64,000 nucleotides of DNA from Burkholderiales bacterium (lineage in GTDB: Bacteria > Pseudomonadota > Gammaproteobacteria > Burkholderiales > SG8-41). The notes beneath the pieces were generated by a model. It saw nothing but the letters and a program-made list of their open reading frames with translations. It was not told the DNA's origin and did no database searches. The position numbers and the translations under genes were made by a program. Position 1 is the first letter of the stretch, and each line of letters begins with the position of its first letter. The stretch covers positions 2,303 through 66,302 of the forward strand of contig JAYTWR010000199.1 of assembly GCA_043743335.1 (NCBI GenBank). Reading direction: 5' to 3'. Positions 1 to 64,000 of the stretch are shown piece after piece.

Positions 1-204
1 GGAACGGGCGAGCAGATCGGGGATGCCACCCGCTGCGGTAACCACCACCCTGACGGGTTTGGTCGGCCACGCCTGACCAGCCTCTGTTGTTGCAGCATGC
101 GCAGAAACGCTAACGAGGCTGGCGGCAGCCACGCCTGCCTTCCATAGAGCATGCTGCAACGGTCTCGCACACTTAAGACGCTTCAAGCTCGCATTGATAG
201 TCAT
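1..204 (-). CDS. Bug/TctC tripartite tricarboxylate transporter substrate-binding protein, 5' part (runs off window edge)
   Basis: Not in ORF track. Manual translation from ATG at 204 (GGGAG SD upstream) gives MTINASLKRLKCARPLQHALWKAGVAAASLVSVSAHAATTEAGQAWPTKPVRVVVTAAGGIPDLLARS: signal peptide plus the Bug N-terminal WPxKPVRVVV motif. Confidence 0.85.
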   Translation of the reverse strand, partial: MTINASLKRLKCARPLQHALWKAGVAAASLVSVSAHAATTEAGQAWPTKPVRVVVTAAGGIPDLLARS

Positions 205-356
205 GTTTCTCACTCCCGGTTAGATGGCAGGGCGTATCAAATAAATTGTTTAAAATCAGATACTTACATAATTTTGGTAGTCTCGGTCGGCGGTTTCCGC
301 CACCGCGAAATCACCGTAGCCGAACTATGGCATCCCCCCCAATCCGTGGGAACCGT

Positions 357-425
357 GTATTTTGCAATACGGCTATAGCAACCATACCGGTATAAGGAAT
401 CGCGATGCCCCAAAACGCCAAGGAC
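357..425 (+). pseudogene. Remnant of a LysR paralogue: upstream regulatory box plus first 7 codons
   Basis: GTATTTTGCAATACGGCTATAGC (357-379) matches 1902-1924 at 22/23 nt. ATG at 405 gives MPQNAKD versus MSQNAKD of the LysR at 1947; similarity then stops. Confidence 0.65.
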
Positions 426-583
426 AGATGCGGTACTGCCATCGCGCTGCTTCTTTCGCCATGGTCATTCACCCATATCCTTAGAGGAACAACGTCTATT
501 TACGCCTATACCATTGCCGTGCCAGTTCACGCGCCCATCCCAGCCTCCCCCGCAAGTGGGCGGCACGACTGAACGCCCGTGCC

Positions 584-988
584 TTATCGTTGCACCGCGC
601 GTGCCGCAGCCGCCAGCGCTGCGGTCATTCCGATGTGCAGGCTGCCGAGTTTGGGCGTTTGGCCGTGTTGTGGAGCCGGAGGCACGGCAAAAAACTCAGC
701 GTTCCAGGGCAGTTCGACAACGTGCCGCAAGTCAAACTTTGTGTCGTAAGACAGCCCGGCTGTCGCATAGGCTGCCTTGTGCCCGGCTTTGCGTATGGCG
801 AATTCACCGGACAGCAGGCGATCCGTTCTTTGAGAGGTGCCATAGGCGACTTCCACCGCGACGCCATCGCCATGCTCAGTCACGCTAAGCACCAGTGCGG
901 GCCGGGGCTTGGGGCCGGGCTTATCACGTGGCCGCTGCGGAAATCGGCACCATACAATGTCCCCAGGATCGGGCGGCTCCCACATCAT
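584..988 (-). CDS. PemK/MazF-family type II toxin (endoribonuclease-like)
   Basis: PGDIVWCRFP...PGPKPRPALVLSV...VAYGTS motifs of the PemK fold; lies 6 bp downstream of a small ORF. Confidence 0.75.
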   Translation of the reverse strand: MMWEPPDPGDIVWCRFPQRPRDKPGPKPRPALVLSVTEHGDGVAVEVAYGTSQRTDRLLSGEFAIRKAGHKAAYATAGLSYDTKFDLRHVVELPWNAEFFAVPPAPQHGQTPKLGSLHIGMTAALAAAARAVQR

Positions 989-994
989 CGGCGG

Positions 995-1267
995 CTAGAG
1001 CAGCGAACGCTTGCGTATGACCTTGCCCTTGGGTAGCAACGGACTCGCGGCCCTGCGCACGCGGGCGATATCCGCCGCCGTCAATGAGCCATCGTCTTGT
1101 TCGTAGGCGGGGAGGACATCTCTGGCGAAGCGAGAAATCGCCAGATGCACCACCATCGTTTCGCTCACGTCCATTTCTTCTGCCAGTGCCTTGAGGGTCT
1201 CGCGGGTTACACCGTAGGGTGAATCCTTGGATTTGAATTTGACGAGTAGATTGTTCATTGCGGTCAC
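995..1267 (-). CDS. Putative antitoxin (RHH-like DNA-binding protein)
   Basis: 90 aa directly upstream of the toxin; beta-helix-helix-like LLVKFK...RETLKALAEEMDVSETMVVHLAISRFA. Confidence 0.65.
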   Translation of the reverse strand: MTAMNNLLVKFKSKDSPYGVTRETLKALAEEMDVSETMVVHLAISRFARDVLPAYEQDDGSLTAADIARVRRAASPLLPKGKVIRKRSLL

Positions 1268-1282
1268 GTCACGAATGATGGG

Positions 1283-1310
1283 TATATACGAACTATATAC
1301 AACTATATAC
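1283..1310. promoter_or_regulatory. Three TATATAC repeats at about 10-bp spacing; probable TA promoter/operator
   Basis: GGTATATACG AACTATATAC AACTATATAC directly upstream of the antitoxin start. Confidence 0.55.
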
Positions 1311-1339
1311 CAATGGCCGATTGACGGCTAGTCACCCAT

Positions 1340-1693
1340 TCATTGATCGCGCCGCATCATTTGCGGATCATAGGGCAGGTTTTTGCGCAGCGCGGGCATC
1401 GCCGCCATAGTGTCCCCCGCACCCAAAAACAGCGTATAGCCGTCTGCCGCTGATTTGGCCGCTAATTGACCGCCGATGGTACCTTCCGCGCCTGGCCTGT
1501 TGTCGATAATGATGTTTTGGCCGAGTACCTGCGAGAGCAGTTGACTGACGATACGGGGAACGGTATCGCCGATTCCGCCTGGCGGATACGGCACAATGAT
1601 ACGTACAGGCTTCGTTGGATGCTGGGCAAAAGCCGACAACGTAATGAGTCCGAGAAAACCTGCTGCCACAAGCATACGGTTGACCCGCTACAT
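1340..1693 (-). pseudogene. Truncated Bug/TctC gene
   Basis: HPTKPVRIIVPYPPGG...DNRPGAEGTIG...ADGYTL present, but the ORF ends after about 110 aa. The SD-preceded ATG at 1693 is followed by an in-frame TAG. Confidence 0.85.
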
Positions 1694-1912
1694 GGCGTTG
1701 CTCCCGGAGTTATTAAATCTTCATCCCACACGCAACTGCATGGTTGTCAGAAATACTTTTGCGCGTACGGTCTGCAATAAAGCGCTGGCGGTACTGGATC
1801 TCATGATCGAATTGGCGAGGTTCGTAGGAAAAATGTGCGTAAAATCTTGTAATGACGCTTGTGTAACCACTACGGCAGTCCGCAGCCGCCTTGTGAACCC
1901 GGTATTTTCCAA

Positions 1913-1928
1913 TACGGCTATAGCCGTA
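1913..1928. promoter_or_regulatory. Perfect 16-bp palindrome, candidate LysR autoregulatory site
   Basis: TACGGCTATAGCCGTA, 18 bp upstream of the LysR start in the divergent intergenic region. Confidence 0.5.
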
Positions 1929-1946
1929 CCTCTATAGGAAATCGCA

Positions 1947-2900
1947 ATGTCCCAGAATGCCAAAGACACTGACAGCCACATCGGCCGACGCATTAAACTG
2001 CGCGACCTGCAAATTCTGGCGAGCGTCGCCGAGCACGGCAGCATGGCCAAGGCGGCAACGCACCTGTCCACCACGCAACCCACGGTGTCGCAGGCCATCG
2101 CCGATCTTGAAGACGCCGTGGGCGTGCGGCTGTTTGACCGCAGCACGCAAGGGGTGGCGCCGACGGTGTTCGGCGACATTCTGCTCAAGCGCGGCGTCGA
2201 AGCGTTCGATGCGTTAAAGCAGGGCATGCGCGACATTGAATTCCACACGACAGCCGGCGCGGGTGACGTGTGGATGGGATGCATGGAAGCACTGTTGCAC
2301 GGATTTTTGCCCGCCGTGATTCAGCGGCTCGCGCAACAGCACCCGAAGATCATTGTGCACGCGACCGAGGTAAACTCGTCGGAGAATATTCACGTCCTGC
2401 GAGAACGCAAACTGGATATGTTGATCGGCAGAACCACGCGATCTCAACAGGAAGATGATTTTCATTCAGAAACGCTGTTCGAGGATGCGTTCACCGTGGT
2501 CACCGGGGAAAAAAGTCCGTGGGCGCGCCGGCGCAAGGTTGCACTTTCCGATCTGATGGACGAAGGGTGGCTCTACGGCGAGCCAAGCAACGCAACGCAG
2601 GCGCGCATATCCGAATCGATATTGGCCAAGACCGGGCGACTTCCGCGCGTTGCCATGTACACCACATCGATGAATTTGCGCCTCGCCTTGTTGGCGTCGG
2701 GTGACTACATTTCGTGCATACCGGGCTCGGTTTACCGCTACGACGCCGCGGGAAGGCCCATCAAGGCGCTGCCGGTGGATATGAATCTGAAGTTACCGGT
2801 GTCGATCATCACGCTCAAGAACCGCACGCTCAGTCCGGCGGCAAAACTGTTTATCGAGACCGCGCGGGAAGTCGCTAAAACTATGGCAAAAGGCGTTTGA
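1947..2900 (+). CDS. LysR-family transcriptional regulator
   Basis: HTH GSMAKAATHLSTTQPTVSQAIADLEDAVGVRLFDRS; 317 aa. Confidence 0.95.
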   Translation: MSQNAKDTDSHIGRRIKLRDLQILASVAEHGSMAKAATHLSTTQPTVSQAIADLEDAVGVRLFDRSTQGVAPTVFGDILLKRGVEAFDALKQGMRDIEFHTTAGAGDVWMGCMEALLHGFLPAVIQRLAQQHPKIIVHATEVNSSENIHVLRERKLDMLIGRTTRSQQEDDFHSETLFEDAFTVVTGEKSPWARRRKVALSDLMDEGWLYGEPSNATQARISESILAKTGRLPRVAMYTTSMNLRLALLASGDYISCIPGSVYRYDAAGRPIKALPVDMNLKLPVSIITLKNRTLSPAAKLFIETAREVAKTMAKGV

Positions 2901-2987
2901 CCGTCCGCTAGGACGTCGCTATAACGCCGCTTGATGAATTATAAATTTGCTAATAAAATCAAATAGTTAAATAACCGGGAGCGCCTG

Positions 2988-4226
2988 ATGTCTGAGCCTA
3001 CGCACGTCGCATCGCCGACTGAGGGTATTGAGCGCGTCCGCGTGTCCGCCATCGTCAGCGCCTTGTCGGCGGTGGACGCGGCGACGCTGTTGTCGCGCTA
3101 TCCGGCTAACCTCGTGGCGGGTGTGCTGCAGGACATGAACCCTAGCGTAACGCAGGATATTCTTGCCGCGCTGCCGCGCGATATTCGTGACGCCGCGCTG
3201 AAAGCCGTGCCCGCAGCAACGGCGCGGCAGTGGAGCAGCAACAAGCATTACCCCGACGGCAGTATCGGCCAGTTGATGGAGCCCACGATCGCCGTGTTTC
3301 GCCCAGAGATGACGGTGGCGCAAACGGTCGCGGCGCTGCGCACCTTGGTTAAAACCACGCTCATCACCTATGGCTATGTGACGGGTCCTGACGGCAAACT
3401 CATCGGCATTGTCACCATGCGCGATTTGCTGTTCGCAGCGGACGATACGCCACTGGCCAAGGTGATGCTGACCGATATCTTTTCGTTGCGTCCCGATATG
3501 GAACTCGCCGAAGGCATGAAGCTGGTGCTGGGCCGCCATTACCCAGTTTACCCGGTGTGTGACGACGCCGGCGTGCTGGTGGGCCTGGTGCGCGGCCACG
3601 CCATGTTCGAAGAGCAGGCATTCGAAATCACGGCGCAGCCCGGCACCATGGTGGGCGTGGAAAAAGAAGAGCGTCTCGCCACGCGCTGGCTGCAAAGCTT
3701 CAAGTTTCGCCATCCGTGGCTGCAACTGAATTTACTCACGGCGTTTGCGGCGGGTGCAGTGGTCGGCATTTTTGAAGGCACGGTAGAAAAACTTGTCGTG
3801 CTGGCGGCGTTTTTGCCGGTGCTCGCCGGACAATCAGGCAACACGGGTTGTCAGGCGCTGGCGGTCACGCTGCGCGGGCTAACGCTGGGTGAGTTAAAGC
3901 CCGGCAAAGAGCGCATGCTGGTGATGAAAGAAGCGCTGCTGGGCTTGATGAACGGCGCGTCTACCGGCTTGATCGCCGGGCTAGGCATGTATGCCTACGC
4001 CACCATGCAAAAATCACCGCACGCGCTGATGCTGGCGGGCGTGGTGTGGCTGGCGCTGGTGGGCGCGTGCGTGGTGAGCGGCATTTGCGGCGCGATGATT
4101 CCGCTGACGTTAAAGCGCTTTGGCGCGGACCCGGCCACCGCCTCCAGCATTTTTCTCACCACTGCAACGGACGTGGTGAGCATGGGCCTGCTGCTTGGTT
4201 TGGCGACGTTGCTGATTCGCGTCTGA
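2988..4226 (+). CDS. mgtE: Magnesium transporter MgtE
   Basis: CBS pair plus membrane domain with SGNTGCQ and GADPATASSIFLTTATDV motifs. Confidence 0.92.
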   Translation: MSEPTHVASPTEGIERVRVSAIVSALSAVDAATLLSRYPANLVAGVLQDMNPSVTQDILAALPRDIRDAALKAVPAATARQWSSNKHYPDGSIGQLMEPTIAVFRPEMTVAQTVAALRTLVKTTLITYGYVTGPDGKLIGIVTMRDLLFAADDTPLAKVMLTDIFSLRPDMELAEGMKLVLGRHYPVYPVCDDAGVLVGLVRGHAMFEEQAFEITAQPGTMVGVEKEERLATRWLQSFKFRHPWLQLNLLTAFAAGAVVGIFEGTVEKLVVLAAFLPVLAGQSGNTGCQALAVTLRGLTLGELKPGKERMLVMKEALLGLMNGASTGLIAGLGMYAYATMQKSPHALMLAGVVWLALVGACVVSGICGAMIPLTLKRFGADPATASSIFLTTATDVVSMGLLLGLATLLIRV

Positions 4227-4240
4227 TCGCGAACCGCGAA

Positions 4241-4272
4241 ACAAAACGGCCGCGAAGATTTCTTCGCGGCCG
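4241..4272 (-). terminator. Rho-independent terminator between convergent genes
   Basis: Inverted repeat CGGCCGCGAAGA-TT-TCTTCGCGGCCG, followed by TTTTGT on the minus strand. Confidence 0.75.
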
Positions 4273-4296
4273 CTTAGCAAAAAACGTCTGTAATCG

Positions 4297-5838
4297 TTAC
4301 GCTGCTTTAGCCGTCTTGCGTTTTTTCGCAGCGGCTTCAGTGGTGTGCATCGAAGCGTATGCGGCATGGGCCGCCGATTCCGCATCGCCCACGTGCACGG
4401 CGTAACCCATGTCTTCGAGCACGGAACCCAGCGCCGAGAGGCACAGCATGACGTTATCCGGGCGGCACGAATAGCCCATCAAACCAAAGCGCCAGATTTT
4501 GCCGGCTAGGGGGCCCAAGCCCGCGCCGATTTCGAGGCCGAATTCGTTGAGCAAACGCTTGCGCACTTCGGCTTCGTTCACACCCGGCGCGCAGTACACG
4601 GCGTTCATTTCCGGCACTTGGTATTTCGGGTCCACGAGGAATTTGAGACCCATCGCTTCGAGGCCAGCCTTCAACGCGATGTGATGGCGCTTGTGACGCG
4701 CCCAGCAATTTTCGAGGCCTTCTTCGCGGATCAGCAGCAGCGCTTCGTGCAGGCCAAACAGTGAATTGGTCGGCGCAGTGTGGTGATAGGTGCGGGTGGT
4801 GGCGCCCCAATAGCCGAGCAGCAGATTCATGTCCATGAACCAGCTATGAATCTTATCTTTGCGGCCTTTGACGAAATCCACCACACGTTCGCTGATCGAC
4901 ACCGGCGACAGGCCCGGCGTGCATGACAGGCATTTTTGGCTAGCGGAATACACCGCGTCAAATTTCCAATCGTCCACGCGCACTTCAACACCGCCGAGCG
5001 AAGTGACCGCATCAACGATGGTCAGTGCATTGTGCTTGTGCGCAATTTCAACCAGCGTTTTCGCGTCCGACAGCACGCCGGTGGAAGTCTCGGCATGCAC
5101 AAACGCCACTAGGCGCGCATCGGGATTAGCCTTCAACGCGTCTTCAAGTTTTTGCGGATCAACCGGCTCACCCCAGTTGTTTTCGACCACAATCGGCGTC
5201 GCGCCGCAACGCTCAACGTTCTCGATCATGCGGCCGCCAAACACGCCGTTGCGGCACACAATGACTTTGTCGCCGGGCGCGACCATGTTCACAAAACAAA
5301 ACTCCATGCCCACCGAGCCGGGGCCGGAAATCGGAAACGTCAGCGGATTTTTGGTTTGATAGGTGTAACGCAGCAGCGCTTTCAGCTCTTCCATCATGTC
5401 CACAAACACCGGGTCGAGATAGCCGATGGCGGGCTGGCTCATGGTGGTGAGCACGCGCGGGTGAATTTCCGTCGGGCCGGGGCCGAGCAACGTGCGCTGC
5501 GGCGGGTGAAAAGAACTGATGCGTTTGGAAGGTGCGTATTCGTTGCTCATGGTGTCGCTCCCAGAGGAAGATATGTAAAGATTTTCGCCGTCCGGACGCG
5601 ATTTCAGTCGGATCGGTTTGCGTGCAGTTGCGTCGTTCAAAATGTCAGTGGCGGTGATGTCGCCGCCAGTGACCTGTTCAACTTCCATCGCCCAACGCGC
5701 GGGCACATAACCGGATTTCACCCAGTTGTTGACCACCGCGCGGTCCAGGCTAAAGCGGCGCGCGACCTCGGCTTGGCTACCGAACAGTTGAACCAAGCGT
5801 TCAGCGCAGTTAGGTGGGGTTGACGGTATTGATTCCAT
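4297..5838 (-). CDS. Class V PLP aminotransferase (alanine/serine-glyoxylate type) with N-terminal Cro/YdaS-like HTH
   Basis: LLGPGP, VHAETSTG, VDAVTS and SQKCL (PLP lysine) motifs. N-terminal FGSQAEVARRFSLDRAVVNNWVKSGYVP is a Cro-like HTH. Internal ATG at 5550 has its own SD. Confidence 0.9.
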   Translation of the reverse strand: MESIPSTPPNCAERLVQLFGSQAEVARRFSLDRAVVNNWVKSGYVPARWAMEVEQVTGGDITATDILNDATARKPIRLKSRPDGENLYISSSGSDTMSNEYAPSKRISSFHPPQRTLLGPGPTEIHPRVLTTMSQPAIGYLDPVFVDMMEELKALLRYTYQTKNPLTFPISGPGSVGMEFCFVNMVAPGDKVIVCRNGVFGGRMIENVERCGATPIVVENNWGEPVDPQKLEDALKANPDARLVAFVHAETSTGVLSDAKTLVEIAHKHNALTIVDAVTSLGGVEVRVDDWKFDAVYSASQKCLSCTPGLSPVSISERVVDFVKGRKDKIHSWFMDMNLLLGYWGATTRTYHHTAPTNSLFGLHEALLLIREEGLENCWARHKRHHIALKAGLEAMGLKFLVDPKYQVPEMNAVYCAPGVNEAEVRKRLLNEFGLEIGAGLGPLAGKIWRFGLMGYSCRPDNVMLCLSALGSVLEDMGYAVHVGDAESAAHAAYASMHTTEAAAKKRKTAKAA

Positions 5839-6022
5839 GGACGCAAGGATAACATGGCAAAATTATTTTGACAACTTGACATTACAAAATGGCGTAAATA
5901 TATAACCACATGATTTTGTTATGTTATTTATTAACAACCCATCTGACACTCACCTATCAACAGCCCTTTTTCAAGAACGAAAGCCGTGGTAACGTCGCGC
6001 CACACTCACGTTGGAGCATTTA

Positions 6023-7033
6023 ATGAAACGCCATTTATTCGCTGGAGCGACGCGGATTGCAGCGTCGAGCCTGCTGTTGTCGGGGCTGATTTCGCCGTTA
6101 GCCGGTGCTGCCACGTCCGCTGCCGCCGCCACTGGCAACTACCCGAACAAACCGATCCGCCTGATTGTGCCGTTTCCCCCCGGCGGCGGCACCGATCTGG
6201 TGTCGCGCATTTTGCAACCGGCCGTGACCCATGCGTTGGGCCAGCAACTCTTAATCGACAATCGCGGCGGTGCGCAAGGCACCAGCGGCACCGCCATCGG
6301 CGCGAAGGCCAACCCGGACGGCTACACCCTCATCGTGGCCGAAATCGGCGCAACGGCGGTGGCACCGTGGATGTACGATCAGGTGCCGTTTGATGTGGCG
6401 CGCGATTTTGCGCCGATCACGCAACTGATCGAGCAGCCGTATATTGTTTCCGTGCACCCCAGCGTGCAAGCCAAAACGCTGGCGGATTTCATCAAGCTCG
6501 CGCAAGCCAAACCCAACAGCTTTAACTTCGGCTCCGGCAATGTGACTTCGCATCTGGCGCAGGAAGTGTTTTACCAAACCGCGAAAATCAAAATCACCCA
6601 CATCCCGTATCGCGGCAGCGGCCCGGCGATGACGGCCGCGCTTGCCGGCGAGGTGCAAACGTTATTCTCCGGCCCCGGCGCGGCGATCCCGCAAATCCGC
6701 GCTGGCAAAATCCGCGCGCTGGCCGTCACCACCGGCAAACGCACGCGTGAACTGCCCGAACTGCCAACACTTGATGAGTCTGGCTTCAAGGGTTTTGCCA
6801 TCAGTGGCTGGTACGGTTTGATGGCGCCCGCGCGCACCCCGCCCGCCATCATCACGCACCTGAATACCGTGTTCACCAAGATACTCACCGGCAGCGATGC
6901 CGCCAAACAATTGAGTGACCGTGGCTACGATCCGTCGCCGATGGCGCCGGATGATTTCGGCAAGTTCATGCTGGCCGAGTACCAGCGCTGGGGTAAAGCC
7001 GTGAAGGCCGCGGGCGTTAAGGCGACGGATTAA
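6023..7033 (+). CDS. Bug/TctC substrate-binding protein
   Basis: YPNKPIRLIVPFPPGGGTD and HIPYRGSG motifs; ATG at 6023 after GGAG. Confidence 0.93.
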   Translation: MKRHLFAGATRIAASSLLLSGLISPLAGAATSAAAATGNYPNKPIRLIVPFPPGGGTDLVSRILQPAVTHALGQQLLIDNRGGAQGTSGTAIGAKANPDGYTLIVAEIGATAVAPWMYDQVPFDVARDFAPITQLIEQPYIVSVHPSVQAKTLADFIKLAQAKPNSFNFGSGNVTSHLAQEVFYQTAKIKITHIPYRGSGPAMTAALAGEVQTLFSGPGAAIPQIRAGKIRALAVTTGKRTRELPELPTLDESGFKGFAISGWYGLMAPARTPPAIITHLNTVFTKILTGSDAAKQLSDRGYDPSPMAPDDFGKFMLAEYQRWGKAVKAAGVKATD

Positions 7034-8127
7034 TTGCGTATATCCTGCAAAAACCACTCGGTCGGCAGTTCATGGCCGAGCTTGGCGGCCTTGGCTTTTT
7101 GATACACCAGCCCGCCCACGGATGAAAACTGCACGCCCCAATTGCCAATCGTGCGGTAGTGGGTAATTTGGTCGGGGCTGGTGCGGCCCGGCGCTTTGCC
7201 GGAAATCACATCCGTATACACCGGCCACTGGCCGAGCTTGAGGTTTTTGGTGGCGCGCGGCAGGCGTTTTTGCTGCGCCTCCGTGCCCATGACATACGCG
7301 CCCAAACTGCCGCCTATGCCTTTGCGGAACATATCGCTTTCCGGCAGCGGCAAACCTTCTTTGCCCTGCTGCACTTTCACCTCAAAACGCGCAGCTACCT
7401 CGGCTGAAATTTCATGCGGGCCAAGGTTGACCACGTGCATGCCGGGTTCGAGCCACGAGGCGTCGACGGTGGGTGTGATGCTGTCTGTGCAAGTGGACAG
7501 AATATCCACGCCGCGCACCGCCTCGCGTACCGTATCGACCGGTACGACTTCAAGGTCGAGCGCCTTCGACATTTCGGCCGCGTATCGGTTGCGATTGTCC
7601 GGGTTGCGGCTGAACACCTTGACCTTCTTCAGCTTGCACACTACGGCGTAGGCTTCGAGAAACGTGCGCGCCATACCACCGGAACCGATCATACCCACGG
7701 TGCTTGCGTCCTCGCGCGCCAACAGCCGCGTGCCGATGCCCGCAGCACCCCCAACGCGCATATGCTGCATGTTGCCGTCGTTCATGATCGCCAGCGGCTC
7801 GCCGTTGCGCGAACTATACAGAATCACCAGCCCACAAAATGTGCCCGGCTGCACGCAATATTTGTTCTCCGACACGGAGCCATCTGCGCCTACCGGCCAG
7901 TGCACAATGTCTGACTTGAGGCGCACCGCGTAATAGCCGCCGCTGGCCCCCTCGACCGTGCCAAAGCGGTAATAGCCGTCTTCGCGCTCGCACGGCACAT
8001 AGGTGTCAATGCGCGGACGAAAAATCGCCTCGCCCTTGAGCAGCCCACGGAAAGCCGCTTCCTGCACCTCGATGCACTCGCGCATGTTGAGGATTTGGGC
8101 GACTACGTCGTTGTTGATCATCAACAT
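7030..8127 (-). CDS. Ornithine cyclodeaminase/mu-crystallin family protein
   Basis: MRVGGAAGIG, Rossmann IGSGGMA and LEPGMHV motifs. Confidence 0.88.
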   Translation of the reverse strand: MLMINNDVVAQILNMRECIEVQEAAFRGLLKGEAIFRPRIDTYVPCEREDGYYRFGTVEGASGGYYAVRLKSDIVHWPVGADGSVSENKYCVQPGTFCGLVILYSSRNGEPLAIMNDGNMQHMRVGGAAGIGTRLLAREDASTVGMIGSGGMARTFLEAYAVVCKLKKVKVFSRNPDNRNRYAAEMSKALDLEVVPVDTVREAVRGVDILSTCTDSITPTVDASWLEPGMHVVNLGPHEISAEVAARFEVKVQQGKEGLPLPESDMFRKGIGGSLGAYVMGTEAQQKRLPRATKNLKLGQWPVYTDVISGKAPGRTSPDQITHYRTIGNWGVQFSSVGGLVYQKAKAAKLGHELPTEWFLQDIRN

Positions 8128-8338
8128 GAGAAATGCTTAGCGTAAGCGCTTGATTTTGTATTCAACTTTGCCATTGCCATGAGCTTAATACCAGTGGGTT
8201 TCTGCATTGACGAGGCTGCTGGGTTCCAGACGCGCGCGCCCAAAACCCTTCGCGATGGTTTCAACATTCAGCAACGACGGAGCAACGCTAATCCTAGCGC
8301 TATCCTATGAAATTGTCGTTACCGACGCAACGTCGGCG

Positions 8339-10903
8339 TCAGGCTGCCTTGCGCGCCCTGGGCGCTTTCTTGGCGGCTGGCGCGGGCTTTTTCGCTTTCG
8401 CCGCTGTCGCTGTCTTGCCCCCCGCCTTAGCCTCACGCGGCGCAAACTCAAACGACACCTTGCCCTCCGCCCCGCGCGCCAAAAACGCTGAGAAAGGACG
8501 CCCCTTCTTGCTGATAAATTTATGCAGCAAATCCGTCTTGCCTTCTTTCAAAAGCTTTACCACCTGCTCCGGCTCTATATTGCGCTGAAGAATGATTTTG
8601 CCGGTGCGGAAATCGCAGGTGCGCGGCTGTGCAGCGGATTTTTCGCACACATAAGCCATGCCATGGTCGTAGACCTGACTGCCGCACTTGGGGCACGTGC
8701 CCATGGGTTCTTTTCCACTGAAATCGACGGGCTCGGCGTTTTCGCCGCCGCCTTGGCCGAAATCAAATTCAAACTTGAACTCATCGGTGAGCTTGATGAC
8801 GGCGGCGAACGGGCGCCCCAAGCGGCTGCGGAAACCCTGTAGCGGGCCGATGCTCTTTTTGACAAAAAGTTCGTCGATTTCCGCCGGTTCAAACTGCCGC
8901 CCGGCGAGGATGCGCCACAGCGAAAACTCACATTTGTCGCACTGGAATTTTTTGTAATTTTCTTTCACGGTGCCACCACACGACGGGCACTTGCCCTGCA
9001 ACGTGGCGTAATCGCCGGGCACGGTTTCACTTTCGTGCGCCTTGGCGCGCTCGACGATGTGGCGAGTCATTTTGGCGATTTCCTTCATGAAGGTATCGCG
9101 CTTTAACTTGCCTTGCTCCATTTCCTTTAACTTGAATTCCCACTCGCCGGTCATTTCGGGCGATGCCAACTCAGGAATTTCCAACCCGCGCAACAGCGTG
9201 ATCAGTGAAAACGCTTTAGGCATGGCTTGTAGTTCGCGCCCATTGCGGATGACGTATTCTTCAGCAAGCAGCTTTTCGATAATGACCGCGCGCGTGGCTG
9301 GCGTGCCGAGGCCGCGTTCTTTCATGGCGTCGCGCAGTTCTTCGTCTTCCACCAGTTTGCCCGCACCTTCCATTGCCGAAAGCAGCGTGGCTTCGTTAAA
9401 GCGCGCGGGCGGCTTGGTTTGCGTGGCGAGCACGGTGATGTCTTCGGTTTTGGCCTTCTCGCCTTTTTTCACCGCCACCAGATTGGGCGAGTCGCCGTCT
9501 TCCGCAGCGGCTTTGCCGTGCACTTCCAGCCAGCCGGCGTTGACCAGCACTTTGCCTTCGCTTTTGAAGGCCTCTTTTTCGACGCGCGTGATGCGCGTGG
9601 TCACCAAATATTCCGCGCTCGGATAAAACACCGCGAGGAACTGGCGCACCACCAAGTCGTACAATTTTTGCTCAACTTCGTTGAGCGCCTTGGGTGCCTG
9701 CGGGGTCGGGATAATCGCAAAGTGGTCTGAAATTTTTGCGTTATTAAAAATGCGCTTGTTGGGCTTGACCCAACCTTGCTTTAAAATCTTTTTCGCCAAG
9801 GGTGCGTACGGCGTGCCCGACATTTCTTCGAGCGTGGTTTTTACCGTATCCAGATAATCTTCCGGCAGTGCGCGAGCATCCGTCCGCGGGTAGGTTAGTA
9901 CTTTGTGTTTTTCGTACAGCGACTGCGCAATGGACAGCGTGGTGCGTGCACTGAATCCAAACCGTCCGTTGGCAGCGCGCTGCAAGCTCGTCAAATCAAA
10001 CAACAACGGCGAAGCTTGCGTGGTGGGTTTGCTTTCTTCTTCAATCTCGCCGGGCTTGCCTTCACATTTGACCTTGATCGCCTCGGCGCGTTTGGCGTCC
10101 CAGAGGCGCTCGGCACGCAGGTCAGCTTCGGGCTCGCCTGCTTTGGCGTCGTCCTTCGGGTCTTTCTTTGCCTTGGCGAATTTCTCGTCGATCCAGCGGC
10201 CTGCGTATTGGCCTTCGGTAACGCCAAATGTGCCGTGTACTTCCCAATAATCTTTCGGCACGAAGCGTTTGATTTTCTCTTCGCGCTCAACCAAGATCGC
10301 CAGCGTCGGCGTTTGCACGCGGCCCACGGGCGTTTTGTGAAAGCCGCCGCTCTTTGAGTTAAACGCGGTCATCGCGCGCGTGCCATTGATACCCACCAGC
10401 CAGTCGGATTCCGACCGGCAAATCGCGGCATCGGCCAGCGGACGCATTTCTTCGTCAGTGCGCAGGTGCTTGAAGCCTTCCTTGATTGAGCCGGCGGTCA
10501 TGGATTGCAACCACAGCCGCTTGACCGGTTTTTTGCTACCGGCGTGGCTGGCGATGTAGCGGAAAATCAGCTCGCCTTCGCGCCCGGCGTCGCAGGCGTT
10601 GATGACGCCGGTGACATCTTTGCGCTTTAATAATTTGGTCAGCAGCTTCAGGCGCGGTTCGGATTTCTCGATCGGCAGCAGATCAAAATGCGGCGGAATC
10701 ACCGGCAGGTTGGCAAACGACCATTTGCCGCGTTTGACCTCGAATTCGTCCGGCACGGCAATTTGCACCAAGTGGCCGACGGCCGAGGACAACACAAAAT
10801 CGTCACTTTCAAAGTAATCATCATGGCGCTTAAAGCCACCCAGCACGCGCGCAATATCGCCGGCAACTGAGGGCTTCTCAGCGATAATTAGTTGTTTTGA
10901 CAT
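8339..10903 (-). CDS. topB: DNA topoisomerase III
   Basis: IIAEKPSVA, NACDAGREGE, GRVQTPTL, LTYPRTD motifs and C-terminal Zn ribbons; next to dprA. Confidence 0.95.
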   Translation of the reverse strand: MSKQLIIAEKPSVAGDIARVLGGFKRHDDYFESDDFVLSSAVGHLVQIAVPDEFEVKRGKWSFANLPVIPPHFDLLPIEKSEPRLKLLTKLLKRKDVTGVINACDAGREGELIFRYIASHAGSKKPVKRLWLQSMTAGSIKEGFKHLRTDEEMRPLADAAICRSESDWLVGINGTRAMTAFNSKSGGFHKTPVGRVQTPTLAILVEREEKIKRFVPKDYWEVHGTFGVTEGQYAGRWIDEKFAKAKKDPKDDAKAGEPEADLRAERLWDAKRAEAIKVKCEGKPGEIEEESKPTTQASPLLFDLTSLQRAANGRFGFSARTTLSIAQSLYEKHKVLTYPRTDARALPEDYLDTVKTTLEEMSGTPYAPLAKKILKQGWVKPNKRIFNNAKISDHFAIIPTPQAPKALNEVEQKLYDLVVRQFLAVFYPSAEYLVTTRITRVEKEAFKSEGKVLVNAGWLEVHGKAAAEDGDSPNLVAVKKGEKAKTEDITVLATQTKPPARFNEATLLSAMEGAGKLVEDEELRDAMKERGLGTPATRAVIIEKLLAEEYVIRNGRELQAMPKAFSLITLLRGLEIPELASPEMTGEWEFKLKEMEQGKLKRDTFMKEIAKMTRHIVERAKAHESETVPGDYATLQGKCPSCGGTVKENYKKFQCDKCEFSLWRILAGRQFEPAEIDELFVKKSIGPLQGFRSRLGRPFAAVIKLTDEFKFEFDFGQGGGENAEPVDFSGKEPMGTCPKCGSQVYDHGMAYVCEKSAAQPRTCDFRTGKIILQRNIEPEQVVKLLKEGKTDLLHKFISKKGRPFSAFLARGAEGKVSFEFAPREAKAGGKTATAAKAKKPAPAAKKAPRARKAA

Positions 10904-11082
10904 GGTTTTTTGGGGGCGCCCATACTGTAAGCCGCGAAAATTCGCGGAAGGTCACCGCACGGTGCGGTGTAAAAAGAGGCGCAGATAATAAGAACAAAGC
11001 GGGCGCTAACGCAAGCAACCCTGTCACAGTCAGGCGCATTCCGCTTGCCCGGCATGTAAAAAAACTCAATAAAAACAATTAG

Positions 11083-12156
11083 TTATTGAATCCTTTGCCA
11101 CAGACCGCCCGGCAGGCCGGCGACGGCCCCTTCCAGCTCTAACTCGGTCAAACTGGCGCTGACTTCATGCACCGGCAGGCCGGCGCGGCCCGCGAGGGTG
11201 TCGATATCGCAGGGGTCGAACGCCATATGCGCCAGCAGCGGGTTGCTGCTGCTAACGGCCTTGGTTGCCCCGCCAGCGGGTACCGGCAGGCGCAGCTCGC
11301 TCAGGATGTCCGCCGCGTCGTCCACCAGCTTGGCACCCTGTTTAATCAGCACGTGGCAGCCCTTAGACAGGGTGGAGTGAATCGAGCCGGGTATGGCGAA
11401 AACGTCTTTGCCCAACTCGTTGCTCAGGCGCGCGGTAATCAGTGAACCGCTCGACAGCGCGGCTTCGACCACCAAACAGCCGCGCGTCATGCCGCTAATC
11501 AGCCGGTTGCGACGCGGAAAGTTGGCCGCCAGCGGCGGCGTGCCCAACGCGAATTCAGAAATAATAAGGCCCTTGTCGGCAATGGCATGCGCGAGATCAC
11601 GATTGCGTGCGGGATAGACCTTGTCGAGCCCGGTGCCGACGATGGCAATGGTCGAAGACAACCCGGCCAGCCCGCCGCGATGTGCGGCAGCGTCAATGCC
11701 CAGCGCCATGCCGCTGACGACGCATAGCCCCGCGTTACTCAAGGCGGTGGCAAAGGCCTCTGCCGTGAGTTTGCCCTGCGCGGTGGCGTTGCGGCTGCCG
11801 ACCACGGCTATTGCTGGGTGATTCAGCAGTTCAAGCCGGCCTTTGGCGTAAATGAGGGGTGGGGGATCGGGCGTTTGCAGTAGCGCCTGCGGGTATTGCG
11901 CATCCGCCAAAGTGACGACATGGTTGTTGCTGTCGGCCAGCCAAGTTTCGACGGTGGATAACTCGCCGTGTAGCGTGCCGTCGAGTAGGGCATCGGCGAT
12001 TTTCCCGCTAACCACTGCGGTGAGCGCCGTGCGACTGGCTCCCAGCACTTGTTCCGGGCCGCCAAAGGCCAACAGCAGTTTGCGAAACGCTTCGCCGCCC
12101 AAGCCCGCCGTCAGTGACAGGCGCAGCCAAGCCGATAAATCAGGGGCAAGCGGCAT
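11083..12156 (-). CDS. dprA: DNA-processing protein DprA
   Basis: AVVGSRNAT, VSGMALGID, FPRRNRLISG and SGSLITA motifs. Confidence 0.96.
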   Translation of the reverse strand: MPLAPDLSAWLRLSLTAGLGGEAFRKLLLAFGGPEQVLGASRTALTAVVSGKIADALLDGTLHGELSTVETWLADSNNHVVTLADAQYPQALLQTPDPPPLIYAKGRLELLNHPAIAVVGSRNATAQGKLTAEAFATALSNAGLCVVSGMALGIDAAAHRGGLAGLSSTIAIVGTGLDKVYPARNRDLAHAIADKGLIISEFALGTPPLAANFPRRNRLISGMTRGCLVVEAALSSGSLITARLSNELGKDVFAIPGSIHSTLSKGCHVLIKQGAKLVDDAADILSELRLPVPAGGATKAVSSSNPLLAHMAFDPCDIDTLAGRAGLPVHEVSASLTELELEGAVAGLPGGLWQRIQ

Positions 12157-12213
12157 GGGATACCCCGCACCGACCGGACGCAGGACGCCAAGCCGGCAAA
12201 ATGCCTAGAAAAA

Positions 12214-13365
12214 TCAAGGCGTTGTGACGACATCGTCTATGGCCACCGGCAATTTCGACTGCATCACCAAACCGAATGACGCACGCTCAAACGCGCGGAA
12301 TATCATCACGAGGCCGTAGCGCTCCTCCGGAAGGTTGGCAATATCCGCTTCGGTAATGGGCTTTTGCGTACTGAAAACCGGGCTATCGCGCACATTGAGT
12401 TGCTCTTCATAATAAGTCCGCCGGCCGTCGCTACCGGTGGGTCCGGTGCGGCCTAACATGGCACTCGTGCGCAATGCGTAGCGCGAGTTGGCCGGACTGC
12501 GATAGAGCGCGAGGACATGCCCGGCTTCGAGACCATCTTTAGAGCCTTTAGACAGCGACACCACGGAATAGCGGCCCGTCTCGTACAGATTGTCGTTCAG
12601 CGACATGACACGGCCTTTGACTTGACTTGCGGGCGCGCGAGGCACATAGGCAAACACGGGCACTTCCTTGACAATCGCCACCAAGCTGTCGCCGGTGTAG
12701 ATTTCTTGCGTCGATTTGAGAATTTCGACACGGCTGATCTCGCCGAATTGGCGCACGCGCGCCTCGCCCAAGTACAGTCCGAGATAGCCCAATGTGGCAC
12801 CCGTGTCGGGATCAATCAGTTTGTCGCCACGGCGATAAATGTGCCAGTTGTCGCCCCGATCTTTCTGCAGCCCTTTGACATAGGCGATATTGCCCGCACC
12901 TACCACCACACGCGACTCTTCGGTCGCGATGATTTTCGGTGCGCTGTCGAGCTCATTTTCGGCGAGGACCATCGGTCGCGAAATGAAAGCCTCAATGGCC
13001 GACGGTGGTATGGTCGGCACGACGTCTTTGATGTCTTCGGTGCGCACGCGTGGCACCATGGCCACCGTTTCCACCCGCAGGCGGCCAGTGGCGCGGTCCA
13101 GAACCAACACATCGCCCGGAAAAATACGGTGCGGATTGCGAATTTGTTGACGATTCAAATCCCACAACTGCGGCCAGTTCCACGGCTTGTCGAGATAGCG
13201 CCCGGAAATGCCCCACAGCGTGTCGCCGCGCTCCACGGTATAGCGGTCGGGCGCATCAGGCTTGAGATCTTTCAGTGCCTGCGCCGCAGCGCTGCCGGCG
13301 AACATCAATGACGCGGCGGCGGCAAAGGGCAGCAGCAGCGATATAATGCGGTTCTTCATGAACAT
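12214..13365 (-). CDS. LysM peptidoglycan-binding domain protein
   Basis: Signal peptide, YTVERGDTLWGIS...NPHRIFPG LysM; conserved position between dprA and def. Confidence 0.9.
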   Translation of the reverse strand: MFMKNRIISLLLPFAAAASLMFAGSAAAQALKDLKPDAPDRYTVERGDTLWGISGRYLDKPWNWPQLWDLNRQQIRNPHRIFPGDVLVLDRATGRLRVETVAMVPRVRTEDIKDVVPTIPPSAIEAFISRPMVLAENELDSAPKIIATEESRVVVGAGNIAYVKGLQKDRGDNWHIYRRGDKLIDPDTGATLGYLGLYLGEARVRQFGEISRVEILKSTQEIYTGDSLVAIVKEVPVFAYVPRAPASQVKGRVMSLNDNLYETGRYSVVSLSKGSKDGLEAGHVLALYRSPANSRYALRTSAMLGRTGPTGSDGRRTYYEEQLNVRDSPVFSTQKPITEADIANLPEERYGLVMIFRAFERASFGLVMQSKLPVAIDDVVTTP

Positions 13366-13583
13366 AGTGACACCTCTATGGAATTGACGACAGCCTGCGG
13401 ATGGTTCGCGGGTAGTTCTCCGAAGACCGCCTCAGCCGACTGTTACCGCCCGGCAAAGCCTAATTTGGGTCATGCGCTTGGCCGCACACGCAACCACAGC
13501 TTGTTGCACATGTGTTGTACTGGCGCAACATGATACTTTGGATTAAATTCTGCATCTAGTTACTTATATTAGCAAGACTTTTT

Positions 13584-14087
13584 GTGCCCAAACTCTCCAT
13601 TCTGCTGTACCCCGATCCGCGTCTGCACACCGTTGCCCAGCCTGTGCAGCAGGTAACTGACGAAATTCGTAATTTAATCAAAGACATGGCTGAAACCATG
13701 TATGCGGCACCGGGTGTTGGTCTTGCCGCAACACAGGTCGATGTGCACCAGCGCATCATCGTCTATGACACCGCTGCCGCGCGCGACCGTTTGCGCGTCT
13801 TGATCAACCCTGAAATCCTTGAGGCCAGCGGCGTCGCCGATTGCGACGAAGGTTGCCTATCGGTGCCGAACATTTACGAAAAGACCCAACGCGCCCAGCA
13901 TGTTCGCATCCGCGCGCTGGACGCCGACGGCGCGGCCTTCGAGCATACTGCCGACGGGCTCGAGGCCGTGTGCATCCAGCACGAAATGGATCACCTAGAA
14001 GGCAAGGTTTTCGTCGAAAGGCTGTCGCGGCTCAAGCAGCAGCGCATCATCGCCAAGCTGAAAAAGCGCCAGCGCGACGGCAAATAA
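13584..14087 (+). CDS. def: Peptide deformylase
   Basis: [13 protein letters not shown] and QHEMDHLEG motifs. Confidence 0.97.
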
Positions 14088-14187
14088 CAGCCAGCACTTA
14101 CGCCCTGTCGGCGTAAATTACATAACTAATTGTTTTTAAAGAGTTTTTAATGATAAGGCGCACCTTGCCTGGTGTCACCCTAGTGCC

Positions 14188-15114
14188 ATGCGGCTGATTT
14201 TCGCAGGCACACCCACTTTCGCCGCCGTCGCGCTGCAAGCGTTGATTGCCGCCGGACACGATATTGCGTTAGTGCTTACGCAGCCCGACCGTCCCGCCGG
14301 ACGCGGCCTCAAACCCGCCGCCTCTGACGTAAAAAAACTTGCTCAAAATCAACAGCTTACCGTTGAGCAACCGCTCACATTAAAAACGGACACCGCGCGC
14401 AATCTGATCGCAGCAGCCGCTGCCGACGCGATGATCGTCGCGGCCTATGGGCTCATTTTGCCCAAGGCCCTTTTGGCGATTCCGCGTCTGGGCTGCCTGA
14501 ATATTCACGCCTCTTTGCTGCCGCGCTGGCGCGGTGCCGCGCCCATCCAGCGTGCCATTCTGGCGGGTGACACTGAAACCGGCATTACGATTATGCAAAT
14601 GGACGAAGGCTTGGATACCGGGGCCATGCTGGCTAAGCGCGCTATCCCCATCGGCGAAGCTGAAACCGCCGGTGAGTTGCACGACCGGCTGGCAGCGCTG
14701 GGCGGTGAACTCATCGCCGACGTGCTGCGCGTGCTGCCGCCCGCCGCGCCACAAGAGGCCGCGCAAGCCTGCTACGCCGCCAAAATCCTCAAAGACGAGG
14801 CGGTCATCCACTGGGATGCCTCGGCCAGCGAAATCGCGCGTCAGGTGCGCGCCTATAACCCATTCCCCGGTGCCGTTACCGCACTGGGGGCCGAGCGCAT
14901 CAAACTTTGGCGCGCTGAAAGCGTGGACCATTTACCGGGCGAACCCGGCACGGTATGCCGCAGCGCGCCAGGTGAACTTATCATCGCCTGCGGCCTAGGC
15001 GCACTGAAAGTGCTGGAGTTGCAACGCGCGGGCGGCAAACGTCTGGCAACCGGCGTATTCCTCAAGGGGTTCCCGCTCGCACGCGGCGCAGGCTTCACCA
15101 AGCCGTCGGACTAA
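14188..15114 (+). CDS. fmt: Methionyl-tRNA formyltransferase
   Basis: FAGTPTFA, TQPDRPAGRG and NIHASLLPRWRGAAPIQ motifs. Confidence 0.97.
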   Translation: MRLIFAGTPTFAAVALQALIAAGHDIALVLTQPDRPAGRGLKPAASDVKKLAQNQQLTVEQPLTLKTDTARNLIAAAAADAMIVAAYGLILPKALLAIPRLGCLNIHASLLPRWRGAAPIQRAILAGDTETGITIMQMDEGLDTGAMLAKRAIPIGEAETAGELHDRLAALGGELIADVLRVLPPAAPQEAAQACYAAKILKDEAVIHWDASASEIARQVRAYNPFPGAVTALGAERIKLWRAESVDHLPGEPGTVCRSAPGELIIACGLGALKVLELQRAGGKRLATGVFLKGFPLARGAGFTKPSD

Positions 15115-16427
15115 TGCACGACGCTCAACGCCTCGCCGTCGGTGTGCTGGAACGCGTGCAAACCGGTCGCAATCTCGACACCGAACTGGCCGCCGCTTGG
15201 CGGCAATTGCCCGCCGGGCAACCGCAACTGCGCGCGCTAGTACAAGACCTTTGCTACGGGGTGCTGCGGCATCGCGGCGCACTAGACGCCATGCTCGCGC
15301 CGCTGTTGTCAAAGCCCTTGCGCGACGAATCATTGCGCCAATTGCTGCGCATCGGCCTGTATCAATTGCAACACACCCACGCCGCCCCGTACGCGGTGGT
15401 GGATCAGGCCGTGCAGGCGTGCATTGCGCTGCGCGCGCCGGCAGCCAAAGGCTTGGTCAACGCCGTACTGCGCAGCTACTTGCGGCGCAAGGCGGAATTG
15501 CAGGCAGCAAGCCTTGCCGGCGACGAAGGCCGCTATTCGTTTCCGCCCTGGTGGATTCAAAAAATCCGCACGCAGCATGCGCACCTCGATACACAACAAT
15601 TCGATGACTTTCTACGGGCGGCCAACGAACATGCGCCGCTCACGCTGCGGGTCAACGTGCGACGCACCACGCGCGCAGCGTATCTCGCGCGTCTCGCGGC
15701 TGAAGGCATACCCGCCACCGCGCTCGAACACGACGCCGTCGTACTGGGAAAACCCATGCCCGTGCAGCAACTGCCGGGTTTTGATGAAGGCCAAGTGTCC
15801 GTGCAGGACGCCTCCGCGCAGCGCGCTGCGCACCTGCTCGACGTCCACGCGGGCATGCGGGTGCTAGACGCCTGCGCCGCGCCCGGCGGCAAGACGGCGC
15901 ATCTGCTTGAGCTCGCGGATATCACGCTCACTGCGCTGGATAATGACGCATCGCGCATCACGCGCGTTCAGGCCAACCTGCGGCGTCTCGGTTTGACCGC
16001 GAATGTGCTGACCGGTGACGCCGCCGATCCGGCATCGTGGTGGGACGGCATGCCGTTTGACCGCATTCTCGCCGACGTGCCGTGCTCCGCATCGGGTGTC
16101 ACGCGGCGCCATCCCGATATCAAATGGTCGCGGCGCGAATCCGACATCGCACCGTTCGCCGCGCGCCAGGCGGCGATTGCCGACGCGCTGTGGCGGCTGC
16201 TTGCCGCTGGTGGTAAATTCCTGTATGTGACGTGTTCTGTGTTCAGGGAAGAAAATCAATGGCAAGTCGAGCGCTTTATCGGACGTCACGCCGACGCCCA
16301 ATGGTTGCCGCTGCCGCTGCCGTTGCTGACCTCTCCCGCCGATGAAATTGCTGCCGCACAAGCGGGTCAGATACTGCCGGATGCCGTTCACGATGGGTTT
16401 TACTACGCGCTGCTGCAAAAAACTTAA
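15114..16427 (+). CDS. rsmB: 16S rRNA m5C967 methyltransferase RsmB
   Basis: NusB-like N-terminus, LDACAAPGGKT, DVPCS and YVTCS motifs. Confidence 0.95.
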   Translation: MHDAQRLAVGVLERVQTGRNLDTELAAAWRQLPAGQPQLRALVQDLCYGVLRHRGALDAMLAPLLSKPLRDESLRQLLRIGLYQLQHTHAAPYAVVDQAVQACIALRAPAAKGLVNAVLRSYLRRKAELQAASLAGDEGRYSFPPWWIQKIRTQHAHLDTQQFDDFLRAANEHAPLTLRVNVRRTTRAAYLARLAAEGIPATALEHDAVVLGKPMPVQQLPGFDEGQVSVQDASAQRAAHLLDVHAGMRVLDACAAPGGKTAHLLELADITLTALDNDASRITRVQANLRRLGLTANVLTGDAADPASWWDGMPFDRILADVPCSASGVTRRHPDIKWSRRESDIAPFAARQAAIADALWRLLAAGGKFLYVTCSVFREENQWQVERFIGRHADAQWLPLPLPLLTSPADEIAAAQAGQILPDAVHDGFYYALLQKT

Positions 16428-16983
16428 CCTGGCATGGCTGCCGGTGCTGCGGCTATGGGCCGTGTGCGTTGCAGTGGTATGCCTGTGCGCCGGGGTGGTT
16501 CACGCCGACGGTATTGAGGTACGCAAAGCTTCAGTCAGCGCCGCCGAAGAGGGCTACGTGCTCGAAGCCGAGATCGACATTAAGCTCACCCCGGCGCTCG
16601 ATGATGCGTTACACAAGGGCGTGCCGCTCTACTTTGTACTGGAGTTCGAGCTCATCCGCGCGCGCTGGTATTGGACCAACGAAAAGCTCGCGGTCCTCAG
16701 CCAACAGCAGCGCCTGACCTACAACACGCTCACGCGCCAGTATCGTGTTGGCGTCGGGCCGCTCTACCAGAATTTTTCCAGTTTGGCGGAAGCGCTAAAT
16801 TACATGAGCCGTGTGCGCCGCCGCCAGGACATCGAACCCGGTGCGCTGCGCAAAGACACCGCCTACGCCGCCATGCTGCGGCTGCGCTTCGATACCACGC
16901 AGTTGCCCAAGCCGTTTCAGTTGCACACCGGGCGCGACTGGAACGTGAGCTCCGACTGGTATCGCTGGACGGTGACGCCATGA
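16393..16983 (+). CDS. DUF4390 family exported protein
   Basis: Position between rsmB and the sensor kinase; LPKPFQ motif; start chosen at ATG 16393. Confidence 0.8.
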   Translation: MGFTTRCCKKLNLAWLPVLRLWAVCVAVVCLCAGVVHADGIEVRKASVSAAEEGYVLEAEIDIKLTPALDDALHKGVPLYFVLEFELIRARWYWTNEKLAVLSQQQRLTYNTLTRQYRVGVGPLYQNFSSLAEALNYMSRVRRRQDIEPGALRKDTAYAAMLRLRFDTTQLPKPFQLHTGRDWNVSSDWYRWTVTP

Positions 16984-19220
16984 TGCAAGCCGCCTCCGCC
17001 CCGCTGGGTGCCGCCCCACCCTCCAAGCGACGGCGCTACGCCATCGTGCTGCTGGTGGGCTTAGGCGCGGTGGGATTGTTTCTGCTCGCCACCGCCAGCG
17101 CCAGCACCGCGCTGCTGGCCGAACATTATCAAGCGCTTTTGATCGTTAACGGCGCTATCGCCGCCTTGCTCGCCGCGCTGGTGATACGCCAGTTAATGAT
17201 GCTGCGGCGACGTCTGAAGGCCGGCATGTTCGGTGCCAAGCTCACACTGCGGCTGGTGCTGCTGCTGTCGATGATGGCCATCGTGCCCGGCGTATTGCTG
17301 TACGGCATGTCGATGCAGTATTTGGGCCGCAGCATTGAATCTTGGTTCGATGTCAAAGTGGACAAGGCGCTGGAAGGCGGATTGAAGCTCAGTCAGGATG
17401 TGCTCGACAACCTGTTGAAAGACCTCAAAGGCAAGGCCACCGCGATGGCCTTGCAACTGACCACGCGCCCGGCGGCCGAGCATGCCTTAGTGCTCAACAC
17501 CCTGCGCGAGCAGGCCGGTGCGCACGAGGCCACGCTTTACACCGTGCGCGGTAAAGTGATTGCCACCGCTGGCGGCACGAGCGCCAGCGTGGTGCCGGAG
17601 GCACCGCCAGCCGAAGCCCTGCGCCTGCTGCGCACGCAGCAAACGTACGCCGTGGCCGATGCCACACCGGATCGTGGCCTGTTGCTGCGCGTGGTCACGC
17701 CGGTCAATCTGCTGTCGCTGGCGGACGAGGGGCGCGCCCTGCAGCTCATTTACATCGTGCCGCAGCGCTTGGCGCAAAACGCCGAGACGGTGCAGTCGGG
17801 TTACCGCGAATATCAGGAACTGGTGGTCGGGCGGCTCGGCTTGAAGCGGCTCTATGGTCTTACGCTGACGCTAACGCTGCTGCTCGCGCTGCTAGCGGCG
17901 CTGGCGGCAGCCATTTATTTGTCAGAGGAACTCTCTGCACCGCTGAATGCCTTGGTCGAAGGCACGCGTGCCGTGGCGCAGGGTGATTTCAGCCGCCGCG
18001 CGGCGGTGGCCAGCCGCGATGAGCTCGGCCAATTGACACAATCCTTCAACAGCATGACGCACCAGCTCGAAGACGCGCGCAGCGAGGCTGAGCGCAACCA
18101 GGCCGCTGTCAACAAATCCAAGGTGTTTCTGGAAAGCATTCTGGCTCACTTGTCAGCCGGCGTGCTGGTGTTCGACGACACACTCACGCTGCAAAGCGCC
18201 AACCCCAGCGCCACGGCAATCCTTGGGCTGCAAAGCAACGCCCTGCTCAATCTTAAGGCTGCACAGTGGGGCAGCATCGATGAAACCCTGCGCGTGCTGA
18301 GTCTGGAAATTCAGGCGGGCTTTGCCGAAGCGGCGGGTGAAGAATGGGAACGGCAGGTCGTGCGCACGCTACCTACCGGTGAACAACAACTACTGCTGCG
18401 CGGCAAACCCTTGCCCCAAGGTATTGGTGGTATCGGTAACGCTGCTGCCAATGCGGGCTGCGTGGTGGTGTTCGACGACGTGACCGACGTGTTGCAGGCG
18501 CAACGCGATGCGGCATGGGCCGAAGTCGCGCGGCGCCTCGCGCATGAAATCAAAAACCCGCTGACGCCCATTCAATTATCCGCCGAACGCCTACAGATGA
18601 AGCTCGCGTCCAAGTTAGATGAAAACGATGCCAGCATGCTGGGCCGGTCAACGCAGACCATCGTCAATCAGGTGGCGGCGTTAAAACGCATGGTGGATGC
18701 GTTTAGCCAGTATGCGCGCGCGCCCGATCCCTCGATGCGCGAACTCGATCTGAATTCACTGGTGCATGAAGTGCTCACGCTTTATGAATCATCGCTGGGT
18801 TCCAGCATCAGGCTCGACCTAGCACACGCGTTGCCGCTGATTGTGGGCGACGCCGCGCAACTGCGGCAGGTCATCCACAACCTGCTGCAAAACGCGCAGG
18901 ATGCCTTGGGTACCGCAAGTGACACCCCCGAACCGCGCATCACCGTCACCAGCGCAACGGGCGACGGGTCAATCCGCTTTAGCGTCACCGACAACGGCAG
19001 CGGCTTTCCTGAACACTTGATGCGGCGCGCCTTTGAGCCGTATGTCACCACCAAGAAAAAGGGCACGGGCCTTGGTTTGGTGATCGTCAAAAAAATTATC
19101 GAAGAGCACGGCGGCCAGGTGGCCATCAGCAATGTCGAGCCGCACGGCGCGCGCGTGCTGATCACACTGCCGGTGCCGGCGTCCGCGCTGCGCTCTGTGC
19201 GCCAACGCACGGCGGCTTGA
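16980..19220 (+). CDS. ntrY: NtrY-like HAMP/PAS sensor histidine kinase
   Basis: AWAEVARRLAHEIKNPLTPIQLSAERL H-box plus N/G boxes; ATG at 16980 overlaps the upstream stop. Confidence 0.88.
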   Translation: MMQAASAPLGAAPPSKRRRYAIVLLVGLGAVGLFLLATASASTALLAEHYQALLIVNGAIAALLAALVIRQLMMLRRRLKAGMFGAKLTLRLVLLLSMMAIVPGVLLYGMSMQYLGRSIESWFDVKVDKALEGGLKLSQDVLDNLLKDLKGKATAMALQLTTRPAAEHALVLNTLREQAGAHEATLYTVRGKVIATAGGTSASVVPEAPPAEALRLLRTQQTYAVADATPDRGLLLRVVTPVNLLSLADEGRALQLIYIVPQRLAQNAETVQSGYREYQELVVGRLGLKRLYGLTLTLTLLLALLAALAAAIYLSEELSAPLNALVEGTRAVAQGDFSRRAAVASRDELGQLTQSFNSMTHQLEDARSEAERNQAAVNKSKVFLESILAHLSAGVLVFDDTLTLQSANPSATAILGLQSNALLNLKAAQWGSIDETLRVLSLEIQAGFAEAAGEEWERQVVRTLPTGEQQLLLRGKPLPQGIGGIGNAAANAGCVVVFDDVTDVLQAQRDAAWAEVARRLAHEIKNPLTPIQLSAERLQMKLASKLDENDASMLGRSTQTIVNQVAALKRMVDAFSQYARAPDPSMRELDLNSLVHEVLTLYESSLGSSIRLDLAHALPLIVGDAAQLRQVIHNLLQNAQDALGTASDTPEPRITVTSATGDGSIRFSVTDNGSGFPEHLMRRAFEPYVTTKKKGTGLGLVIVKKIIEEHGGQVAISNVEPHGARVLITLPVPASALRSVRQRTAA

Positions 19221-19325
19221 GAACACACAGGGCCTCCACGCATAAAAATAACGTAACTAATTGATTTTATTTAATTTAATTTTATACTTGTGCCCACACA
19301 ATAAAACCACAGAAGGTGGCCGGTC

Positions 19326-20576
19326 ATGCAACACATACTGGTTGTAGACGACGAAATCGGAATCCGTGAGCTGTTGTCGGAAATTCTCTCCGACGAAGGC
19401 TACAAGATCGACCTCGCGCAAAACGCCACCGAGGCGCGCGCGCGGCGGCAAGAGGCGCGCCCAGATCTGGTATTGCTCGATATCTGGATGCCCGACACCG
19501 ACGGCATCACCTTGCTCAAAGAATGGGCCAGCAGCGGCTTGCTGACCATGCCGGTGGTGATGATGTCCGGCCACGGCACCATTGACACTGCGGTTGAGGC
19601 CACCCGCATCGGCGCCTACGACTTCCTGGAAAAACCCATCGCGTTGCAAAAACTGCTGGCGACCGTGGGCCGCGCGTTAAAGCATGGTGCTGCGCAACCT
19701 CAACCCGGCGCGTCACTCGCAGCACTGGGCCGCTCGCCGCTGATTACCGATTTAAAACAGCGGCTGGAGCGCATTGCTGCCATGCGCACGCCGGTAGTGT
19801 TGGTGGGTGAGCCGGGTTGCGGCGTTGAAGTCTGCGCACGCATGCTGCACACGCGCAACACGCCGTGGATCACGCCGGAAACCAACGCACAACTCGCCGA
19901 TCAGCCGATTGAAATTTTGAATCAGGCGCGCGACGGCACGCTGTTCGTGCACGATGTTGCTGGCCTTTCCCGCACAGAGCAAAAAGGCATGCTGCTGCTG
20001 CTCACCAAAGTAGCGCGCTACAACACGCGCGTGGTGTGCGGTGCCTCGCGTCCGCTGGCGGGCGTGGCCGCCGGCGGTGAGTTTGACGCCAAGCTTTACG
20101 AGTTGCTGTCGGCGATGACTATCACCGTGCCCAGCCTGCGCCAGCACCGCGAAGACATCCCCGAAGTCGCCGGGTTGATTTTGACGCGCATGATCGAGGC
20201 CAAGGAAATTCCCGCGCGCCAGTTTTCCACCGCCGCGCTGAACCTGCTGCGTAACTTTGATTGGCCGGGCAACGTCACCCAGCTCGAAAGCGTGGTGCGC
20301 ACGCTGGCGCAAACCGCACACACCGACGAAATCAGCGCCGACGATGTGGCGCGCGCCCTGCCCGAACCCGTCGCTGAACCGGCGCAACAAGTGCTGGCGT
20401 TCGACCAGCCACTGCGCGAGGCGCGTGATGCGTTTGAGCGCGCCTACTTCGAATACCACCTCGGCAAAGAAGGCGGCAACATCAGCCGCGTGGCGGAAAT
20501 CGTCGGCTTGGAGCGCACACACCTCTATCGCAAGCTGAAGCAACTGGGGGTTAAGCTAGCGCGGCGGGAGGAGTAG
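19326..20576 (+). CDS. ntrX: NtrX-like response regulator (REC, degenerate AAA+, Fis HTH)
   Basis: LLDIWMPD and MSGHG receiver motifs, WPGNV, GLERTHLYRKLK; no GAFTGA. Confidence 0.85.
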   Translation: MQHILVVDDEIGIRELLSEILSDEGYKIDLAQNATEARARRQEARPDLVLLDIWMPDTDGITLLKEWASSGLLTMPVVMMSGHGTIDTAVEATRIGAYDFLEKPIALQKLLATVGRALKHGAAQPQPGASLAALGRSPLITDLKQRLERIAAMRTPVVLVGEPGCGVEVCARMLHTRNTPWITPETNAQLADQPIEILNQARDGTLFVHDVAGLSRTEQKGMLLLLTKVARYNTRVVCGASRPLAGVAAGGEFDAKLYELLSAMTITVPSLRQHREDIPEVAGLILTRMIEAKEIPARQFSTAALNLLRNFDWPGNVTQLESVVRTLAQTAHTDEISADDVARALPEPVAEPAQQVLAFDQPLREARDAFERAYFEYHLGKEGGNISRVAEIVGLERTHLYRKLKQLGVKLARREE

Positions 20577-20712
20577 CAGCATTCCACTGCGGCGATCCTC
20601 ACCGCAACGCAGCGCAGCGCAACGGAGCAGTCGCCCGCACCCGCCCGCAGCGCTATAATCGCGCTTCCCTCTGTCGCCCCTTCGTATCTTGTAGCTTGGT
20701 AAATCAGCCGCG

Positions 20713-22722
20713 ATGACATCCCCTAACGATTTGGCCAACGCGATCCGCGCGCTTGCGATGGACGCCGTACAGCAGGCCAATTCCGGCCATCCGGGCATGC
20801 CGATGGGCATGGCGGAGATCGCACAAGCCTTATGGATCAATCACTTACGTCATAACCCAGCCAACCCGGGCTGGGCTAATCGTGATCGCTTTGTGCTCTC
20901 GAACGGCCACGGCTCAATGCTGCTGTATGCGCTGCTGCATCTGTCGGGCTACGATTTGCCGATGGCGGAGCTGAAAAAATTCCGCCAATTGCATTCCAAA
21001 ACGCCGGGCCACCCGGAGCACGGCCTGACGCCGGGCGTGGAAACCACCACCGGCCCGCTGGGCCAAGGCTTGGCCAATGCGGTGGGCATGGCGTTGGCCG
21101 AGCGCCTGCTGGCGGCGGAATTTAACCGCGACGGCCATGCGGTGATCGATCACCGCACCTATGTGTTTCTGGGTGACGGCTGCCTGATGGAAGGCGTGTC
21201 GCACGAGGTGTGCTCGCTCGCGGGCACGCTGGGGCTGAACAAGCTGATTGCGCTGTACGACGATAACGGCATTTCCATTGACTCCGAAAAAGCCAAATTA
21301 AATCAATGGTTTACTGATAACACACCGCAGCGCTTTGAGGCCTACGGCTGGCGTGTGATACGTAACGTCGATGGGCATAACGTGGCTGCGGTGGATGCCG
21401 CAATCAATGAAGCGCAGTCGGCGAGCGACAAACCCACACTGATTTGCTGCAAAACCGTCATCGGCAAAGGCGCGCCGAAAAAAGCCAACACGGGCGGCGC
21501 GCACGGCGCGCCTTTGGGGGCGGAAGAAATTGCCGCCACGCGAGCGGCGATTGGCTGGAGCCATGCACCCTTTGAGATTCCCGCCGCCGTATATGCCGGC
21601 TGGGATGCGCGCGCGCGCGGCGCTCAAGCGGAATCTGCTTGGCATGAAACATTCGCCGCCTACGCCAAACAACATCCCGATTTGGCCGCGCAACTCAAGC
21701 GCCGCTTGTCAGGCGAGCTGCCTGCGGCGTGGAAAGATCACGCCGCCAAGGTGTTGCAGCAAGTCAATGAAAAAGCGGAAACCATCGCCACGCGCAAGGC
21801 CTCGCAAAACGCCATCGAAGCGCTGGCACCGGTATTGCCGGAACTCGTGGGCGGCTCGGCCGATCTGGCCGGCTCTAACCTCACGTGGTGGTCGGGCTCC
21901 AAGGCGGTGGGGGCTACGGGCGGCGGCAATTACGTCTACTTCGGCGTGCGCGAATTCGGCATGTCGGCCATCGCCAACGGTATGGCGCTGTATGGCGGGT
22001 TTATCCCGTATGTGGCGACCTTTCTGACTTTTGCGGATTACGCACGCAACGCCTTGCGCATGGCCGCGCTGATGAAGCAGCGCGTGGTGTTTGTGTATAC
22101 GCACGATTCCATCGGTCTGGGCGAAGACGGCCCCACGCATCAGCCGGTGGAGCATGCCGCGACGCTACGCTTGTTGCCGAATATGGATGTGTGGCGGCCG
22201 TGCGATACGGTGGAATCCGCCGTGGCCTGGCAAGCGGCCATCGAGCGCCGCGACGGGCCCACCAGCCTGTTGTTCTCGCGGCAAAACCTGCCGTTCCAGA
22301 AGCGCAGCGCGCAGCAGTTGGCCCATGTCGCGCGCGGCGGCTATGTGTTGTCCGACGCCGCCAACCCGAAGGCGATTATTATTGCCACCGGCTCGGAAGT
22401 CGCGTTGGCGATGGCGGCGCAAAAACTGCTCGCGGCGGAAAATATCCCCGTGCGCGTAGTGTCGATGCCCTCGACCAGCGTGTTCGACCGGCAGGACGCA
22501 ACCTATCGCGCTGGTGTGTTACCCAGCGCTGACAACGGCGGCCCGGTGCGCATTGCGGTCGAAGCGGGCGTCGCCGATTTCTGGCGCAAGTACGTGGGCA
22601 TCAAAGGCACCGTGGTGGGCATGAACAGCTACGGCGAATCGGCCCCCGCCACCGAGTTGTTTGCCTATTTTGGTTTTACGGCTGAGAGCATCGCCGCCAC
22701 CGTCAAGAACGCATTGCAGTAA
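20713..22722 (+). CDS. tkt: Transketolase
   Basis: [17 protein letters not shown] and [15 protein letters not shown] motifs. Confidence 0.98.
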
Positions 22723-22739
22723 CTACTTGATTTTATTGA

Positions 22740-23759
<1,020 letters not shown>

Positions 23760-23790
23760 GACTTTAACTACATTGGATTTTAACTACATT

Positions 23791-23860
23791 GCCACAGCAG
23801 TCATAGAGAAAACCCGTCGCGACGGTATTGGGGTTTGGGCTTCTCGGTGTCCTCTGTGGC
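23791..23860. repeat. Short inverted-repeat element (GCCACAG...CTGTGGC family)
   Basis: Arms GCCACAGCAGTCATAGAGAA and TTCTCGGTGTCCTCTGTGGC (15/20 complementary), inner palindrome CCGTCGCGACGG; preceded by a duplicated TTTAACTACATTG (23763, 23779). Confidence 0.65.
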
Positions 23861-23869
23861 TAAAGGGTT

Positions 23870-25054
23870 TTGAAATTGGGTTTTCTACGTTTGGTTGATC
23901 TACCGCTCGCTGGCCAGCGCGTTTTCATACGCGCCGATTTGAATGTGCCGCAAGACGATGCGGGCAACATCACCGAAGACACGCGCGTGCGCGCTTCCGT
24001 GCCGGCCATCACACATGCGCTGAAATCCGGTGCGGCGGTCATGGTGACTTCACATCTGGGTCGCCCGACCGAAGGTGAATTAAAGCCCGAAGATTCACTC
24101 GCGCCTGTCGCCAAACGCCTGTCTGAACTGTTGGGCCAGCCGGTGCGCCTCATTACGCATTGGCTCGATGGCGTGGATGTCAAAGCTGGCGAAGTGGTGA
24201 TGCTGGAAAACTGCCGCGTCAATCGCGGCGAGAAAAAGAACGATGATGCGCTTGCCAAAAAAATGGCGGCGTTGTGCGATGTCTATGTCAACGACGCGTT
24301 CGGCACCGCGCACCGCGCCGAAGCCACCACACACGGCATCGCCAAATTCGCCAAGGTCGCCTGCGCTGGCCCGTTGATGGCCGCTGAACTGGATGCGCTG
24401 GGCAAAGCTTTGGGCAATCCGGCGCGACCGCTGGTGGCGATTGTGGCGGGATCGAAAGTTTCCACCAAGCTCACCATTTTGAAATCGCTGGCAGCGAAAG
24501 TCGATCAATTGATCGTGGGAGGCGGCATCGCCAATACCTTCATGCTGGCCTCCGGCATGCGCATCGGCAAATCACTGGCCGAGCCTGATCTGGTGGGCGA
24601 AGCGCAAGCCGTGATCGACATCATGAAAGCGCGCGGCGCGTCCGTGCCGTTGCCGGAAGATGTGATCGTCGCCAACGAACTCGCCGCCATGGCACGCGCC
24701 AACCGCGTGGATGCCAGTGCGGTGAGCGCGGACGACATGATTCTCGATATCGGCCCCAAGGCGGCGGCGCATCTGGCGACCATTATCAGCACGGCCGGCA
24801 CGGTGGTGTGGAACGGCCCGGTCGGCGTGTTTGAATACGACCAGTTTGCGGGCGGCACCAAAACCATCGCGCAGGCGATTGCAGGCTCAAAAGCGTTTTC
24901 GATTGCCGGCGGTGGCGACACGCTGGCGGCGATTGCGAAATACCATATCGCAGACAAAATTTCCTATATTTCGACGGGTGGCGGCGCGTTCCTAGAGTTT
25001 CTGGAAGGCCGCAAGTTGCCGGCGGTCGCGATACTGGAATCCCGAGCCGCCTGA
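23870..25054 (+). CDS. pgk: Phosphoglycerate kinase
   Basis: [24 protein letters not shown] and STGGGAFLE motifs; TTG start. Confidence 0.97.
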
Positions 25055-25134
25055 ACGCGCGGGCTGTCAACGTCATCCAGCCGCAATATGCCCCACTCAA
25101 ACTACAGGCCCTTCCTCTCACCATCAGGCACCCC

Positions 25135-26565
25135 ATGACCCGCCGCACGAAAATCGTAGCAACGCTAGGGCCTGCTTCCACCGACCGCAAAACGCTGGAA
25201 GGCATGATCGCTGCCGGCATGGATGTGGTGCGCATGAATTTCTCGCACGGCACAGCAGACGAGCATCGCAAGCGCGTGGAGATGGTGCGCATGCTGGCGC
25301 GCCGCGCGGGTCGCGCCGTGGGCGTGTTGGTGGATTTGCAGGGGCCGAAAATCCGCATCGGCAAATTCAAGGACGGCAAAATCAATTTGCTGGCCGGTGC
25401 GAAATTTATCCTCGACGCTGAGTGCAAACTGGGCGATGAGAACACCGTAGGTCTTGATTACCTCAACCTGCCAAAAGACGTGCGCACCGGCGACACGCTG
25501 CTGCTCGACGACGGGCGCATTGTGCTGGGGGTGTCGTCGGTCAAAGGCCCGCGCATCCATTGCGTGGTGGAAATGGGCGGCGTGTTGTCCAACAACAAAG
25601 GCATCAATCGCAAAGGCGGCGGCTTGAGCGCGCCCGCACTGACCGAAAAAGACAAGCAGGACATCAAGACTGCCGCCGAACTCAAAGCGGATTATCTGGG
25701 CATTTCGTTCCCGCGCTCCGGCGCCGACATGAAATGGGCGCGCGATCTCATGCACAAGGCGGGCGGGCGCGCGCTGCTGGTGGCGAAAATTGAGCGTGCC
25801 GAGGCGATCACGGCACTCGACGAAATCATCGACGCCTCCGACGTCATCATGGTGGCGCGCGGCGATTTGGCGGTTGAGGTGGGCGACGCTGTGGTACCCG
25901 CGCTGCAAAAACGCATGATCCGCATGGCGCGTGAGAAAAACAAACTGGTGATCACGGCAACACAGATGATGGAGTCGATGATCAGCAATCCCATTCCCAC
26001 GCGCGCGGAAGTGTCCGATGTCGCCAACGCCGTGCTCGACGGCACGGATGCGGTGATGCTGTCGGGTGAAACTGCCGCTGGCAAATACCCCATCGAAACC
26101 GTGGCGGCGATGGCGCGGGTTTGCGTGGAAGCGGAAAAAGAAGATCTCATCAGCACCGACCGTTCGCGTCGCGGCACAGCGCCCAGCGCGGTGGAAGAAG
26201 CCATCGCGCGCGCCACGGTGTTTACGGCTAACAACCTTAACATCAAAGCCATTGCCGCCCTCACACAAAGCGGCAAAACCACGCTGCTGATGTCGCGTAT
26301 GCCGACCGCGGTGCCTATTTACGCGCTGTCGTCGGTAGTGGAAACACGTCGCCGCGTGGCGCTGTTCAAAGGCGTTTACCCGATTAAATTCAAAGGCGTG
26401 CGTAATCCTGAACGCGCCTTGAATCAGGCGGAAGACGAGTTGCTCAAACGCGGCGCGGTACAAAACGGCGACTATATTGTGCTCACCATTGGCGAACCGT
26501 ACGGCAAGGCCGGTGGCACCAATACCCTGAAAATTGTGAAGGTCGGTGAACACCGTCATGCTTGA
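25135..26565 (+). CDS. pyk: Pyruvate kinase
   Basis: TKIVATLGPA, MVARGDL and DAVMLSGETA motifs. Confidence 0.97.
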   Translation: MTRRTKIVATLGPASTDRKTLEGMIAAGMDVVRMNFSHGTADEHRKRVEMVRMLARRAGRAVGVLVDLQGPKIRIGKFKDGKINLLAGAKFILDAECKLGDENTVGLDYLNLPKDVRTGDTLLLDDGRIVLGVSSVKGPRIHCVVEMGGVLSNNKGINRKGGGLSAPALTEKDKQDIKTAAELKADYLGISFPRSGADMKWARDLMHKAGGRALLVAKIERAEAITALDEIIDASDVIMVARGDLAVEVGDAVVPALQKRMIRMAREKNKLVITATQMMESMISNPIPTRAEVSDVANAVLDGTDAVMLSGETAAGKYPIETVAAMARVCVEAEKEDLISTDRSRRGTAPSAVEEAIARATVFTANNLNIKAIAALTQSGKTTLLMSRMPTAVPIYALSSVVETRRRVALFKGVYPIKFKGVRNPERALNQAEDELLKRGAVQNGDYIVLTIGEPYGKAGGTNTLKIVKVGEHRHA

Positions 26566-26606
26566 GCTATCAGGATTGAGCACTGAGGATGGCGGATTTA
26601 GCGAGG
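26565..26606. repeat. Degenerate 7-bp tandem repeat
   Basis: AGCTATC AGGATTG AGCACTG AGGATGG CGGATTT AGCGAGG starting at the pyk stop. Confidence 0.45.
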
Positions 26607-26681
26607 CGGCCAATCGTAGTAAACTGCACGAGAGTCGCCAGCGGTAAAAATTAATAAGTATATGATTTTATTGAGGAAATT

Positions 26682-27701
26682 ATGGCCACAAACCACTTGA
26701 ACGCAATCGCCAAAGCCATGGTCGCACCGGGCAAAGGCCTACTCGCCGCCGATGAAAGCACCGGCACCATCGGCAATCGCTTTACCAGCATTAACGTCGA
26801 AAACAATGAAGAGAATCGCCGCGCGTATCGCGACCTGCTGTTCACCACCAAGGGCGTGGGCGATCACATCAGCGGCGTGATTTTGTTCGACGAAACGCTG
26901 CGGCAAAAATCAGCCGACGGCACGTCGTTCGTCGATCTGCTCAACAAACAGGGCGTGCTGCCCGGCATCAAGGTCGATGCGGGTGCCAAGCCGCTGCAAT
27001 TCTGCCCTGGGGAAACTGTCACGGAAGGCCTCGACAACCTGCCCAAGCGTTGCGCGGAATACGTCAAACTCGGCGCGAAATTCGCCAAGTGGCGCGCGGT
27101 CATCGACATCAGCGCTGACTTGCCCAGCAACACCAGCATTGTCGCCAACGCCCATGCACTGGCGCGCTACGCCGCCATTTGTCAGGAAGCGGGTCTGGTG
27201 CCCATCGTCGAACCCGAAGTGCTGATGGATGGCGATCACACCATTGAGCGCTGCGAGCACGTGACTGAATGGACGCTCAACGCCGTGTTCGAAGCGCTGT
27301 ATGTGAATCGCGTGTCGCTCGAAGGCTCAGTGCTGAAGCCGTCGATGGTGATCTCCGGCAAAAAATGTGCGCGGCAAGCCGACGTGCAGGAAGTGGCCGA
27401 GCGCACGGTGCGTATCCTCAAACGCACCGTGCCGGCTGCGGTGGCGGGCATTGCGTTCCTCTCCGGTGGGCAAAGCGACGAAGTGGCGACCGCGCATTTG
27501 GATGCCATGAACAAGCTGGGCAATAACCCGTGGCCGCTGAGCTTCTCGTACGGTCGCGCGCTGCAACAGGCGACGCTAAAAGCGTGGCGCGGACAAGCCG
27601 CCCATGTGCCTGCCGCGCAAGCCGCGTTGGCGCACCGCGCGCGCATGAACGGTCTGGCTGCGCTGGGCAAATACGCGGCGAGTATGGAAGCGCAGAAGTA
27701 A
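26682..27701 (+). CDS. fba: Class I fructose-bisphosphate aldolase
   Basis: GLLAADESTGT, AKWRAV, VPIVEPEV, FLSGGQS and FSYGRALQ motifs. Confidence 0.95.
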   Translation: MATNHLNAIAKAMVAPGKGLLAADESTGTIGNRFTSINVENNEENRRAYRDLLFTTKGVGDHISGVILFDETLRQKSADGTSFVDLLNKQGVLPGIKVDAGAKPLQFCPGETVTEGLDNLPKRCAEYVKLGAKFAKWRAVIDISADLPSNTSIVANAHALARYAAICQEAGLVPIVEPEVLMDGDHTIERCEHVTEWTLNAVFEALYVNRVSLEGSVLKPSMVISGKKCARQADVQEVAERTVRILKRTVPAAVAGIAFLSGGQSDEVATAHLDAMNKLGNNPWPLSFSYGRALQQATLKAWRGQAAHVPAAQAALAHRARMNGLAALGKYAASMEAQK

Positions 27702-27720
27702 ATCGTATTCCGCTGAATTC

Positions 27721-27750
27721 GGGCGCGCAGCTTCGGCTACGCGCCCTTTT
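27721..27750 (+). terminator. Rho-independent terminator of the glycolytic operon
   Basis: GGGCGCGCAGC-TTCG-GCTACGCGCCC followed by TTTT. Confidence 0.8.
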
Positions 27751-27762
27751 CGTTTCTACATC

Positions 27763-28851
27763 ATGAACACACGCACACCCGTTTCGATTATCACTGGCTT
27801 TCTAGGCAGCGGCAAAACCACGCTGTTAAACCGCGTGTTGCAAGACCCTGCCATGGCGGGTGCTGCGGTAATCATCAATGAATTCGGCGAGATCGGGTTA
27901 GATCATCTGCTGATCGCCACGCCCAATGAAAACACCGTGCTGCTGGCAAGCGGCTGCATTTGCTGTACGGTGCGTGGCGATCTGGTGGACACGTTGCGTA
28001 CTCTCGATCGCCAGCGCATCAAAGGCCAGTTACCGCCGTTCGACCGCGTGCTGATCGAGACCACCGGCCTTGCCGATCCGGTGCCGATTATTCAAACCGT
28101 AGTCACTGACGAACAGCTCGCACCACGTTTCGAGCTTGATGGCGTGCTGACGCTGGTGGATACCGTCAATGCCATGCAGCAACTGGATACGCAACCCGAG
28201 GCCATCAAGCAGGCCGCCGTGGCGGATCGTCTCATACTCACCAAAACCGACATCCTGCCTGCTGCCGATGCGCTGCTCGCGCGTCTTGCGCGTATCAATC
28301 CCGGCGCACGCCTGCTCACCGCACATCAAGGTGATGTTGATGCGCATGAACTGTTCGGTGCCCATCTCAATGCCAGCGCGGGCAACAGCGAATTGTCGCG
28401 CTGGCTGCCCGAAGCGGCGGTAAAACAGGCTGAGACACACTACCAACGAGCGCCCGTTCACGGCAGCGCGCACGACGATCATATTCGCGCGTACAGCGTC
28501 TATCTCGATGAGCCGGTCAGCGCCAGCGGCATGACAGCGTGGCTCACCGCGCTCGCGTCTTTGCGCGGCGCGAACCTGCTGCGCGTGAAAGGCCTGCTCA
28601 ATGTGGATGGCGATCCGGTGGCGGTGCATGCGGTGCAAACCCTGATTCACGAGCCGGTGACGCTCGCGCGCTGGCCAGATGCCGATCGTCGTTCGCGCAT
28701 TGTGTTCATCACGCGCGAGATGTCGCGCGCGCAGATCGAAAGCACGCTCGACGTGTTGCGCCTGCGTACCACCAACAACGCCAAGACACCGCAGCCGCTT
28801 GATCCGCAGGCCTACGCAAGGTTCGTTGCGGCCATGCAAAAAATCCATTAA
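27763..28851 (+). CDS. CobW/COG0523 family P-loop GTPase metallochaperone
   Basis: GFLGSGKTT, NEFGEIG, GCICC, ETTGLADP motifs and CobW C-terminal LLRVKG. Confidence 0.93.
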   Translation: MNTRTPVSIITGFLGSGKTTLLNRVLQDPAMAGAAVIINEFGEIGLDHLLIATPNENTVLLASGCICCTVRGDLVDTLRTLDRQRIKGQLPPFDRVLIETTGLADPVPIIQTVVTDEQLAPRFELDGVLTLVDTVNAMQQLDTQPEAIKQAAVADRLILTKTDILPAADALLARLARINPGARLLTAHQGDVDAHELFGAHLNASAGNSELSRWLPEAAVKQAETHYQRAPVHGSAHDDHIRAYSVYLDEPVSASGMTAWLTALASLRGANLLRVKGLLNVDGDPVAVHAVQTLIHEPVTLARWPDADRRSRIVFITREMSRAQIESTLDVLRLRTTNNAKTPQPLDPQAYARFVAAMQKIH

Positions 28852-28890
28852 AAATCAATTAGTTATAATTAGACGCGCCTCGATTTTTGC

Positions 28891-28919
28891 TTGACATTAA
28901 ACAGCGGATTTACTACCGT
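28891..28919 (+). promoter_or_regulatory. Putative sigma70 promoter of the amidohydrolase-Bug operon
   Basis: TTGACA-17 bp-TACCGT. Confidence 0.5.
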
Positions 28920-28939
28920 TCAACCTAGAAACGGCCTTT

Positions 28940-29061
28940 GCCACAGAGCACACAGAGAGACATCAGCGCGTTACCGTGATTCACCTGATCACGCGGTTGG
29001 TGAGCGAACGTTTCAGGCCCAGTAGCTGTCTTTCCTCGGTGTTCGCGGTGTGCTCTGTGGC
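28940..29061. repeat. Inverted-repeat element (GCCACAG...CTGTGGC family) in a probable 5' UTR
   Basis: Arms GCCACAGAGCACACAGAGA and TCGCGGTGTGCTCTGTGGC (17/19 complementary) with 9-bp internal periodicity. Confidence 0.75.
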
Positions 29062-29138
29062 GAGTTGCGGTTTATAGGTTCAACGCAAGCCCATCGTATC
29101 CATCACGCTCATCCAGATCACCCTCAGGAGTTTTCCGC

Positions 29139-30488
29139 ATGTTCGATTTCAAAGTGCCTGAAGAAAAAGGGCCGACCAAAGTCATCACCGGCGCAACGCT
29201 GATCGACGGCAACGGCGGCACGCCGCTCAAAGACCCGGTGATCGTGATCGATGGCCGTCGCATCAAAGCGGTGGGTGCCAAGGGTAAAGTCAAAATCCCG
29301 CCGAAGGCCGAGGTCATCGACTGCAAGGGACTGACGCTGATGCCCGGCATGATGGACGTGCACCTGCACACCATGATGTTTAACTGCCTAACGTTTCACA
29401 ACTACCGCGTGGCGCAGTGGGAAATCACGCCCGAGTTGCAGCAGATGTATGGCCTGTTTCATGCGCAACTGTGTTTTGACATGGGCTTTACCACGCTACG
29501 CGATCTGGGGCTGAACAGCTACCGCGGGCTGTTGACCGCGCATTTGTGTGCGGTGCGGGATTCCATCAACGCCGGCGTGCTGGAAGGCCCGCGCATGTTG
29601 ATCGGCGGCTTTACCACCATCACCGGTTCGCACTTGGATTTGATCCAGCCGCGTGCGGCGCAGCGCCTCGGCTTTCAAACAGCGGATGGCCCGTGGGAGC
29701 TGCGCAAGCTCGCGCGCACCAATTTGCTTGCTGGCTGCGATATCGTTAAAACCTGCGCCACCGGCGGCGGCGGCACCGACAAGGAAGAGCCCGATATCCG
29801 CAACATGACGCAGGAAGAAATCGATGCCATCGTCGATGAGGCGCATGCGTTTCACAAACCGGCGGCGGTGCATTGCTTTACGCCGAACGGGCATCGCATG
29901 GCGCTCACGGCAGGCGCGGATACCATCGAGCACATGGTGTTCCACGACGAAGAAGTCATCGACATGATCGCCGATTCACCCGCGTGGATGACGCCAACGC
30001 TATTGCATCGCACCGATCGTGCGATTCAAACGCGCAAAGAGCAGGGCACGTCGATGTTCGTCATCAACAAAATGAAAGCGCTGCAACCCTACTGTTTTGA
30101 AACGTTCCAGAAGGCCTACAAAGCCGGCGTGAAAATCGCCATGGGCACTGACATGGGCTTTGATCCTGAAATGGGTGCCAATGCCTGCGAACTCGAAATC
30201 TACGTCAAGCTCGGCATGACACCGATGGACGCCCTTTTGACCTGCACACGCAACGCAGCGCACGCAATCAAAATGGAAAAAGACCTCGGCACGGTCGAGC
30301 CGGGCAAACTCGCTGATCTCATCGCCGTGAAGGGCGATCCGCTGAAGAACATCGCCTGCCTGCAGGAAAAGAAGAACATCCAGATCGTCATGAAAGAAGG
30401 TCGCGTGTATGCCGACCGTCGTGCGGGCCACAGCAGGAACGTGGTCAACGTGAACCCAGGCGAGTGGAAAAAAATTGATTATTTGTAG
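29139..30488 (+). CDS. Metal-dependent amidohydrolase family protein
   Basis: PGMMDVHLH, catalytic Lys in IVKTCATGG, VHC, IEH, MGTD and GKLADL motifs. Confidence 0.92.
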   Translation: MFDFKVPEEKGPTKVITGATLIDGNGGTPLKDPVIVIDGRRIKAVGAKGKVKIPPKAEVIDCKGLTLMPGMMDVHLHTMMFNCLTFHNYRVAQWEITPELQQMYGLFHAQLCFDMGFTTLRDLGLNSYRGLLTAHLCAVRDSINAGVLEGPRMLIGGFTTITGSHLDLIQPRAAQRLGFQTADGPWELRKLARTNLLAGCDIVKTCATGGGGTDKEEPDIRNMTQEEIDAIVDEAHAFHKPAAVHCFTPNGHRMALTAGADTIEHMVFHDEEVIDMIADSPAWMTPTLLHRTDRAIQTRKEQGTSMFVINKMKALQPYCFETFQKAYKAGVKIAMGTDMGFDPEMGANACELEIYVKLGMTPMDALLTCTRNAAHAIKMEKDLGTVEPGKLADLIAVKGDPLKNIACLQEKKNIQIVMKEGRVYADRRAGHSRNVVNVNPGEWKKIDYL

Positions 30489-30539
30489 CCATCGGTGAGT
30501 GGGTAGGTGAGCGAGTGAACGGGTAGCTTCGGCGTTCCG

Positions 30540-31538
30540 ATGAATCGACATTTCGTTACGCGAAAACAAGCGCTACTCGCAGCACTGGCCTGCGGATTGC
30601 CAGCGCCTTGTTTCGCGCAGGCCCCGTCGACGGGCGCAGGACAGGGCTACCCCGTCAAGCCAGTCCGCCTCATCGTTGGCTTTGCCCCCGGCGGCCCCAA
30701 TGACATTGTGGCGCGCGGCTTGGCGCAGAAACTGTCTGAACAAACCAGCCAGCAGTTCATTGTCGAAAACCGCCCCGGCGCGAACACCGCTGTGGCGACA
30801 GAGATGGTGTCGCGTGCAGCGCCCGACGGCTATTCGGTGATGTTCGTGTCGCCCGGCCACGCCACCAATCCGTCGCTGATGAAGCTGAATTTTGATTCGA
30901 TACGTGATTTTGCTTTTGTCACGCAGGTGGCGGATGCGCAAAACATTCTGGTCGTACACCCTTCGCTGCCGGTGAAGAGCGTGAAGGACTTGATCGCGTT
31001 CGCTAAGTCCCGCCCCGGCGAAATCAACTATGGCTCATCAGGCTCGGGCAGTACCGGGCATCTATCGACTGAGCTGTTTCAGATGATGACGGGGACGAAG
31101 ATGGTGCATATCCCGTACAAGGGCGCAGGGCCTGCATTGATTGAATTGCTGGCGGGGCAGCACGTGCTGTACTTCGGCAACATCGCAGGCATCATCGGCT
31201 ATGTGCGCACTCACCGCATGCGCGCGCTGGCCGTCACGGGTGAGAAGCGTTCGCCCGCCGTGCCAGATATACCGACAGTAATCGAAGCGGGGTTGCCGGG
31301 TTTTGTGGTGACTGCGTTTTACGGCATGGCGTTGCCGGCGAAAGCGCCGCGTACCATCGTCGAGAAACTCAACACGGAAGTGGTGCGCGCCTTGAAAGCA
31401 CCAGATTTCAATGCCCGCTTGCGTGATGCGGGCACAGAGCCGGTGGGCAGCACCCCGGAGCAATACACCACGTTCATGCAGAACGAAATTGCGAAGTGGG
31501 GTAAGGTGATTAAGGCAGCGGGGATTAAGGGCGAATAG
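30540..31538 (+). CDS. Bug/TctC substrate-binding protein
   Basis: YPVKPVRLIVGFAPGG and HIPYKGAG motifs. Confidence 0.94.
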   Translation: MNRHFVTRKQALLAALACGLPAPCFAQAPSTGAGQGYPVKPVRLIVGFAPGGPNDIVARGLAQKLSEQTSQQFIVENRPGANTAVATEMVSRAAPDGYSVMFVSPGHATNPSLMKLNFDSIRDFAFVTQVADAQNILVVHPSLPVKSVKDLIAFAKSRPGEINYGSSGSGSTGHLSTELFQMMTGTKMVHIPYKGAGPALIELLAGQHVLYFGNIAGIIGYVRTHRMRALAVTGEKRSPAVPDIPTVIEAGLPGFVVTAFYGMALPAKAPRTIVEKLNTEVVRALKAPDFNARLRDAGTEPVGSTPEQYTTFMQNEIAKWGKVIKAAGIKGE

Positions 31539-31568
31539 CCCTGTAAAGAAGTACGTGAGGAGAGGCTA

Positions 31569-32537
31569 GTGGAAAAATCGTTTAAAAACAATTGCTTATA
31601 TTCACTTCTACTACTGGCCTGCGGTGTTGTTCATGCCCAGAACTACCCGGTAAAACCCGTGCGCTTTGTGGTGGGCTTTCCACCGGGCGGCACGAATGAT
31701 CTGGTGATCCGCGCCATCGCCCAGAAGCTGACTGAGCAGTTGGGTCAGCAATTCATTGTTGAAAATCGTGGCGGCGCTAACACCGCCATCGCGAGTGAGA
31801 TGTTTGCACGCACGGCTGCACCCGATGGCTACACCATCATGCTGAACGCGCCGGGGCACGCCACGAATCCCGCGATGATGAAATTGAATTTTGATCCGAT
31901 CAAGGATTTCGCTTTCATCACCATCGCTGCGCAATCGGTGAACCTGCTGGTGTCGCATCCGTCGCTGCCGGTGAAAAGCGTGAAGGAATTGATCGCCGTT
32001 TCCAAATCACGTCCGGGCGATGTCATTTACGGCTCATCGGGCGTGGGCACCACCGTGCATTTGTCGGGCGCGCTGTTTGAATATATGGCCGGTGTGAAAT
32101 GGTTGCACGTGCCTTACAAGGGTGCAGGGCCGGCGCTGATTGATATGCTGGGCGGGCAGTTCTCGCTCTACTTCGGCAACATGCCTTCGGTCATCGGTTA
32201 TGCGCGGCAAGGTCGGCTGCGCGGTCTGGCGGTCACCGGCGCGCAGCGTTCCCCCGCTGCGCCGGACATGCCCACCGTGGCTGAATCCGGTGTTCCCGGT
32301 TATGAAGTAACAACATGGTATGGCGTATCCGCGCCAGCTAAAACGCCCAAGCCGCTGGTCGACCGCTTGCACAATGAGATACTGCGTGCGCTGAAGTCAC
32401 CGGATTTGCAGGCGCGCTTCAAAGACCTCGGTGCGGACATCATCGGCAACTCTCAAGAACAGGCCACCGCTTATGTGCAAAATGAAATCAGTAAATGGGG
32501 CAAGGTCATCAAGGCGGCGGGACTTAAAGGTGAGTGA
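31569..32537 (+). CDS. Bug/TctC substrate-binding protein (close paralogue of the upstream gene)
   Basis: YPVKPVRFVVGFPPGG, HVPYKGAG; shares PGHATNP..MKLNFD with the upstream gene. Confidence 0.94.
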   Translation: MEKSFKNNCLYSLLLLACGVVHAQNYPVKPVRFVVGFPPGGTNDLVIRAIAQKLTEQLGQQFIVENRGGANTAIASEMFARTAAPDGYTIMLNAPGHATNPAMMKLNFDPIKDFAFITIAAQSVNLLVSHPSLPVKSVKELIAVSKSRPGDVIYGSSGVGTTVHLSGALFEYMAGVKWLHVPYKGAGPALIDMLGGQFSLYFGNMPSVIGYARQGRLRGLAVTGAQRSPAAPDMPTVAESGVPGYEVTTWYGVSAPAKTPKPLVDRLHNEILRALKSPDLQARFKDLGADIIGNSQEQATAYVQNEISKWGKVIKAAGLKGE

Positions 32538-32562
32538 AGCGTTAGGCACGAGGTAGCCAGCG

Positions 32563-34305
32563 ATGAGTGGCCTATGCGGTTGGGTGGGGGATGCTGATCC
32601 TGCTACTTTAGATGCGATGCTCGGCGCTATTGATTACCGGGGCGATAGCATCGACAAGGTGCTCGTGCCCGGCGTGGCCTTGGGTTATCGCTGGTGGAAC
32701 GGGCGGCCGGGTAAATCGCCAGGTATTCATCGTGAGGGCACGCATTTAGTAGCGTGCGCAGGTACGTTTGCACCTTCGGTGGCTGCACCTGCCGCTGAAC
32801 TGATCAGCCAATTGCGCGACAACGCAAACCTGCTTGATGGCGCGTTTGCCGCTGCGTGGTGGGATGGCCATCGATTAACACTCGCGCGCGACCCATTTGG
32901 CGTGCGTTCGCTGTATTACACGCAACATCGCGGCGTGTTTTATTTCGCCAGTGAAATAAAACAACTACTGGCGATACCCGGCTTGCCGCGTGAGCTGGAT
33001 GACGCCGCTGTGCACAAGTATCTGACGTTCTCCTTTGTGCCCGGCGAAGACACGCCGTTGAAAGGCGTGCGCCGCTTGTTGCCGCGCCGCACCGCGGTGT
33101 GGGAGAACGGGCGTCTTACCGTCACGCAATATTTTGAATTGCGTGAACAGTTGGATAGCGCATTGACTGATCGCAAAGTGGCCGCGCAACGCATCGGTGA
33201 TTTGTGTAAGGCCGCAGTCACTAAACGCCTGCATGGGCAAGAAAACATCGGGCTGTTTCTGAGTGGCGGGCTGGATTCATCCTCGGTGGCGCTATGGCTG
33301 AAAGAAGCCAGCGCTAACGTCAATGCCTTCAGTCTCGACTTCGGCGATAAAAGTGTAGAAAAAGATCGCGCACGCGAAGTCGCTGATAGCCTGCACATGC
33401 CGTTGCAGTTTGTGAAGGTGGGTGGAGAAGCACTGCTGCCGATACTGCCCGACCTAGTGTGGAAGCTCGACATGCCCTTTGGCGATGCCGTTACCGGCCC
33501 GCAATATCTGCTGGGGCAGGCTGCGCGTGCGGCGGGTTGCGATTGCATCTTCAATGGCGAGGGCGGCGATCAACTCTTCGGCGGCTGGACGCAAAAGCCC
33601 ATGATAGGCGCGGAGCTCTATGCCAATCTCTATGGCGAAGACTCACGCGAAGAGCTGTACCTGAAAAGTTATCACCGTTTTTATGGGCTGGAAGATGCGC
33701 TTTACACACCTGGGTTTCGCGCGCGCGTCGGCCCTGCCGGGCAACGCCGCGCGTTGTTGATGCCGTATTTGCAGGGCGATAAAGCCAGCACCTTTGCCAA
33801 TCACATCCGGTTGGCTGACTTTGCGTTAAAGGGTTGCCAGAATATTTTGCCGCGCGCCGAGCGCATGACCAACGGCTGGGGGCTGGATATCCGCACGCCG
33901 CTGTTTGACCGTGCGCTGGCCGAGGCCTCTTTTGCGTTGGCACCGCAACTCAAGTTGCACGGTGCCGTAGAAAAATTTGTGCTGAAGCTGGCCGTGCGCG
34001 GCAAGTTGCCCAAAGAAGTGGTGTGGCGCAAAAAGCTCGGTATGGGCGTGCCCATCACGGATTGGGTGCTGGGGCCGCTGGCACCCGCCATGCAAAATTT
34101 GCTGGGCCGCACGCCGCTGGAGCAACGCGGTTTATTTCGCCAAGACTTCGTGGCCAAATTATTGGCCGGGCAAAACCTGCCCGGCGAAACACGCCGCCGT
34201 CGTGTAGGTGAACGGCTGTGGGCGCTGGCCATGCTGGAGGCATGGATACGCGTGTTTATCGATGGCGGCGGCAAACGGCCCGACGGGGATGGGGATTGGC
34301 GATGA
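32563..34305 (+). CDS. Asparagine synthetase-like (AsnB family) ATP-dependent amide ligase 1, lacking the N-terminal Cys nucleophile
   Basis: ARDPFGVRSLYY, FASEIKQL, PP-loop LSGGLDSS, NGEGGDQLFGG; starts MSGLCG rather than MCG. Confidence 0.9.
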   Translation: MSGLCGWVGDADPATLDAMLGAIDYRGDSIDKVLVPGVALGYRWWNGRPGKSPGIHREGTHLVACAGTFAPSVAAPAAELISQLRDNANLLDGAFAAAWWDGHRLTLARDPFGVRSLYYTQHRGVFYFASEIKQLLAIPGLPRELDDAAVHKYLTFSFVPGEDTPLKGVRRLLPRRTAVWENGRLTVTQYFELREQLDSALTDRKVAAQRIGDLCKAAVTKRLHGQENIGLFLSGGLDSSSVALWLKEASANVNAFSLDFGDKSVEKDRAREVADSLHMPLQFVKVGGEALLPILPDLVWKLDMPFGDAVTGPQYLLGQAARAAGCDCIFNGEGGDQLFGGWTQKPMIGAELYANLYGEDSREELYLKSYHRFYGLEDALYTPGFRARVGPAGQRRALLMPYLQGDKASTFANHIRLADFALKGCQNILPRAERMTNGWGLDIRTPLFDRALAEASFALAPQLKLHGAVEKFVLKLAVRGKLPKEVVWRKKLGMGVPITDWVLGPLAPAMQNLLGRTPLEQRGLFRQDFVAKLLAGQNLPGETRRRRVGERLWALAMLEAWIRVFIDGGGKRPDGDGDWR

Positions 34306-35426
34306 AGTGTATCCGCTGTGATCACGACAGCAAACGCAAGGAGCGTACTAACCGCACCTGCCCCAAGTGCAACGGCCGCTTTGCGTTTGAGCCCGGCGAA
34401 GGCGACAAGCTGACCGATGTGGCGTTTCAAAATGCGATTAATGCGGTGTCGGCGGATGGACAAATACGCTGGGGCGCTGAACATCTTTATTACGAGGTTG
34501 CGCGGCGCCTAATCGTAAGCGGGCGCAGCAAAGGGGGCGCTGCCTTGATTATCGCGATCATCATGGGCGGCGTGGCGCTGGCCGTTGCCTTGTTTGTGAG
34601 CAAGCTGGCGGCACTATTGCCCGCCGCCCTCGCCGTGCTGGCGCTATTGATCCGTGGTGGATTGCGTGATCCGCATTTCGTCCTGCTGGCGCGAGGTGAT
34701 TTTGAGAAGCTGTTAAAGCAATGGTGTGCTGCTCACGGCCAGCCCAAAACCATGATCACCCGTGCCCACGTGCGCGGCACGCCAGCGCCAGCGCCCGCAC
34801 GCAAGCTCGAAGCGGACATCACCGACTATTCATTTGATCGCGCCATCATCTGCGACCGCGCGCGCACGGCGGACATCCTGCTCGCCAACCATTTTCATTT
34901 TGAAAACAACTGCGCCGTGTTGTCGGTGGATGGTTACCCCGAAGCGCATTTTGAAACCATACGCACCATGTTAAAGCGCAACCCGCGCCTGCGCGTGTTT
35001 GCCTTGCACGATGCCACGCCACAAGGCTGCCGCCTGGCGCGCAAGCTGGCTACCGATGCTGCGTGGTTTGTGGGGCAAGCGCCCGTTATCGATGTGGGAT
35101 TGCGCCCTGCGCAAGTCAAGGCGTTCAAGAGTCTATGCAAGCCGCACACAGGGCCGATGGTGCAAATCGGCGATGGCATTTCAGAGGCCGAGGCGGAATG
35201 GCTGAACAAGCAATTGCTGGAGCTGGCGGTGTTGCGCCCTGAGCAGGTTTTGAAGCGCATGTACAAGGCCCTACATCGAGATGATGAGGGTAGTGGCGAC
35301 AGTGCCGGCGGGGATGGCGGTAGTGGCGGCACCGGCACCCATGATGGCGAGCGTGTCATCAACGATACCCAATCGTTTGCTTATGAAGCCGGCGATGTCG
35401 ATTCTGATGCGGACGGCTTTGGATAA
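34302..35426 (+). CDS. Zn-ribbon/transmembrane/TOPRIM-like (Topo VIA/Spo11-type) protein with acidic Gly-rich tail
   Basis: ATGA overlap with AsnB1 stop; CIRC...CPKC; two hydrophobic helices; NCAVLSVDGYP...ALHDATPQG...VGLRP; tail ends GDVDSDADGFG. Confidence 0.75.
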   Translation: MKCIRCDHDSKRKERTNRTCPKCNGRFAFEPGEGDKLTDVAFQNAINAVSADGQIRWGAEHLYYEVARRLIVSGRSKGGAALIIAIIMGGVALAVALFVSKLAALLPAALAVLALLIRGGLRDPHFVLLARGDFEKLLKQWCAAHGQPKTMITRAHVRGTPAPAPARKLEADITDYSFDRAIICDRARTADILLANHFHFENNCAVLSVDGYPEAHFETIRTMLKRNPRLRVFALHDATPQGCRLARKLATDAAWFVGQAPVIDVGLRPAQVKAFKSLCKPHTGPMVQIGDGISEAEAEWLNKQLLELAVLRPEQVLKRMYKALHRDDEGSGDSAGGDGGSGGTGTHDGERVINDTQSFAYEAGDVDSDADGFG

Positions 35427-37044
35427 ATCCGTCAATTGGGTCAGGCCAGCTCGCCAGCGCATAGCACTACATATTGCAGCCAGCGCACGACAGGCACTGT
35501 ATGTAGATCACGATTGCACGCCTGCCCCAAGTGATGATGACTGGCGGTGTTGGCAGCGTGCCGGTGACTTCAGTGCGACTCAAGGGCCCTTCGCGCTGGC
35601 GGTTGAGGACGCCGATGGCTCGGTAACGCTGGCGCGAGATGCCATAGGTGAACGCAGCTTGTACTACGCTGTGACGCCCGACCGCAGACTGATGTATGCC
35701 TCGCGCCTGAAAGATATTGTTGCGTCCGGCCTGATTGCACGGGAAATCGATATCACCAGCGTGGCAACGTATCTTTCCTGGGCGTACTTGCCGGGGCGGG
35801 AAACCTTGGTGCGCGGCATCTACAAAGTGTTGCCGGGTGAAATGGTCACCTTCTGTGGGGGTGTGCTGACTCGCAAACCATGGTGGTCGTTACCGCGCGA
35901 GCCTGAGCAATGGCGTGACGAAGCTGAATTGCGAAATGAACTTCGCGTGTTGCTCGAAAAAGCCGTGCGCACGCGCTTGCCACAAGGTGATCCCGTAGGC
36001 GCCACCTTGTCCGGCGGCATCGACTCCAGCCTGGTCGTGGCGCTGGCAAAAAAGCTGCACGACGCGCCGGTGATTACGTACTCGGTATCGTTCGGCGCGG
36101 ACTACCGCAACGAGTTGCCCTTTAGCGCCATGGTGGCGCGCCACTGTGGGGTGGAACATCGCATCGTCGAGTTATCGCCCGCCACCGTGATGGCTGAACT
36201 CGACACCACCATTGCGATGTTAAGCGACCCCATCGGTGACCCGCTCACCGTGCCCAATGCGATGTTGTTTCAACAGGCGTCGCGCGATGTTGGCGTGGTG
36301 CTAAATGGCGAAGGTGGTGATCCGTGTTTCGGCGGCCCCAAAAATGTGCCTATGGTGTTGGCGGAGCTGTTTGGTGGTTTATTTGGCAGCTTGTACGGTG
36401 GCGGCGTGCAGCACGACGCACACGAACGCGCCGCCAGTTTTCTGCGCGCGCATGAAAAATGCTACGACGATCTCGGTGCCCTGCTCACGCCGCACGCGCA
36501 CGCACAAATCGCCCAATCCGGGGAAAGCGCGCTGGAGCAATGGGTGACGCCGCATTTGGAAGACGCGCGCTGGAGCAATTTTGTCGCGCGCCTGATGGCG
36601 ATTAACGTCGCGTGCAAGGGCGCGAATCACATACTCGCCAAAGTCGATGCCTTGAGCGCGTCCAGCGGCGTGTTGCCGCGCGCACCGCTGTTTGACCGTG
36701 CGGTGGTCGAACACGCCATAGCCATACCGCCGCAACTAAAACTCAAAGGCTCGATCGAAAAATATCTGCTGAAAGAGGCTGTGCGTGACTTGCTACCGCG
36801 CGAGATTATCGAGCGTCCCAAAAGCGGCATGCTGGTCCCCGTGCACGGCTGGTTTCGCGGCCCGCTGTTGCCGCAGGCGCGCGAGCGGCTGATGGACGGG
36901 CTAACCCCTTGGGGATTGTTCAACCGGGACTATCTTGAGCGGCTACTCCAAGGCCGGCTAAGCGGCCCCCATCCACGCCGCGGCGTCAAAATCTGGCTGT
37001 TGATCACGCTGGAAGCGTGGCTGCGCGGGGTACTGAAGGGTTGA
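35407..37044 (+). CDS. Asparagine synthetase-like amide ligase 2 with eroded glutaminase domain
   Basis: ARDAIGERSLYY, LSGGIDSS, NGEGGDPCFGG, KYLLKEAV, RPKSG; start uncertain (ATG 35407 or TTG 35419). Confidence 0.88.
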   Translation: MRTALDKSVNWVRPARQRIALHIAASARQALYVDHDCTPAPSDDDWRCWQRAGDFSATQGPFALAVEDADGSVTLARDAIGERSLYYAVTPDRRLMYASRLKDIVASGLIAREIDITSVATYLSWAYLPGRETLVRGIYKVLPGEMVTFCGGVLTRKPWWSLPREPEQWRDEAELRNELRVLLEKAVRTRLPQGDPVGATLSGGIDSSLVVALAKKLHDAPVITYSVSFGADYRNELPFSAMVARHCGVEHRIVELSPATVMAELDTTIAMLSDPIGDPLTVPNAMLFQQASRDVGVVLNGEGGDPCFGGPKNVPMVLAELFGGLFGSLYGGGVQHDAHERAASFLRAHEKCYDDLGALLTPHAHAQIAQSGESALEQWVTPHLEDARWSNFVARLMAINVACKGANHILAKVDALSASSGVLPRAPLFDRAVVEHAIAIPPQLKLKGSIEKYLLKEAVRDLLPREIIERPKSGMLVPVHGWFRGPLLPQARERLMDGLTPWGLFNRDYLERLLQGRLSGPHPRRGVKIWLLITLEAWLRGVLKG

Positions 37045-37070
37045 GCTTCGAGGCGTGCGAAAATAGCGGC

Positions 37071-37445
37071 ATGCCAAGCGCCCTTCGAATCCTCAGCCTT
37101 GCCGTCTGCTACGCTGTGCCGGGCGTGGCGCTCGCGCAAGCGCCAACAGGCGCGGCTTACCCTGCGAAGTCGATACGCTTTGTCGTCGGCTTTCCGCCGA
37201 GCGGCACCAATGATTTCCTAGCGCGCGCCGTAGCCCCGAAAATAGCGGAGTTTCTCGGGCAACAGGTCATCATCGACAATCGCGGTGGTGCCAGCACCAT
37301 GATCGCCACTGAGTTGGCGTCACGCGCGGCAGCCGACGGCTACACCATTTTGCTCAACGCGCCGGAGCTGTGCACCGCATTCATTCAGAATGAGATGGCC
37401 AAGTGGGCGAAGGTCATCAGGGCTGCGGGGATTAAAGCGCAATGA
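37071..37445 (+). pseudogene. Bug/TctC gene with a large in-frame internal deletion
   Basis: N-terminal part (...ADGYTILLNAP) joined directly to the C-terminal helix (ELCTAFIQNEMAKWAKVIRAAGIKAQ); about 200 aa missing. Confidence 0.85.
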
Positions 37446-37493
37446 ATCGCGCTTGGATAGACAATGAACGTCACAACAACGAACCGAGAAATC

Positions 37494-38483
37494 ATGAAAT
37501 TAATCATTAAAAACAAATACTTACAGTTATTTCTTTTGCCCGGCCTAGCGCTGGCACTACTCGCCTCTACCGCGTCGGGACAAGCCTATCCCAGCAAGCC
37601 CATACGCATCATCGTTGCTTACACACCGGCCGGCACTACCGACATCCTCGCACGTGTGGTCGGGCAAAAACTGAGTGAGGCGTTTAGCCAGCCGGTGATT
37701 GTGGACAACCGTCCTGGCGTCAACGGCAACATCGGCACCGACGTCGCCGCAAAAGCCACGCCCGACGGCCACACGCTGCTGATGGTGACTGCGGGCACGC
37801 ACGGCATCAACCCGAGCTTGTATCGCAAACTGCCATGGGACGCGGTACGGGATTTCGCGCCGATTTCTCTGGTGGCGACCGTGCCCAATATTCTCGTGGT
37901 TAACAACAGCGTGCCGGCAAAAAGCGTCAAGGAATTCATCGCTTACATGAAGGCTAGTCCGGACAAATTCAACTACGGCACGCCGGGCAACGGCAGCACC
38001 GGGCACCTGTCGATGGAAATGTTCAAGGGCATGACCGGCACGCGCATCCAGCACATTCCGTACAAAGGCAGCGCGGGCGTATTGGCCGATGTGATCGGCG
38101 GCCAAATCACCGCCACCATCGACAACCTGCCGCCGTATCTACCGCAGGTGAAAAGCGGAAAAATTCGCGGCCTAGCCGTCAGTTCACCCAAGCGCTCGCC
38201 GGTGATGCCCGACATTCCCACCATCGCCGAAGCAGCCGTGCCAGGCTACAGCTCAGGCTCGTGGTTCGGCCTCGTCGCGCCCGCAGGCACACCCAAGGCG
38301 GTTGTCGATAAATTGTCGGCGGAAACCGCGCGCATACTCAAACTGCCGGATGTTGCCGAGCGGATATCTGCGCTGGGCGCGGAGGCCGTGGGCGACCGGC
38401 CTGAGCAGTTTGCGGCTTATATCAAGGCTGAGATTGCGAAGTGGGCTAAGGTGATTAAGGATGCGAATGTAGAGTTGCAATAG
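37494..38483 (+). CDS. Bug/TctC substrate-binding protein
   Basis: YPSKPIRIIVAYTPAGTTD and HIPYKGS motifs; start 37494 or 37464. Confidence 0.94.
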   Translation: MKLIIKNKYLQLFLLPGLALALLASTASGQAYPSKPIRIIVAYTPAGTTDILARVVGQKLSEAFSQPVIVDNRPGVNGNIGTDVAAKATPDGHTLLMVTAGTHGINPSLYRKLPWDAVRDFAPISLVATVPNILVVNNSVPAKSVKEFIAYMKASPDKFNYGTPGNGSTGHLSMEMFKGMTGTRIQHIPYKGSAGVLADVIGGQITATIDNLPPYLPQVKSGKIRGLAVSSPKRSPVMPDIPTIAEAAVPGYSSGSWFGLVAPAGTPKAVVDKLSAETARILKLPDVAERISALGAEAVGDRPEQFAAYIKAEIAKWAKVIKDANVELQ

Positions 38484-38522
38484 CACGCCAGAGCGTAGTG
38501 CTTAGCCTTAACAGGCAGGAAA

Positions 38523-41060
38523 ATGTCTAACAAAGAAGCCACCGCTCGCATCAAAATCAACAAGCTGCTTGAAACAGCGGGCTGGCGTTTTTTTGTTGAC
38601 GGCAACCAAGCCGCGAACATTCGCCTTGAGCCCAGCATTACGATCAAGACAACCGATCTGGATGCGCTGGGCGAAAACTTCGAGAAAACCAGCAAGGGGT
38701 TCATCGACTTTCTGCTGCTCGACACCAAGGGGTTTCCTCTTATCGTGCTCGAAGCCAAGTCCGAGGATAAAAACCCGCTGACCGGCAAGGAACAGGCACG
38801 CCGCTATGCCAAATCGCAGAACTGTCGCTTTGTCATGCTTTCAAACGGCAACCTGCACTACTTCTGGGATTTGGCGCGTGGCAACCCGTACATCGTCACT
38901 ACGTTTCCAACGCCGGATTCGGTCATCGGCTACCAAAAATCCATACCTAATCCGCAGCGTCTCACAGACGAGAAAGTCAAAGACGACTATATCGTCCGCA
39001 CGCAACGGCCAAATTACCAGTCCGAGGCTGCGTGGCAAATTGAAGCCGAGCGCGCCGATTACATACAAACCAACAAGTTGCGTTTTCTGCGGCCTTACCA
39101 ATTGCGGGCCATACAGGCGCTGCAATGGGCGGTGAAAGACGGCAAGGACCGTTTTCTGTTCGAGATGGCCACCGGTACCGGCAAAACATTGACTGCTGCC
39201 GCCGTCATTAAGCTGTTCCTGCGCTCGGGCAATGCCTCGCGTGTGTTGTTTCTGGTGGATCGCCTTGAACTCGAAGACCAGGCCTGGAAGGCATTTGCTG
39301 CTGTGTTGTCGGCGGACTTCAAATCGGTGATTTACAAAGAGAGCCGTGACGAGTGGCGGCACGCGGAGATTGTCGTTACCACCGTTCAGTCGCTGCTGTT
39401 CAACAACAAATACCAGCGGCTGTTTTCGCCCACCGACTTTGATCTAGTGATTTCCGATGAAGCGCACCGCTCCATCGGCGGCAACGCGCGCGCCGTGTTT
39501 GATTATTTTGTCGGCTACAAGCTCGGCCTGACGGCAACCCCGCGCGATTATCTCAAGCGCTTTGACCAGAAAAAGCGCACCACGCGTGATCCGCGTGAAG
39601 CCGAGCGCCGCCTGTTGCTCGACACCTACCGCACCTTCGGCTGCGAAAACAGCCTGCCCACATTTCGCTATTCGTTGCTGGATGGCGTCAAAGACGGCTA
39701 CCTGATCAACCCTACCGTGGTCGATGCGCGTACCGACATCACTACCGACCTGTTGTCTGAAGAAGGTTTTGTCGTCAACTACACCGACGACCGGGGCGAC
39801 GATCAAGAAGAAGCCTACAAACAGACAGAATTCGAGAAACGCTTTTTCTCGGATGCAACTAACCAATTGTTTTGTAAGACATTTTTGGAAAATGCCCTGC
39901 GCGATCCCGTCAGCGGCGAAATCGGCAAATCCATCGTCTTCGCCGTCAGCCAGCATCACGCCGCCAAACTCGCGCAAATCCTGAATGAAATGGCCGACCG
40001 CATGTACCCGGGCAAGTATCAGTCCGATTTCGCGGTGCAGGTGACCTCACAAATCCCCGGCGCGCAGCAGTACACGCTTAATTTCTCCAACAACAATCTG
40101 CTCGGATCGGCCAATTTTCTGCTGGCATACAAGACCAGCAAGGCGCGCGTCTGCGTCACTGTGGGTATGATGACCACCGGCTACGACTGCCCCGATATTC
40201 TCAACCTTGGCATGTTCCGGCCAATCTTCTCGCCGACCGACTTTATCCAGATCAAAGGGCGCGGCACGCGCAAGCACGACTTTCGTGAGCAATTGCTGGA
40301 TGCTGACCTTAAAACCGAGGTTGCCCAGCCGGACAAGACCGCATACAAGCTGTTCGACTTCTTCGCCAACTGCGAATTTTTCGAAGAGGAATTCAATTAC
40401 GACAAAGTGCTGAAATTGCCCAAACCCAAGGGTAAGGGAGGTGGTGGCGGCATCGTTGATCCGCCGATTGTATATGACACCTATGAACACTTCGGCGGCG
40501 ACATTGTCGCCTCCATGCGCGTGGAGCAAATCAGCGCCGACGGCATGCGTATCGACCGCATGTTCTTCGAGCACTTCGAGGATACCGTGCGCGACAACGC
40601 CGAAATCGCCAAAGCCGTCGAAGCCGGCCAGTGGGATCAGGTGATCGATTACGTCAACCGGGAGGTGTTTGACAAGCCCGACGAGTATTACAACCTCGAA
40701 AAGCTGCGCAAGGCCGCTGCGGTGGACCGCCGGCTGACGCTGCGCGAAATCCTCGAAAAGATCTTCGGCCTGATCCCGCGCTTCAAATCCAAGGATGAAT
40801 TGCTAGAAGAAGAATTCTCAAAATTTGTAGCCGACTACAAACCTAACGAAGCCGAAGCGATTCCCGCGATCCGAACCTTCTTCAAGGCCTACGTCACCAG
40901 CGGCCGCGTGCGCGACATCATCGACAGCAAAGACTTTACCGATCTCGCCACCAACCCGTACTTTCACACGCGCGACTACCGCGCCGTGCCAACCAAATAC
41001 CGCAACCTCATTCCCGAATACATCAAGGACTACGTGTCCCTGAATCAGTTTGCTCCCTAG
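38523..41060 (+). CDS. hsdR: Type I restriction enzyme R subunit (EcoAI-like architecture)
   Basis: PD-(D/E)xK-like IDFLL...VLEAKS, Walker A MATGTGKT, DEAHRS, GLTATP and QIKGRGTR motifs. Confidence 0.9.
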   Translation: MSNKEATARIKINKLLETAGWRFFVDGNQAANIRLEPSITIKTTDLDALGENFEKTSKGFIDFLLLDTKGFPLIVLEAKSEDKNPLTGKEQARRYAKSQNCRFVMLSNGNLHYFWDLARGNPYIVTTFPTPDSVIGYQKSIPNPQRLTDEKVKDDYIVRTQRPNYQSEAAWQIEAERADYIQTNKLRFLRPYQLRAIQALQWAVKDGKDRFLFEMATGTGKTLTAAAVIKLFLRSGNASRVLFLVDRLELEDQAWKAFAAVLSADFKSVIYKESRDEWRHAEIVVTTVQSLLFNNKYQRLFSPTDFDLVISDEAHRSIGGNARAVFDYFVGYKLGLTATPRDYLKRFDQKKRTTRDPREAERRLLLDTYRTFGCENSLPTFRYSLLDGVKDGYLINPTVVDARTDITTDLLSEEGFVVNYTDDRGDDQEEAYKQTEFEKRFFSDATNQLFCKTFLENALRDPVSGEIGKSIVFAVSQHHAAKLAQILNEMADRMYPGKYQSDFAVQVTSQIPGAQQYTLNFSNNNLLGSANFLLAYKTSKARVCVTVGMMTTGYDCPDILNLGMFRPIFSPTDFIQIKGRGTRKHDFREQLLDADLKTEVAQPDKTAYKLFDFFANCEFFEEEFNYDKVLKLPKPKGKGGGGGIVDPPIVYDTYEHFGGDIVASMRVEQISADGMRIDRMFFEHFEDTVRDNAEIAKAVEAGQWDQVIDYVNREVFDKPDEYYNLEKLRKAAAVDRRLTLREILEKIFGLIPRFKSKDELLEEEFSKFVADYKPNEAEAIPAIRTFFKAYVTSGRVRDIIDSKDFTDLATNPYFHTRDYRAVPTKYRNLIPEYIKDYVSLNQFAP

Positions 41061-41066
41061 GACACC

Positions 41067-42572
41067 ATGCTTGATACCGTCACCAAACGCCGCATCGACA
41101 CCGCCCGCGATATTCTCGTCGGCAAAGTGCCCGACCCCAAATCGCAGGTGGAGCAGATTACGATCGCGCTGATCTACAAATTCATGGACGACATGGACGC
41201 CGAGGCCGAAGAACTCGGCGGCAAACGCAAATTCTTCACGAATGAATTTGCGCGTTACGGCTGGGCCAAATTGATGAGCCCCAGCCTTGGCGGCCACGAA
41301 ATGCTCGGCCTCTATGGCGAAGGCATCGCGAAAATGCCGGAGAACCCGGGCATCCCGCCGTTGTTCCGCGACATCTTCAAAAACGCCTACCTGCCGTACC
41401 GTGACCCGGAAACGCTCAAGGCCTTTCTCAAGATCATTAACGAATTCACCTACGACCATTCCGAGCGGCTGGGCGACGCCTTTGAATACCTGCTCTCCGT
41501 GCTGGGCAGTCAGGGCGATGCCGGGCAGTTCCGCACGCCGCGCCACATCATTGATTTTATGGTGAAAATTGTCGATCCGAAAAAGGGCGATGTAGTGCTC
41601 GACCCGGCCTGCGGCACGGCGGGCTTCCTGATCTCCGCGTACAAACACATCCTCAAAGCCAACAGCACTTCTCCCCTCGCCCTCCGGGACAAGGGAACAC
41701 TTGAAGCGAAGCAGAGGGGCGGGGGTGAGGGAAACGGAGTGAGATCAGGCGACTTGCTAACCCCCGACGACAAAGGCCGCCTCGCGCAAAACTTCAAGGG
41801 CTACGACATCTCGCCCGACATGGTGCGCCTGTCGCTGGTGAACTTGTATCTGCACGGTTTTACCGATCCGCACATCGTCGAATACGACACCCTCACCTCA
41901 GAAGAGCGGTGGAACGAAACCGCCGATGTAATCCTCGCCAATCCGCCGTTTATGTCGCCCAAAGGCGGTATCAAACCGCACAAACGTTTTTCGATCCAGG
42001 CCAAGCGCAGCGAAGTGCTGTTCGTCGATTACATGGCCGAGCACCTCACTCCCAACGGCCGCGCTGGCATCATCGTGCCCGAAGGCATCATCTTCAATAA
42101 CAATAGCGCCTACACGCAACTGCGCAAAATGCTGGTGGAAAACAGCCTTGTTGCCGTGGTGTCGCTGCCAGCAGGCGTTTTCAACCCCTACTCCCCAGTC
42201 AAAACGTCGATTCTGATTCTCGACAAAGCGCTGGCCAAACAGGCGCAGACTATCGCGTTTTTCAAGATTGAGAACGACGGATTCGGCCTTGGTGCGCAGC
42301 GGCGGGCGATTGAGAAGAATGATTTGCCAGCAGTGCAGGCGGAACTCGATGCCTATTTGCAAACGTTGCGCAGCGACCGACCTTTAGAACCCTCTCCCTC
42401 CGGGAGAGGGCAGGGTGAGGGAGAGCAGTTGAGCTGCGGCCTGATCGTGTCAAAAGAGAAGATCGCGGCGAATGGGGATTACAACCTGAGCGGGGAGCGG
42501 TATGGTGATCAGCCTCGCCTACTTCAAGCAGAGTGGCCGATTGTTCGCTCGGAGAAATTTCCACGTTTATGA
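41067..42572 (+). CDS. hsdM: Type I N6-adenine methyltransferase; probably the 5' part of a frameshifted M-S fusion
   Basis: GQFRTPRHII, DPACGTAGFL, NPPF, IIVPEG and YNLSGERY motifs. Confidence 0.9.
   Translation: MLDTVTKRRIDTARDILVGKVPDPKSQVEQITIALIYKFMDDMDAEAEELGGKRKFFTNEFARYGWAKLMSPSLGGHEMLGLYGEGIAKMPENPGIPPLFRDIFKNAYLPYRDPETLKAFLKIINEFTYDHSERLGDAFEYLLSVLGSQGDAGQFRTPRHIIDFMVKIVDPKKGDVVLDPACGTAGFLISAYKHILKANSTSPLALRDKGTLEAKQRGGGEGNGVRSGDLLTPDDKGRLAQNFKGYDISPDMVRLSLVNLYLHGFTDPHIVEYDTLTSEERWNETADVILANPPFMSPKGGIKPHKRFSIQAKRSEVLFVDYMAEHLTPNGRAGIIVPEGIIFNNNSAYTQLRKMLVENSLVAVVSLPAGVFNPYSPVKTSILILDKALAKQAQTIAFFKIENDGFGLGAQRRAIEKNDLPAVQAELDAYLQTLRSDRPLEPSPSGRGQGEGEQLSCGLIVSKEKIAANGDYNLSGERYGDQPRLLQAEWPIVRSEKFPRL
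41671..41731. repeat. REP-like CCCCTC...GAGGGG palindromic element inside hsdM, copy 1
   Basis: CTCCCCTCGCCCTCCGGGA...GAGGGGCGGGGGTGAGGG, read in frame as SPLALRDKGTLEAKQRGGGEG. Confidence 0.65.
42390..42421. repeat. REP-like palindromic element inside hsdM, copy 2
   Basis: CCCTCTCCC-TCC-GGGAGAGGG-CAGGGTGAGGG, read in frame as PSPSGRGQGEG. Confidence 0.75.
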
Positions 42573-43717
42573 CTGGCGGGACGCCCACTTCAACGGTAGC
42601 GGAGTATTACGAAAACGGAACTGTACCGTGGTTGGTGTCAGGTGATATTCACGGATTTGAGATTTGGAACTGCGATAAACGTATTACTCAGAAGGCAGTA
42701 GATAACTCAAATGCCCGAGTCCTGCCAAAAAACAGCGTCTTGATTGCACTGAATGGGCAAGGAAAAACTCGCGGGACGGTTGCATTGCTACGAATGGAAG
42801 GGGCTACCTGCAATCAATCGCTAGTCGCGATTACGCCGTTACAGCCGATACGTGCCCTCGCGGAATTTATCTTTCTGGTGTTGCGTTCAATGTATGCCGA
42901 CATCCGCGCGTTAACGGGGGATACTGAACGAAGCGGCCTGAACATGCCGATCTTGAGGGGCATTCAAATCCCGCTGCCACCACTGGATGTGCAGAAGGAA
43001 ATCGTGGCGGAGATCGAGGGTTACCAGAAAGTCATCAACGGCGCCCGCGCCGTCCTCGATAACTACCGCCCCCACATTCCCATCCACCCGGACTGGCCGA
43101 TGGCAGCCGTTGCCGAAGTGAGCCTAGTTAATCCGAAAAAATCGGAAGTAGCTGATCTTGATACTGCAACGGTCGTTTCATTCGTTCCGATGGCGGATGT
43201 TGGTGAGAACGCTATGTACTTTGAGCCGCAAGGCACGAAGCGTTTGGATGAAGTTACTACAAGCTACACATATTTCAAAGATGGCGACGTTCTGATTGCC
43301 AAGGTTACTCCGTGCTTTGAAAACGGTAAGGCTGGCATCGCTCGGGGTTTGCATAACGGCGTCGGGTTTGGATCAAGCGAGTTCTATGTTCTTAGACCTA
43401 CAGCTACCGTGTTGGCTGAGTGGCTGTTCATATGTGTGACAACCCCGACCTTCCGCGCATTTGCGACTGCGCAGATGACAGGAACGGGCGGATTACAGCG
43501 GGTTCCACGAGCGGTTGTAGAGAATTATCGAATTCCGTTGCCGCCGTTAGATATGCAACAACAAATCGTCGCCGAAATCGAAGTCGAGCAGCGGCTGGTC
43601 GCCGCCAACCGCGAACTGATTGCCCGCTTCGAGAAAAAAATTCAGGCCACGCTGGCGCGTGTGTGGGGTGAGAACGCATTAACCATGCCCGCGCAACCAC
43701 TGGATGCTGCCGCATAG
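42533..43717 (+). CDS. hsdS: Type I specificity subunit with two TRDs; -1 frame relative to hsdM
   Basis: LGEI...GGTP start of TRD1, two IPLPPLDxQ.xIVAEIE conserved regions, KVTPCFENGK in TRD2. Confidence 0.88.
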   Translation: MADCSLGEISTFMTGGTPTSTVAEYYENGTVPWLVSGDIHGFEIWNCDKRITQKAVDNSNARVLPKNSVLIALNGQGKTRGTVALLRMEGATCNQSLVAITPLQPIRALAEFIFLVLRSMYADIRALTGDTERSGLNMPILRGIQIPLPPLDVQKEIVAEIEGYQKVINGARAVLDNYRPHIPIHPDWPMAAVAEVSLVNPKKSEVADLDTATVVSFVPMADVGENAMYFEPQGTKRLDEVTTSYTYFKDGDVLIAKVTPCFENGKAGIARGLHNGVGFGSSEFYVLRPTATVLAEWLFICVTTPTFRAFATAQMTGTGGLQRVPRAVVENYRIPLPPLDMQQQIVAEIEVEQRLVAANRELIARFEKKIQATLARVWGENALTMPAQPLDAAA

Positions 43718-43782
43718 TTAAATTATTCAATAAAAACAGATAGTTACAATAAGGCTCCGCTGCTTGCGGGCTACTGCCCGCC

Positions 43783-44280
43783 TTATTTCTTGTGCTGGCG
43801 CAGTTGGCGTTCCACTTCGTCCCAAGGCAGGCGCCTGCCCGCCGCCTTCATTTTTGCGTAAGCGGTCTCGGCCTGTTTGACCGTCAATAACTTTCCGTCG
43901 ATCAGTTGCCCAATGAGCCACAAGGTGCCATGTACAGTGATTTTTTCGGCCTTTGCAACAAGGCGCAATTTTGCGTCGCCGGTGAGCAGGGTGGTTTTCT
44001 CCTGCCACGCGAGCGCGAGCGCCAGCAGATCGTTGATGCTGGCGCCGCTGGTTGCGTGCTTCTCGATCAGCGAGCCTGCGTGCACAACGGTTGCCGGCGA
44101 CAATTCGATACACTTCAAACCCAGCGCCGTCAGGTCGGAATGGGCAGCGCGCAACTCTTCTTCGTAGAGGGTGTCCGGCACGGCAAAGGTCACGTTCAGA
44201 CGGAACATCGGGTGAACGATGCCGCCGGTTTCCATATCGATCAGAATGTTGGCATCACTGATCAGCAGCCGTTGCGTCAC
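43783..44280 (-). CDS. PIN-domain protein (putative RNase toxin)
   Basis: ISDANILID, SINDLLALALA, LLTGDAKLR and VHGTLWL motifs; overlaps the upstream peptidase gene. Confidence 0.85.
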   Translation of the reverse strand: MTQRLLISDANILIDMETGGIVHPMFRLNVTFAVPDTLYEEELRAAHSDLTALGLKCIELSPATVVHAGSLIEKHATSGASINDLLALALAWQEKTTLLTGDAKLRLVAKAEKITVHGTLWLIGQLIDGKLLTVKQAETAYAKMKAAGRRLPWDEVERQLRQHKK

Positions 44281-45319
44281 TTTGCATGTTCCGTTCTTTT
44301 TGGAATTGTGTGAGCGGCTTGCGCAGTAATTCAGCGGCCTTGGATTCGCTGATCAAATCTTGCCCGAGCGCGCGATACACCAGTTGTGCGAAGAGTTGAG
44401 GCTTTTCCTTGGGATAGGCATCGCCGGGTTCAACCTTGGTCCAACGTCGCACGGCGAAGTACTTGCGCATGGCGATGTAACGATGTTCCGACAGAATGCC
44501 GAGATCCTTGGCGCGGTGCATCCAGCCTTGCATGCTTAGTCCGTAGGCGTGCTTCAGTGCTGCCAATTCCTGCGGTTCGAGCCAGTCACGCCGTTCGCCG
44601 AGTTCCTTGCGAACCTCGGATCGGGGTACCAGAAACGCACCGGCAAAACGATTGGACGCCGCTTCAATGGCAATGTTGTCGCCCAACCGGCCCTGCAACA
44701 CGAGGTGGCCCAACTCGTGCGCCAAGGTGAATCGCTGACGGTCGCCGGGCGCCTGCGCGCTGACCGCGACAATGGGAGTGCCGTCTACCTTGCAGGCCAG
44801 ACCGTCGAAATTTCCGGGGATGGCATCGGACTGAATGACTTTGATCCCGCGTTCTTCGAGCATGTCGATGACAACAGGAATGGGGTCTACGCCAAGGTTC
44901 CATGCGGTGCGCAGTTTCAGCGCCATGTCCTCGATCTGATCGAAGGACGCTACGTGCTTCGGCAGGCTGGCCGGCAATTTGAATGTCTCGACCGGGCCGT
45001 TGGGCAGAAATTGTTCCAGTTCGATGAAACGTTCAAGTTGTTCGATCGCATCGCCCTTGATCTGGTCGAGCGTTTTGCCGCGAAGTTTTGAATGCTTGCG
45101 GTAATTCACGTCCCGCAGTTCGACTTTCACCGGGCGAAAAAAATACTCTGTGCGTACGCCCAAGGCCTTCGCCAGCCCGAGCAGCACACTGGACGAGGGT
45201 ATGGATTTGCCGGTCTCGTACTTTGAGATTGCCATGGCGGTTACCTCAACGCGTTCCGCGAGCGCGCGCAGGGAAAGGCCGACTGCGGTTCGTGCCTGTT
45301 TGATCCGATCTCCGATCAT
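44255..45319 (-). CDS. Xre HTH fused to ImmA/IrrE (M78) metallopeptidase
   Basis: IKQARTAVGLSLRALAERVEVTAMAISKYETG HTH; RQRFTLAHELGH (HExxH) and EAASNRFAGAFLVP; ATG 45319 after GGTGAAGG. Confidence 0.93.
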   Translation of the reverse strand: MIGDRIKQARTAVGLSLRALAERVEVTAMAISKYETGKSIPSSSVLLGLAKALGVRTEYFFRPVKVELRDVNYRKHSKLRGKTLDQIKGDAIEQLERFIELEQFLPNGPVETFKLPASLPKHVASFDQIEDMALKLRTAWNLGVDPIPVVIDMLEERGIKVIQSDAIPGNFDGLACKVDGTPIVAVSAQAPGDRQRFTLAHELGHLVLQGRLGDNIAIEAASNRFAGAFLVPRSEVRKELGERRDWLEPQELAALKHAYGLSMQGWMHRAKDLGILSEHRYIAMRKYFAVRRWTKVEPGDAYPKEKPQLFAQLVYRALGQDLISESKAAELLRKPLTQFQKERNMQSDATAADQ

Positions 45320-45329
45320 GCCTTCACCG

Positions 45330-45370
45330 TAGTTTACAAAATTGACTATTTTCATATTTTTTGTAAACTA
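45330..45370. promoter_or_regulatory. Perfect 12-bp inverted repeat; probable operator
   Basis: TAGTTTACAAAA-17 bp-TTTTGTAAACTA between divergent genes. Confidence 0.7.
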
Positions 45371-45432
45371 TCCTCTCTGCACGGAAGAAAGTCAATTAAA
45401 TATTTTATATCAATAGGTTAGGAGTTTATCTT

Positions 45433-45606
45433 ATGGCTAAAAACCCTCCCGCAGGAGACAATCACCGCATTGGTGCCGTACGCGACCGCTCGCAGGTATT
45501 CAACCCACACAACCAACGATGGGTCAAGCGCAATGACGATACGGGACGATTTATGGATCAGAAAGCCAACACCGAGCCGTTCAAGGGTGTGCGACGCGAA
45601 AAATAG
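45433..45606 (+). CDS. Small 57-aa basic protein (absent from ORF track)
   Basis: AGGAG SD, then ATG; MAKNPPAGDNHRIGAVRDRSQVFNPHNQRWVKRNDDTGRFMDQKANTEPFKGVRREK; TAG at 45604-45606. Confidence 0.8.
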   Translation: MAKNPPAGDNHRIGAVRDRSQVFNPHNQRWVKRNDDTGRFMDQKANTEPFKGVRREK

Positions 45607-45779
45607 ACGTGCCGGCGAATCGTTAGATGCAGTGTGACTTCTTCGCGCGGAGAATCGCGCGGGTGGCATCGGCGTTGGAATAAGGTGAACAGGTTCAGGA
45701 TATCGACTGCCTGGCTTCCGATAGCCGTTGTACGAGCGGGCTATGATAGCCACCCAAAATGATTTGATACTGGCTTCCG

Positions 45780-46853
45780 ATGATCCGACTGATGCAAGGC
45801 GATCTGCTCAAACAGGACGATGTTGACGCCATCGTCAACACGGTCAATTGCGTAGGCGTGATGGGTAAGGGTATAGCGCTACAGTTCAAAAACAAGTGGC
45901 CTGCCAACAATCAAGTCTACGAGTTGGCGTGCAAAGCCGGGCAGGTGAAGCTCGGCCACATGTTTGTGTTTGACTCGGGCGGTTTGGTAAAGCCCAATTT
46001 CATCATCAATTTCCCGACCAAGGGACATTGGCGTACCAAGTCCGACATTAAGTCGATTCAGGATGGGTTGGCAGATTTGGTGAAACAGGTGAAGCGGTTG
46101 AAAATTAAATCCCTTGCAATTCCCCCACTGGGTTGTGGCAATGGCGGATTGGACTGGGACGACGTGCGGCCCTTGATCGCGGATGCGTTTGCACAACTGC
46201 CGGATATAGAAGTCCGGTTGTTTGAGCCTGTGGGCGCGCCTGCCGCCAAAACCATGGAAGTGCGTACGCCGAAGCCGAAAATGACGCCAGGGCGCGCCGC
46301 GATCCTCAGGGTGCTGGATACCTACCGCGCTTTAGGATACGGGCTATCGAAGATTGAGGTGCAGAAGCTTGCGTATTTTTTGCAGGAAGCAGGACAAAAA
46401 TTAAAGCTGACTTTTGTTGCACACGAATACGGCCCTTATTCCGATCAACTGCGCCACGTGCTTAACAAGATGGAAGGGCACTATATTCGTGGTGTCGGCG
46501 ACGGGGTGGTGGATGCCGAAATAGAGCCGGTGCCTGACGCGCTAACCGAAGCAGATGCGTTTTTGATGCGTGATGACGAAGGCCCAAGTCTGAATCGACG
46601 CGTTGCGAAAGTGGAGCAATTGATAGACGGTTTTCAATCGCCCTATGGCATGGAATTGCTGGCCACGGTTTACTGGGTCACGCAAAACCCGCCTTATGCC
46701 AAAACCCATACCGAGGCGCTGCAAGCAGTGCATCGCTGGAATGAGCGCAAGCGCGAACTGATGCAAGCGGTACACGTCGAGACCGCATGGAATCGCTTGC
46801 GCGAGGAGGGGTGGATATCCGAGCCTGACCTTAAGGCTGCCGCCAGCCATTGA
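45780..46853 (+). CDS. darG: DarG-type macrodomain antitoxin (DNA ADP-ribosyl glycohydrolase)
   Basis: GDLL..VDAIVNTVNCVGVMGKGIALQFK, INFPTKGHW, PPLGCGNGGLDW; C-terminal EVQKLAYFLQ...YGPYS...GMELLATV. Confidence 0.85.
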   Translation: MIRLMQGDLLKQDDVDAIVNTVNCVGVMGKGIALQFKNKWPANNQVYELACKAGQVKLGHMFVFDSGGLVKPNFIINFPTKGHWRTKSDIKSIQDGLADLVKQVKRLKIKSLAIPPLGCGNGGLDWDDVRPLIADAFAQLPDIEVRLFEPVGAPAAKTMEVRTPKPKMTPGRAAILRVLDTYRALGYGLSKIEVQKLAYFLQEAGQKLKLTFVAHEYGPYSDQLRHVLNKMEGHYIRGVGDGVVDAEIEPVPDALTEADAFLMRDDEGPSLNRRVAKVEQLIDGFQSPYGMELLATVYWVTQNPPYAKTHTEALQAVHRWNERKRELMQAVHVETAWNRLREEGWISEPDLKAAASH

Positions 46854-46933
46854 TTTGTTGCGGCCAGTAGCGCGCGGCGCGCGGCGGGTTATGATTCTGA
46901 GCCATAGATTCTGTCACCAGAAATGGTTTTCAA

Positions 46934-48082
46934 ATGATCCGCGACCCCGCCACCTTCCAAATCCTTCTCGACACCATCGCGCGTCTCGTGCGCGACAAGC
47001 TGATCCCGCGCGAAGCCGAAGTAGCCGAGACGGATGAAATCCCCGCCGACATCATGGCCGAGATGCGGCGCATGGGGTTGTTTGGGCTGACGATTCCCGA
47101 AGAATACGGCGGCTTGGGCCTCACCACCGAGGAAGAGGCGCTGACCAGCATGGCCTTGTGCGAGGCCGCGCCCGCGTTTCGCTCGATCATGGGCACGAAC
47201 AACGGCATCGGCGGCATGGGCATCGTAATCGACGGCACAGACGCGCAGAAAAAGCATTATCTGCCGCGCCTCGCGAGTGGCGAGATTATCGGTTCGTTTG
47301 CGTTGACCGAGCCGGGCTCCGGTTCCGATGCGGGTGCGCTGACCACGCGCGCAGAGAGAAACGGCGATCACTACATCGTCAACGGGGCCAAGCGCTACAT
47401 CACCAACGCCCCGGAGGCGAACATTTTTACGCTGATGGCGCGCACGGACCCCAACACCAAAGACGCCAGTGGCGTATCGGCGTTTATCGTTGAACGTGAT
47501 TCGCCGGGCCTGACGGTCGGCAAACCGGATCGCAAAATGGGCCAGCGCGGGTCGCACACTGCGGATGTGATTTTTGACCATGTGCGCGTGCCCGTGGGCA
47601 ACGTCATCGGTGGCAAGGAGGGCATGGGTTTCAAAACCGCGATGAAGGCGTTGGACCGCGCGCGGTTGAACATCGCCTCCGTGTGCGCGGGTGTCGCGCA
47701 GCGCTGTCTGAACGAGGCGCTGGCCTATGCGCGCGAGCGCAAACAATTTGGCAAACCCATCGCCGAGTTTCAATTGATGCAGGCGATGCTGGCGGATTCC
47801 AAAACCGAAATCTACGCCGCACGCAGCATGATTCTTGAAGCCGCACGCAAGCGTGACACGGGGGCGAACATTACGCTGGAGGCCTCGTGTTGTAAGTTGT
47901 TTGCCTCTGAAATGGTGGGCCGCGTCGCCGATCGCGCGGTGCAAATTCACGGCGGTGCGGGTTATATGCAAGAGTATGCGGTGGAGCGGTTGTATCGCGA
48001 CGTGCGTTTGTTCCGTATATTCGAGGGCACTACCCAGATACAGCAATTGGTGATTGCGCGGCATATGTTGCGGGAAGGGTAG
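46934..48082 (+). CDS. Acyl-CoA dehydrogenase
   Basis: FALTEPGSGSD, NGAKRYITN, QIHGGAGY and RIFEGTTQIQ motifs. Confidence 0.95.
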   Translation: MIRDPATFQILLDTIARLVRDKLIPREAEVAETDEIPADIMAEMRRMGLFGLTIPEEYGGLGLTTEEEALTSMALCEAAPAFRSIMGTNNGIGGMGIVIDGTDAQKKHYLPRLASGEIIGSFALTEPGSGSDAGALTTRAERNGDHYIVNGAKRYITNAPEANIFTLMARTDPNTKDASGVSAFIVERDSPGLTVGKPDRKMGQRGSHTADVIFDHVRVPVGNVIGGKEGMGFKTAMKALDRARLNIASVCAGVAQRCLNEALAYARERKQFGKPIAEFQLMQAMLADSKTEIYAARSMILEAARKRDTGANITLEASCCKLFASEMVGRVADRAVQIHGGAGYMQEYAVERLYRDVRLFRIFEGTTQIQQLVIARHMLREG

Positions 48083-48093
48083 CATCAACCCCG

Positions 48094-48604
48094 ATTTACC
48101 ACGGAACACGCCGAACACACGGAAATGACGGAACTTATACATGAAGACGAAACGTATCGTATACGAGGTGCGGTTTTCGAGGTCTATCGCGAAATGGGTT
48201 GTGGATTCCTTGAAGCAGTTTATCAGGAGTGTTTGACGTTGGAGTTTGCTAGGCAGGGCGTGCCATTTGTGGCTCAGAAGGCACTTGCACTCCACTACAA
48301 GGGTGAGAAGTTGTCCCAGACTTTCATCCCTGACTTTGTTTGTTTTGAATCCATAGTTGTCGAAATCAAGGCAGTGAACAAACTCACAAACGATCAGCGC
48401 GCCCAAGTTCACAACTATCTCAAATCCACTGGATTACAGCTGGGACTGCTGGTGAACTTTGGCCACTATCCGAAGGCCGAAGTTGAACGCGTCGTGCGAA
48501 CGTGAGTAGCGAGAGCGTTTTTGGGCCACAATTGCAGATAAAGACGCCAATCGTGAATATCATCTTCAAACGCTTCCGTGTGTTCCGTGTATTCCGTGGT
48601 AAAT
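48094..48604. mobile_element. Candidate element: GxxExxY gene bounded by 31-bp inverted repeats
   Basis: Left arm ATTTACCACGGAACACGCCGAACACACGGAA (48094-48124), right arm TTCCGTGTGTTCCGTGTATTCCGTGGTAAAT (48574-48604); 28/31 complementary. Confidence 0.65.
48125..48505 (+). CDS. GxxExxY protein (PD-(D/E)xK nuclease superfamily)
   Basis: GFLEAVY, PDFVCFESIVVEIKAV, AQVHNYLK and GLLVNFG motifs. Confidence 0.93.
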   Translation: MTELIHEDETYRIRGAVFEVYREMGCGFLEAVYQECLTLEFARQGVPFVAQKALALHYKGEKLSQTFIPDFVCFESIVVEIKAVNKLTNDQRAQVHNYLKSTGLQLGLLVNFGHYPKAEVERVVRT

Positions 48605-48644
48605 GTTTTTGAAGTCGCGTGCCAAAACCTACCAAGCGAGAGAT

Positions 48645-49610
48645 ATGAATAAATTTTGGTTTGCATCCGTTATTTTGTTTTCAGCGGTTTCCGGCGTGAC
48701 GCTGGCCCAACAGTACCCCACCAAACCCATTCGCATGGTTGTGCCGTTCGCGCCCGGCGGCACGGGTGAATTTCTCTCGCGCAGCATCACGCCGCGCATG
48801 GGTGAGCTTATTGGGCAGCCGTTTATTGTGGATTTTCGCGGCGGCGCGGGCACTACGCTGGCTGCGGGGCTGGTGGCAACTGCGCCGGCTGACGGCAATA
48901 CGGTATTGATCCAGACGTTCACCACGCAGGCGATCAATGACAGCCTGTATTCAAAGCTCTCTTACGACACCCGCAAGGATTTCGCCTCCACCGGCTTGAT
49001 TGCGGTGATACCGATTGTGCTGGCCGCCCACCCGTCGCTGCCCGCGCGCAGTGCCCGCGATCTGGCGACGCTGTCCCAAGCGCGCGCCGGCACGCTCAAC
49101 TTTGGCACTGCGGGCATCGGCACGTCATCGCACTTTGCGGTGGAGTTGTTCAAGCTCGCGTCCAAGGCTGATCTCACGCACATCCCATACAAGGGTGCCG
49201 GGCCAGCCACCATTGACGCAATGGCGGGCTTTGTGCCGCTGGTCGCCGATGCGATTACATCGTTAAAGCCGCATCTGGACGGTGGCAAGCTGCGTGGCAT
49301 TGCCATCGGCAGTGCGCAACGCTCTGAAGGCGCGCCGCAGTTAGCGACGTTCGCCGAGTCGGGCTATCCCGGCTTTGAAGCGAGCTCCTGGTGGGGCTTG
49401 CTGGTTCCGGCGCGCACACCGCCGGCGATCATCGCGCGCTTGAATACCGAGCTCAACAAGGCACTGGAAGACGGCGTGGTGCGCAAGCGGCTAATGTCGC
49501 ACGGTGCGACGCTCAAGTACGGCACGCCTGCGCAAGGCGACGAACTGATGAATTCCGAGCGCGACAAGTGGGCGAAAGTGGTCAAGGCCACCGGTGCCCG
49601 TGTAGATTAG
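48645..49610 (+). CDS. Bug/TctC substrate-binding protein
   Basis: YPTKPIRMVVPFAPGG and HIPYKGAG motifs; ATG 48645 gives a signal peptide. Confidence 0.93.
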   Translation: MNKFWFASVILFSAVSGVTLAQQYPTKPIRMVVPFAPGGTGEFLSRSITPRMGELIGQPFIVDFRGGAGTTLAAGLVATAPADGNTVLIQTFTTQAINDSLYSKLSYDTRKDFASTGLIAVIPIVLAAHPSLPARSARDLATLSQARAGTLNFGTAGIGTSSHFAVELFKLASKADLTHIPYKGAGPATIDAMAGFVPLVADAITSLKPHLDGGKLRGIAIGSAQRSEGAPQLATFAESGYPGFEASSWWGLLVPARTPPAIIARLNTELNKALEDGVVRKRLMSHGATLKYGTPAQGDELMNSERDKWAKVVKATGARVD

Positions 49611-49660
49611 GCCGTATTATAACTAATTGATTTTATTGAGTTATTTGTAAAGGGTGTTTC

Positions 49661-51196
49661 GTGGCATTTGAAAAACTGATCGAAGATTTCCAAGCAAGAA
49701 CCGCCGAAGCCGTGGGCATGGGCGGCCCCGAAAAACTCGCCAAGCGTAAGGCACAGGGGCACTTGAACGCGCGCGAGCGCATCGATTATTTGCTCGACAA
49801 GGATTCGTTCATCGAATCAGGCCGCTTCGCGCGCAGCCACCGACCCGAGGTCAAACACAAGACGCCCGCCGACGGCAAGGTGGCGGGCTTTGGCAAGATC
49901 AACGGTCGTGAAGTGGGGCTGGTGTCGAACGATTTCACGGTGATGGGTGCGTCGAGCGCGGTCATCAACATGAAAAAAATCAAGCACGTGAAGCAAACGG
50001 CGGCCAAGCGCGGCATGCCGCTGGTGCTGCTGGGCGAATCGTCGGGCGCGCGCATGCCGGATCGCATGGGTGCCGCGGGGCGCGCGATCATCGCGCAAGA
50101 CCCCACCGAGTATCAACGCTTGCGTGAAGCGCCGTGGTGCTCCGCGTTGCTGGGCCAGTGTTATGGCTCATCCACTTGGTATTCGGCGATGTCGGATTTT
50201 GTGGTGATGCGCAAAGGCGCAATCATGGCGATTGCCAGCCCCAATGTGACGTCGATTGCCATCAACAAACCCATCACCGCCGAGGAGTTGGGCGGCTGGA
50301 AATTGCTCACCGGCATTTCGGGTTTGGCGGATATGGCGGTGGATACTGACGAGCAGTGTCTCGACGCAATCAAAAAATTTCTGTCGTATTTGCCCAGTCA
50401 CAACATGGAGCCGCCGCCCGAAGCGCCGGTGCCACCGGGCTCGGATGAGGCGAGTAACACCATCCTCGACATCATGCCGGAATCGCGCAATCAGGTGTAC
50501 GACTCACGCAAAATCATCAAGGCGATTGCCGATAAAGATTCCACCTTCGAGTTGAAAGAGCGCTACGGCAAATCACTGTGCACGATGCTCGCTCGCCTCG
50601 ATGGCAAGAGTGTCGGCGTCATCGCCAACAACCCTTTGTTCAAGGGCGGCGCGCTCGATGCCGATGCCTGCAACAAGGTCACCAGCTTTATGGTGTTGTG
50701 CGATTCCTACAATATTCCGCTGGTGTTCTTAGTGGATGTGCCGGGCTTTCTGATAGGCATTGAGGGCGAATTACGCGGCATGCCGGGCAAGGTGATTAAC
50801 TGGATGAACGCGCTCACGCTGGTCACGGTGCCGAAAATCACCGTGATGATGCGCAAAAATTACGGGCAAGCCTTTATCAACATGGCGGGCGGCAAAAATG
50901 CCGATGAAATCGCCTGTTGGCCCACAGCGGATTTGGGTTTTATGGATCCGGCGGTGTCGGTTAACGTGCTTTACGGTGTGAAATTTGAGGATGACCCGGA
51001 GCGCTTCAAAAAACTCAAAGCCGAAGTCGAGCGTGACACATCGGCGTGGGGTCTCGCGGAGTTGTACGAGGCGCAAAACGTGATTGACCCACGAGACACG
51101 CGCGCCTACTTGATCCGCACCTTGGAGGTGCATCGCATGCGCCTGAAAAAGGGCGTAGGCGAGCATTTGCTGCGCAATTGGCCGACGAGTTATTAG
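49661..51196 (+). CDS. Acyl-CoA carboxylase carboxyltransferase (beta) subunit
   Basis: LNARERIDYLLD, NDFTVMGAS, SSGARM, LVDVPGFLIG and VIDPRDTR motifs. Confidence 0.92.
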   Translation: MAFEKLIEDFQARTAEAVGMGGPEKLAKRKAQGHLNARERIDYLLDKDSFIESGRFARSHRPEVKHKTPADGKVAGFGKINGREVGLVSNDFTVMGASSAVINMKKIKHVKQTAAKRGMPLVLLGESSGARMPDRMGAAGRAIIAQDPTEYQRLREAPWCSALLGQCYGSSTWYSAMSDFVVMRKGAIMAIASPNVTSIAINKPITAEELGGWKLLTGISGLADMAVDTDEQCLDAIKKFLSYLPSHNMEPPPEAPVPPGSDEASNTILDIMPESRNQVYDSRKIIKAIADKDSTFELKERYGKSLCTMLARLDGKSVGVIANNPLFKGGALDADACNKVTSFMVLCDSYNIPLVFLVDVPGFLIGIEGELRGMPGKVINWMNALTLVTVPKITVMMRKNYGQAFINMAGGKNADEIACWPTADLGFMDPAVSVNVLYGVKFEDDPERFKKLKAEVERDTSAWGLAELYEAQNVIDPRDTRAYLIRTLEVHRMRLKKGVGEHLLRNWPTSY

Positions 51197-51377
51197 CCGC
51201 CTACGCGCGGCACCCACCCCGCCGGTTTTGTCAGGGCAAACCGGCATTGCGTCACAGTCGCCGTCTTGCCCGGCTTGGGCCGATGGTACACAATCCCGCT
51301 ACGATTTATGACTATGCCGCAGGTGTGCGCTTGCGCGCGCCCACCAAAACCGCTTCTCAATTTGCCGGACTGCGTGA

Positions 51378-52424
51378 ATGCCATCAGCAACGAACCTCGC
51401 GATCCACTGGGTAGAACAGGGCTTGGCGCCGGATGCGGTAGTACGCGCGGGCATACGCCGCTTGCTGAAAGAGCGCTTGGCTGAAATTCATGCGGGGGAT
51501 TGCGCAGCCGCGGCCGATGCTGGTGATGCCTTTTTAAACGAATTGCGCACAGCCCCCATCGCACTGGTGCCGGAGAAAGCCAACGAGCAGCACTATGAAG
51601 TGCCTGCCGCATTTTTTACGCAGGTGCTGGGGCAACATCGTAAATACAGTTCGTGCTGGTGGCCCGCTGGAATCACGTCGCTGGATGCCGCCGAAGCCGC
51701 TGCGCTAGCAGCCACTTGCACGCGTGCGGGCCTTGCCGACGGGCAAGACATTCTCGAACTGGGCTGCGGCTGGGGCTCGCTCACGCTGTGGATGGCGGCG
51801 CACTATCCTGCCAGCCGCATCACCGCCGTTTCCAATTCGCACAATCAGCGCGCGTTCATCGAGGCCGAAGCGGCGCGCCGCAACCTTGGTAATGTGCGCA
51901 TCATCACCACCGACATGAACGGCTTTGATGCCGGTAGGCCATTTGACCGTATTGTCTCCGTTGAAATGTGCGAGCACATGCGCAACTGGCCGGCGCTGTT
52001 CCGGCGCATCAGCGGCTGGCTCAAGGCCGACGGGCGATTTTTCATGCACGTCTTTGTGCATCGCCTAACGCCGTATGCGTTCATCGAGCGCGGCGACGAC
52101 GACTGGATGAGCCGCTTTTTCTTCTCCGGCGGCATGATGCCGAGCGACGACATGGCGCTGCGCTGTCAGGATGATTTGCGCGTCACGCGCGTATGGCGCT
52201 GGGACGGCACACACTACGAGCGCACGGCCAACGCTTGGCTCGCCAATATGGATGCGCGCCGCGCCGCCGTGCAGCCAGTGTTTGAGCAGACTTACGGGCA
52301 CGGGCAATTGACAGCCTGGTGGATGCGTTGGCGGATTTTTTTCATGTCGTGCGCTGAACTCTTCGGCTACGATCACGGTCAAGAGTGGTGGGTTAGCCAC
52401 TATTTATTCGAGCGCCGCACATGA
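51378..52424 (+). CDS. CFA-synthase-family SAM-dependent methyltransferase
   Basis: ANEQHYEVP, KYSSC, LELGCGWG and IVSVEMCEHM motifs. Confidence 0.9.
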   Translation: MPSATNLAIHWVEQGLAPDAVVRAGIRRLLKERLAEIHAGDCAAAADAGDAFLNELRTAPIALVPEKANEQHYEVPAAFFTQVLGQHRKYSSCWWPAGITSLDAAEAAALAATCTRAGLADGQDILELGCGWGSLTLWMAAHYPASRITAVSNSHNQRAFIEAEAARRNLGNVRIITTDMNGFDAGRPFDRIVSVEMCEHMRNWPALFRRISGWLKADGRFFMHVFVHRLTPYAFIERGDDDWMSRFFFSGGMMPSDDMALRCQDDLRVTRVWRWDGTHYERTANAWLANMDARRAAVQPVFEQTYGHGQLTAWWMRWRIFFMSCAELFGYDHGQEWWVSHYLFERRT

Positions 52425-52945
52425 TTGCCAATATTGTTTTGTTTCAAGTAGGCTGGTTTGCCTGCGTCCTGGGCGCGGCCAAGGGCTTGCCTTGGATCGG
52501 CTTGATTGCTGCGGCCCTGGTGCTGGCGTGGCACCTGAAACAGGCGGCGCGGCCCGTTGAGGAAATCAAACTCATCACGCTCGCGCTGCTGATAGGCGCG
52601 GTGTGGGACAGCGCACTGGTGGCGCTGGGCTGGATTACCTACCCCAACGGCACGGTAATCGCCGGCACGGCACCGTACTGGATACTCGCGTTGTGGGTGT
52701 TGTTCGCCACCACATTGAATGTGTCGATGCGCTGGATGCGGCATCGCCTGTTAATCGCTTTTGTGCTGGGCGCGATTTGCGGCCCGCTGTCGTATTGGGG
52801 CGCCGGAAACATGGGGGCGGCGACGTTTCCCGATTTAACCACCGCACTGATCGCGCTGGCGGTGGGCTGGGCGCTGATTATGCCGGCGCTGATGTGGCTG
52901 TCACGCCGGTTTGATGGCGTATCCACTCAAGGGGGCACTTTATGA
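52421..52945 (+). CDS. DUF2878 family membrane protein
   Basis: NIVLFQVGWFACV, PYWILALWVLFATTLN and GPLSY motifs; operon context. Confidence 0.8.
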   Translation: MIANIVLFQVGWFACVLGAAKGLPWIGLIAAALVLAWHLKQAARPVEEIKLITLALLIGAVWDSALVALGWITYPNGTVIAGTAPYWILALWVLFATTLNVSMRWMRHRLLIAFVLGAICGPLSYWGAGNMGAATFPDLTTALIALAVGWALIMPALMWLSRRFDGVSTQGGTL

Positions 52946-53724
52946 CGAACTATCCTGTGGTGTTCGCGGCGCTGTGCGGGCTGGCGGCAATGACGGTTCT
53001 GGCTGTGTGCACGTGGCTTGTGAGCTGGGCCAAGCGCGACGCCAGCATCGTTGACAGTATGTGGTCGGTGCTGATTTATTCAGGTGCGGCGGTTTATGCG
53101 ATCACATTGCCGCAAGCCGGGCCACGCACTGCCTGTGTGCTACTGCTGGCCGCTTTGTGGGCGATACGCTTGGCCGTTTACATCACGTGGCGCAATTGGG
53201 GCGAGCCCGAAGACCGGCGCTATCAGGACATCCGCGCACGCAATCAACCTCATTACGAAATGAAAAGCCTGTATCTGGTGTTCATCATGCAAGCGGTGCT
53301 GGCGTGGATTGTGTCGTCTGCGCTGCTCGCCGGCGTGGCGGGGGCGAGTCAGCCGGGTTGGCTCGATGCCGTCGGTGCCGCAGTAGTGGTGTTTGGCATC
53401 GTGTTTGAAGCGGTGGGCGATGGGCAACTGGCGCGGTTCAAGGGCAATGCCGAAAATCGCGGGCGCGTCATGAACACCGGGCTTTGGCATTACACACGCC
53501 ACCCGAATTATTTCGGTGAGTTTTGCGTGTGGTGGGGCTTTTTTCTGATTGCGCTGTCGGCGGGCGGCTGGTGGGCGATCGTGTCGCCGTTGTTAATGTC
53601 GATGCTGCTGCTTAAAGTCTCCGGCGTGACCTTGCTGGAAAAAGACATCACCGAGCGTCGTCCCCAGTATCGCGACTACATCGCGCGCACCAACGCTTTT
53701 TTTCCCGGCAAGCCGACACCATGA
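52942..53724 (+). CDS. DUF1295 family (steroid 5-alpha-reductase-like) membrane protein
   Basis: EDRRY, GLWHYTRHPNYFGE and SGVTLLE motifs. Confidence 0.88.
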   Translation: MTNYPVVFAALCGLAAMTVLAVCTWLVSWAKRDASIVDSMWSVLIYSGAAVYAITLPQAGPRTACVLLLAALWAIRLAVYITWRNWGEPEDRRYQDIRARNQPHYEMKSLYLVFIMQAVLAWIVSSALLAGVAGASQPGWLDAVGAAVVVFGIVFEAVGDGQLARFKGNAENRGRVMNTGLWHYTRHPNYFGEFCVWWGFFLIALSAGGWWAIVSPLLMSMLLLKVSGVTLLEKDITERRPQYRDYIARTNAFFPGKPTP

Positions 53725-54356
53725 CGCGCACGTTACGTAGTCTGCTGGTGTGCGTGTTGCTGCTGACGGGTGCCCATGCTCGCGCACAAACCCAGCAATG
53801 GAATTTCCAGGTGTTCCTTGACGAACGCCCCATTGGCTACCACCACTACACCCTGCGCGACAGCGGCGCAGAGCGCGAGATGAAAATCGAAGTGCGCTTC
53901 GACGTGAAATTATTGTTCATCCATGCCTACAAATACGTGCACGATGCAAGCGAACGCTGGCGCGGCAATTGCCTGACCCTTCTCACTGCACGCACCGACG
54001 ACAACGGCGATCTCAGCGAAGTCGGCGCCGAACAACAAGGCGAGCGTGTCGCCATCACCACCCTGCGCGGGCGCGACGCCGCTGACGGCTGCGTGATGAC
54101 TTACGCCTACTGGAACGAAGACATCGTGAAGCAAAAGCGCCTGCTCAACACGCAAACCGGCAAAGTGGAAAACGTCACCATCACCGCGCTCGGCGACGAT
54201 AAAATCACCGTGCGCGGCGCCCCGGTCACGGCGCAGCGCTATCGCATTGCCGGCGGCAAACACACCATTGAGTTGTGGTACGGCGCGGACAAGGCGTGGC
54301 TTGCACTGCAAACCACGCTCGACAGCGGACGCAAATTGCGCTATCTGCTTAAATGA
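53721..54356 (+). CDS. Exported beta-rich protein (DUF6134-like)
   Basis: Signal peptide; F.VFLDERPIG.H, YAYWN and LLNTQTG motifs. Confidence 0.7.
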   Translation: MTRTLRSLLVCVLLLTGAHARAQTQQWNFQVFLDERPIGYHHYTLRDSGAEREMKIEVRFDVKLLFIHAYKYVHDASERWRGNCLTLLTARTDDNGDLSEVGAEQQGERVAITTLRGRDAADGCVMTYAYWNEDIVKQKRLLNTQTGKVENVTITALGDDKITVRGAPVTAQRYRIAGGKHTIELWYGADKAWLALQTTLDSGRKLRYLLK

Positions 54357-54904
54357 TAAAACCCTATAAAAATCAATTAGTTATATCGCTTTTTAGCGTG
54401 GCGGTGGTGGTGCTGACCGCCTGCCAAAGCGCATCCGTCAAACCGCTGTCGGCGGTGCCCAGCGTCGATTTGCCGCGATTCATGGGCGACTGGTACGTGA
54501 TCGCGAGCATTCCCACGTTCATCGAAACCACGGCGCACAACGCCATTGAATCGTACAAGCTCGACCCAGACGGCACCATCGCGGTGACGTTCACCTTTCG
54601 TGACGGCGCTTTCGACGCTGCGCTCAAAACCTACACGCCGCGCGGCTTTGTGCGCGACCGTGCGTCGAACGCGATCTGGGGCATGCAGTTTGTGTGGCCG
54701 TTTAAAACGGATTACCGCGTCACTTATCTCGCGCCCGATTACAGCCAGACCATTATCAGCCGTGAACAACGCGACTACGTATGGATCATGGCACGCACGC
54801 ACGCCATCCCCGACACCGACTATCAACGGCTCGTCGGCTTGGTCAAAGAACAAGGCTACGACGTAGCGCAACTGAAGAAGGTACCGCAACAATGGAAAAA
54901 GTAA
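54353..54904 (+). CDS. Lipocalin (Blc-like) lipoprotein
   Basis: Lipobox LTAC, VDLPRFMGDWYVIA and YVWIMAR motifs. Confidence 0.9.
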   Translation: MIKPYKNQLVISLFSVAVVVLTACQSASVKPLSAVPSVDLPRFMGDWYVIASIPTFIETTAHNAIESYKLDPDGTIAVTFTFRDGAFDAALKTYTPRGFVRDRASNAIWGMQFVWPFKTDYRVTYLAPDYSQTIISREQRDYVWIMARTHAIPDTDYQRLVGLVKEQGYDVAQLKKVPQQWKK

Positions 54905-55842
54905 CCGCCGCCGGCCGGTGGCGAAATTTATTAACCTGGTTCGACAATGAGGCGGCCGAGGTCAACACGACTGACATGCCCGCGCGTGGCATCGACTGGC
55001 CACGCCTGTTGCCGTTTGCCGCACTGCATTTGGGCTGCTTCGCGGTGATCTGGGTGGGTGTGAGCACGGCTGCGGTCGCGGTGGCCGTGGGCCTCTACGT
55101 CCTGCGCATGTTTGCCATTACCGGCTTTTACCATCGCTATTTTTCGCACAATGCGTATCGCACCTCGCGCGCGGCGCAATTTATATTTGCGCTCATCGGC
55201 GCCACCGGCGTGCAGCGCGGCGCGCTGTGGTGGGCATCGCAGCACCGGCACCATCATGTGCATTCCGACCAGCCCGAGGACATCCATTCCGCACGGCAAC
55301 ACGGGTTTTTCTGGAGCCATATGGGCTGGTTTATGGCGCGCGAGAATTTCCCCACCCGCCGCGAGCGTGTGGTGCAGTTGTTGCAGTATCCCGAGTTGCG
55401 GTTCCTCGATCGTTACGATGCGCTGGTGCCGCTGTTACTCGCGCTGGCGCTCTACGGCACTGGCGAGCTGATGGCGCAATTTGCGCCGACACTGCAAACC
55501 AGCGGCTGGCAAATGGTGGTGTGGGGCTTTTGCATTTCCACTGTCGTGCTGTATCACGCCACCTTCACCATTAACTCGCTCACGCATTGCATCGGACGCC
55601 GCCGCTATGCCACGCGCGATGACTCGCGCAACAACGTATGGCTCGCGCTGCTGACGTTCGGCGAAGGCTGGCACAACAACCATCATCATTATCCGGGCTC
55701 GGTACGGCAGGGGTTTTTCTGGTGGGAGATTGATCTCACCTACTACGGCCTGCGCGTGCTGGCGGCGCTGGGCATCATCTGGGATTTGAAAGAAGTGCCG
55801 GCAAACATGCTGCACGCGCGGCGGCAAACCACGCCGCAATGA
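54892..55842 (+). CDS. Acyl-CoA (delta-9-type) desaturase
   Basis: His boxes HRYFSH, HRHHH and GEGWHNNHH; ATG at 54892. Confidence 0.92.
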   Translation: MEKVTAAGRWRNLLTWFDNEAAEVNTTDMPARGIDWPRLLPFAALHLGCFAVIWVGVSTAAVAVAVGLYVLRMFAITGFYHRYFSHNAYRTSRAAQFIFALIGATGVQRGALWWASQHRHHHVHSDQPEDIHSARQHGFFWSHMGWFMARENFPTRRERVVQLLQYPELRFLDRYDALVPLLLALALYGTGELMAQFAPTLQTSGWQMVVWGFCISTVVLYHATFTINSLTHCIGRRRYATRDDSRNNVWLALLTFGEGWHNNHHHYPGSVRQGFFWWEIDLTYYGLRVLAALGIIWDLKEVPANMLHARRQTTPQ

Positions 55843-57113
55843 AAATCGCCATCATCGGCAGCGGCATTGCCGGTAACGTGGTGGCGCATCACTTACACCG
55901 CGCGCACGACATCACGGTATTTGAGGCCGCCGGCCACATCGGCGGCCACACGCATACCCACACGGTGCAGCTCGATGGCGAAACACATGACATCGACACG
56001 GGTTTCATCGTCTACAACGACTGGACCTACCCTAACTTTATCGCGCTGCTGGACGAACTGGGTGTGGCAGCGCAACCGTCCGCCATGAGTTTTAGTGTAC
56101 GCAATGAACACAGCGGCCTCGAGTACAACGGCGCCACACTGAACACGATGTTCGCCCAACGGCGCAATCTGTTGCGACCCACCTTTCACCGGATGATTCG
56201 CGACATCCTGCGCTTTAACCGTGAAGCACCGGCATTGCTGGCGGCGGAACAGGAAATCGCGCTGGGCGACTATCTCGCCCACGGAAAGTACTCGCCGCAA
56301 TTTATCAACGACTATTTGCTCCCGATGGGCGCTGCCATCTGGTCCACCGAACCCGCGCGCATGCTGGCGTTCCCGGCGCGTTACTTTGTGCGCTTCTTCC
56401 ATAACCACGGCATGCTGTCGGTGGATAAGCGGCCGCAGTGGCGCGCGATTCGCGGCGGCTCGGCGCGCTACGTGGACAAGCTGGTGGCGCCGTTCCAGCA
56501 ACGTATTCGCTTGAATACGCCCGTTGACAGCGTGCGGCGCCTGCCGGACAGCGTGCGGGTCAAGGCGCGCGGCGCGGACGCCGAGCACTTTGATCAGGTG
56601 TTTCTCGCGTGCCATGCCGATCAAGCCTTAAGTTTGCTGGCGGACGCTTCGCCCTTAGAGCGTGAAATCGTCGGCGCTATTCCGTATCAGGCAAACGAAG
56701 CGGTGCTGCACACCGACACCACGTTGTTGCCGCGTACGCGCCGCGCATGGGCAGCGTGGAATTATCATGTGATGGCGTCTGGGCAGCAGGCTGCCGCCAC
56801 GTTGACCTACAACATGAACATTCTGCAAACACTGAAATCGCGCCACACGTTTTGCGTCACCCTCAATCGCACCGACTCTATCGCGCCGAGCAAGATCATC
56901 AAGCGCATGACCTATCACCACCCGCTGTACACCCCGGCTGGCGTCGCTGCGCAGCAGCGCCAGCCTGAAATTAACGGAACGAATCGAACCTATTTTTGCG
57001 GCGCATACTGGCGCTACGGTTTTCACGAAGATGGCGTCGTCAGCGCACTGAACGCGCTACAGCATTTTGCACAAACCACCCATGCACAGCGCCATTTATC
57101 ACGGGTGGCTTAG
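55839..57113 (+). CDS. FAD-dependent oxidoreductase (COG2907, UfaD-like)
   Basis: IIGSGIAG, GGHTHT, DTGFIVYN and YGFHEDG motifs. Confidence 0.88.
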   Translation: MKIAIIGSGIAGNVVAHHLHRAHDITVFEAAGHIGGHTHTHTVQLDGETHDIDTGFIVYNDWTYPNFIALLDELGVAAQPSAMSFSVRNEHSGLEYNGATLNTMFAQRRNLLRPTFHRMIRDILRFNREAPALLAAEQEIALGDYLAHGKYSPQFINDYLLPMGAAIWSTEPARMLAFPARYFVRFFHNHGMLSVDKRPQWRAIRGGSARYVDKLVAPFQQRIRLNTPVDSVRRLPDSVRVKARGADAEHFDQVFLACHADQALSLLADASPLEREIVGAIPYQANEAVLHTDTTLLPRTRRAWAAWNYHVMASGQQAAATLTYNMNILQTLKSRHTFCVTLNRTDSIAPSKIIKRMTYHHPLYTPAGVAAQQRQPEINGTNRTYFCGAYWRYGFHEDGVVSALNALQHFAQTTHAQRHLSRVA

Positions 57114-57900
57114 GCACCGACGCTTTGCGCCGCGCGCGCACAGCTTTCGCTACCCGCTGTTCATGGTGTATCTCGATCTGGCGGAACTCGACAGCGTATT
57201 TCGCGGGCGATGGCTGTGGTCAACCTGCCGCCGCGCATGGGCGCGCTTTAACCGCGCCGATCATCTGGGCGACCCCGCCGTGCCGCTGGATCAGGCGCTG
57301 CGCGAGCTGGTGTGCAGCGAAACCGGTCTCGCGCTCACCGGGCCGATACGCTTGCTCACTCACCTGCGGTATTTCGGCCACTGCTTCAATCCGGTCAGCT
57401 TTTATTATTGTTACGACCGCGCCGGCGAAAACGTGGTGTGCGTGGTTGCCGAAGTCAATAACACGCCGTGGGGCGAGCGCCACTGCTATGTGTTGACCCA
57501 ACCGCTGCTGTCCGCGCCAGGCCGCTATCAACGCTACGGCAGCGAGAAAATTTTTCATGTGTCGCCTTTTATGCCGATGCACCTAGACTACACGTGGGGA
57601 TTTTCCAGTCCCGGTGAAACGCTGAACGTACACATGACCTTGCGCGATCATGCTGCCGCCACGCAGTCGCGCAAAGTTTTCGATGCCACAATGCAACTCG
57701 AACACGCGCCCATCACCGGCGCGCGGCTAGCGGGCACCTTGCTGCGCTATCCACTGATGACGCTGCAAGTAATCGCCGCCATCCACTGGCAGGCGCTGAA
57801 ACTGTGGCTTAAGGGCGTGCCCGTACACACGCATCCGGCACGCACCCACGCGACCGCAAACTCCAAGGCGGAAATAGAAAAATTCAATGAAATCAAATAG
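57082..57900 (+). CDS. DUF1365 family protein (UfaO-like)
   Basis: HRRFAP, FNPVSFYYC, AEVNNTPWGE, FHVSPFM and IHWQALKLWLKG motifs. Confidence 0.9.
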   Translation: MHSAIYHGWLRHRRFAPRAHSFRYPLFMVYLDLAELDSVFRGRWLWSTCRRAWARFNRADHLGDPAVPLDQALRELVCSETGLALTGPIRLLTHLRYFGHCFNPVSFYYCYDRAGENVVCVVAEVNNTPWGERHCYVLTQPLLSAPGRYQRYGSEKIFHVSPFMPMHLDYTWGFSSPGETLNVHMTLRDHAAATQSRKVFDATMQLEHAPITGARLAGTLLRYPLMTLQVIAAIHWQALKLWLKGVPVHTHPARTHATANSKAEIEKFNEIK

Positions 57901-59215
57901 TTACAACAGAGACGTGCCTACGCTCCAAGCGCCCGCTGCGCCCAAGCCGCATTTTCTCGATGGCGTGGCCAAGCAGGCTGTGCAGCGCCGGCTGGCCGGC
58001 CTTGTGCATGGCGCGCTCACGCTGCGCGACGGCGAGCAGGTCACGCGCTATGGCGCGAGCACTACGCGCTGCCCACTGGATGTCACCGTGCACGTACACG
58101 ACCCACGCTTCTACAGTGAAATCGCGTTCGGCGGCTCCGTCGGCGCGGGCGAGGCCTATATGGCGGGCTGCTGGCGTGTGGACGACCTCACCGCATTAAT
58201 GCGCATCCTGCTGCAAAACCGCGCTGTGCTCGACGGCATGGAAACCGGCTGGGCGCGTCTCGCCGCGCCGCTGCAAAAGGCGCTGCACTGGACGGCGCGC
58301 AACACGCGCAGCGGCAGCAGCCGCAACATTCAGGCGCACTACGATTTGGGCAACGAATTTTTCCAACTATTTCTCGACCCAACCATGATGTATTCGAGCG
58401 CGGTGTTCGAACGCGCTGACATGACGCTCGAAGCAGCCTCGATGGCCAAGCTGGATCGCATTTGCCGCAAACTCAATCTCAAGCCCGATGATCGCGTGAT
58501 TGAAATCGGCACGGGTTGGGGTGGCTTCGCCATGCACGCTGCACGGCACTACGGGTGCCACGTTACCACCACCACCATCTCGCCTGCGCAGCACGCGCTT
58601 GCGCGCGAACGTATCGCCGCCGCCGGACTGATAGACCGCATCGAGCTGCTTCTAACCGACTACCGTGATCTCACCGGGCAATACGACAAACTGGTGTCCA
58701 TCGAAATGATCGAGGCCGTCGGCCATCAGTTTTACGACGCCTATTTTGGACAATGCAGCGCGCTGCTGAAACCCGAGGGCGCGATGTTGCTGCAGGCGAT
58801 TACCATTGCCGATCAGCGTTACGCAGCGGCCAAAAACGCGGTGGATTTTATTCAGCGCTATATCTTCCCCGGCAGTTGCATTCCGTCGGTCACCGCCATC
58901 AGCGAATCGCTCACGCGCGCCACCGACCTGCGTTTGTTTCACCTCGAAGACATCGGCCCGCACTACGCCATCACCCTGCGACGCTGGCGCGAAGCCTGTG
59001 ATGCGAACGTGGACAAGATTCGCGCGCTGGGCTACCCGGAATCCTTCATCCGCATGTGGACGTTTTACTTGTGCTACTGTGAAGGCGGGTTCATGGAGCG
59101 CGTGATCGGCGATGTGCAAATGCTGCTGGTGAAGCCACAGGCGCGGCCTGAGCCGATCGTGCCGCCGCTCATGCCGCCGCTCACGCCGCCACTCACGCCG
59201 CGGGCCCCAGCGTGA
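57887..59215 (+). CDS. Cyclopropane-fatty-acyl-phospholipid synthase family methyltransferase (UfaM-like)
   Basis: NIQAHYDLGNEFF, MMYSSA, EIGTGWG, SIEMIEAVG and FIQRYIFPG motifs. Confidence 0.93.
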   Translation: MKSNSYNRDVPTLQAPAAPKPHFLDGVAKQAVQRRLAGLVHGALTLRDGEQVTRYGASTTRCPLDVTVHVHDPRFYSEIAFGGSVGAGEAYMAGCWRVDDLTALMRILLQNRAVLDGMETGWARLAAPLQKALHWTARNTRSGSSRNIQAHYDLGNEFFQLFLDPTMMYSSAVFERADMTLEAASMAKLDRICRKLNLKPDDRVIEIGTGWGGFAMHAARHYGCHVTTTTISPAQHALARERIAAAGLIDRIELLLTDYRDLTGQYDKLVSIEMIEAVGHQFYDAYFGQCSALLKPEGAMLLQAITIADQRYAAAKNAVDFIQRYIFPGSCIPSVTAISESLTRATDLRLFHLEDIGPHYAITLRRWREACDANVDKIRALGYPESFIRMWTFYLCYCEGGFMERVIGDVQMLLVKPQARPEPIVPPLMPPLTPPLTPRAPA

Positions 59216-59227
59216 GTATGGCGAGCA

Positions 59228-60391
59228 TTACTTGCCCAGCACCTGCCGCGCAATAATCAGCTTCTGAATTTCGCTGGTACCTTCGTAAATACGCAGTGGC
59301 CGTATTTCGCGATACAAGCGCTCGACCGTGCTACCCACCGTCACGCCCAATCCGCCAAAGAGCTGCACCGCAGAATCGATCACGCGTTGCGCGGCCTCGG
59401 TGGCATGCAGCTTGGCCATGGATGCCTCTAGCGTGACGCGGTCGCGCAGCGTATCTTTGGTCCATGCCGCTCGATACACCAACAAGGCGGACGTTTCGAC
59501 ATCCAGCGCCATATCGGCGATGCGCATTTGCGTGCCCTGAAACTGCGCCAACGCCTGACCAAACACCCTGCGCGCACGCACATGATCGCGCGCCTCGGCC
59601 AACGCGCGCCGTGCAAAGCCTAGCGCAGCGGCCCCCACGGTCGAACGCATCACATCGAGCGTCGCCATGGCGATTTTGAAACCCTCACCCGGCTGCCCCA
59701 GCATGCAGCTTGCGGGCACCCGGCATTCGTCAAACGCCACGTTGCCGATAACGTGCGGTGCAACCACTTGTATTGATTGAGGAACACTCAAGCCCGGCGT
59801 CTTGGCATCCACCACAAATGCCGACAGCCCTTTTGCGCCCAGGGCTTCTCCGGTGCGTGCGAACACGATGTAGGTGTCGGCTACACCGGCGTTGGAGATC
59901 CACGTTTTGCGGCCGTTCAACACGTAACACTCGCCGTCACGCCGTGCGCTGGTTTGCAGGGCAGATACATCGGAGCCGGCTTCCGTCTCCGACAAGCAGA
60001 ATCCGGTAACACACGTGCCATCAGCCACGTGCGGCAGATATGTGGCCTGTTGCGCCGCCGAGCCAAACAACACGATGGGCACCGCGCCCAGCCCCTGCAT
60101 GGCAAAAGTGCAGTCCGCCAATCCGGAATAGCGCGCCAGCACGTCACGCACGAGACACAGGCTGCGCACATCCACGCGCGTGTGCGGGCCACCCAGCGCA
60201 GCGGGCAACACATAACGCAGCCAACCGCCTGCGCCGAGCAATCGCGCAAGGGTGCGCACGGCCTGCGCTTCATTCACGCCTTCCGCTTCGAGTGTGTGAC
60301 GATGGGTCGTTACCCACGCCTGCAATTCACCGGCGAGACGCCGGTGCGTGTCGTCGAAGAATGGCCACTCCAGAAAGTTGTGCTCGCTCAT
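59228..60391 (-). CDS. Acyl-CoA dehydrogenase
   Basis: [26 protein letters not shown] and [11 protein letters not shown] motifs; start at [12 protein letters not shown]. Confidence 0.93.
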
Positions 60392-60523
60392 AATGAATGC
60401 GACGTTATCACAGTCCGAATGTCTATCGAATGGGGTACACCAGCGGGGTCGTGCATAGCGGTGGCGTAAAATACCGCTTCGTCGCATCCCTAAAATGAAC
60501 TTGGCAACGGAATAAAATTACTC

Positions 60524-61270
60524 ATGAAACTCAACGGAAAAACCGCTGTAATCACTGGCGCTGCGTCGGGCATCGGGCTCGCCACAGCGCAAGCACTGGC
60601 CGCTGCGGGTGCAGCCGTCGTACTCGGCGATATCAATGTCGCGGGGGGCGAGCAGGCGGCAAGTCAGCTCCAGGCCGCCGGGCATGACGCGACGTTCATA
60701 CCGCTGGATATTACGAGCGACGCAGCCGTTGCACGTTTTCGCGACGCGGTGGATGCGCGCGGCGAAGGCGCAGATATCCTCGTCAATGTGGCGGGCTGGA
60801 GCAAGATCGAAGCGTTCGTGAACACTACGCCGGATTTGTGGGGCAAGTTGATTGATCTGAATTACACCGGCACGCTGCGGGTGGTGCATGCTTTTTTGCC
60901 GAAAATGATTACGCGCGCTGCTGGCAAAATCGTCAACGTTGCCAGCGATGCAGGGCGCGCCGGCAGCGGCGGCGAGGCGGTGTACGCGGGCAGCAAAGGC
61001 GCGGTGATCGCGTTCACCAAATCGCTGGCGCGTGAAACCGCGCGCTACAAGCTCAACGTCAATTGCGTGTGCCCCGGCCCCACCGATACGCCGCTGCTCG
61101 CCTCCATCCCCGACAAGCAACGCGAGGCGCTGCTGCGCGCGATTCCGTTCCGCCGTTTTGCGCAACCGTCCGATGTGGCCGATGCGATATTGTTTTTCGC
61201 CAGCGAGCGCGCTTCATACTTGACCGGGCAGGTGCTGAGTGTGAGCGGCGGGTTGACGATGCAGGACTAG
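60524..61270 (+). CDS. SDR family oxidoreductase (BadH-like)
   Basis: TGAASGIG, ASDAGRAGS, YAGSK and CPGPTDTPL motifs. Confidence 0.9.
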   Translation: MKLNGKTAVITGAASGIGLATAQALAAAGAAVVLGDINVAGGEQAASQLQAAGHDATFIPLDITSDAAVARFRDAVDARGEGADILVNVAGWSKIEAFVNTTPDLWGKLIDLNYTGTLRVVHAFLPKMITRAAGKIVNVASDAGRAGSGGEAVYAGSKGAVIAFTKSLARETARYKLNVNCVCPGPTDTPLLASIPDKQREALLRAIPFRRFAQPSDVADAILFFASERASYLTGQVLSVSGGLTMQD

Positions 61271-61321
61271 CGCAATACAGCAACTATTTGATTTTATTCA
61301 ATTATTTAAAGACCCCCCATC

Positions 61322-62134
61322 ATGACCTCAGCAGCCGATTTCAAACCCCAACATTTCAAATGGGAAGTGCAAGGCAAAGTCGCCACGGTCACGCTCAATC
61401 GCCCTGAGCGCAAAAACCCGCTGACCTTTGAATCGTATGCCGAGCTGCGCGATACCTTTCGCGCGCTCAATACCATGAACGATGTGAAGACCGTGGTGGT
61501 CACTGGCGCGGGCGGCAATTTTTGTTCCGGCGGCGATGTCCACGAAATCATCGGCCCGCTGACCCAAATGAAAATGCCCGGCTTGCTGGAATTCACGCGC
61601 ATGACCGGCGATCTGGTGAAAGCCATGCGCGCATGCCCGCAACCGATCGTCGCTGCCATTGACGGCATTTGCGCCGGTGCTGGCGCGATGATCGCCTGCG
61701 GCTCCGATATCCGTTATGGCACGGCGCGCAGCAAGGTCGCGTTCCTGTTTGTACGCGTGGGCTTGGCAGGTGCTGACATGGGTGCGTGCGCGCTGCTGCC
61801 GCGCATCATCGGTCAGGGCCGCGCTGCCGAGTTGCTCTACACGGGCCGCTCGATGGGCGGCGAGGAAGCCGAGCGCTTTGGTTTTTACAACGCCCTACAT
61901 GAGCCGGAAAAAGTGTTGGCCGCCGCGCAAGACATGGCGCGCAATCTCGCTGACGGCCCGACGTTTGCCCACGGCATGACCAAAAAGCTGCTGCATCAAG
62001 AGTGGAACATGGGCGTTGATGAAGCCATCGAAGCCGAGGCCGAAGGCCAGGCCATCTGTATGCAGACGCAGGATTTTCATCGTGCGTATCACGCGTTTGC
62101 GAACAAGCAAAAGCCGGTGTTTGAAGGCAACTAA
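61322..62134 (+). CDS. Enoyl-CoA hydratase/isomerase family protein
   Basis: [16 protein letters not shown] and DGICAGAG motifs. Confidence 0.93.
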
Positions 62135-62147
62135 CAGGATATCAATC

Positions 62148-63251
62148 ATGCCCACCAATGAGGTTACCAATGAGGTTACCAAAAGGATTACCAAAATCTT
62201 TGCTGGCGCTGGTAGCGGCGAAGGCAAAACCAAAGGGATGTACCGTGGCGGCTTGTTCCGCCGTAGCCCCGGCGCGGGCGATTGGCACGCGGTGCGCGGC
62301 GGACTACCGGAGGGCGTGGAAGTGCGCACCATCGCCGTTCATCCGCAAAATCCGCAGATTATTTTTATTGGCACGCAGGATGGCCCGTATCGCAGCATCG
62401 ACGGCGGTGACACTTGGGTAAAGCCCAACTTCCCCGACCGCAACGCGGTGATCTGGACCATGAGCGTGCACCCGACAAAGCCCAATATTGTGTACGCGGG
62501 TGCGGCACCCGTGGCACTGTACCGCAGCACAGACGGTGGTGACACTTGGCACAAAATCCCCCAAGCAACATCGCCTGCGCACTGCGAGCGCGATGGCTTT
62601 GATACGCGCACCATCCGCATCACGGTAGACCCCAGTCGGCCCGACGATTTGTATGTAGCGCTGGAAGTCAGCGGCGTGATTCGCAGCAGCGACGCGGGGG
62701 AAACCTGGAGCGATTTGTCCGGCACGCTGTTTGATCTGGCCGAGCAACCCCATCTGAAAAGCAACGTCGGCGGGCGCCACTGCGGGCACTGTGAAGGCAT
62801 GCTCGACTCGCATGCGCTGGCCATCAGCCCGGCCGCGCCGGGCACGGCATTTCTCGCGGTGCGCATGGGCATATTCCGCAGCGACGACCGCGGCGCGACT
62901 TGGCGCGACATCAACGTTGGGCGCTACTCGCCGCTGACCTATTGCCGCGATGTGATTGTGTCACCGCACAATCCGCGCACCTTGTATGCCGCGCTGTCGC
63001 AGGCGGCGTTCAGCACGGCGGGTTCAATGTATCGCAGCGACGATATGGCGCAAACTTGGCAACGCATCGATCACGGTGTCACAGCCGAATCGACGGTGAT
63101 GTCGCTCTCCACCCACCCTACCGACCCCGCACGCCTGTATTGCGCCACGCGCAGCGGGCAAGTGATCGGCACTGAAGACAACGGTGCGTCGTGGACAGAT
63201 TACCGCTTGCCGCAAGGCGTGCAGGACGTATACGCCGTGGCATGCGTTTGA
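62148..63251 (+). CDS. BNR/Asp-box repeat beta-propeller protein
   Basis: Repeated RSxDGGxTW Asp-boxes; ATG 62148 after AGGA. Confidence 0.85.
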   Translation: MPTNEVTNEVTKRITKIFAGAGSGEGKTKGMYRGGLFRRSPGAGDWHAVRGGLPEGVEVRTIAVHPQNPQIIFIGTQDGPYRSIDGGDTWVKPNFPDRNAVIWTMSVHPTKPNIVYAGAAPVALYRSTDGGDTWHKIPQATSPAHCERDGFDTRTIRITVDPSRPDDLYVALEVSGVIRSSDAGETWSDLSGTLFDLAEQPHLKSNVGGRHCGHCEGMLDSHALAISPAAPGTAFLAVRMGIFRSDDRGATWRDINVGRYSPLTYCRDVIVSPHNPRTLYAALSQAAFSTAGSMYRSDDMAQTWQRIDHGVTAESTVMSLSTHPTDPARLYCATRSGQVIGTEDNGASWTDYRLPQGVQDVYAVACV

Positions 63252-63307
63252 ACCCGACTTCAAATTGAGGCGTAGGGCCGCCCAGCGTGTGCGGCCCAGC
63301 GCAAAAA

Positions 63308-64000
63308 TCACAAGGGCTTCTGTTCCAGCACTTTCATCAGCTTGCCCCAGCGCGCCATGTCATTGCGGATCACGTCGCTGAATTCGGTGGCGGTACCGGC
63401 CACCACGCCAAAGCCCATGTCGAGCAGCGATTGGCGTACATCCTCGGCTTTCAACACCGCCGTGAAATCAGCGTGCAGCTTACCCAAGACGGCGGCGGGT
63501 GTGCCCGCAGGTGCGAGCGCGCCGTACCAGGTGCTGGCCTCAAAGTTGGCGACGCCAGATTCCGCCACCGTGGGTATCTCTTGCAGCGTGGGCCAGCGTT
63601 GCGGGCTGCTGATGGCCAGCGCGCGCAAGCGGGCACTGCGCACGTGCGGCAATGTGCCCGAGACCGAACCAAACATGACTTGCACATGCCCGCCCATTAA
63701 ATCAATCACCGCAGCGCCCGTGCCCTTGTACGGCACATGCACAATATCGGTTCCCGTCAAAAATTTGAATAACGCCATCGCCAGATAAGGCGAAGTGCCC
63801 GTGCCACTGGAGCCAAAGGTGAGTTGCGCCGGACGCGAGCGCGCCAACGTGATGAACGCCTTCACCGTTTTCACCGGCAACGCGGGATGCACCACCAGCA
63901 GATTGGGCGTGAACGCGGTTTGCGTGATAGGCGCAAAGTCCTTGATCGGGTCATACGCCAGCTTGCGTTGATACGGCGTGATGGTGTGCGCGTTGGTAAT
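63308..64000 (-). CDS. Bug/TctC substrate-binding protein, 3' part (start outside window)
   Basis: YDPIKDFAPI, VHPALPVK, HVPYKGTG and WYGALAPAGTP motifs. Confidence 0.92.
   Translation of the reverse strand: MTNAHTITPYQRKLAYDPIKDFAPITQTAFTPNLLVVHPALPVKTVKAFITLARSRPAQLTFGSSGTGTSPYLAMALFKFLTGTDIVHVPYKGTGAAVIDLMGGHVQVMFGSVSGTLPHVRSARLRALAISSPQRWPTLQEIPTVAESGVANFEASTWYGALAPAGTPAAVLGKLHADFTAVLKAEDVRQSLLDMGFGVVAGTATEFSDVIRNDMARWGKLMKVLEQKPL

Follow-up and report, generated by a model that had tools for sequence, protein, structure and literature searches.

REPIN-RAYT systems, as set out in the available portion of one account (10.1101/2021.07.10.451892), consist of a single-copy enzyme gene flanked by its own repeat family together with many extragenic, gene-less inverted doublets of about 70-130 bp; several repeat types co-exist, each tied to a clade of the enzyme, the repeats outlast the gene, the systems are rare on plasmids, and the RAYTs, which are HUH tyrosine transposases, are described as vertically inherited. 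TIRtrons, in the accessible parts of PMC3733652 and PMC6006769, carry a Y1 HUH transposase gene (TIRYT) within long terminal inverted repeats that are unrelated to REPs and are dispersed as dimers and clusters, many of them with a GGGGWSAS motif. Bacterial MITEs and insertion sequences are described in the same part of PMC3733652 as having 15-30-bp terminal inverted repeats, gene-carrying and gene-less forms, and a habit of insertion beside coding sequences. The 23S rRNA intervening sequences (IVS) with an S23p/four-helix-bundle ORF are, in the available text of PMC4990558, sporadic low-GC units of ~430-510 nt with a ~30-bp terminal stem and one short ORF. Here we describe a 511-bp element that invites comparison with each of these, and whose single gene encodes a protein of the GxxExxY family (PF13366), for which the accessible section of PMC3424549 lists the function as 'Unknown' and notes 'multiple transfers'; one GxxExxY gene is recorded, in a source available in part, as adjoining a CRISPR reverse transcriptase gene.

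The element lies at 48094-48604 of the window, that is, the whole 64-kb stretch of DNA analysed. Its left arm (48094-48124, + strand) begins 11 nt past the stop codon of the upstream host gene for an acyl-CoA dehydrogenase (acd; 46934-48082, +), which is outside the element, and consists of a short AT-rich outer end followed by three 7-bp cores at 48100-48106, 48109-48115 (degenerate) and 48118-48124. The GxxExxY/PDDEXK_3 gene (48125-48505, +; 126 aa, intact) starts directly after the left arm, with its ATG at 48125, and a 68-bp spacer (48506-48573) leads from its stop to the right arm (48574-48604, -), an inverted copy of the left one. The arms are 31 nt each, 28/31 complementary and 449 nt apart, and the core of each is CACGGAA repeated three times with 2-bp spacing, giving a 9-bp period. 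Nowhere else in the 64-kb window are two inverted segments no more than 1 kb apart matched at 28/31 or better, and the best inverted pair in 20 dinucleotide-preserving shuffles of the window reached 24/31. The coordinates and the shuffle control thus agree with the first-pass annotation, made from the sequence alone, which had described 31-bp arms of about three 9-bp units each, the left one abutting the ATG, around a 511-bp unit. Profile matches likewise agree with its placement of the element between an acyl-CoA dehydrogenase gene and a Bug gene. The latter, a Bug/TctC receptor gene (48645-49610, +), has an in-frame ATG at 48603 that overlaps the right-arm end, and 48645 is the likelier start by congener homology.

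All three genes, acd, GxxExxY and Bug/TctC, are on the + strand, and the GC content of the element is 0.48 vs 0.61 in the neighbour genes. Within the 511 bp we found no other long + strand ORF and no promoter-like site, and the region 47900-48800 gave no Rfam match. The annotation had noted no transposase, and Pfam and NCBIfam scans matched only PF13366 and TIGR04256. As a separate observation, the GxxExxY frame is the acd frame behind a single TAG and is stop-free through the left arm (48080-48127), as it also is in the congener G015, an arrangement expected in one of three cases by chance. The window also holds a small defence-like island beside the operon (41067-46853, ending 80 bp before acd), with type I restriction-modification genes hsdM (41067-42572) and hsdS (42533-43717), a PIN-like gene and an HTH/IrrE-type peptidase gene (43783-45355, - strand) and a macro-domain gene (45780-46853).

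The ORF at 48125-48505 matched TIGR04256 (GxxExxY) with E 1.6e-40 (138 bits against a cut-off of 35) and PF13366 (PDDEXK_3) with E 2.9e-41 (141 bits against a cut-off of 22), and it is the only GxxExxY copy in the source genome (G000). Its predicted structure (pLDDT 94) has a PD-(D/E)xK fold. The best Foldseek rows were Cas4 SSO0001, LHK-Exo and lambda exonuclease (E 1e-3 to 7e-3), VIA-align returned Z scores of at most 7.8 with many ties (Hjc Z 6.2, I-Bth0305I Z 5.3), and a profile search of PDB sequences matched only T7 endonuclease I, with a weak E of 0.35. Since no structural match stands out, the fold gives no substrate; toward a junction-resolvase identity, T7 endonuclease I (E 0.35) and Hjc (Z 6.2, among ties) were weak leads only. 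Among 64 diverse members of the family, E30 was kept in 64, D70 in 63, E80 in 61, and K82, Q94 and Y98 in 64 each. The structure model, the fold matches and the conservation of D70, E80 and K82 therefore uphold the earlier assignment to the PD-(D/E)xK fold, and from the fold and these catalytic-type residues we infer that the protein is probably a nuclease. The median dN/dS was 0.049 in 58 close pairs, indicating purifying selection.

We then examined GxxExxY genes in other genomes. The close relatives were the best 80 of 553 in GTDB; their identity to the query is 59-74%, and between them they bear 17 different phylum labels. Cultured carriers recovered by this search include Mariprofundus erugo and Halochromatium roseum. 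Inverted arms with a score of at least 30 were present in 72 of the 79 scorable loci among these best 80, with the best of 30 shuffles per locus mostly at 19-29 and at 32-38 in three loci. One of the loci, L021, appears to be the G018 locus described below and is therefore not independent of the congener result. The gene was inside one arm pair in 24/80 loci and stood between two hairpins in 11, further layouts comprised intermediates and arrays, and no arms were detected in 3; the layout profile was trained on the same loci, and when run on 429 kb of shuffled sequence it called nothing. Among distant relatives, 67/82 loci had inverted arms, whose units fall into 17 types and recur every 8-11 bp, so that the flanks of GxxExxY genes elsewhere, which the annotation had singled out for comparison, carry such arms in both close and distant loci. 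In addition, arms were present in all 82 typeable metagenome and viral loci. A profile of 200 arms showed a non-palindromic tandem unit ending in AAC/ACC and a sharply defined outer end; the cores were near invariant, and arm mismatches fell on degenerate unit positions. Neighbours were scanned at 43 of the 80 loci: 11 adjoined type I restriction-modification or BREX genes, 6 were at an ABC ATPase/MacB junction, and the rest were diverse or unannotated. GxxExxY genes were found on 8/72,556 plasmids and at 2 IMG/VR loci, and none was found in 50,697 phages. Phyla were intermixed on the GxxExxY protein tree, many forks of which were weak. Of four loci with a four-helix-bundle (TIGR02436) gene, whose product is unrelated and has no nuclease fold, three clearly showed the gene inside inverted arms, here built from different tandem units (7-8 bp), and this kind of packaging is therefore not unique to the nuclease; the loci in question are L313, L314 and L315 (G009, G181), at about 1290-1950.

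In the close clade the repeat unit is CACG[G/A]AA, and its fifth base varies between G and A. The results showed that residue 14 of the protein, an arginine here (codon at 48164-48166, + strand, in predicted helix 1, residues 7-24), follows this base: Arg14 occurred in 40/41 G-type loci and in 0/37 A-type loci, 3 loci without typed arms being left out. Out of sample, in the 82 metagenome and viral loci, the rule held for 20/20 Arg and 58/61 non-Arg proteins, with one misaligned row dropped. Over the combined 162 loci, Arg14 went with G in 61/61 and Met, Gln, Val, Ile, Asn, Thr or Leu with A in 97/101; the rows that break the rule are L043, L203, L243 and L248. On a FastTree tree built without column 14, 10/10 pairs were concordant in 500/500 draws when all branches were used, and the well-supported (starred) branches left 3 independent pairs, all concordant (p 0.25). 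When 13 base-change pairs were scored, on the same data that trained the scores, agreement was 13 for residue 14, 10.7 for residue 4, 10.4 for residue 7, 7.5 for residue 10 and 6.3 for residue 120, and the spacing of residues 4, 7, 10 and 14 suggests one face of a predicted helix. One locus with arginine and G (L055) is sister to two with glutamine and A (L077/L078) at a support of 100/99, and a rare arm end is common to all three. In the wider family Thr10 occurred with G in 25/28 and other residues with A in 27/35, and of 4 starred pairs 2.9 were concordant, with none opposed. The 17 unit types needed 25 changes on the protein tree vs 43 for shuffles, and arm type was predicted by the N-terminal segment in 150/162 loci vs 134/162 by the core, so linkage may contribute to the residue-base match. 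Arginine with guanine, glutamine or asparagine with adenine, and a hydrophobic residue with the thymine methyl group are textbook DNA recognition pairings. The residue-base pairings fit such a recognition code and so would point to DNA as the target; judged from sequence covariation, direct read-out of DNA by helix 1 is likely.

Comparison with congeners showed that the element is inserted at gene junctions. Among 17 congener loci holding the acd 3' end, 2 carry a GxxExxY gene with arms at the junction (G015, in which the gene is frameshifted, and G018) and 15 do not, which supplies the empty sites that the first-pass annotation had proposed to seek in related genomes. Both filled alleles have an extra inner arm in the spacer between gene and right arm, clear in G015 and degenerate in G018. 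Of the 15 alleles without the element, 10 (L003, L004, L006-L010, L015-L017) carry a CGTC-type palindrome motif, of a family described in the available part of PMC3733652, so two repeat families alternate at this one site. As a comparison of shared with independent insertion at the acd junction in G000, G015 and G018, the four-fold site difference between them was 0.56-0.68 for the nuclease gene vs 0.38-0.43 for acd, over only 25-35 sites. No read joint bypassing the element turned up in the four public runs examined, which belong to a single study and of which two may derive from the source sample; contigs drop rare variants. In the genus, each protein clade keeps its own junction and its own repeat unit, namely acd in 3/21 genomes, a branched-chain permease pair in 6, ribF-ileS in 4 and a TPP enzyme-OCD junction in 2, and 5/16 of the GxxExxY genes are broken. 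Viewed by eye (among L103, L107, L113 and L115), the ribF frame appears to enter the left arm at ribF-ileS, and the start codon of the GxxExxY gene at the permease pair is inside the arm, which would make the arms partly protein-coding.

In a second genus, with congeners 78-92% identical, tight stop/start junctions were empty in some species and filled in others, and the filled ones held different repeat-unit types; at one such junction 7/10 congeners were empty and two filled alleles were in opposite orientation. As a side observation, comparison of L329 with L351-L360 (spacers 713-847, 8773-8895 and 18842-18990) marked these junctions as hot spots, where most congeners had an inverted tandem repeat of one family or another, including unit types beyond the search pattern; other spacers were rarely filled. 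Such hot spots could possibly reflect targeting or the replacement of existing hairpins. Target duplications were not evident at filled and empty junctions of the 78-92% identical congeners, where old short ones could have decayed, and in 53 gene-carrying elements the best direct repeat averaged 3.83 nt vs 3.64 nt in mismatched controls. The annotation had seen no obvious target duplication at this locus, and the 53 related elements extend that result.

The repeats also occur apart from the gene. The source genome carries four gene-less hairpins with arms as in the element and 15-31-nt loops, at C133:15693-15763, C133:36594-36677, C143:3874-3960 and C194:24436-24510; around the copy at C133:36594 is a further, degenerate inverted repeat that looks like a GTAG-type REP doublet. 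Congener genomes had 0-62 arm matches each, and their hairpins were absent from the syntenic spacers of G000. Of 85 hairpins scored for context (20 more were unscorable), the flanking genes were co-oriented at 67, convergent at 16 and divergent at 2, and the median distance past the upstream stop was 17 nt. An idea that mini-ORFs running through the hairpins preserve translational coupling was tried and dropped: 3/3 filled alleles at one junction had them, but 11 sense vs 8 antisense were counted among 57 (p 0.6), and a cruder count gave 4 vs 8 of 29.

To relate the repeats to the gene, 401 genomes of the class were sampled, 62 with a GxxExxY gene over the cut-off and 339 without. At least 15 arm matches were found in 35/62 gene-carrying and 27/339 gene-negative genomes (odds ratio 15, from a hand tally in which kin are non-independent); the 312 genomes negative for both gene and arms include an unpublished genome, G077. 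Single genomes reached up to 330 pattern matches. One gene-negative genome, G138, is a single contig at 99% completeness; it yielded 139 arm matches, which fall into four or more types, and no PF13366 match. G328, G345, G181 and G009 also gave no PF13366 match over the cut-off. In the genus of G138, 4/13 genomes have GxxExxY genes, with repeat units that partly match, a pattern that fits gene loss. The source genome itself holds a second hairpin family, CACAGAG/CACCGAG, at ~20 loci (contigs C1, C4, C36, C68, C72, C81, C85, C117, C125, C128, C130, C133, C148, C149, C177, C189, C193 and C202) with no cognate GxxExxY gene in the assembly, and the congeners G012 and G006 carry a gene with this unit type. 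An outer inverted repeat enclosed 13/48 hairpins (control 0.5%). In G009 (L122-L151) a CACGGAA hairpin is nested in a longer repeat that is itself bounded by terminal inverted repeats, which may resemble IS4-group ends, and the composite is in places inside a CACAGAG-type hairpin; many G009 hairpins may be passively carried by this composite repeat. The asymmetric G009 hairpins showed no polarity relative to transcription, about 5 vs 6 when counted by eye on rough ORF calls.

On balance we lean, by a modest measure, towards the 511-bp element being the gene-carrying form of a widespread repeat family, in which the protein would bind the repeat units via helix 1, nick or cut the arms, and so move both the element and the hairpins. 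In such a cycle the protein would bind tandem 9-bp units through its predicted first helix, and the nuclease would nick or cut near the sharply defined outer arm ends. The released or copied arms would insert without target duplication, and inserted copies would persist mainly just past stop codons. The gene may be expressed by read-through from the host operon, with acd the likely supplier of transcription here. It would move between phyla by horizontal transfer, perhaps inside restriction-modification and BREX operons, and would often be lost, leaving orphan hairpin populations. A bolder form of the proposal, to which we give somewhat less than an even chance, is that GxxExxY proteins at large are the mobilising enzymes of cross-phylum miniature elements that do without DDE, HUH, serine or tyrosine chemistry; the enzymes would read unit base 5 through residues 10 and 14 in a simple helix-1 code, cleave where the arms end, and seed hundreds of hairpins at stop/start junctions. 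The annotation had suggested a minimal selfish element analogous to RAYT-REP. The family-wide arms and empty alleles favour this, and the analogy is supported because gene-less hairpins exist, arms are enriched in gene-carrying genomes, and residue and base co-vary; the many hairpin-rich genomes without the gene do not sit with it. Counting against a mobile enzyme are those 27/339 gene-negative arm-rich genomes, the orphan hairpins of G000, the G009 composites and the like packaging of four-helix-bundle genes.

The same annotation had offered a long RNA stem enclosing the gene as its other explanation, and a rival account close to this, which we judge improbable though worth keeping in view, is that the arms are generic packaging for a promoterless gene in an operon, as in the 23S rRNA IVS: the protein would bind the arms for self-regulation, its nuclease would serve, for example, defence, and other mobilisers would spread the hairpins. 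The element RNA does fold with its arms paired (z -3.7), as it must because the arms are complementary, and a stem is thus predicted; a G-U bias test gave no support to an RNA role, with no sense-strand excess: 23 arm pairs gave 7 on the sense strand and 19 on the antisense strand, a skew toward antisense (p 0.03, one of two tests), and 61 local hairpins gave 71 and 60. The arm sequence is also conserved beyond what pairing alone would ask, and there is no Rfam match in the region searched. The gene is co-oriented with both neighbours in 38/66 loci scored on both sides, the four-helix-bundle genes share the design, and the available text of PMC4990558 describes a 28-bp terminal stem in the Coxiella IVS that is cut by RNase III, all of which suit packaging, as does the existence of hairpin-rich genomes without the gene. 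A defence role would be in keeping with the 11/43 scanned loci beside type I restriction-modification or BREX genes, but the PADLOC match was weak and partial (E 0.0046), and self-regulation leaves unexplained why gene-less hairpins, of types that correspond to GxxExxY clades, are dispersed in their hundreds.

Two further accounts seem to us doubtful, each with a small chance of being right. In one, the residue-base match is hitch-hiking: arms and the 5' end of the gene are inherited as a block and cores recombine, and an unrelated enzyme (a RAYT, an IS transposase or host repair) moves the hairpins. That the N-terminal segment is the best predictor of arm type, that 13/48 hairpins sit within an outer inverted repeat, and that a CGTC-type palindrome occupies 10/15 acd junctions without the element all agree with it. 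Yet the concordance is helical (4, 7, 10, 14), with the variable residues 8 and 12 outside the top columns; L055, L082 and L234 have A-type nearest neighbours in their N-terminal segments and nevertheless combine R14 with G arms; both arms, 400 bp apart, change together; and unit base 5 is also followed, in distant clades, by another position on the helix. In the other, an equally slim prospect, the unit is a homing-type element: its nuclease cuts the empty allele of one specific junction, and repair copies the unit in. Homing endonucleases with a PD-(D/E)xK fold are known, one of them (I-Bth0305I, Z 5.3) being listed among the fold matches, and within the genus a given protein clade sits at a single junction and is present there patchily; against homing, one clade turns up across phyla at many junctions unrelated to one another, a single type of gene-less hairpin is present at dozens of junctions in a genome, and the protein co-varies with its own arms, which are absent from the empty allele.

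The locus is one member of a wider gene-repeat family, and the residue-base link is the new result here. In the literature searched, which took in neither most subscription journals nor supplements, we found no account of a link between GxxExxY genes and repeats, and the family appears undescribed. A large protein family of unknown function, present in 62/401 genomes of the class, thereby gains a likely substrate written beside each gene; the association also offers a way of explaining a common class of intergenic hairpins, and the residue-base link makes the gene-repeat idea directly testable via base 5 of the unit and residue 14 of the protein. Should the enzyme move the repeats as well, this would be a second, independently evolved REPIN/RAYT-like system with different chemistry; were the mobilising reading true, the element would be among the smallest self-mobilising units, with a nuclease specificity readable from sequence.

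Among enzymes, the GxxExxY protein shares its fold and its E-D-ExK-QxxxY residues with RecB/Cas4/lambda-exonuclease and restriction-type PD-(D/E)xK nucleases and with resolvases such as T7 endonuclease I and Hjc; it differs from them in being, at 126 aa, a bare catalytic domain plus an N-terminal helix that tracks its own repeats. Integron attC cassettes have AAC/GTT core ends and extrahelical bases and are served by an integron integrase. The outer arm end has A at 0.69, A at 0.91 and C at 0.99 in the profile, this copy reads TAC, and no integrase was found among the immediate neighbours at the 43 scanned of the 80 loci. Like MITEs and insertion sequences, as characterised in the accessible part of PMC3733652, the element has terminal inverted repeats, gene-carrying and gene-less forms and a position beside coding sequences; unlike them it has no transposase domain and no target-site duplication. 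With the 23S rRNA IVS it shares its size, terminal stem, single short ORF, low GC and sporadic occurrence, but it lies at mRNA gene junctions between protein-coding neighbours, its arms are tandem units co-varying with the protein, its product has a nuclease fold, and there is no G-U bias. It resembles the TIRtrons in enclosing a gene within long terminal inverted repeats that are also dispersed as dimers and clusters, and has neither the Y1 HUH transposase nor the GGGGWSAS motif given in the available descriptions. It is like REPIN-RAYT in the single-copy enzyme gene flanked by its own repeats, the many gene-less extragenic doublets of about 70-130 bp, the co-existing repeat types tied to enzyme clades and outlasting the gene, and the rarity on plasmids (8/72,556, with 0 in 50,697 phages); it departs from that system in its PD-(D/E)xK rather than HUH enzyme, in arms of non-palindromic tandem 8-11-bp units without GTAG/CGTC ends, and in the occurrence of proteins 60-74% identical under 17 phylum labels, with phyla intermixed on their tree, against the vertical inheritance reported for RAYTs in the available account. 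By this analogy, the best reading of the locus would be a REPIN/RAYT-like system built on a PD-(D/E)xK nuclease.
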